A stretch of DNA of 32,000 nucleotides from Candidatus Methanophagaceae archaeon (lineage in GTDB: Archaea > Halobacteriota > Syntropharchaeia > Alkanophagales > Methanospirareceae), in assembly GCA_003194425.1 (NCBI GenBank), contig PQXB01000001.1, positions 310,444 through 342,443 of the forward strand, in the 5' to 3' direction. The position numbers and the translations under genes were made by a program. The notes beneath the pieces are model-generated. The model had not been told where the DNA came from and did not search any database. It saw only the letters and a program-made list of their open reading frames with translations. The stretch's first letter is position 1; each line of letters opens with the position of its first letter. Below, piece by piece: positions 1-32,000 of the stretch.

Positions 1-136
1 GCTGGGGCTGCCGTCTGCTGTTGTAGAGGACGCGGGGCTGACCGAGGTCCCGCCGGGAACGGTGACTGCAGTTGGAATCGGTCCTGCGAGTGCCGAGGAA
101 ATCGACAAGGTTACGAAGGATTTGGAGTTGCTGTGA
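1..136 (+). CDS. pth2: Peptidyl-tRNA hydrolase Pth2, C-terminal fragment (5' end outside window)
   Basis: The frame starting at nt 2 reads [44 protein letters not shown], with stop TGA at 134-136. This matches the conserved C-terminus of archaeal/eukaryotic PTH2 as I recall it (DAG.T...PGT.T...IGP...IDKVTG.LKL). Confidence 0.6.
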
Positions 137-138
137 AA

Positions 139-183
139 TTCATAAAAAATAAAAAAAGAGGGAGAAGAAAATTCACTCCCTCT
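139..183 (-). terminator. Hairpin plus oligo-T terminator for the minus-strand adhesin gene (convergent with pth2)
   Basis: An 8-bp stem pairs agagggag (157-164) with ctccctct (176-183) around an 11-nt loop. On the minus strand it is followed by ctttttttatttttt. It lies immediately after the out-of-frame TGA at 176-174. Confidence 0.5.
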
Positions 184-360
184 TCCTCATCGCTACTGCA
201 AGCACAGCGCTCAAAACTCCGACCAAATAAAGCAGTCCTACAGCACTGAACTCCGGCACTGGCACTGGTGGCGGCGCTGCTGGTGGCGCACCCGGACCAC
301 CAGGGTCAACGATTTTTCCGTCTCCAACAGTCTTGTCCCCTCTCTTACCTTCAACAACTT
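174..360 (-). other. Out-of-frame (-1) continuation of the adhesin encoding a Pro-rich linker plus a PEF-CTERM-like sorting signal
   Basis: The minus strand in the alternative frame reads VVEGKRGDKTVGDGKIVDPGGPGAPPAAPPPVPVPEFSAVGLLYLVGVLSAVLAVAMRKRE*, with TGA at 176-174. The elements are PEF, a hydrophobic helix and a basic tail, which is the architecture of an archaeosortase substrate. Confidence 0.7.
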
Positions 361-3300
361 TCCGTCGTACATAAATTTGTACCAGTGGTCCGTTGGGTTG
401 CTTAGTGTGGGTCCGTATTTCCAGTATTCCGAGCCTGCAGGCAGGTCACCAGGCAGTTCGATCGTGACCTTCACTGTTTCTCCTACTGCAAGCCCGGCTA
501 TGTTGAATTTGAAGAACCCGTGCTTGAAGACGAGGTTCGGCTTTCCTGCTTTCTCTGTTGGCTCTGCAACCGCCACAAGATCCTCAAACCCTCCTGCGCT
601 GGTCTTAAACTTTGCAGTTCCCGTGCCTGTGTTTGTGTCTACCGAAGCCTCTGTTGGTGGTAGTGGTTTTGTTGTTCCTCCAAAGCCAAGCAGTGTTCCT
701 GTGTACTCGCTCTCTTGCAAATTCGCCCAGACGTAGTTCTCGGCGGTGTTAACGCCAGTGTTGCTGCACCTGTGCCACGCTCCGTCTGTGTTGTTGTAGT
801 AGTAAAATCCCATCGTGCTCTCGTCCTTTCCCGCTACCTCTGCGTCCGTGTAGTGCATCTCAACGTAAATCGGCCAGCTCACGTTCTCTTTGTCGCTGAC
901 TGCGACGTCAACGAATTTCTCAAGCATCTCTGCAGGCTTCTCTGCTTCCGGGTGCGGGTTCTCCTCGTAGTACGCCACGGTCGCCGTAACTTCTCCTGTT
1001 GTCGTAATTTCTACGGTTGTGCCCGATTCTGACGGACCCTCTACTGTCTCGGTCTCTCCTGCTGGAATCGTCTCGTTCTCGGTTGAGGTCGTTTTTGTGA
1101 TTGTGAAGACCGCGTCGCTCGTGTCCTCACCCGTGTTTCCTTCAACGTCCCGTGCCTCCACTTTTACGAGACTCTTGTTTGAGGTTGCAGCAGGGTTCGG
1201 CACTGTCCACGAATATTTTCCGTCGTTCGGCTCGTTCGTCGCGATTTCTGTCCAAGTGCCTGGGTTTCCGTTGTTCGTTGAGTACGAGATGTTTATCGGG
1301 TTCGCTGCCAAGTTGTGCGTTCCTTTCGCCACGCTCCATTTTATGTCGTAGACCGAGTCGCCGGGAATCTCCTCGCCTCCGTCTGGCTGCGTTACTGTCG
1401 GTGCTGGCGGCACTTCTGGAACTGTTCCAAGCGGAGCGAAGACGCAGAACTCGGTGATGTTTGCGTAAACGTAGTTTTCAGCCGTGTTCACGCCGTTTAC
1501 TCCCGAGCCGTCCGCCAGCTCCCAGTCCGCGGTGGTTTCGTTGTACTTGTAAATTCTGAGTGTCGCTTCGTCAACGCCGCCCAAGTCGCCCTCCTCGTAA
1601 CTCACGTTCAAGAAAATCCACGAGTCCCCGGTCACGTTCGTTGCGTTCACGAACTTACTGATGTTTGCCTTTCCTGCAGGGTCTGGCGGTGCAGTTCCCG
1701 TTTCCACGCCTTTCACCCCCACTCCGTTCTCGTAGTTGAACGAGACGGTTGTCGAGTAGCTGCGAAGGGCGAGGTTTTTTACGGTGTTGTTCTGCGAGCG
1801 GTTGCCTGAGTAGAAGCTGTAGTTGGTGTTGTTTGCGGCGGTGTTGTCAGTCAGCGTGTTGTTGGAATTCCCTACCTCTTCCCAGTCAGGGAACATGCAA
1901 ATCAGTGCGAATCCTTTGTCGGTGTTGTTGCAGGCTCGGTTCTCCGAGAGCGTGTTGTAGTCGCAGGCGTCGTTGAGCAGAATTCCGACCTTGTTCGCTT
2001 CTGCGGTGTTGTTTGTTACGGCGTTGTGCGAGGCGTTGTGGTCAAGGAAAATCCCGACGCCCTCGCCCGTGTTTTCACGCACGCAGTTGTCTTTTATCGT
2101 GTTGTGCGTGCAGTTCATTCCCAGGTAAATTCCGTTGTCGGCGTTGGAGCAGACGGTGTTGTTGTTTAGGTCGTTGTAGTGGCACTCGTCCCAGACTAAA
2201 AGTGCTGCCCACAAGCCAGTGTTTTGGCTAATGTTGTTGTAGCTGAGCGTGTTGTTGCTTGAAGAGAAGAGTTCGATTCCGTGCGCGTTGTTCTTGTTTG
2301 CGGTGTTGTTTGTGAGGTTGTTGTCGACCGAAGATTCAAGGTAAATTCCGCAGTTGGTGTTGTTCGAGGCGTTGTTGTTCGCGACGGTGCAGTTGTCCTC
2401 GAAGATTAAAGCGATTCCGTCGCCGAAGTTGTCGGTTGCGGTGTTGTCCGAGATTGTGTTGAAGCTCTCGCCACAACCCATAACTTGTATTCCTCCGTCC
2501 CAATTTTCTGTTGCGGTGTTTTCTGTAATTTTGTTGTTGCTCGAGTCAGACACTTGGACGCCCTGTTCTGAATTACCTTTTGCCTCGTTCCCGCTTACCT
2601 CGTTGTTGTCTGAGCCCAGCAAATTAACGCCAGAAGCCGGCTGCGGCATTATCGCAGACGTAACACCAGCCCAACTACCAGCCCAACTACCAGCCCAAAG
2701 ACCACCAACCCTTTCAACAACATCTCCGTTGTCGTTGCAAATATTGTCGGTGACGCTGTTCTCGAACGAGCCGAACAGACTAATGCCAGACCCCCAGTTG
2801 CTCGAGGCGTTGTTGTTCGCGACGGTGCAGTTGTCCTCGTTTATCAAAGTTATTCCATCGCCGAAGTTGTTGGTTGCGTTGTTGTTGGAGATGTTGTTGT
2901 GGCTCGAAAGTAGCACCTCTTCAACCTCAACGCAAATTCCTGACCCTCCGCTGCCTGGATACATTCCTGTCTCTGACGCGGTGTTTTCTACGATCTCGTT
3001 GTGGCTCGAGGACTGCACATAAATTCCGTAACCGCACTCTATGGCGTTCCTCAGCACTGTGTTTCCTGTAACTTGGTTGTAGTCTGAAGAGTTTTGCAGC
3101 CAAATGCCGTGGTAGTAATTTCCAGTTACAATGTTGTCCGCGATTTTGTTGTAGGTTGAGGGGTCGAGGTGAATTCCCGGTCCGTTGCTCGATGCGTTGT
3201 TTCCTGTAATCCTGTTGTTGTGTGAGTCCTCCAGGAAAATGCCTCCAGAGTCCCAGCCCCAGTTCTCAATTGCGTCGTTGCCCGAGATTTCGTTGTCGTT

Positions 3301-3999
3301 GGAATTCTGAAGGTGGATTCCGCTCTCGCCGTTGTTGTTCGCGGTGTTGCCTGTGATCGTGTTATTGTTTGAAGACTCCAGGCAGATGCCGCAGTAGTTT
3401 CCGGTCAGGGTGTTGCCGAGAATTGTGTTGTTGTTGGTGTTGGCGAGGAAAATGCCGTCGAAGTTCGTTGAGATGTTGTTGTAGGAGAAGTTGCAGTGAC
3501 TACCCGCTCCCTCGTGGGAAATCCCTGCTGCGTCGTCAGTCGCTCCTGTAATTGAGAGTCCCGTGAGGTTCACGAAGTTTGCGGTTACGTTGAAGACGTG
3601 GCTTGTTTCTACCGCTGCGTTAACAATGCAGTTCGCAGTGCCGTTCTCGGACCGAATTGTTAGTCGCTGCTTGTTTACGACCACGTTCTCGTTGTAGGAG
3701 CCGTCCTTGACGCAGACGGTCTCGCCTTCGGCTGCGTTGTCCTCCGCGGCTTGAATTGGCGTGCCGCTGCCGTTAAACACGCTGCTGTGTCGCCACCAGC
3801 CTGTCTCGTTCACGCAAATGTCCCCGCAGGTACAGGGCAATGCACTCGCTACTCCCGCGGTTGCAAAAAGGGCAAGGGTAAAAAACAAACCCGCCAGCCC
3901 CGCCGCGGTTAAAACTCTCGTTCCTGCTCTGTTTTGAGTTGTGCTTTTTGATTTTGTTTTATTTTCGGTTTTTGATTTTGCTTTCTCTTTTGTGTTCAT
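238..3999 (-). CDS. Large secreted cell-surface protein with parallel beta-helix (PbH1/NosD-like) repeats; the C-terminus is apparently frameshifted
   Basis: 1253-aa ORF with SD GGAGGTGA upstream of ATG 3999. The N-terminus has a basic stretch plus a hydrophobic helix ending ..GVASA. Dozens of degenerate N/G/T-rich units follow (e.g. NNTITGNTANNNGESGIHLQNS), typical of right-handed beta-helix repeats. The C-terminal half has an Ig-like segment and two modules ending GVNTAENYV(Y/W)AN. The last ~45 aa of this frame look like non-protein sequence (see the 174..360 feature). Confidence 0.85.
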   Translation of the reverse strand: MNTKEKAKSKTENKTKSKSTTQNRAGTRVLTAAGLAGLFFTLALFATAGVASALPCTCGDICVNETGWWRHSSVFNGSGTPIQAAEDNAAEGETVCVKDGSYNENVVVNKQRLTIRSENGTANCIVNAAVETSHVFNVTANFVNLTGLSITGATDDAAGISHEGAGSHCNFSYNNISTNFDGIFLANTNNNTILGNTLTGNYCGICLESSNNNTITGNTANNNGESGIHLQNSNDNEISGNDAIENWGWDSGGIFLEDSHNNRITGNNASSNGPGIHLDPSTYNKIADNIVTGNYYHGIWLQNSSDYNQVTGNTVLRNAIECGYGIYVQSSSHNEIVENTASETGMYPGSGGSGICVEVEEVLLSSHNNISNNNATNNFGDGITLINEDNCTVANNNASSNWGSGISLFGSFENSVTDNICNDNGDVVERVGGLWAGSWAGSWAGVTSAIMPQPASGVNLLGSDNNEVSGNEAKGNSEQGVQVSDSSNNKITENTATENWDGGIQVMGCGESFNTISDNTATDNFGDGIALIFEDNCTVANNNASNNTNCGIYLESSVDNNLTNNTANKNNAHGIELFSSSNNTLSYNNISQNTGLWAALLVWDECHYNDLNNNTVCSNADNGIYLGMNCTHNTIKDNCVRENTGEGVGIFLDHNASHNAVTNNTAEANKVGILLNDACDYNTLSENRACNNTDKGFALICMFPDWEEVGNSNNTLTDNTAANNTNYSFYSGNRSQNNTVKNLALRSYSTTVSFNYENGVGVKGVETGTAPPDPAGKANISKFVNATNVTGDSWIFLNVSYEEGDLGGVDEATLRIYKYNETTADWELADGSGVNGVNTAENYVYANITEFCVFAPLGTVPEVPPAPTVTQPDGGEEIPGDSVYDIKWSVAKGTHNLAANPINISYSTNNGNPGTWTEIATNEPNDGKYSWTVPNPAATSNKSLVKVEARDVEGNTGEDTSDAVFTITKTTSTENETIPAGETETVEGPSESGTTVEITTTGEVTATVAYYEENPHPEAEKPAEMLEKFVDVAVSDKENVSWPIYVEMHYTDAEVAGKDESTMGFYYYNNTDGAWHRCSNTGVNTAENYVWANLQESEYTGTLLGFGGTTKPLPPTEASVDTNTGTGTAKFKTSAGGFEDLVAVAEPTEKAGKPNLVFKHGFFKFNIAGLAVGETVKVTIELPGDLPAGSEYWKYGPTLSNPTDHWYKFMYDGKLLKVREGTRLLETEKSLTLVVRVRHQQRRHQCQCRSSVL

Positions 4000-4025
4000 T
4001 TTTTATTTCACCTCCTAATTTTTTA

Positions 4026-4061
4026 CTTCGCGGGGAACCGTCTCTTCGCGGGGAACCGTCT
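4026..4061. repeat. Perfect 18-bp tandem duplication (cttcgcggggaaccgtct x2) in the adhesin 5' leader
   Basis: Direct reading: 4026-4043 equals 4044-4061. The pair lies 27 nt upstream of the adhesin start on the minus strand. Confidence 0.95.
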
Positions 4062-4334
4062 TCTTGAGTTTAACTTGTGTTTGGTTTGACTTGTTGCTTT
4101 CTTTTTCTTCTCCCCCTCTTCGCTTCGCCTGCGCGATTTTTTCTCTCCTGCTAACTCACTTGACTTCTCACTTGTTCCCTTTTACCCTATTTTTATTACT
4201 TCCATAAATACCTTCTTACCAAATCAAACACGAGTATAAAAAAGTTTCTAAATTTTCGCCCTCGCCGCTGCCTGCCCTCGCGAAAACACTGCACTCGTGG
4301 TGTGTCTCGGTTACTTTTACGCCGCGCGCTCTTC

Positions 4335-5201
4335 CTACAAAAAGTTCTCTCTTATTTCACCCGCTTTCTCAATCCCGAGCTCGACCATTTCAAGCACCTC
4401 GTCCTCCTTCAGCCCACCGCTCCCGCTCTTCTGCATTCCTGACAGGCTGCCGTCCGCGTTTGAAATTACCGTTAACTTTGTCGTGGCTGCGTTCTCCTCG
4501 TTAACATTCGGGTCTACCAAAATCTTCCCCTCGATTTTCGCTGTCGTTACCGCTACTGGCGTCTCCCGAATCGGCAGTCTGCTGCTCTCTCGCCCTTCCT
4601 CTTCTTCCCCTTCTCCTGCAGGAGCGGGCAAGCCCCACTTCTCGAAGGGTATTCTGGCGTTCAGAAGGGCAGAAATCGCACCCAACGCAGCCGCGTCCAC
4701 CAAGTTCCCGCCGTTGTCCAAAATATGAATGTCGATAAAAACAATCCAGACCTTCTCGCCTTCTTCAATGCAGAGTCTCTCCAAGTCAATCGCTTCCGAG
4801 CCACGAATCCCGCGGTCCACTACCCTCGCCAACTGCACGCTGTCTTCCCTCGGCGGTCCCGACTCAAACTCGGGCGACGCCAGCGGAACAAGCTCCGCGT
4901 TCGTTATTATTACACCCTTGTTTGGCGTGTCTGGAAACGGCGCACCAACATCGAGCTTCACGCCAACTAAAACATCAGAATCCCCGATTTTCACCCTCGC
5001 CGACCCCTCTGCTCTCTCCGCTACTCCTCGCTCCACGCTTATTTCCCGAAACTCGCGAAATCCCCTGCCGTCTTCTCTCTTCCCGCTTGCTACTAAATTA
5101 GCCACATAATTCTGCTTTATTTCATCCATAATCTCAAGTCCCATTTTTATTCCCCCCTTTTTCGCTTTTACTACCGCTGTTGCTGCTGCTGAATCGCTCA
5201 A
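4335..5201 (-). CDS. rrp42: Exosome complex subunit Rrp42 (RNase PH-like, non-catalytic)
   Basis: Motifs [21 protein letters not shown]...[19 protein letters not shown] and the gene's position after rrp41. The true start may be an internal Met (5144 or 5129), because the annotated start overlaps rrp41 by 68 nt. There is an acidic insert [10 protein letters not shown]. Confidence 0.85.
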
Positions 5202-5928
5202 TTAACGCTGCTCGCTGCAACTCGTAAATCTGACGGCACGCGCCCATCGCGAGTTTCAGCCCACGCCCAAACTCCTCGGCAGTCAGGTGACCGTCCATTT
5301 GGAGCAGTGTAATCGTGTTCGTCCTCGCGACCATCGCGATCGGCATATCCGCCTCGCCGTGGTTGTCTTCTGTCCCATTCAAATCCAAGACCACCTGCCC
5401 GTCTATTTTGCCAACCGCGACCGAAGAGACCAAATCTTTCATCGGAATCCCCGCGTCCGCGAGTGCGACCGACGCTGCGTTTATCCCCGCTGTCCTCGTC
5501 CCCGCGTCGGACTGCAGAATCTCGACATAAACTTCTATCGCAGCCTTCGGGTAGAACTCCCGCATAATTACAGGCTCAAACGCCTCTCTGCTCACTTTTG
5601 AGACCTCTACGCTCCTCCGGTCCGGTCCAGGTCGTTTCCTGTCGTCCACCGAGAACGGTGCCATATTGTAGCGGAACTTTACCACCGCCATCTTCGCGTC
5701 TTGAGCGTGCCTCGGGTGCATTTCCTTCGGACCGTAGACCGCAGCAATCACCTTGTTCTCGCCCAACTCAAAGTAGCACGACCCGTCCGCCCGTTTTAAG
5801 ACGCCAACTTCAATTTTTATCGGTCTGAGCTCTTCAAAACCCCGACCGTCCAACCTCTTCCCGTCTTTTATGAGTTCTCTTTTTTCTACCGCTTCCTCTT
5901 CCTTTTCTCTTTCTTCGTTCATTTTCAC
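5134..5928 (-). CDS. rrp41: Exosome complex exonuclease Rrp41 (RNase PH-like, catalytic)
   Basis: [48 protein letters not shown] is the classic Rrp41/RNase PH N-terminal signature. The gene order is rrp4-rrp41-rrp42. Confidence 0.9.
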
Positions 5929-5938
5929 TTCTCTAATT

Positions 5939-6907
5939 TCATTTATTCCCTCTAAAAGGCTCTAAAAAATCCGCTATTCTGTCGGTTAAACCCGCGGTGT
6001 GTGCCTCGCTCACGATTTTTGAAATCACCTCTGACACGAGGTTCATATTTTCTTCACTCCCTTTTATCCAAATGCGTCCGTTCTCCGCGATGAAAATAGA
6101 GCAGTTGCACTTCTCCTTCAGCATCCTAACCATCGAACCGCTCCTGCCGATGACGCGTGGCACTTTAGTGTGTGAAATTTCCAACAACCTCCCGCCACCG
6201 CTGCCACCTCCACTCCCGCGTCCAATCTTGAAATCCTCTTCTAACGCCAAATCCACCCGCATTAGCGCATCTACTTTCGCTACCTTCGCCACGATTAAAT
6301 CGTCTAAATCTAAATATTTCTTCATATCGCCAAATTCGATCCGCTCCTCCCTCGCCCCTCGCCCTCTCGCTGCACTTTCTCTCGTCCCGCTCCCTCTCGC
6401 TGCACTTTCTCTCGTCCCGCTCCCTCTCGCTGCACTTTCTCTCGTCCCGCTCCCTCTCGCTGCACTCACTCTCATCCCGCTCCCTCTTGCCCCTCCTTCT
6501 CTTCTGCCCCTTCCTCTAGCGTTAGAACCAGCACCTCTCCCAGCACCTGCAAATTCAGAGCTGTGCAGCCGAGCCTCGTAAGGAGAGGCAATGTCAACAA
6601 TCCAATACGGAAAAGAAATCTCAACCACTTTTCCTATTACAACATCCCCCTGCGTCGGCACGTACTTCCCTGAAAGTGCCATCACTTTTATCTCGCCTTT
6701 CTCGTTCAGCACGCCGTACCGCGACGCGTAGACCTTACCGTCCTCAACGTAAGTCCCCTCGCCTGCACGACCCGTCTCTTCGGAGAGCAAATCCCCAGGA
6801 ACTGCGATTTTGTACATTTGTGAATAAAAATTAATCGCACAGCAATAAATAAGCCTTTCGTAATTCCGCTCCACCTTTTCGTTTGCAGAAAATTCATCCA
6901 ACCTCAT
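5939..6907 (-). CDS. rrp4: Exosome RNA-binding cap subunit Rrp4 (S1 + KH) with an Arg/Gly-rich repeat insertion
   Basis: S1 region: [35 protein letters not shown] region: [38 protein letters not shown]. By homology the start is probably [11 protein letters not shown] at 6817. The annotated ATG 6907 overlaps the hef stop as ATGA. Confidence 0.85.
6361..6480. repeat. Four tandem copies of a 30-bp in-frame repeat inside rrp4 ([10 protein letters not shown] units)
   Basis: tccctctcgctgcactttctctcgtcccgc occurs at 6391-6420 and 6421-6450 (identical). A copy with 1 mismatch lies at 6361-6390 and a diverged copy at 6451-6480. Confidence 0.95.
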
Positions 6908-9300
6908 CCAACCAATTCTTCGTACTCACTGCACAGCACCTCCTTCAAACGCTCTGCCGTCTTTTTTCCCACACGCTCAACCTCCCTCAGCTCCTCCTCC
7001 GACGCCGTTACCAGCCGTTCGACCGTCTTGAACCGCCTCAGCAAGTTCCTCGCGGTCACGACGCCGACATTTGACAACGCGGAGACGAGGAACTCCTGCT
7101 GCTCTTTCAACGACGCCGAGGGCTTCTTTCCGTGCGGGTTCACCTCTGTCTTCGTTCCGTTCGCGTTCGGCTGCTGCTCTCGCTTTGCGATTAGGTAAAT
7201 TAGCGACGCCGTGTCTAGTTCGTCGCGGGTCTGCAGCACGGGAACCGAGAAGTCAAGAGCGATCGCAGCCAGCACGCCCCGCACCGCGTTTGGGTGCACA
7301 CGCCGCTGCCCCTCCTGTCCCTGCCCGTAAACCGACCCCCTACCCTCGAGAACGAGCAGTGGTTTCTCGTACTCGCTTCGCAGCCGCCGAACCTGCTCCA
7401 GCAAGTTCCTGCGACCGTTCACGAGCGAGTCCAGAAAATCTGCAGTGGTCTTACGCTCGATGCAGACCTTCTCTGAGACGACGTAGTCGCCGACGCCCAA
7501 ATTCTGCAGTTCTAACACCGCACCCGCCTTCTCCAAGAACCTCGGCACGCCCGACTTCGTCTCTCGTGAGTCTACGACGACGGTTACTTTTTGCTCCGCT
7601 GCCTCGTCGTCATTTTTTAAGTCAGTAATTTTGCGTTGCTGCTCGCTCCTTTCTTCCCTCGCCTCTTCAACCGTCGGCGTCGCCCCGTTTCTCATTTCGT
7701 TAATCCGCTTCCGCATTTCACGCTCCTTGTTCCTACTGACCCAGTAGTAAGCCTCGTCCCTCGTCCCTTTTGCAATTAGCACGACCACCCGCCCTATTTT
7801 TTTGCGAGCGGTTCTTCCTTTCCGCTGAATGCTTCTTATCGCGGACGGAATCGGCTCGTAAAACAGAACGAGGTCGGTCGCGGGAATGTCAAGCCCTTCC
7901 TCCGCCACTGAGGTAGCGACCAAAACATTGAAGACGCCGTCTTTGAACTTCTTTATTATTTCTACCTGCTCCCGCTGCTTCAGTCCCTTGTCCTCTGGCT
8001 TTGACGCCTGCCCAATGAATTTGACCGCTCTTATTCCTTCTTTTTCTGAACCCTGCTCCTGCAAACTCCGCCCCTGCAAACTCCGCCCCTGCAAAGCAGA
8101 GAAAACCATCTCCGCAGTGTCGCGGTAGTTGGTAAAGACGATTATTCTCGTCTCGGGGTTAGCACGAACCTCGTTCCGCAGAATGTCGAGGAGGACGCCG
8201 AGTTTTGGGTGCTCACCCTCGTAAGAGGCAGCCGCGAACACAGCCTCCACGAACTTGTGGTCCTTTAGCAGCCGCTTTGCAGCCTTGCTGCCCTGCTTCG
8301 AGACTGCCTCTGCTCGGAGCCGGTCAAAATACCGCCGCAGTGCGAAGATGCCCTGCGTCTCCACCAACTCAACCGCGTGCTTTATTTTTAGCACCTCCGC
8401 CTGCAGCGAGAGGGCTTGGTAGAGGCTCGGCTGCCTCTGTCTCGCCAGTTGCGTCTCTATTTTCCCCCGTAACTCCAGGAGTTCGGTCTTTGAAATCTCT
8501 CTCCCCACCCGCCCGCTCTTCTTCCGCAGCAGGAAGCCGAGTTTCTGAAGTCTGCGAACCCGCTCCTCCAAGACCTCCTCTAACACCCGCTTCTGCCTCT
8601 GCATCTCCGCAGGGACCTCAACGCTCCGCCACTCCAACTCCTTTCTGAAGATGTAAGGGGCGACGTCGCGGTCGTGTTCAGTCCTGCTCTCCACCCTCGA
8701 GATGCCGAGTGCGGTGCAGATTTCCAGAATCTTCTTCTTGTCGCTGCCCGGAGAAGCGGTCATTCCCAAGACTAACGGCTCTCTCCCCTGCTCCGCCGTC
8801 TGCTCTGCGTACTTCTCCGCGATGTAAACGTACGAGTAGTTCCCGACCGCCCGGTGGCACTCGTCAAAAATCAGGAGTGCAACTCCGCCGAGGTCAATTC
8901 TGCCGCTCAAAAGGTCGTTCTCAATTATCTGCGGCGTTGAGACGACTACGCTCGCGGACCGCCACTGCTCCTCTCGTTTTGCCGGTGCTATCGTGCCCGT
9001 GAAGGTCTGAATTAGCGAACCGTCAAGTCTCAGCACCGCCTTTAAGAACGCGGAATGCTGCTCGACCAGTGGTCTCGTGGGAGCGAGAAAAAGAATTTTT
9101 CCGTTCGCCTGCCGTTCCAGCCGTTCAACCAGAACCAAAAGAGCAACGGTCGTCTTACCCAAGCCCGTCGGCAGAACGAGCATCAAAGATTCCTTCTTCG
9201 CGGCTTCCGCGATCGCGGTTTGGTACTCCCTCCGCTCTACTACCCCCTCTTTCAAGAGCGGGTGCGAGACGAACTGCGGGGCGAACTTTGGTGCGTTCAT
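6904..9300 (-). CDS. hef: Hef: SF2 helicase fused to an XPF/ERCC4-type nuclease and an (HhH)2 domain
   Basis: Walker A LPTGLGKTT and DECH box. Helicase C motifs VATSVAEEGLDIP and QRKGRTAR. Nuclease motif GDYVVSEKVCIERKTTADFLDSL. C-terminal HhH region VGKKTAERLKEVL. There is a 15-bp tandem repeat (LQGRS x2) at 8059-8088. Confidence 0.9.
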   Translation of the reverse strand: MNAPKFAPQFVSHPLLKEGVVERREYQTAIAEAAKKESLMLVLPTGLGKTTVALLVLVERLERQANGKILFLAPTRPLVEQHSAFLKAVLRLDGSLIQTFTGTIAPAKREEQWRSASVVVSTPQIIENDLLSGRIDLGGVALLIFDECHRAVGNYSYVYIAEKYAEQTAEQGREPLVLGMTASPGSDKKKILEICTALGISRVESRTEHDRDVAPYIFRKELEWRSVEVPAEMQRQKRVLEEVLEERVRRLQKLGFLLRKKSGRVGREISKTELLELRGKIETQLARQRQPSLYQALSLQAEVLKIKHAVELVETQGIFALRRYFDRLRAEAVSKQGSKAAKRLLKDHKFVEAVFAAASYEGEHPKLGVLLDILRNEVRANPETRIIVFTNYRDTAEMVFSALQGRSLQGRSLQEQGSEKEGIRAVKFIGQASKPEDKGLKQREQVEIIKKFKDGVFNVLVATSVAEEGLDIPATDLVLFYEPIPSAIRSIQRKGRTARKKIGRVVVLIAKGTRDEAYYWVSRNKEREMRKRINEMRNGATPTVEEAREERSEQQRKITDLKNDDEAAEQKVTVVVDSRETKSGVPRFLEKAGAVLELQNLGVGDYVVSEKVCIERKTTADFLDSLVNGRRNLLEQVRRLRSEYEKPLLVLEGRGSVYGQGQEGQRRVHPNAVRGVLAAIALDFSVPVLQTRDELDTASLIYLIAKREQQPNANGTKTEVNPHGKKPSASLKEQQEFLVSALSNVGVVTARNLLRRFKTVERLVTASEEELREVERVGKKTAERLKEVLCSEYEELVG

Positions 9301-9384
9301 CGGTGAAAATAGAAAAGATTTTATAGTTATTTTGCATAAAAAGAGAAAACAGAAAGAAACGGCGTGAGAGCGAGATGAGAAGAG

Positions 9385-10641
9385 ATGAAAATGAAAGACA
9401 AAGGGAACATTCTGGATTTGGAGGCTGAAGTGATTTACAACGGGCTGTGCTGCTACTGCGGGACTTGCGGTGCGTTCTGCAAGGAGTACATTTCATTCGA
9501 GCAGGAGCGACCCGTGACGAGGAAGAAGTGTTACGAGATTCACGGTGCGTGCTACGATTTCTGCCCCCGGACTTTCTTCGCTCCTTTTGAGGTAGAGCGG
9601 GCGGTCTTCGGCGCCGTGCGGCGCGACAACCTGCTGGGCTACTACGCAACCGAAGAAGACATTTTTACGGCACGAGCGACTGACGAAACGGTGAGAGCGC
9701 GGGGGCAGGACGGCGGCGTTGTCTCGGCGCTGCTCGGCTTCCTGCTTGAGCGCGGGGAGTTGGACGCGGCGGTCGTTTCGAAGAAGTCTGAAGAAGGAGA
9801 GGGAGAAGGAGAGGGAGAAGGAACTGGTGAAGGAACTGGTGAAGGAACTGGTGAAGGAACTGGTGAAGGAGCGGGGGTGTGGGAAGCCGAGCCGTTCGTT
9901 GCGACGACCAAAGAGGAGGTGCTGGCAGGAGCGGGCTCGAAGTACACGCAGTGCCCTTCGGTCTTGGGCGTTGGCGACGCTCTCGAACGGGGGTACAAGA
10001 AGGTCGCACTCGTTGGGCTGCCGTGCCACATTCAAGGAATGCGGAAGGTTCAACTCTCGCGGGGGTTTGATGTCGGGGCGGAGCGGGTGAAGTTGTGCGT
10101 CGGGCTCTTCTGCACCGAGACTTTAGAAATGCCGCGGCTCAAGGCGAAGTTGGCGGAGTTGGGCACGAGAATAGAAGAGGTCGAAAAGTTCAACATAAAA
10201 AAAGGCAAATTCATCGTGCAGACGCAGGAGGGGAAAGAGTTAAAGACGCCGATAAAAAAGCTGCGGGACTGCGTGCGCGAGGCGTGCGACTACTGCTACG
10301 ATTTTGCCGCGGAGTTCGCTGACCTCTCGGTCGGTTCAATCGGCTCCGAACTCGGCTGGTCTACTGTGATTGTGAGAAGCGAGCCGGGGCGGGAAGCGGT
10401 GAAGCAGGCGGAAGAAGCGGGCATTTTGGAAACCGCAAGGCTCTCCGAGGAGCAGTTAGAGGCAGTGCGGGGCTTGGCGTCGTTCAAGAAGCAGGGGAAC
10501 TTGAAGAGCATTTACGAGAAGGCGGAGCGGGTTAGAATAATGAATCTTGAGGTGGAGCCGGAGAGGTTGGGGAAGTTTTTTGGTGTAGGTGGAGAGAAAA
10601 AAGAGAAGAAAGAAAAGAGGGGTGAAAGAAAATGGCGGTAG
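9385..10641 (+). CDS. FrhB/FdhB/FpoF-family F420-binding iron-sulfur flavoprotein
   Basis: N-terminal Cys cluster [12 protein letters not shown]...CYDFCP. Further motifs [39 protein letters not shown] and [10 protein letters not shown], as in F420 hydrogenase/dehydrogenase beta subunits. The Gly/Glu/Thr repeat insert at 9796-9870 includes a 12-bp unit x4. Confidence 0.75.
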
Positions 10642-12032
10642 ATGTTTCGGCACGAGAATACAGGACGATAAGAGAAGCAGCGGGTCCGTTAATCGTTGTA
10701 GGCGATGTAGAAGGCGTTTCGTACGGCGAGGTAGTGAAGATTGTGACGCCCGATGGGGAAGAGAAGACGGGGCAGGTCTTGGAAGCGAGCAAAGGGCTGG
10801 CGGTAGTTCAGGTCTTTGAGGGCACCAGCGGAATTGACACTGCGAGGACGAGGGTGCGGTTTACGGGCGAAACAATGCGAATTAGCGTCTCGCAGGAAAT
10901 GGTTGGGCGGTTCTTTGACGGGCTGGGCAGGCCGATTGACGGCGGACCTGAGGTAATTCCAGAAGACCGGCTCTCAGTCATCGGCGCTGCAATAAACCCG
11001 ACTGCACGCGACTACCCCCGCGAGTTCATTCAGACCGGCATCTCCACGATTGACGGAATGAACACGCTCGTTCGTGGTCAGAAGCTGCCGATATTTTCAG
11101 GGGCAGGAATGCCGCACAACGCCCTCGCTGCTCAAATCGCAAGGCAGGCGAAGGTGCTGACTACAAGCGAGCCGTTCTCGGTCGTCTTTGGCGCGATGGG
11201 AATAACGCACGAGGAGGCGTCGTTTTTTATGCGTGACTTCGAGCGGACGGGTGCGATCGAGCGGATTGTGGCGTTTGTCAACCTCGCGGACGACCCTGCG
11301 ATTGAGCGTGTGATAACGCCGCGAATGGCACTGACGACCGCGGAGTTCCTTGCTTACGAGTACGATATGCACATTCTCGTTATTCTCACTGATATGACGA
11401 ACTACTGTGAATCGTTACGGGAGATCTCGGCGGCACGAGAGGAGGTGCCGGGCAGGAGGGGCTACCCCGGCTATATGTACACGGACTTGTCGATGAACTA
11501 CGAGCGGGCGGGTCGGATAAAAGGACGCAAAGGCACGATTACGCAAATTCCAATTTTGAGTATGCCCGACGACGACATCACGCACCCAATTCCTGACCTC
11601 ACAGGCTACATCACTGAGGGGCAGTTCGTCCTCTCCCGCGACCTGCACAGGCGTGGGATTTTTCCCCCTGTTGATGTTTTGCCGTCGCTCTCGCGGTTGA
11701 TGGACGAGGGAATCGGACCGGGCAGGACGCGGGAAGACCACGCCGGCGTCTCGAACCAACTTTATTCCGGCTACGCGGAGGGACGAGATATGCGGGACTT
11801 GGTCGCGGTCGTCGGAGAGGAGGCACTGACGAGCAGAGACCGGAGCTACTTGGAGTTCGCAGACGAGTTCGAGAAGCGGTTCGTTACGCAGGGCAGGAAC
11901 GAAGAGAGGAGCATTGAGGAGACGCTGGGGCTTGGCTGGGATTTGCTGGCGACGCTGCCCGAGGGCGAGCTGAAGCGGATTGACGAGGAGATAATAAAAA
12001 AGTACCACCCGAAATATAGGGTAGGGGTTTAA
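10632..12032 (+). CDS. atpB: A/V-type ATP synthase subunit B (non-catalytic)
   Basis: Full-length match to the B-subunit pattern ([49 protein letters not shown]). SD GAGGGGTGA lies upstream. The gene overlaps the preceding gene by 10 nt. Confidence 0.9.
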
Positions 12033-12040
12033 AGCCAGTG

Positions 12041-12061
12041 GGGGTTTAAAGCCAAAACCCC
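12041..12061. terminator. Hairpin between convergent atpB and dys
   Basis: ggggttt (12041-47) pairs with aaacccc (12055-61) around a 7-nt loop. It forms part of a near-perfect 17-bp tandem duplication (12021-12037 and 12038-12054) whose first copy contains the atpB stop codon. Confidence 0.4.
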
Positions 12062-12154
12062 ATAAATTCTTTAAATACACGCCTTTTATCACACAAATAT
12101 CAACATCCAAACTCGCACCCGCGTACCCCTTAACAAACCACGCAGTCTCGTCTT

Positions 12155-13231
12155 TTACACCCTCGCGGTCCTCTCGCGCACCGCAGCCACAATTATCGGC
12201 AACGCGATCGTGGCGTCGCAGTAAACCGTAACCGCCCGCGCGTTCGCACCGACCTTGCCCCACGACTTCGCTTCGTCCAGCGTCGCACCGCTTAATCCCC
12301 CGTTCTCCGGCGTCTCGGTGGTTATTTGAATCGCGTAGTCAAAGCCCTCTCGCTCTCTCTCTCGCTCTTGCTCCTCACCTCCGTCTCTCCCCTGCACCCG
12401 CGGCGGTGCGACCAGCGCGGTCTGGAAAATAAAGTTCTTAGGCACGCCGCCGCCGAGAATTAGCACCCCTGTCCGTTTCGCCTCGCAGAAAATATCCACC
12501 AACTCCTTCATATCCTCGAACGCGTCCACTCGTAAATTGCTCGTCTGCTTGTAAATCCAAGCGTGAAGTCCGATCATAGAATCCGCAATCGCAGGGCAGA
12601 ACACGGGCACCCCGCTCTCCGCTGCACTTCGTAAAATAGAATCCGGGTCCGAGAGGCTCTCTCCAATCGCTCTTGTCAGTTCCCTAATGCTGTACCGCTT
12701 CTCCCTCTCCTTCTTCTCCACCCTCTTCTCCCTCTCCTCTCTCTCCGCCCTCTTCTGACCGAGTTTTTCAAAAACGCCCCTCAAAAAATCCTCCAACCTC
12801 GCAAACGCCTCGTCACGCACAATTACATCGTAGATTCTGTCGCTCCCTTCGCCTCGCAGCCACACGTCGTCCACCGCTGCACCTGGGTCTGCGCCGCCTA
12901 CGGCTTCGCCTACGATTTTGTAGTGCCGCTCGCCGAGTGCTTCCAGAATGTCGTGCACGAGGTTTGCGCCCGTCGTTACCACCACATCCACGAGCCGCTC
13001 CCGAATCATCTCTGCCAGCACGGTTCGCATTCCCGCAGGAACTAACGCACCAGCAACACCCAGGAACTTTGTCGTCTTTTCGCCCTCTCCCCTCTGCAGC
13101 ATTTCCTCGTAAATGTCCACCGCCTCCGCCAACCTGCCGGCTCCGAAGGCACAGCCGCCCAAACCTCTCACAAGCTCGTCTACGCTCGTCTTCTTCCCGA
13201 TTTTCACGCCCTGCACTTCCTTTAGCCGCAT
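12155..13231 (-). CDS. dys: Deoxyhypusine synthase
   Basis: GAGRLAEAVDIYEEML, FLGVAGALVPAGMR, VVVTTGANLVHD, ILGGGVPKNF and the C-terminal YCDATIALPII are typical DHS motifs. It carries Glu/Arg/Lys-rich inserts (REEREKRVEKKEREKR; EQEREREREG). Confidence 0.85.
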   Translation of the reverse strand: MRLKEVQGVKIGKKTSVDELVRGLGGCAFGAGRLAEAVDIYEEMLQRGEGEKTTKFLGVAGALVPAGMRTVLAEMIRERLVDVVVTTGANLVHDILEALGERHYKIVGEAVGGADPGAAVDDVWLRGEGSDRIYDVIVRDEAFARLEDFLRGVFEKLGQKRAEREEREKRVEKKEREKRYSIRELTRAIGESLSDPDSILRSAAESGVPVFCPAIADSMIGLHAWIYKQTSNLRVDAFEDMKELVDIFCEAKRTGVLILGGGVPKNFIFQTALVAPPRVQGRDGGEEQEREREREGFDYAIQITTETPENGGLSGATLDEAKSWGKVGANARAVTVYCDATIALPIIVAAVRERTARV

Positions 13232-13278
13232 TCCCTATTGCTCTGTTTTTATTTTAGCAATTTATAAACAGATGTAAA

Positions 13279-14253
13279 ATGAGCATTACATTCAAGGAAC
13301 TTGCAAAGAAAGTGCTAAAAGAAGAAAAGAAGCCCCTTACAGCAGAAAAAATCTGGGAAATCGCAAGACAAAAGAGATATGACAAACTTGGAAATTTCAA
13401 AGGCAAAACTCCTTGGAGATCAATTGGAGCGAGAATTTATGTAGACATTAGAGATAACAAGCAGTCTCCCTTTGTTAAAATAGATTCCAAACCGAGAAAG
13501 TTTTTCCTGCGAGAATTAACAAGCAAAGAAGATTTGAGAAAAATAGAAGAAGGGGCGAACGTAGAAGTAGAAAGACCAGTAGAAGTAGAACCTACCGAAA
13601 CAAAATATTCAGAAAAGGATTTACACCCCTTCTTAACATATTTTGCTTATGCCTACCTTGGAGTGCACACAAAGACAATAAGTCACGAAAAATCGAGCAA
13701 GAAAAGTTACGCACAATGGTTGCATCCCGATTTGGTAGGTGTCTATTTCCCAATTGGCGAATGGAAAGACGAGGTTATAGATTTTGCTAAGGAAGTAGGC
13801 ACTAAACTTATCAGGGTGTACTCTTTTGAGATGAAAAAAGAGTTGACTTTTTCAAACCTGCGAGAGTCCTTCTTTCAAACTGTTTCTAACTCATCTTGGG
13901 CAAATGAGGGGTATCTTGTTGCTGCAAAAATATCTCAAGACGATGATTTTCTATCCGAAGTGAAGCGGCTGTCTGCTTCATTTGGGATAGGAATAATAAA
14001 AATTGATTTAGAAGATCCGGATTCATCAGAAGTTCTATTTCCTGCAAGATTCAAGAGCGAATTGGATTGGGAGACCATCAATAAACTGAGTACGGGAAAT
14101 CGTGATTTTAGGGAGTTCATAAAAAGGATAAAGATTGACATTTCCAGTAAAGAGGTGAGAAAAGAGAAATATGACAAGGTCTATGAAACAGAAAAATTAA
14201 AGGAGGATCTCAAGAATATTAAAGGAGGATCTCAAGAATTCTCGATTTATTAA
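13279..14253 (+). CDS. HARE-HTH domain protein with a C-terminal PD-(D/E)xK-like nuclease core (Mrr/type IV restriction-like); A/T-rich accessory gene
   Basis: The N-terminus FKELAKKVLKEEKKPLTAEKIWEIA...GKTPWRSIGARIYVDIRDNKQSPFVKIDSKPRKFFLRE fits the HARE-HTH winged-helix pattern. The C-terminal half has ordered E (EKDLHP), D (HPDLVGV), ExK (SFEMKKE) and Q..S (FFQTVSNS) motifs. Base composition and codon usage are clearly more A/T-rich than the flanking genes. Confidence 0.6.
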   Translation: MSITFKELAKKVLKEEKKPLTAEKIWEIARQKRYDKLGNFKGKTPWRSIGARIYVDIRDNKQSPFVKIDSKPRKFFLRELTSKEDLRKIEEGANVEVERPVEVEPTETKYSEKDLHPFLTYFAYAYLGVHTKTISHEKSSKKSYAQWLHPDLVGVYFPIGEWKDEVIDFAKEVGTKLIRVYSFEMKKELTFSNLRESFFQTVSNSSWANEGYLVAAKISQDDDFLSEVKRLSASFGIGIIKIDLEDPDSSEVLFPARFKSELDWETINKLSTGNRDFREFIKRIKIDISSKEVRKEKYDKVYETEKLKEDLKNIKGGSQEFSIY

Positions 14254-14254
14254 A

Positions 14255-14276
14255 TTTTATAAACGCTTTATAAACG
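14255..14276 (+). promoter_or_regulatory. Duplicated TATA element (ttttataaacg/ctttataaacg) upstream of tRNA-Pro
   Basis: The 11-bp unit is repeated in tandem with 10/11 identity. The proximal TTTATAAA (14267-14274) lies about 24-31 nt upstream of the tRNA 5' end. Confidence 0.6.
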
Positions 14277-14297
14277 AGAAAAACAAAACAGAGGGTA

Positions 14298-14370
14298 GGG
14301 GCTGTAAGGTAGCCAGGCATCCTCCCAGCTCGGGGAGCTGGTAACCGGAGTTCAAATCTCCGCAGCCCCA
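14298..14370 (+). tRNA. tRNA-Pro (anticodon GGG) with an atypical C at position 33; no encoded CCA
   Basis: Manual cloverleaf. Acceptor GGGGCTG/CAGCCCC plus discriminator A. U8 is present. D arm AGGT-AGCCAGGCA-TCCT with G18G19. Anticodon stem CCAGC/GCTGG with loop TCGGGGA. Variable loop is 4 nt. T arm CGGAG-TTCAAAT-CTCCG. A T8 terminator follows at 14371-14378. Confidence 0.75.
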
Positions 14371-14488
14371 TTTTTTTTAGTCCGAAGCACTAAATTCCAA
14401 ATAAAATCAAAAAGGCAAAAAAATAAAAAGAGGAGTAGTGCCTCTCCTCCTCTGCCCGATTTCTGCTCTGCTCTACTCTTACCCTTAC

Positions 14489-15994
14489 CTACCTCATTCT
14501 TTCAACCACTCTCTTCAAATTCTCCTCTAGTCCTGCTCCTGTTTCTGCTCCTGCTCCTGTTGCTGCTGGCACTGCTCCTGCTTCTCCTTTCCAGTACGGC
14601 ACGTAAGCCCACCACAAAGCGTCGCACTCGAAGACCTCGCCTCCTGCTGCGGCGTCCGAGAGCTGCACGTAGAACAAATTCCCGAACGGCTCGGCACCCC
14701 AGTTCGGAATCCCGAAACTGAACTCAAGGCTCTCGCTGTACTCCGCGGCGACCGACTTGGTCAGCACAGGCACGCAGACGCTGTACTCCGGCACTACCCA
14801 GAACCACTGGAATTCCAAACTGCAGTTCGTCGGGTTCGCAACGCTCACTGCAACTTCCATTTTGTCCCCGATTCTGTACTCTGTCTTGTCGGTCGCAACG
14901 GAAACGCTCGGCTCGCCGATTTCAAACGAGACCGTCGGCTCCGGGTCGGCGTGTTTGCGAATAAAAATCCAGTTTGCAAAACCTTCAATTTCCCCTGGGT
15001 GCCAAGCATCTGTGTTAAACTCAACAATGGGTGCAAATTTTGAATCACTGTCTTTTTGAATATCGTAGTCTTTGCTCAAAATATGGTGGTGCTCGTGGAA
15101 TCCCTCCAAGTGACTTGCATAGATTACTGTTTTTAATCGGTTGGGCTGAGTGAAATTAAAGCTGTATCCTGGATTATTGTCTCTATCTATATAAATATTG
15201 CTCCCTTTTTTCAGTTTAATAAGATAGGGCTTTTCGCTTTCGTATTCCAGACCGTATGCGAACACAGCCGTGAATTCTGTGTCTGTGTCTGTTAAGCTGC
15301 CGTTACCGAATAGCACACCCACTCCAAAGTTTTTATTCCACCAGTCCATCGGCATTTTCATCTCTGCTTCTACGACCAATGGGAACTTGGTGTCAAAACT
15401 GATATTTTTTGGTTTTAAAACGAAACTACCTTGAGTAGGTCTGTACGCTCTCAACCATCCATCGTCCAGAGAGAAATTTATCTCTGCGGGGTAATAGAAA
15501 TCGATGCAGTCATCGCGATCCCATGAAAAACCTTGCCAATTGTTTAGTGAAGAAGGACTGCTGAAATTGTCGAAGAACTCGAAGACCGCGTTACCTTTGC
15601 TCTCGCTCGCTGCTGCGGGGTTGCCCCAGCGCATTTTCAAAAAGACGCTCTCGCCCGCGGGCAGAACCGGCACGCGCACCCAAACCGCCCCTCGCTTCTC
15701 CACGCCGTCAAACTCCTCAAGCCAGTAGTTCAACTCCTGCCCTGCGAACGAAAATCGGAGGTCGCCCCCGTCGGTCTTCGCTTCGGTCGGGAAGTTCTCG
15801 CCCGACAAATTCACGAGAATCGGGTACTCGTGAAGCGTCGTTCCAGAGTTCTCGGAGACGCGGAGGGTCGTTGAGAAAGCCCAGTCGCCGCTGCCGAGCG
15901 GGGTCGCTGCCGCTGCTGCGGAGGTCGCTGCTAACACTACTGCCGTTGTCAAAAAAGCAATTGCCAGCACTTTTCTGCTTGTTTTTGTAGTCAT
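14489..15994 (-). CDS. Secreted DUF2341/LamG-like (concanavalin-fold) protein
   Basis: The start was moved to ATG 15994 (MTTKTSRKVLAIAFLTTAVVLAATSAAAA signal peptide) because GGGGGTGA SD lies upstream. Motif EYPILVNLSG...DGGDLRFSFAGQELNYWLEEFD...AVWVRVPVLPAGESVFLKMRWGN matches the DUF2341 pattern. A hairpin plus T-run follows the stop. Confidence 0.65.
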   Translation of the reverse strand: MTTKTSRKVLAIAFLTTAVVLAATSAAAAATPLGSGDWAFSTTLRVSENSGTTLHEYPILVNLSGENFPTEAKTDGGDLRFSFAGQELNYWLEEFDGVEKRGAVWVRVPVLPAGESVFLKMRWGNPAAASESKGNAVFEFFDNFSSPSSLNNWQGFSWDRDDCIDFYYPAEINFSLDDGWLRAYRPTQGSFVLKPKNISFDTKFPLVVEAEMKMPMDWWNKNFGVGVLFGNGSLTDTDTEFTAVFAYGLEYESEKPYLIKLKKGSNIYIDRDNNPGYSFNFTQPNRLKTVIYASHLEGFHEHHHILSKDYDIQKDSDSKFAPIVEFNTDAWHPGEIEGFANWIFIRKHADPEPTVSFEIGEPSVSVATDKTEYRIGDKMEVAVSVANPTNCSLEFQWFWVVPEYSVCVPVLTKSVAAEYSESLEFSFGIPNWGAEPFGNLFYVQLSDAAAGGEVFECDALWWAYVPYWKGEAGAVPAATGAGAETGAGLEENLKRVVERMR

Positions 15995-16184
15995 TTTTTT
16001 TTCGTCACCCCCTAATTTTTTCTTCCCCCTTGTTTTCTTCTCGCCTGAAGATAAGAGGAAGATAAGAGGAGCGTGACAAAGTTTTGTTATCTTTTCGTAT
16101 TTTTTCATCATGTTTAACATAAATATAATTTGTTTTGTCTCTTTAAATACTTACCTCGTTTTTATCTCTAAAAATACAAGAAAA

Positions 16185-22359: not shown

Positions 22360-24309
22360 ATGCGAATCGCTATTTTAAAAAGGGACAAGTGCCAGCCGAA
22401 GAAGTGCGAGCAGGAATGCGTAAAATACTGCCCGATGGTTCGCACAGGCGCGGAGACGATAGTTTTAAGTGGCAGTGCTGGCGGGGACGGCAGTGGCGAC
22501 GGCAAGCCGAAAATATCCGAGGAGTTGTGTGAGGGCTGTGGGATTTGCGTAAAAAAATGCCCCTTCGACGCAATCTCAATCATCGGCTTACCAGAGGAGC
22601 TGAAGGGCGAGGAGACACACAGGTACGGCGAGAACGGGTTCGTGCTTTACGGAATGCCGATTCCAAAACCCGGTAAAGTAGTAGGGCTGGTTGGCGAGAA
22701 CGGCACAGGGAAGAGCACGGCGATAAAAATCTTGTCGGGCTTGCAAGTTCCGAACCTCGGGAGTGTAGAGAAAGTCGTAGAGGACGAAGTCGTAGACGCG
22801 GAAGCAAAGGGAGGTTGGAACGCGATAATAAAAAAATACGCAGGCTCCGAGTTGCAGAACTACTTCAACGCTCTGCAGAAAGACAAAATCAAGGTCGCTT
22901 ACAAGCCGCAAAACATTGACGCAATTCCAAAATTCTTCGACGGCAAAGTTCGGGAGCTGCTGGAAAGCACCGACGAGTCAGGAACAGGAGCAGGAGCAGG
23001 TGCAGGAGCAGGAGCAGGAACAGGTGCAGGTGCAGTAGAACGGCTCGTTAAGAATTTCGGGCTTGAGGAGGCGGTTGAGCGGGAGGTGAAGGACTTGAGC
23101 GGTGGCGAGCTGCAGCGGGTTGCGGTGGTGGCGTGCCTCGTGCGGGACGCTGATTTTTACTTCTTTGACGAAATCACACCCTACTTGGACATTTACCAAC
23201 GCGTGAGCGTCGCAAAACAGATTAAAGAGAGTTTGTGCGGCGACCGAGACGGCGACGGCAACGGCGAGAAGTCGGTAGTTGTGGTGGAGCACGACCTCGC
23301 TGTGCTTGACATGCTTGCAGACTACGTGCACCTTCTTTACGGGTCGCCTGGCGAGTACGGGGTCGTTACAATGCCGAAGAGCACGAATCGAGGGATAAAC
23401 GAGTATTTAAGCGGTTTTCTGCAGGCAGAGAACGTTCGGATACGCGACAAGCCGATAGAATTCACTGCTCACCCGCCGAGAGAGAAGCAGGAGGCGAGGA
23501 GTGTTTTCATTGAATACGAGGGATTTGAGAAGAGTTACGGCGGTGTGGGGGGTGAAGGTGAGGGGAGTGAAGGCGTGGAGGGTAAAGGGTTTGTGTTAGC
23601 GGCGAAGGCGGGCAGTGTAGAGAAGGGGGAGGTTTTGGGCGTCGTTGGGAGGAACGCAATCGGCAAAAGCACTTTCTTGAAGGTCTTGGCAGGTGAGACT
23701 GAGCCGACGGCAGGGGCAGGCGGAAGCGGGAAAGTTTTGCTTGACATTAAAATCTCGTACAAGCCGCAATATGTAAGGGGGGCGTCGGAAATGAGCGTTA
23801 AGGATTTTATTTACTCGCTGAAATTGACCGACGCCGACGCTGTAGAGGTTTTGGCTCCGCTGGGAATACGAAAACTGGAGGAGAAGCAGATGAAAGACCT
23901 CAGCGGCGGGGAGTTGCAGAGCGTTGCAGTGGCTGCGTGCCTCTGTCAGCCGGCGGATTTGTACATCTTGGACGAGCCGTCGGCGCACCTCGATGTGGAG
24001 CAGAAGGTGCGGCTAATAAAAACGGTCAGGCGGTTCGCAGAGCGGAGGGGCGTCTCAATGCTCGTCGTGGATCACGACATTTATTTGATAGATTTGTTGA
24101 GTGACCGGCTGATGGTTTTTGACGGCGTGCCCGGGGTTTGGGGTGAGTCGAAGGGCTGTTTCGGGATGCAAGAGGGGATGAACTTGTTCTTGCAGGACTT
24201 GGGCGTGACTTTTCGGCGCGACTTGAGCACGCTCCGCCCGAGAATAAACAAAATCGGCTCGGCGAAAGACCGCGAGCAGAAGGCGGAGGGAAAATATTAT
24301 TATTTGTGA
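22360..24309 (+). CDS. abce1: ABCE1 / RNase L inhibitor homologue (ribosome recycling ATPase)
   Basis: N-terminal FeS domain RIAILKRDKCQPKKCEQECVKYCP...CEGCGICVKKCPFDAI. There are two ABC cassettes (GENGTGKST, LSGGELQR; GRNAIGKST, LSGGELQS). Several Gly-rich inserts include GTGAGAGAGAGTGAGA (22978-23035). Confidence 0.95.
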   Translation: MRIAILKRDKCQPKKCEQECVKYCPMVRTGAETIVLSGSAGGDGSGDGKPKISEELCEGCGICVKKCPFDAISIIGLPEELKGEETHRYGENGFVLYGMPIPKPGKVVGLVGENGTGKSTAIKILSGLQVPNLGSVEKVVEDEVVDAEAKGGWNAIIKKYAGSELQNYFNALQKDKIKVAYKPQNIDAIPKFFDGKVRELLESTDESGTGAGAGAGAGAGTGAGAVERLVKNFGLEEAVEREVKDLSGGELQRVAVVACLVRDADFYFFDEITPYLDIYQRVSVAKQIKESLCGDRDGDGNGEKSVVVVEHDLAVLDMLADYVHLLYGSPGEYGVVTMPKSTNRGINEYLSGFLQAENVRIRDKPIEFTAHPPREKQEARSVFIEYEGFEKSYGGVGGEGEGSEGVEGKGFVLAAKAGSVEKGEVLGVVGRNAIGKSTFLKVLAGETEPTAGAGGSGKVLLDIKISYKPQYVRGASEMSVKDFIYSLKLTDADAVEVLAPLGIRKLEEKQMKDLSGGELQSVAVAACLCQPADLYILDEPSAHLDVEQKVRLIKTVRRFAERRGVSMLVVDHDIYLIDLLSDRLMVFDGVPGVWGESKGCFGMQEGMNLFLQDLGVTFRRDLSTLRPRINKIGSAKDREQKAEGKYYYL

Positions 24310-27146
24310 ACTCTTCTCCTTCCCAAAAGATACGCCACGCCCAAAAGTCCGAACACTGCGAGAGAAGCCTCGAATCCTGGAACTTTCTTTTGCGGTGTTG
24401 GCGTCGTCGGCGTGGTGGTAGGCGTTGCTACTGCTGTTGGCGTTGTTGGTTGTGCTGGAGTTACCGTCGGCGTCAGCGTCAGTGCAGGTGAAGGAGTTGG
24501 CGTCGGCGTTACCGCTGCCTCTTCTTTTGCCTTACCCGGATAGTCGCTCGCGTCCTTCCAGTCCGTCTCCGCAAGAATCTCGTCCACATCGCTTACTCCG
24601 TCTCCGTCTGTGTCGCGTGACCCACCACCTCCACCTCCACCTCCTCTACGCGGTCTATACGACGGGACTGGCGAGACTACGACTGCTTTCTCTTTCACTG
24701 TTATTGTTTTTGTTGCTTCGTTGTTCGTCTCGTCAGACTCGTTTATCGCATCTTCAGAATCCGCGACCACTTTAATTGTGCGGTCTCCTGCTACTGCGAT
24801 CCAGGTTGTTGACGCGGTTGTAGTAAAGCCGGCTGTTACTGAAATCGTGTCGATTCCAATCAGAGAGTCGCCGTCAAAGAACGAGACCCTGAAGTCGCTC
24901 GCGGCTGCTTCGCCGATGTTGCGGACGGTCGCGGTTATTGTCACGGAATCGCCTTCGGTCGGTTGGGTCGCAGGCGGCGGCGAGAATGAAATGTCTGTTG
25001 AGGAGAGGGTTAGGTCTGGCAGTAGTTCTACTATTTCTATTGAGTTGGGCTCTTTTGTGTAGTCTGGCGTGCCGTCGCCGTCGTTGTCAATTTCCATTGT
25101 GTAGGTTGGGTTCTCTTGGCTCACATTTACCGTAGCTACTGTAGTGTTGGTGATTTGGACATTCAAGTAAGTTACTGTTGTGGTTTTTGTCGCGGTGCTC
25201 TGTGTAAGCGTAAAGTTGAATTCGCCCTCGTTCAGTGCCTCTATTTTGTATCTGAAGTTATCGGATTTTCCAATAATAATTATTTCTTCAGGATCGTACT
25301 CTGGCCCGCTGTAGTAGGATCCGGGAATGTTCTCCTCGATTCCGTCACCTGCTGAATTGAGTCCTGTGTGGCGTCCCTCAGAATCGTACGCGTGGAGATG
25401 AACCGGGCATCCGGCTTCTGCGGTGATGAAAGTTGGATTGATTTGGTCTTGTGAAAAATAGCATTCTTCGTCGGGATTTTCCGCGGTCGCGTAGTGGTCC
25501 ATCATTTGCGGGTTTTGTTCGTTAAGAAGCCACAGCAACTGCGACCAGTGCCATTCTACTTTTGGTCTTGCATAATTAAACGCCTCTTCGAGCGAGACAC
25601 GCCCATTTTTATCCGCGTCTGCTTTGTAAGATCCTCTCCAGTTTTTGTCTGTAAACGCCTTTAAGAGATAATTCGTGAACAGTGCGTGGCTCATTGTTGG
25701 CGGTTCTGACGAATTTTGAGACGCTTTACACGACATTAACAAAATCTCATTGTCACCGTCAACGCCTGTTTTGGGTGGCAGGTCGTCGGTCTCCTTCGCC
25801 ATTCCTCCGCTGTTGCAAGAATCAAAAATCAACGCCACCGTTGAACGGTGTAGTAAGATTTTATCTGCAATGTCCTCGCTGGAAATTTTAAACCTGGCAA
25901 GTTCATTATCGGGATATGGATAAGTATCATAAGGGAGGAGATATTCTTCGCTGCTGTCGTTTGACCCGTGACCTGCAAAATAGAAGACGAAGCGGTCGTT
26001 GTCGTCTGCGGTTCCTGCGAGCCTGCCGATGTTGTTTATTATATTTTTTCTGGTCGCTTCTTCGTTAAGCAACATTTTAGTGTGGGTCGTGTCGTCGATA
26101 AAGTCATAACCGGTAACGAGAAGATTGCGAATCGCTTTTGCATCTGGCACCGCAGTTTTTATATCTCGTAGCCCATAAATATCTCCGTATTGATATTGCC
26201 CTATGCCAACTATCAACGCATATTTCTCTACTGGATTGCTGTATGTTACGGTCACGGTCTTTGTCGTTGTAAGCCCAGCACCGTCAGTCGCAACTGCCGT
26301 AATCGTGTTCTCGCCTTCCGCCGCGAGCGTTACCTCCGCGCTCCAAGTACTCCAGTCCGCAGCACCGCTTGCGAGCACGCCGTTCACTGTTACCGATGCG
26401 ATCCCGGATTCGTCGGTGGCTATGCCTGTGACTGTGATTGTAGGCGAGTCTGTGGTCGTGCCTGGTGCGGGAGAGGTGATTGTGAGTTCTGGAGGGGTGG
26501 TGTCTTCTACGCTGCCGGTCCTTCCAACAGCCCTTATCATCCAGTTTGTGGTCTCTTGAGGTGTGTCTAAATCCCAAGTAAGTGTTTTTCCTTGTGTGGT
26601 GTGTGATCGATCTGATGAAAACGAGCGATCATAACATACATAAACTCCAGTATCTGGATATACTTCATCCTCGGGGTCAGATGAGTCTGTGTACATAGCT
26701 ATGTAGAAGTCACCGCTCACCACAACATCTGGCACATCCTTGTACCCCCATGTAGCATAATCCCATACATCACCATCCCATGGACCCAGTATAGAATATT
26801 CTGAGTGCGGTACAATATCTAAATAAAGGATATTTTTATCGTGATCCCATATCTCAAATCTCGTCTTGCAGTCCCCTCCGTATCGCATTGAGCATACTTT
26901 TATTGTACTGATTGTAAATGGCTCTGAGTCGGGAGTGGTCATTCTTATAGCATATCCCCAGTTTCCACCATCCTCCGAACACGTCCCCTCTCCAGGTCCC
27001 ATGCTCCAACCGCCTTCTGCACTTCCGTCATCATAGGCTATTTCAATTTCATCACCCGCTGCATTTGCCGACGCAAAAAGAGAGACCAGCACCACGCTCG
27101 TCAACAACGTTCCCACGACCAAACAACTCAACGCCTTCTTCATCAC
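24300..27146 (-). CDS. PGF-CTERM-anchored surface protein with a caspase-fold (peptidase C14-like) domain, an Ig-like domain and a CARDB domain
   Basis: Signal peptide MMKKALSCLVVGTLLTSVVLVSLFASANA. Caspase-like block YALIVGIGQY...FVFYFAGHGS...ALIFDSCNSGG (His/Cys dyad). CARDB-like block LPDLTLSS...GDSVTITATVRNIG...ESDETNNEATKTITV. Gly7 run followed by DTDGDGVSDVDE. Thr/Pro linker followed by VPGFEASLAVFGLLGVAYLLGRRRVHK*. Confidence 0.8.
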   Translation of the reverse strand: MMKKALSCLVVGTLLTSVVLVSLFASANAAGDEIEIAYDDGSAEGGWSMGPGEGTCSEDGGNWGYAIRMTTPDSEPFTISTIKVCSMRYGGDCKTRFEIWDHDKNILYLDIVPHSEYSILGPWDGDVWDYATWGYKDVPDVVVSGDFYIAMYTDSSDPEDEVYPDTGVYVCYDRSFSSDRSHTTQGKTLTWDLDTPQETTNWMIRAVGRTGSVEDTTPPELTITSPAPGTTTDSPTITVTGIATDESGIASVTVNGVLASGAADWSTWSAEVTLAAEGENTITAVATDGAGLTTTKTVTVTYSNPVEKYALIVGIGQYQYGDIYGLRDIKTAVPDAKAIRNLLVTGYDFIDDTTHTKMLLNEEATRKNIINNIGRLAGTADDNDRFVFYFAGHGSNDSSEEYLLPYDTYPYPDNELARFKISSEDIADKILLHRSTVALIFDSCNSGGMAKETDDLPPKTGVDGDNEILLMSCKASQNSSEPPTMSHALFTNYLLKAFTDKNWRGSYKADADKNGRVSLEEAFNYARPKVEWHWSQLLWLLNEQNPQMMDHYATAENPDEECYFSQDQINPTFITAEAGCPVHLHAYDSEGRHTGLNSAGDGIEENIPGSYYSGPEYDPEEIIIIGKSDNFRYKIEALNEGEFNFTLTQSTATKTTTVTYLNVQITNTTVATVNVSQENPTYTMEIDNDGDGTPDYTKEPNSIEIVELLPDLTLSSTDISFSPPPATQPTEGDSVTITATVRNIGEAAASDFRVSFFDGDSLIGIDTISVTAGFTTTASTTWIAVAGDRTIKVVADSEDAINESDETNNEATKTITVKEKAVVVSPVPSYRPRRGGGGGGGGSRDTDGDGVSDVDEILAETDWKDASDYPGKAKEEAAVTPTPTPSPALTLTPTVTPAQPTTPTAVATPTTTPTTPTPQKKVPGFEASLAVFGLLGVAYLLGRRRVHK

Positions 27147-27473
27147 GCTCTTTCTCTTCTCTTTCTTATCTCTTTTCTTCTTATCCCCAGCATTTTTTTA
27201 TCCCTCCTTCTCCTTTTTCTTCACAAGTTTTATCTGCTTTTGAAGCATAAATAAACATTAAAAGAGAGGGGGAATATAAATTTTTCTATTTTTTCCGATA
27301 TAAAATCTAACATCCCCTTCGTTTCCCCCTCTTTTATAACAATTAAAATACAAGGGGTTATATATTCTTTCCAATAGCCTATATATAAAGTTTTCGGTTT
27401 TCTTATAGCGTTTTTATACTAATATATAAATCTTTTGGTCGCCTTTTCTCTCCCCTCTATTTTTCTCCCTTTT

Positions 27474-28124
27474 TTATAAATAAGCGAACAATTCATTAAG
27501 ATTTTTTATGTGCAGGTCACAACTTGATTCCACTCCTACTCCCACCACAACGGCACAACCCGCGGACTTGCCTGCCTGAAAATCGCTCTCTGTGTCCCCC
27601 ACGAGCACCGAATTCTCCGGCTTCACCCCCAACCGCTTGCACGCCTCAAGCACCATTTCTGCGTCTGGCTTGCCCCTCGCCACCTCGTCCCCGGTAACAA
27701 CCGCGTCAAAATACTCAAAGAGCCCGAACTGCTCAAAAATCCCCTGAACATTCTTCTTCGGCGTGTTTGTAACCAACCCGACTTTGAGTTTGCACTCTCC
27801 TCTCAGACGGCTCAAAACCTCCCTCGCACCAGGAGACAGTTCCACAAGATTTATCAGGTTTAACTGCTCGTCCAAAACTTTTCTTTTAAAATTTACTAAA
27901 GAAAAGGTATCTTTTTGGTTGGACTTTCCTAAAAAGTTTTCCAAAATGTGATCCAGATCTGGTCCCCAGCACCGCACCCTAAACTCCGCTCTGCTCACTT
28001 CTTCTCTTCGGTAAGCCTTCAGCATCCGGTTAAACGCCTGAAACCAGGACTCAAAAGAGTTTATTATCACGCCGTCAAGGTCAAACAAAACCGCCTCTAT
28101 TTTTCTTTTCTTTCCATTTTTCAT
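27474..28124 (-). CDS. HAD-superfamily hydrolase (beta-phosphoglucomutase / phosphatase-like, subfamily IA)
   Basis: The start was moved to ATG 28124 (MKNGKKRKIEAVLFDLDGVIINS, DxDG motif), 9 nt after the cca stop. Further motifs are LVTNTPKK and VGDTESDFQAG. The longer ORF to 28253 overlaps cca. Confidence 0.75.
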   Translation of the reverse strand: MKNGKKRKIEAVLFDLDGVIINSFESWFQAFNRMLKAYRREEVSRAEFRVRCWGPDLDHILENFLGKSNQKDTFSLVNFKRKVLDEQLNLINLVELSPGAREVLSRLRGECKLKVGLVTNTPKKNVQGIFEQFGLFEYFDAVVTGDEVARGKPDAEMVLEACKRLGVKPENSVLVGDTESDFQAGKSAGCAVVVGVGVESSCDLHIKNLNELFAYL

Positions 28125-28135
28125 TCTAAATTCCC

Positions 28136-29578
28136 CTACCCAAAATATTTCTTGAAGAAAGACCCGACGCCCGGAAAAAACTTTATCTCCTCGTTCCTCA
28201 AAACTTCGTACCCCCGCTCTACCGCCCCCCTCACATCTTTTCCCAGACCACACGTCCCCAGCTCGTTCTTCAGCAGTTCCACCGCGTCTGTGTATTTTCT
28301 CGGCACCTCCACCACGTACCTGCCGTTCTCAATTCTCAGTTTAATATATTTTTTCTTGAACTGCTCAGCGTGGTGTTTTGAGGTAACTGGCGGTCCTAAA
28401 TGCTTCTTCACTCGAGGAAGTTGCCAAACCAGCAGCTCAAAGACCAAAAACGCCTTCTCACCCGCTGCCGAGACCGCCACCGAGATGTCGCTGCGGAAGA
28501 CCTCAAACTCCTCCCTCTGCAACAGCCTCGCAACCGACGCCTCTGCCTTCCGCAACTGAGGAAACAAGACATCTTCCACCACCGCGGGCGCCTCAAACAG
28601 CACCATCACGAACTCCGTCCCCCGCTCTTCCACGCACTTCAGAAATTCCGCCCTGCTCATCTCTCGCTCTTCCTTTGCCTTTGCCTTTGCCTTTGCCTTT
28701 GCCTTTGCCTTTGCCGGCGCTTCTGAGGGGAGAGAGAAGAAACTCGCATCCGGGCACGCCAAGAAATCCCGCGCCGCGTCGATTAACCTGCAAAACGAAT
28801 CCAGCGACACCACCGCTGCAACATTCCTGTTCGGGTCAACCGGGTCAATCACAACAAGCGCGTCCTTCTCTTTTTCCTTGTTCCTGTCTCTGTCTTTATA
28901 TTTCCCGCGACCTTCAATCTCAATTCTCTCGCCGAACCGCCACCGAGACGCGTTTTTCAAGAGCCCGACGAACGAAGAATATTTCAAGATAAGAAGTTCG
29001 CAGAGGTAGCCGGAGAAGCCCTTCCGCCGCTGTTCCGACCCGTAAATGCCCCGACACTTCAAGAACCGCTTCAACAGCAACACTTCCTCCTCCAGCCCCC
29101 GCACTCGCTCCGCAACGTACTCGTTGTGAAACGGCGTCCGGTCGACTGCGGACTTCAGCGAAGCCGCGTCTTTCACCGCGAAGCAGGGCACTAAATCCAC
29201 CTCGTGTGCTCCCAAATAAGCGTGAATGTAGGGGTGGGAGGCGTACCGCTCTTCGTACCTCCCGGAGACGACGCTCTTTGCAAGTGCGAGCCCCTGCTCC
29301 TTCAAATCTTCTTCTGACAAATCCGGAGGAAACAGAATGAAAATGTCCAAGTCCGCCTCGCCGCTCACCCAAGTATTTCTCGCAGTCGAGCCTACCGAGA
29401 TTGCACGGGCTTCTACTCCCTGCTCCTCCGCCTTCTCGTTTAGCCTGGCGATTACAAACTCTGTCAGGGCTTTTACTTCCCGCCTCTCCGCCTCGTCAGG
29501 TCTTACTCTCGCCACGACTTCCCTGCAAATCCTTTTTATCTCCTCCTCGGGAGAAAGGTTGTCAGTTTGAACTTGCAC
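28136..29578 (-). CDS. cca: Class I (archaeal) CCA-adding tRNA nucleotidyltransferase
   Basis: VGSTARNTWVSGEADLDIFILFP (GS..R.T...D.D motif), RTPFHNEYV and GYLCELL. The start is GTG. Inserts include (KA)7, encoded by a hexamer repeat at 28672-28713, and KYKDRDRNKEKEKD. Confidence 0.9.
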   Translation of the reverse strand: MQVQTDNLSPEEEIKRICREVVARVRPDEAERREVKALTEFVIARLNEKAEEQGVEARAISVGSTARNTWVSGEADLDIFILFPPDLSEEDLKEQGLALAKSVVSGRYEERYASHPYIHAYLGAHEVDLVPCFAVKDAASLKSAVDRTPFHNEYVAERVRGLEEEVLLLKRFLKCRGIYGSEQRRKGFSGYLCELLILKYSSFVGLLKNASRWRFGERIEIEGRGKYKDRDRNKEKEKDALVVIDPVDPNRNVAAVVSLDSFCRLIDAARDFLACPDASFFSLPSEAPAKAKAKAKAKAKAKEEREMSRAEFLKCVEERGTEFVMVLFEAPAVVEDVLFPQLRKAEASVARLLQREEFEVFRSDISVAVSAAGEKAFLVFELLVWQLPRVKKHLGPPVTSKHHAEQFKKKYIKLRIENGRYVVEVPRKYTDAVELLKNELGTCGLGKDVRGAVERGYEVLRNEEIKFFPGVGSFFKKYFG

Positions 29579-29671
29579 CCCCTCTACCTTCCCTTCCCTA
29601 CCTTACCTTTTCCTACCTTACCCTACCTTACCTTTCCCTCCCTTCCCTACCTTACCTTTCCCTACTTTTCC
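29579..29671. repeat. G-free polypyrimidine spacer (plus strand) with four copies of CCTACCTTACC between ftr and cca
   Basis: There is no G on the plus strand across the spacer. cctaccttacc occurs at 29597, 29612, 29622 and 29646. An 18-bp block cttccctaccttaccttt is repeated at 29593 and 29642. Confidence 0.9.
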
Positions 29672-30598
29672 CTACTCCAAGACCTCGTGAAGTCGGATTT
29701 GGTACTTCCCAAGTTTCCCGCCGAAGTTCCCCGCGGTTATTTTCACCACGCCCGGCACTTTCACTGCGGCTTTTATCCCAGCTTTCATCGCCGCCTTCAC
29801 CGCCTCTTCGCTGACCCCGTTTATCACGACCTCAAAGACGCCGTTCACCTCCGCGGGCAAGTCCGTCTCCGCGACCTTCTCCTTCAGCGTCGGGCAGTAC
29901 TTCTCGTTTATCGTCGCGTGCATAAACTTGTACTTCTGCGAGCCCGGTTTCGAGCCAGAGGCGACGACGCCACCCGTAAAAGGCGTAATTGTGCCTTCTA
30001 CCTGCTGCCGAATTTCAGAGACCGCGTTCTCTGCCGCAGTCAGCGCCGACAACTGGTCTTTCGCGAGAATGAAGAAGTTTCCACCTGCAACGCCTGCTTT
30101 CGCACCCAAGTTCTTCTCAACCACGAACTCGCCGCCCATTATCGGGACCCTCGCCACTGCTCTGCCCCCGAGTTCTTCTTCCGTCTCGAAGCCGTCGCCG
30201 AAGAACTTCAGTTTGAAGCCCGTGTTGAACTCCTTCTCGCTCTCCTCCTTCGTGAGCCCGTTGAAGACCGCGGTCGTGGGGCAGGTGAGCACGCACTGCC
30301 CGATTCTCGCAAGTAACTGCTCGTCCAACGCCTTGTAGCCGAAAGTGCAGAACATCACATAAACGCCCGGTCTGCCGTCCGGCGTCTCTTCAGGCGACGC
30401 GATTCTGTCGATCCCTGCCTCCGCAGGGCACATTATTACCGAAGTCCCGAAGCCCGTCGCTTCCCTCGCCGCTTCCAACGCCCACCGCTCGTTCACCGCA
30501 GTCACCAACACCCGCGCAACTTTTATCGGAAACGCCTCCGCAAAAGTATCTTCTATTTCTACGCCTTCTCCAGCTCCTTCAAATCCTTCCAATTTCAT
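29672..30598 (-). CDS. ftr: Formylmethanofuran--tetrahydromethanopterin N-formyltransferase
   Basis: VEIEDTFAEAF..KVARVLVTA, EATGFGTSVIMCPAEAGID, PEETPDGRPGV, RIGQCVLT, GVAGGNF and ITAGNFGGKLGKYQIRLHEVL closely follow the Ftr sequence as known from Methanopyrus. SD is GAGGTGA. Confidence 0.95.
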   Translation of the reverse strand: MKLEGFEGAGEGVEIEDTFAEAFPIKVARVLVTAVNERWALEAAREATGFGTSVIMCPAEAGIDRIASPEETPDGRPGVYVMFCTFGYKALDEQLLARIGQCVLTCPTTAVFNGLTKEESEKEFNTGFKLKFFGDGFETEEELGGRAVARVPIMGGEFVVEKNLGAKAGVAGGNFFILAKDQLSALTAAENAVSEIRQQVEGTITPFTGGVVASGSKPGSQKYKFMHATINEKYCPTLKEKVAETDLPAEVNGVFEVVINGVSEEAVKAAMKAGIKAAVKVPGVVKITAGNFGGKLGKYQIRLHEVLE

Positions 30599-30668
30599 CT
30601 TCTTTCTCTCACCTCAACTAAAAAATAACGACAAATTAATAAAGTTCCTAAACCCACTCCGACTACCT

Positions 30669-30731
30669 CCAACTACCTAAACCAACTCCAACTACCTAAA
30701 CCAACTCCAATTCCAACTACCTAAACCAACT
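30669..30731. repeat. Three copies of a 19-bp unit (ccaactacctaaaccaact) in the ftr upstream spacer
   Basis: Perfect copies lie at 30669-30687, 30688-30706 and 30713-30731. The surrounding 130 nt has only about 3 G on the plus strand. Confidence 0.95.
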
Positions 30732-30740
30732 TCAACCACC

Positions 30741-31061
30741 TTAACCCACTTCAACCCCTTCTCCTTCTCGCCCTCTTCCCGCACCCGACTTCTTCCCGCC
30801 GGCAGTCCCAGCAGGCAACCGCTTCATCTCCGGCGGCACCTTCACCCTCAACACATTCGTAGAGCGAACGTGGTAAACCGGGTCGCCCGTCATCGGGTCG
30901 TAGTTCTCGGTCCGAATAATGCTGCTCACAATCGTCTTGAACCGCAGCACCGTCCCGTCCTCCAACTTGTACTCGTTCCAATCCTCTTTCACCGTCTCAA
31001 AGTCCACATCCATCGCTTCTATTTCCTGCCCGTTCGGCAAACGCACTTTCACTTTCCTCAC
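30741..31061 (-). CDS. Small conserved-looking hypothetical protein with a Gly/Arg/Glu-rich tail
   Basis: 106-aa ORF with a GTG start about 29 nt downstream of a TATA (tttaaata on the minus strand), so it is probably leaderless. Sequence: MRKVKVRLPNGQEIEAMDVDFETVKEDWNEYKLEDGTVLRFKTIVSSIIRTENYDPMTGDPVYHV. I recognise no family. Confidence 0.55.
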   Translation of the reverse strand: MRKVKVRLPNGQEIEAMDVDFETVKEDWNEYKLEDGTVLRFKTIVSSIIRTENYDPMTGDPVYHVRSTNVLRVKVPPEMKRLPAGTAGGKKSGAGRGREGEGVEVG

Positions 31062-31079
31062 CCTTTTCTTATTTCTACT

Positions 31080-31119
31080 CTAACCTATTTAAACCAAAAC
31101 TAACCTATTTAAACCAAAA
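31080..31119. repeat. Perfect 20-bp tandem duplication (ctaacctatttaaaccaaaa x2), each copy carrying a TATA-like tatttaaa, in a divergent promoter region
   Basis: Direct reading: 31080-31099 equals 31100-31119. Further accaaaata-type repeats follow up to about 31160. Confidence 0.95.
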
Positions 31120-31183
31120 ACCAAAATACAAAAACCAAAATAAAAAAACCAAAAAAGGAGAAGAAGAAAAAGAGAAGAACAAA

Positions 31184-31600
31184 ATGGACGCGAAGCTGTT
31201 CTTGGCGGCACTCGCAGTCTGGGGTGCTTTTGCGGTTGCAGGCATTCTGAACGGGGTGTTTAGAGAGTCCTTTCTCGCACCTAAAGTAAGCGAGCACGCA
31301 AGTCACGTTCTCAGCACACTCGTTTTGGTCGGCGTTATTTTTGCAGGGAGTTTTCTGTTCCTTCTCGTCCTCGCTAACTTGGAAATTGACTACAGCAAGG
31401 CGGATTTGGTTCTGGTCGGAGTGGTTTGGGTGGTTTTAACAGTCGTCTTTGAGTTTGGTTTCGGGCATTTTGTGGCAGGCAATTCTTGGAGCACTCTTCT
31501 CACTGACTACAACCTTCTTAACGGGCGGGTTTGGAGTCTCGTGCTGTTAGCCGTCTTCGTCGCACCTTCGTTCTGGGGCTGCATTTTCCAGAAAATATGA
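31184..31600 (+). CDS. Hypothetical integral membrane protein (about 4 TM helices)
   Basis: 138-aa ORF with four hydrophobic segments (LFLAALAVWGAFAVAGIL, LSTLVLVGVIFAGSFLFLLVL, LVLVGVVWVVLTVVFEFGF, WSLVLLAVFVAPSFWGCIF). Confidence 0.6.
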   Translation: MDAKLFLAALAVWGAFAVAGILNGVFRESFLAPKVSEHASHVLSTLVLVGVIFAGSFLFLLVLANLEIDYSKADLVLVGVVWVVLTVVFEFGFGHFVAGNSWSTLLTDYNLLNGRVWSLVLLAVFVAPSFWGCIFQKI

Positions 31601-31612
31601 GAGGGGTTAAAA

Positions 31613-32000
31613 ATGAGAAGAGTAAAGACGAGGACAAAACCAAAACCAAAACAAAAAAACAAAACCGCAGTCTGCGTCTGCTCTGGCGGGGTGGATTCCA
31701 CGGTCGCTGCGACTGTCGCCGCACGCGAAGGCTACGAGTTGCGCCTCTTCCACGCGTCCTACGGGCAGCGGGCGGAACGGCAGGAGAAAGAAGCGGTCGT
31801 GAAAATCGCCGGTTACTTTGGTGTGGGTGCGAAGGATTTAAAATTCGCGGAAATTCCGTTCTTGAAGGAACTCGGTGGCTCGGCACTGACAGACCTCGAG
31901 AGAGAAGTCCCAGTTGGAGAAGAGGTGAAGTTAAATGAAAACGGAGAAACAGGGGGAGAAACAAGAGAAGCAGGAGAAGCAGGAGAAGCAGGAGAAGCAG
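31613..32000 (+). CDS. queC: 7-cyano-7-deazaguanine synthase QueC, N-terminal part (continues beyond the window)
   Basis: Not in the ORF track because it has no stop in the window. ATG 31613 gives MRRVKTRTKPKPKQKNKTAVCVCSGGVDSTVAATVAAREGYELRLFHASYGQRAE.., carrying the PP-loop SGGxDS. A 9-bp repeat gagaagcag x4 (GEA units) runs from 31965 to 32000. Confidence 0.75.
   Translation, partial: MRRVKTRTKPKPKQKNKTAVCVCSGGVDSTVAATVAAREGYELRLFHASYGQRAERQEKEAVVKIAGYFGVGAKDLKFAEIPFLKELGGSALTDLEREVPVGEEVKLNENGETGGETREAGEAGEAGEA

Follow-up and report, generated by a model that had tools for sequence, protein, structure and literature searches.

An intact HrgA-family gene encoding a predicted winged-helix nuclease between dys and tRNA-Pro of an mcrA-bearing archaeon

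An A/T-rich gene among core genes

What does the single gene between the deoxyhypusine synthase gene dys and a tRNA-Pro gene of this methane-cycling archaeon encode, and how did it come to lie there? We addressed these questions in the window, the stretch of 32,000 nucleotides analysed here, in which a sequence-only reading had described a 324-aa ORF flanked by dys and tRNA-Pro and had proposed that it was a horizontally acquired, solitary nuclease. Indeed, the ORF is present at 13279-14253 on the plus strand (Table 1), contains no internal stops and is an intact member of the HrgA/DUF511 (PF04373)/COG2958 family. We favour, with moderate confidence, the reading that this horizontally gained hrgA-like gene most likely encodes a DNA endonuclease that works alone, finds its target through its winged helix and acts in defence.

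The gene stands out from its surroundings in composition. The GC content along the ORF is 0.365-0.388, as compared to approximately 0.54-0.60 in dys and approximately 0.54-0.57 in the first 400-nt windows past the tRNA gene. Measured against the whole 1.4-Mb genome, the GC content of the ORF (0.369) lies far below the gene mean of 0.531 (sd 0.052; z = -3.1), and so does its GC3 (0.351 versus 0.615 for genome genes; z = -2.9); an equally A/T-rich composition is found in 24 of 1006 genome ORFs of at least 150 aa and in 1.6% of 975-nt windows. The A/T-richness relative to the neighbours that had been noticed by eye is thus borne out both by windowed GC and genome-wide. The same holds for the codon shift, since all four codons that had been named are raised relative to the genome, namely AGA (0.59 versus 0.21), ATA (0.42 versus 0.23), TTA (0.21 versus 0.10) and AAA (0.60 versus 0.47); GAA follows the same trend (0.71 versus 0.33).

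The neighbourhood consists of core machinery, with genes for the exosome, Hef, V-ATPase B, the thermosome and ABCE1 within 10 kb of the hrgA-like gene. We found no methyltransferase or defence gene within about 10 kb, in agreement with the claim that no methyltransferase or partner gene is adjacent, and no integrase gene within the same distance. The window copy is therefore solitary among core genes and lies outside any defence island.

Table 1. Coordinates in the window of the hrgA-like gene, its parts and its flanking features.
Feature	Position	Strand	Remarks
Deoxyhypusine synthase gene (dys), left neighbour	12155..13231	-	Context; PF01916, E = 1.8e-98
Interval holding the insert, dys start codon to tRNA-Pro 5' end	13232..14297		1,066 bp
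TATA-like TTTATAAAC, copy 1	13261..13269		30-38 nt upstream of dys ATG, 10 nt before ORF ATG
hrgA-like gene (HrgA/DUF511/COG2958)	13279..14253	+	324 aa, GC 0.369
HARE-HTH winged helix, aa 4-74	13288..13500	+	Pfam PF05066, E = 4e-17, 62.8 bits versus cut-off 25.9
Linker, aa ~80-108	13516..13602	+	Poorly conserved, low model confidence
Predicted PD-(D/E)xK nuclease domain and C-terminal helices, about aa 109-300	13603..14178	+	Model pLDDT 91.5, structural matches
E112 codon	13612..13614	+	Acidic residue of helix alpha-1, invariant
P150-D151 codons	13726..13731	+	'PD' opening strand beta-2, D151 invariant
E184-M185-K186 codons	13828..13836	+	'ExK' in strand beta-3; E184 invariant, K186 at least 90% conserved
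22-nt tandem duplication	14193..14236	+	Frame shifted after about codon 312, atypical C-terminal tail
TTTATAAAC(G), copies 2 and 3	14256..14275		Starts 14256 and 14267; copy 3 at -31..-23 of tRNA-Pro
tRNA-Pro(GGG), right neighbour, outside the element	14298..14370	+	Context

Family membership and domain architecture

In a comparison with homologues from H. heilmannii, Vibrio and Clostridium, the protein matched H. heilmannii HrgA over its full length (residues 1-312, 34% identity, E = 1e-56). Proteins named 'COG2958 family protein' by NCBI are 60-68% identical to it, including those of Thermosipho (65%) and Bacillus smithii (61%), and distant plasmid-borne homologues are annotated 'HrgA protein'. 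The family is large: clustering at 90% identity leaves more than 5,600 homologues, clustering at 50% leaves 1,610 clusters, and the family's signature motif occurs in at least 588 species-representative genomes of Bacteria and Archaea. As a separate observation, an identity of 60-70% across domains is unusually high for a defence gene and could point to a more constrained role. Searches of the window protein gave no NCBIfam match, no PADLOC-DB 2.0 family at E up to 1 and, by tblastn, no match in 50,697 phage records. The Pfam family PF04373 is apparently absent from the Pfam copy that we used, because even annotated HrgA proteins fail to match it there.

Both the HrgA family and its two-domain architecture are already known, and the archaeal copy is an added member. 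In 2010, an N-terminal winged helix-turn-helix and a canonical PD-(D/E)XK domain with all three canonical motifs were predicted for DUF511/PF04373, a family of proteins of about 310 aa whose type member is H. pylori hrgA, and 3dnx was given as the closest structure solved (PMC3045609); both DUF511 and COG2958 were listed in the 2012 survey of PD-(D/E)XK proteins (PMC3424549). The window protein shares with this family the full-length homology, the ~310-aa class, the architecture, the invariant E/PD/ExK/Q residues, an SNSSWANxGYLV block and 3dnx as the nearest structure (PMC3045609). It differs from typical HrgA proteins in being archaeal and solitary among core genes instead of part of an R-M locus, in a tail altered by a 22-nt duplication, and in falling into the subgroup with a recognisable HARE-HTH at the N-terminus, whereas Helicobacter and Vibrio HrgA miss the Pfam model. 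The H. pylori member has been used as a disease marker, and the literature that we searched reports no experimental function for any HrgA-family protein.

The HARE-HTH fold proposed for the N-terminus is matched by Pfam over residues 4-74 (Table 1), while no other Pfam domain matched at E up to 1. To the AlphaFold2 model, which was built from 74 diverse homologues and has a mean pLDDT of 91.5, residues 1-80 contribute a winged helix. Its structural matches (Z 6.8-8.7, the best at 8.0-8.7) include linker histones, Polycomb-like/MTF2, ASFV I73R, FOX domains and the RNAP delta subunit. In the linker that follows, a 12-nt direct repeat (GTAGAAGTAGAA, at 13561-13572 and 13579-13590) is associated with five codons that the ANME-1 homologue lacks, an insertion private to the window copy.

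For residues of about 107-300, the model points to a PD-(D/E)xK fold and hence to a predicted nuclease. The modelled helices (112-127, 191-205) and strands (130-133, 152-156, 179-189, 210-218) follow one another in the alpha-beta-beta-beta-alpha-beta order of the canonical PD-(D/E)xK core, and it is by these secondary-structure positions that we judged the active-site geometry. Structural matches to the nuclease domain comprise PaqCI (Z 9.7), 3dnx (Z 9.1), XisH (Z 8.5), AF1548 and NucS (both Z 7.7) and Can2 (Z 7.1), 3dnx being the best single-domain match with 132 of 146 residues aligned. With Foldseek, the top PDB matches were weak and were nucleases, and the viral (BFVD) matches were significant (E down to 1e-5) and included proteins annotated as MmcB-like. 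PDB searches with the sequence and with profiles gave no match at E up to 10. We take PDB 3dnx (SPO1766) to belong to the MmcB-like family; MmcB-like proteins resemble the nuclease domain in structure (Z 9.1 for 3dnx) but are without the HARE-HTH and the C-terminal helices, and have no detectable sequence similarity to the window protein.

The putative catalytic residues are strongly conserved. Across 74 sequences of down to 33% identity, E112, D151 and E184 show no variation, while at least 90% conserve K186 and also Q200, which lies in the helix after beta-3; all five are retained in Helicobacter and Vibrio HrgA. The motifs HPDLVGV, SFEMK and FFQTVSNSS are all present in the protein. The restriction-endonuclease-like E...D...ExK...Q core that had been proposed for the C-terminal half thus agrees both with the high-confidence model and its matches to restriction enzyme-type structures, and with the invariance or near-invariance of the named residues across homologues of 33-85% identity. 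The further suggestion of an Mrr-like enzyme did not hold up by sequence: neither Mrr_N nor Mrr_cat (PF04471) was matched by Pfam at E up to 1, and Mrr_cat appeared only as a sub-0.9 lead in an Atlas feature search, whose hits (PDDEXK_18, XisH and Mrr_cat, at scores of up to 0.83) are leads only and compatible with a nuclease fold.

Across the family, divergence is far greater in the N-terminal reader domain than in the nuclease domain, a pattern in which the cutter stays constant while the reader varies. Ten longer family members that we scanned contained a second HARE-HTH (five proteins), one HARE-HTH (three) or no Pfam match (two), and none of the ten had a further enzymatic domain.

Gain and maintenance of the gene

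No homologue was found in 39 relatives, 24 of which belong to the same family as the host; the sole match is a weak one of 93 residues (30% identity, E = 1.2e-4) in one genome of the same phylum. Together with the aberrant composition, this absence from the relatives supports horizontal acquisition of the hrgA-like gene, which is single-copy in the mcrA-carrying host genome. The dys gene was found in 26 of 26 genomes searched, the window's own among them, and in 12 of the relatives' 15 dys loci dys and tRNA-Pro(GGG) are direct divergent neighbours, separated by 75-320 bp as compared to 1,066 bp in the window.

The promoter elements in this gap suggest how the insert may have been accommodated. 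In relatives, a single TATA-like element, TTTATTTATAACAGAG or a similar sequence, precedes the tRNA gene by about 23-33 nt, and this is the position relative to tRNA-Pro that copy 3 of TTTATAAAC occupies in the window, where a further copy lies upstream of dys (Table 1). The genome contains 37 copies of the 9-mer TTTATAAAC and four of the 10-mer that has the additional G, two of these four being at the hrgA-like locus. A plausible scenario would be that an ORF-sized piece was gained horizontally by the mcrA-bearing archaeon and inserted into the shared bidirectional promoter region of dys and tRNA-Pro, and that the TATA-like element was duplicated in the event, leaving dys and tRNA-Pro with one promoter each. 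This mode of insertion, as well as the landing in a shared promoter, is what we infer from the arrangement of the elements.

Two routes of integration were considered and rejected. Horizontal acquisition next to a tRNA gene had been claimed, and of this claim the acquisition stood (GC z = -3.1, absence from relatives), while the role of the tRNA gene as an integration target did not. The gene lies 5' of the tRNA gene, no repeat of the tRNA sequence and no att duplication was found within 13150-14450, and a tRNA or tmRNA lies no more than 1 kb away at only three of 60 homologue loci. Because integrase, att repeat and tRNA fragment are all absent, we regard the adjacency to tRNA-Pro as incidental. 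The second route, mobility with target-site duplication as a feature of the family, was rejected because flanking repeats are no commoner than in controls: at 5 of 77 loci the longest common flanking substring spans 9 nt or more, a length also reached by 3 of 73 and by 3 of 69 loci in the two shifted controls, and by 3.6% of shuffles.

The nearest relative at the DNA level comes from a low-GC ANME-1 MAG, in which the gene has a GC content of 0.366 and the locus one of 0.386. The two copies are 88% identical in nucleotides, and this identity is limited to the ORF. With a dS of 0.45, dN/dS is 0.15; the gene is therefore maintained, under purifying selection. A quick maximum-likelihood tree (IQ-TREE) joins the window copy and the ANME-1 MAG copy with a support of 100 and places an Archaeoglobaceae copy and another archaeal copy next to them (support 87). 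Elsewhere in the tree, Asgard and Halobacteriota copies fall among bacteria, and the phyla are thoroughly mixed.

These data bear on the idea that the gene is a selfish, free-standing nuclease ORF, homing-endonuclease-like or R-M-like, that would spread as a unit the size of the ORF with no benefit to the host. We think such a nature unlikely, and to the same degree doubt the corresponding history, in which the ORF would have been placed between genes by its own cleavage or by illegitimate recombination. The homology with the nearest relative does end at the ends of the ORF, the ORF is flanked by copies of a 9-mer, TTTATAAAC, that is infrequent in the genome, phyla are scrambled in the tree, and no neighbour is conserved in 80 loci. 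Moreover, recombination can exchange hrgA for hpyIIIR in H. pylori, as quoted in PMC3045609. Flanking direct repeats, however, are not family-wide (the 5 of 77 loci being close to controls), and the insertion contexts are diverse, which leaves no single homing site. The lack of a match in the phage records also argues against a selfish element, as does the dN/dS of 0.15, which reflects selection on the protein, though selfish nucleases are constrained too.

The integrity of this particular copy deserves separate consideration. The protein has 324 aa versus about 309 in its relatives, and ends in an odd tail of 15 residues because the 22-nt duplication shifts the frame. Full activity of the window copy is not guaranteed with a tail altered in this way. 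It might even be argued that the copy is an inactive, decaying relic, as the shifted frame of the last codons and the repeat-associated 5-codon insertion in the linker would suggest, but we give this explanation very little credence: the frameshift lies 3' of the last conserved residues (Y298, D299 and L307), every catalytic or near-invariant residue is preserved, the reading frame has no internal stop, and dN/dS is 0.15.

Family context and function

Across 80 homologue loci from many phyla we found no conserved partner gene, the best neighbour cluster being present at 7 of the 80 with variable distance and strand, and no conserved methyltransferase neighbour. Many neighbours are housekeeping genes. 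Nevertheless, family members are locally over-represented next to or within R-M and defence clusters. Among 149 immediate neighbours the top families are ResIII, type IIG/III R-M, Eco57I/N6 methyltransferases, EcoRV and YhcG, followed by AbiEii-like AAA_21, HepT, Fic, PtuA and PDC-S02, whereas 149 control genes, taken 6.5-10 kb away at these loci, are of housekeeping or regulatory kinds, with glycosyltransferases, histidine kinases, PAS/GGDEF proteins and sigma factors as the top families. The immediate neighbours matched 261 PADLOC families versus 103 for the controls, a comparison that is semi-quantitative, being based on family tallies and crude ORF calls.

Individual loci illustrate the association. 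On the Vibrio plasmid pVPS43 the gene order is hsdM-hsdS-HrgA-hsdR, beside SIR2/DUF87, and the C. butyricum copy lies between WYL/AAA genes and two methyltransferases plus a restriction endonuclease. PrrC is likewise a cargo gene between hsdS and hsdR in type I R-M operons, so that the Vibrio family member is embedded in a PrrC-like manner; such embedding is absent from the window and is not conserved across the family.

The enrichment also bears on a role outside defence, in which the protein would be a housekeeping factor for repair, recombination or a transcription-associated process, either as a structure-specific nuclease related to MmcB, NucS or XisH or as a delta-subunit-like HARE-HTH protein. 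The nearest structures, which include 3dnx, NucS, XisH and viral proteins annotated 'MmcB-like DNA repair protein', would fit such a role, as would the resemblance of the HARE-HTH to the RNAP delta subunit (8x6g_E, 7f75_L), the transcription GO terms that NCBI attaches to one homologue, and the very high sequence conservation. We nonetheless consider a housekeeping function quite unlikely. The distribution is patchy (0 of the 39 relatives searched, 24 of them of the same family), the window copy is a single inserted gene of foreign composition, and the family, unlike the control genes, is enriched next to R-M and defence genes, one copy being located inside a type I R-M operon.

Could the protein then be a type II restriction enzyme of the classical kind, with a methyltransferase that is encoded at a distant locus or no longer present? 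Some homologues do adjoin methyltransferases, and in H. pylori hrgA is the gene that replaces hpyIIIR, in the R slot of the HpyIII system (PMC3045609, PMC2588503). Yet HpyIIIM is inactive in some hrgA strains, according to H. pylori data quoted in PMC3045609, and this excludes a classical R-M partnership. As no methyltransferase neighbour is conserved in the 80 loci, none is present within 10 kb here, and an unprotected type II restriction enzyme would kill its host on arrival, we regard this explanation as very unlikely.

We return to the favoured reading, a stand-alone endonuclease in defence. Here, the N-terminal HARE-HTH would bind or read DNA, and the C-terminal PD-(D/E)xK domain, attached by a flexible linker, would cut it, with E112, D151 and E184-x-K186, plus Q200, as the putative metal-binding and catalytic set. 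The protein would be an Mg2+-dependent DNA endonuclease that its winged helix directs to a sequence or to a modified base, and would attack foreign DNA in a type IV-like manner, independently of a cognate methyltransferase. Prokaryotic fusions of HARE-HTH domains with nucleases have been proposed to be readers of modified bases (PMC4738411, PMC11037411), and in one study the mammalian ASXL1 HARE-HTH bound 6mA DNA (PMC6591016). The nuclease activity, the substrate and the role in defence are what we infer, as probable features of this protein.

Among known systems, DpnI/HhiV4I-type winged-helix fusions (PMC11037411) and Mrr likewise join a winged-helix reader and a PD-(D/E)xK-type cutter in one polypeptide. 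Type IV enzymes that combine a winged helix and a nuclease are likewise stand-alone, horizontally mobile and in need of no cognate methyltransferase, and the window protein shares with them the absence of a cognate methyltransferase. Its reader differs, being a HARE-HTH with an extra HTH helix rather than a DpnI-type winged helix, and it matches neither Mrr_N nor Mrr_cat.

Taken more broadly, HrgA/COG2958 might be a very widespread, cross-domain, single-protein restriction system that defence catalogues have missed, in which the HARE-HTH would read a modified base or a short sequence and the constant MmcB-like PD-(D/E)xK domain would cut, and whose units would consist of nothing but the ORF; we offer this tentatively, as a possibility that falls short of being probable. 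If it were true, such ORF-only HrgA units would settle even inside essential promoter regions. The family is in any case common, has a clean catalytic site, lies preferentially near restriction and defence genes, and is absent from PADLOC-DB 2.0.

By itself, the window copy adds little new biology, and its interest lies in being a tidy example of the insertion of a single ORF into a shared promoter. The interest of the locus is accordingly modest, while that of the family, as an apparently uncatalogued candidate stand-alone nuclease, is higher. The window copy lends further weight to the view that HrgA proteins work alone, and such partner-free action would make them easy to test by heterologous expression.

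The 3' end of the hrgA-like gene and its flanking 9-mer

Close to its 3' end, the hrgA-like gene carries a short tandem duplication (see table), which shifts the reading frame and gives the protein a 15-residue tail in place of the C-terminus usual for the family. The TATA-like 9-mer TTTATAAAC, found on either side of the inserted gene, also occurs elsewhere in the same genome, outside the window: at positions 107691-107723 of contig C1, three identical copies are arranged in tandem with 12-nt spacing.

Neighbouring genes and a second AT-rich stretch

Features at and around the inserted hrgA-like gene (window positions)
Feature	Position	Strand	Remarks
Deoxyhypusine synthase gene	12155-13231	-	
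22-nt tandem duplication	14193-14236		3' end of hrgA-like gene; copies 95% identical
tRNA-Pro(GGG)	14298-14370		C33 in place of U33; anticodon loop U-C-G-G-G-G-A
DUF2341-domain surface-protein gene	14489-16120	-	
Second AT-rich stretch	16000-17000		GC 0.38-0.45; between DUF2341 surface-protein and thermosome genes
Small ORF	16110-16484		inside second AT-rich stretch; no Pfam match
Small ORF	16465-16863		inside second AT-rich stretch; no Pfam match
tRNA-Thr(GGT)	16741-16812	-	

The deoxyhypusine synthase gene has 358 codons, while its BLAST matches in relatives extend over ~310-340 codons, and the protein contains low-complexity inserts rich in glutamate, arginine and lysine, for example AEREEREKRVEKKEREKR and EEQEREREREG. 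The anticodon loop of tRNA-Pro(GGG) is common to 10 of the 12 tRNA-Pro genes of relatives that we compared (within loci L004-L017), while those of loci L013 and L017 have U33 together with a compensating change across the loop.

The GC content of the DUF2341-domain gene is strongly mosaic, at 0.41 in mid-gene vs 0.57-0.59 at either end. The second AT-rich stretch, in which the second small ORF overlaps the tRNA-Thr(GGT) gene, is possibly a further small islet of foreign origin, or else no more than promoter and terminator space.

HrgA-family homologues in other genomes

At two homologue loci, L056 and L090, exact direct repeats of 13-14 nt (GAAGTGAAGATTAT and TAAGATGAAAGAC) lie on both sides of the HrgA-family gene and exceed any length expected from the shuffled control; despite these long repeats, we found no excess of flanking direct repeats in the family overall. 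Some HrgA-family proteins are near-identical across phyla, with terminal branches of 0.06-0.16, namely the pairs from Nitrospirota and Bdellovibrionota (L022/L023), from Atribacterota and Syntrophaceae (L082/L084), and from Hydrogenedentota and Sumerlaeota (L032/L033). These pairs indicate very recent transfer between phyla, or else binning cross-talk.
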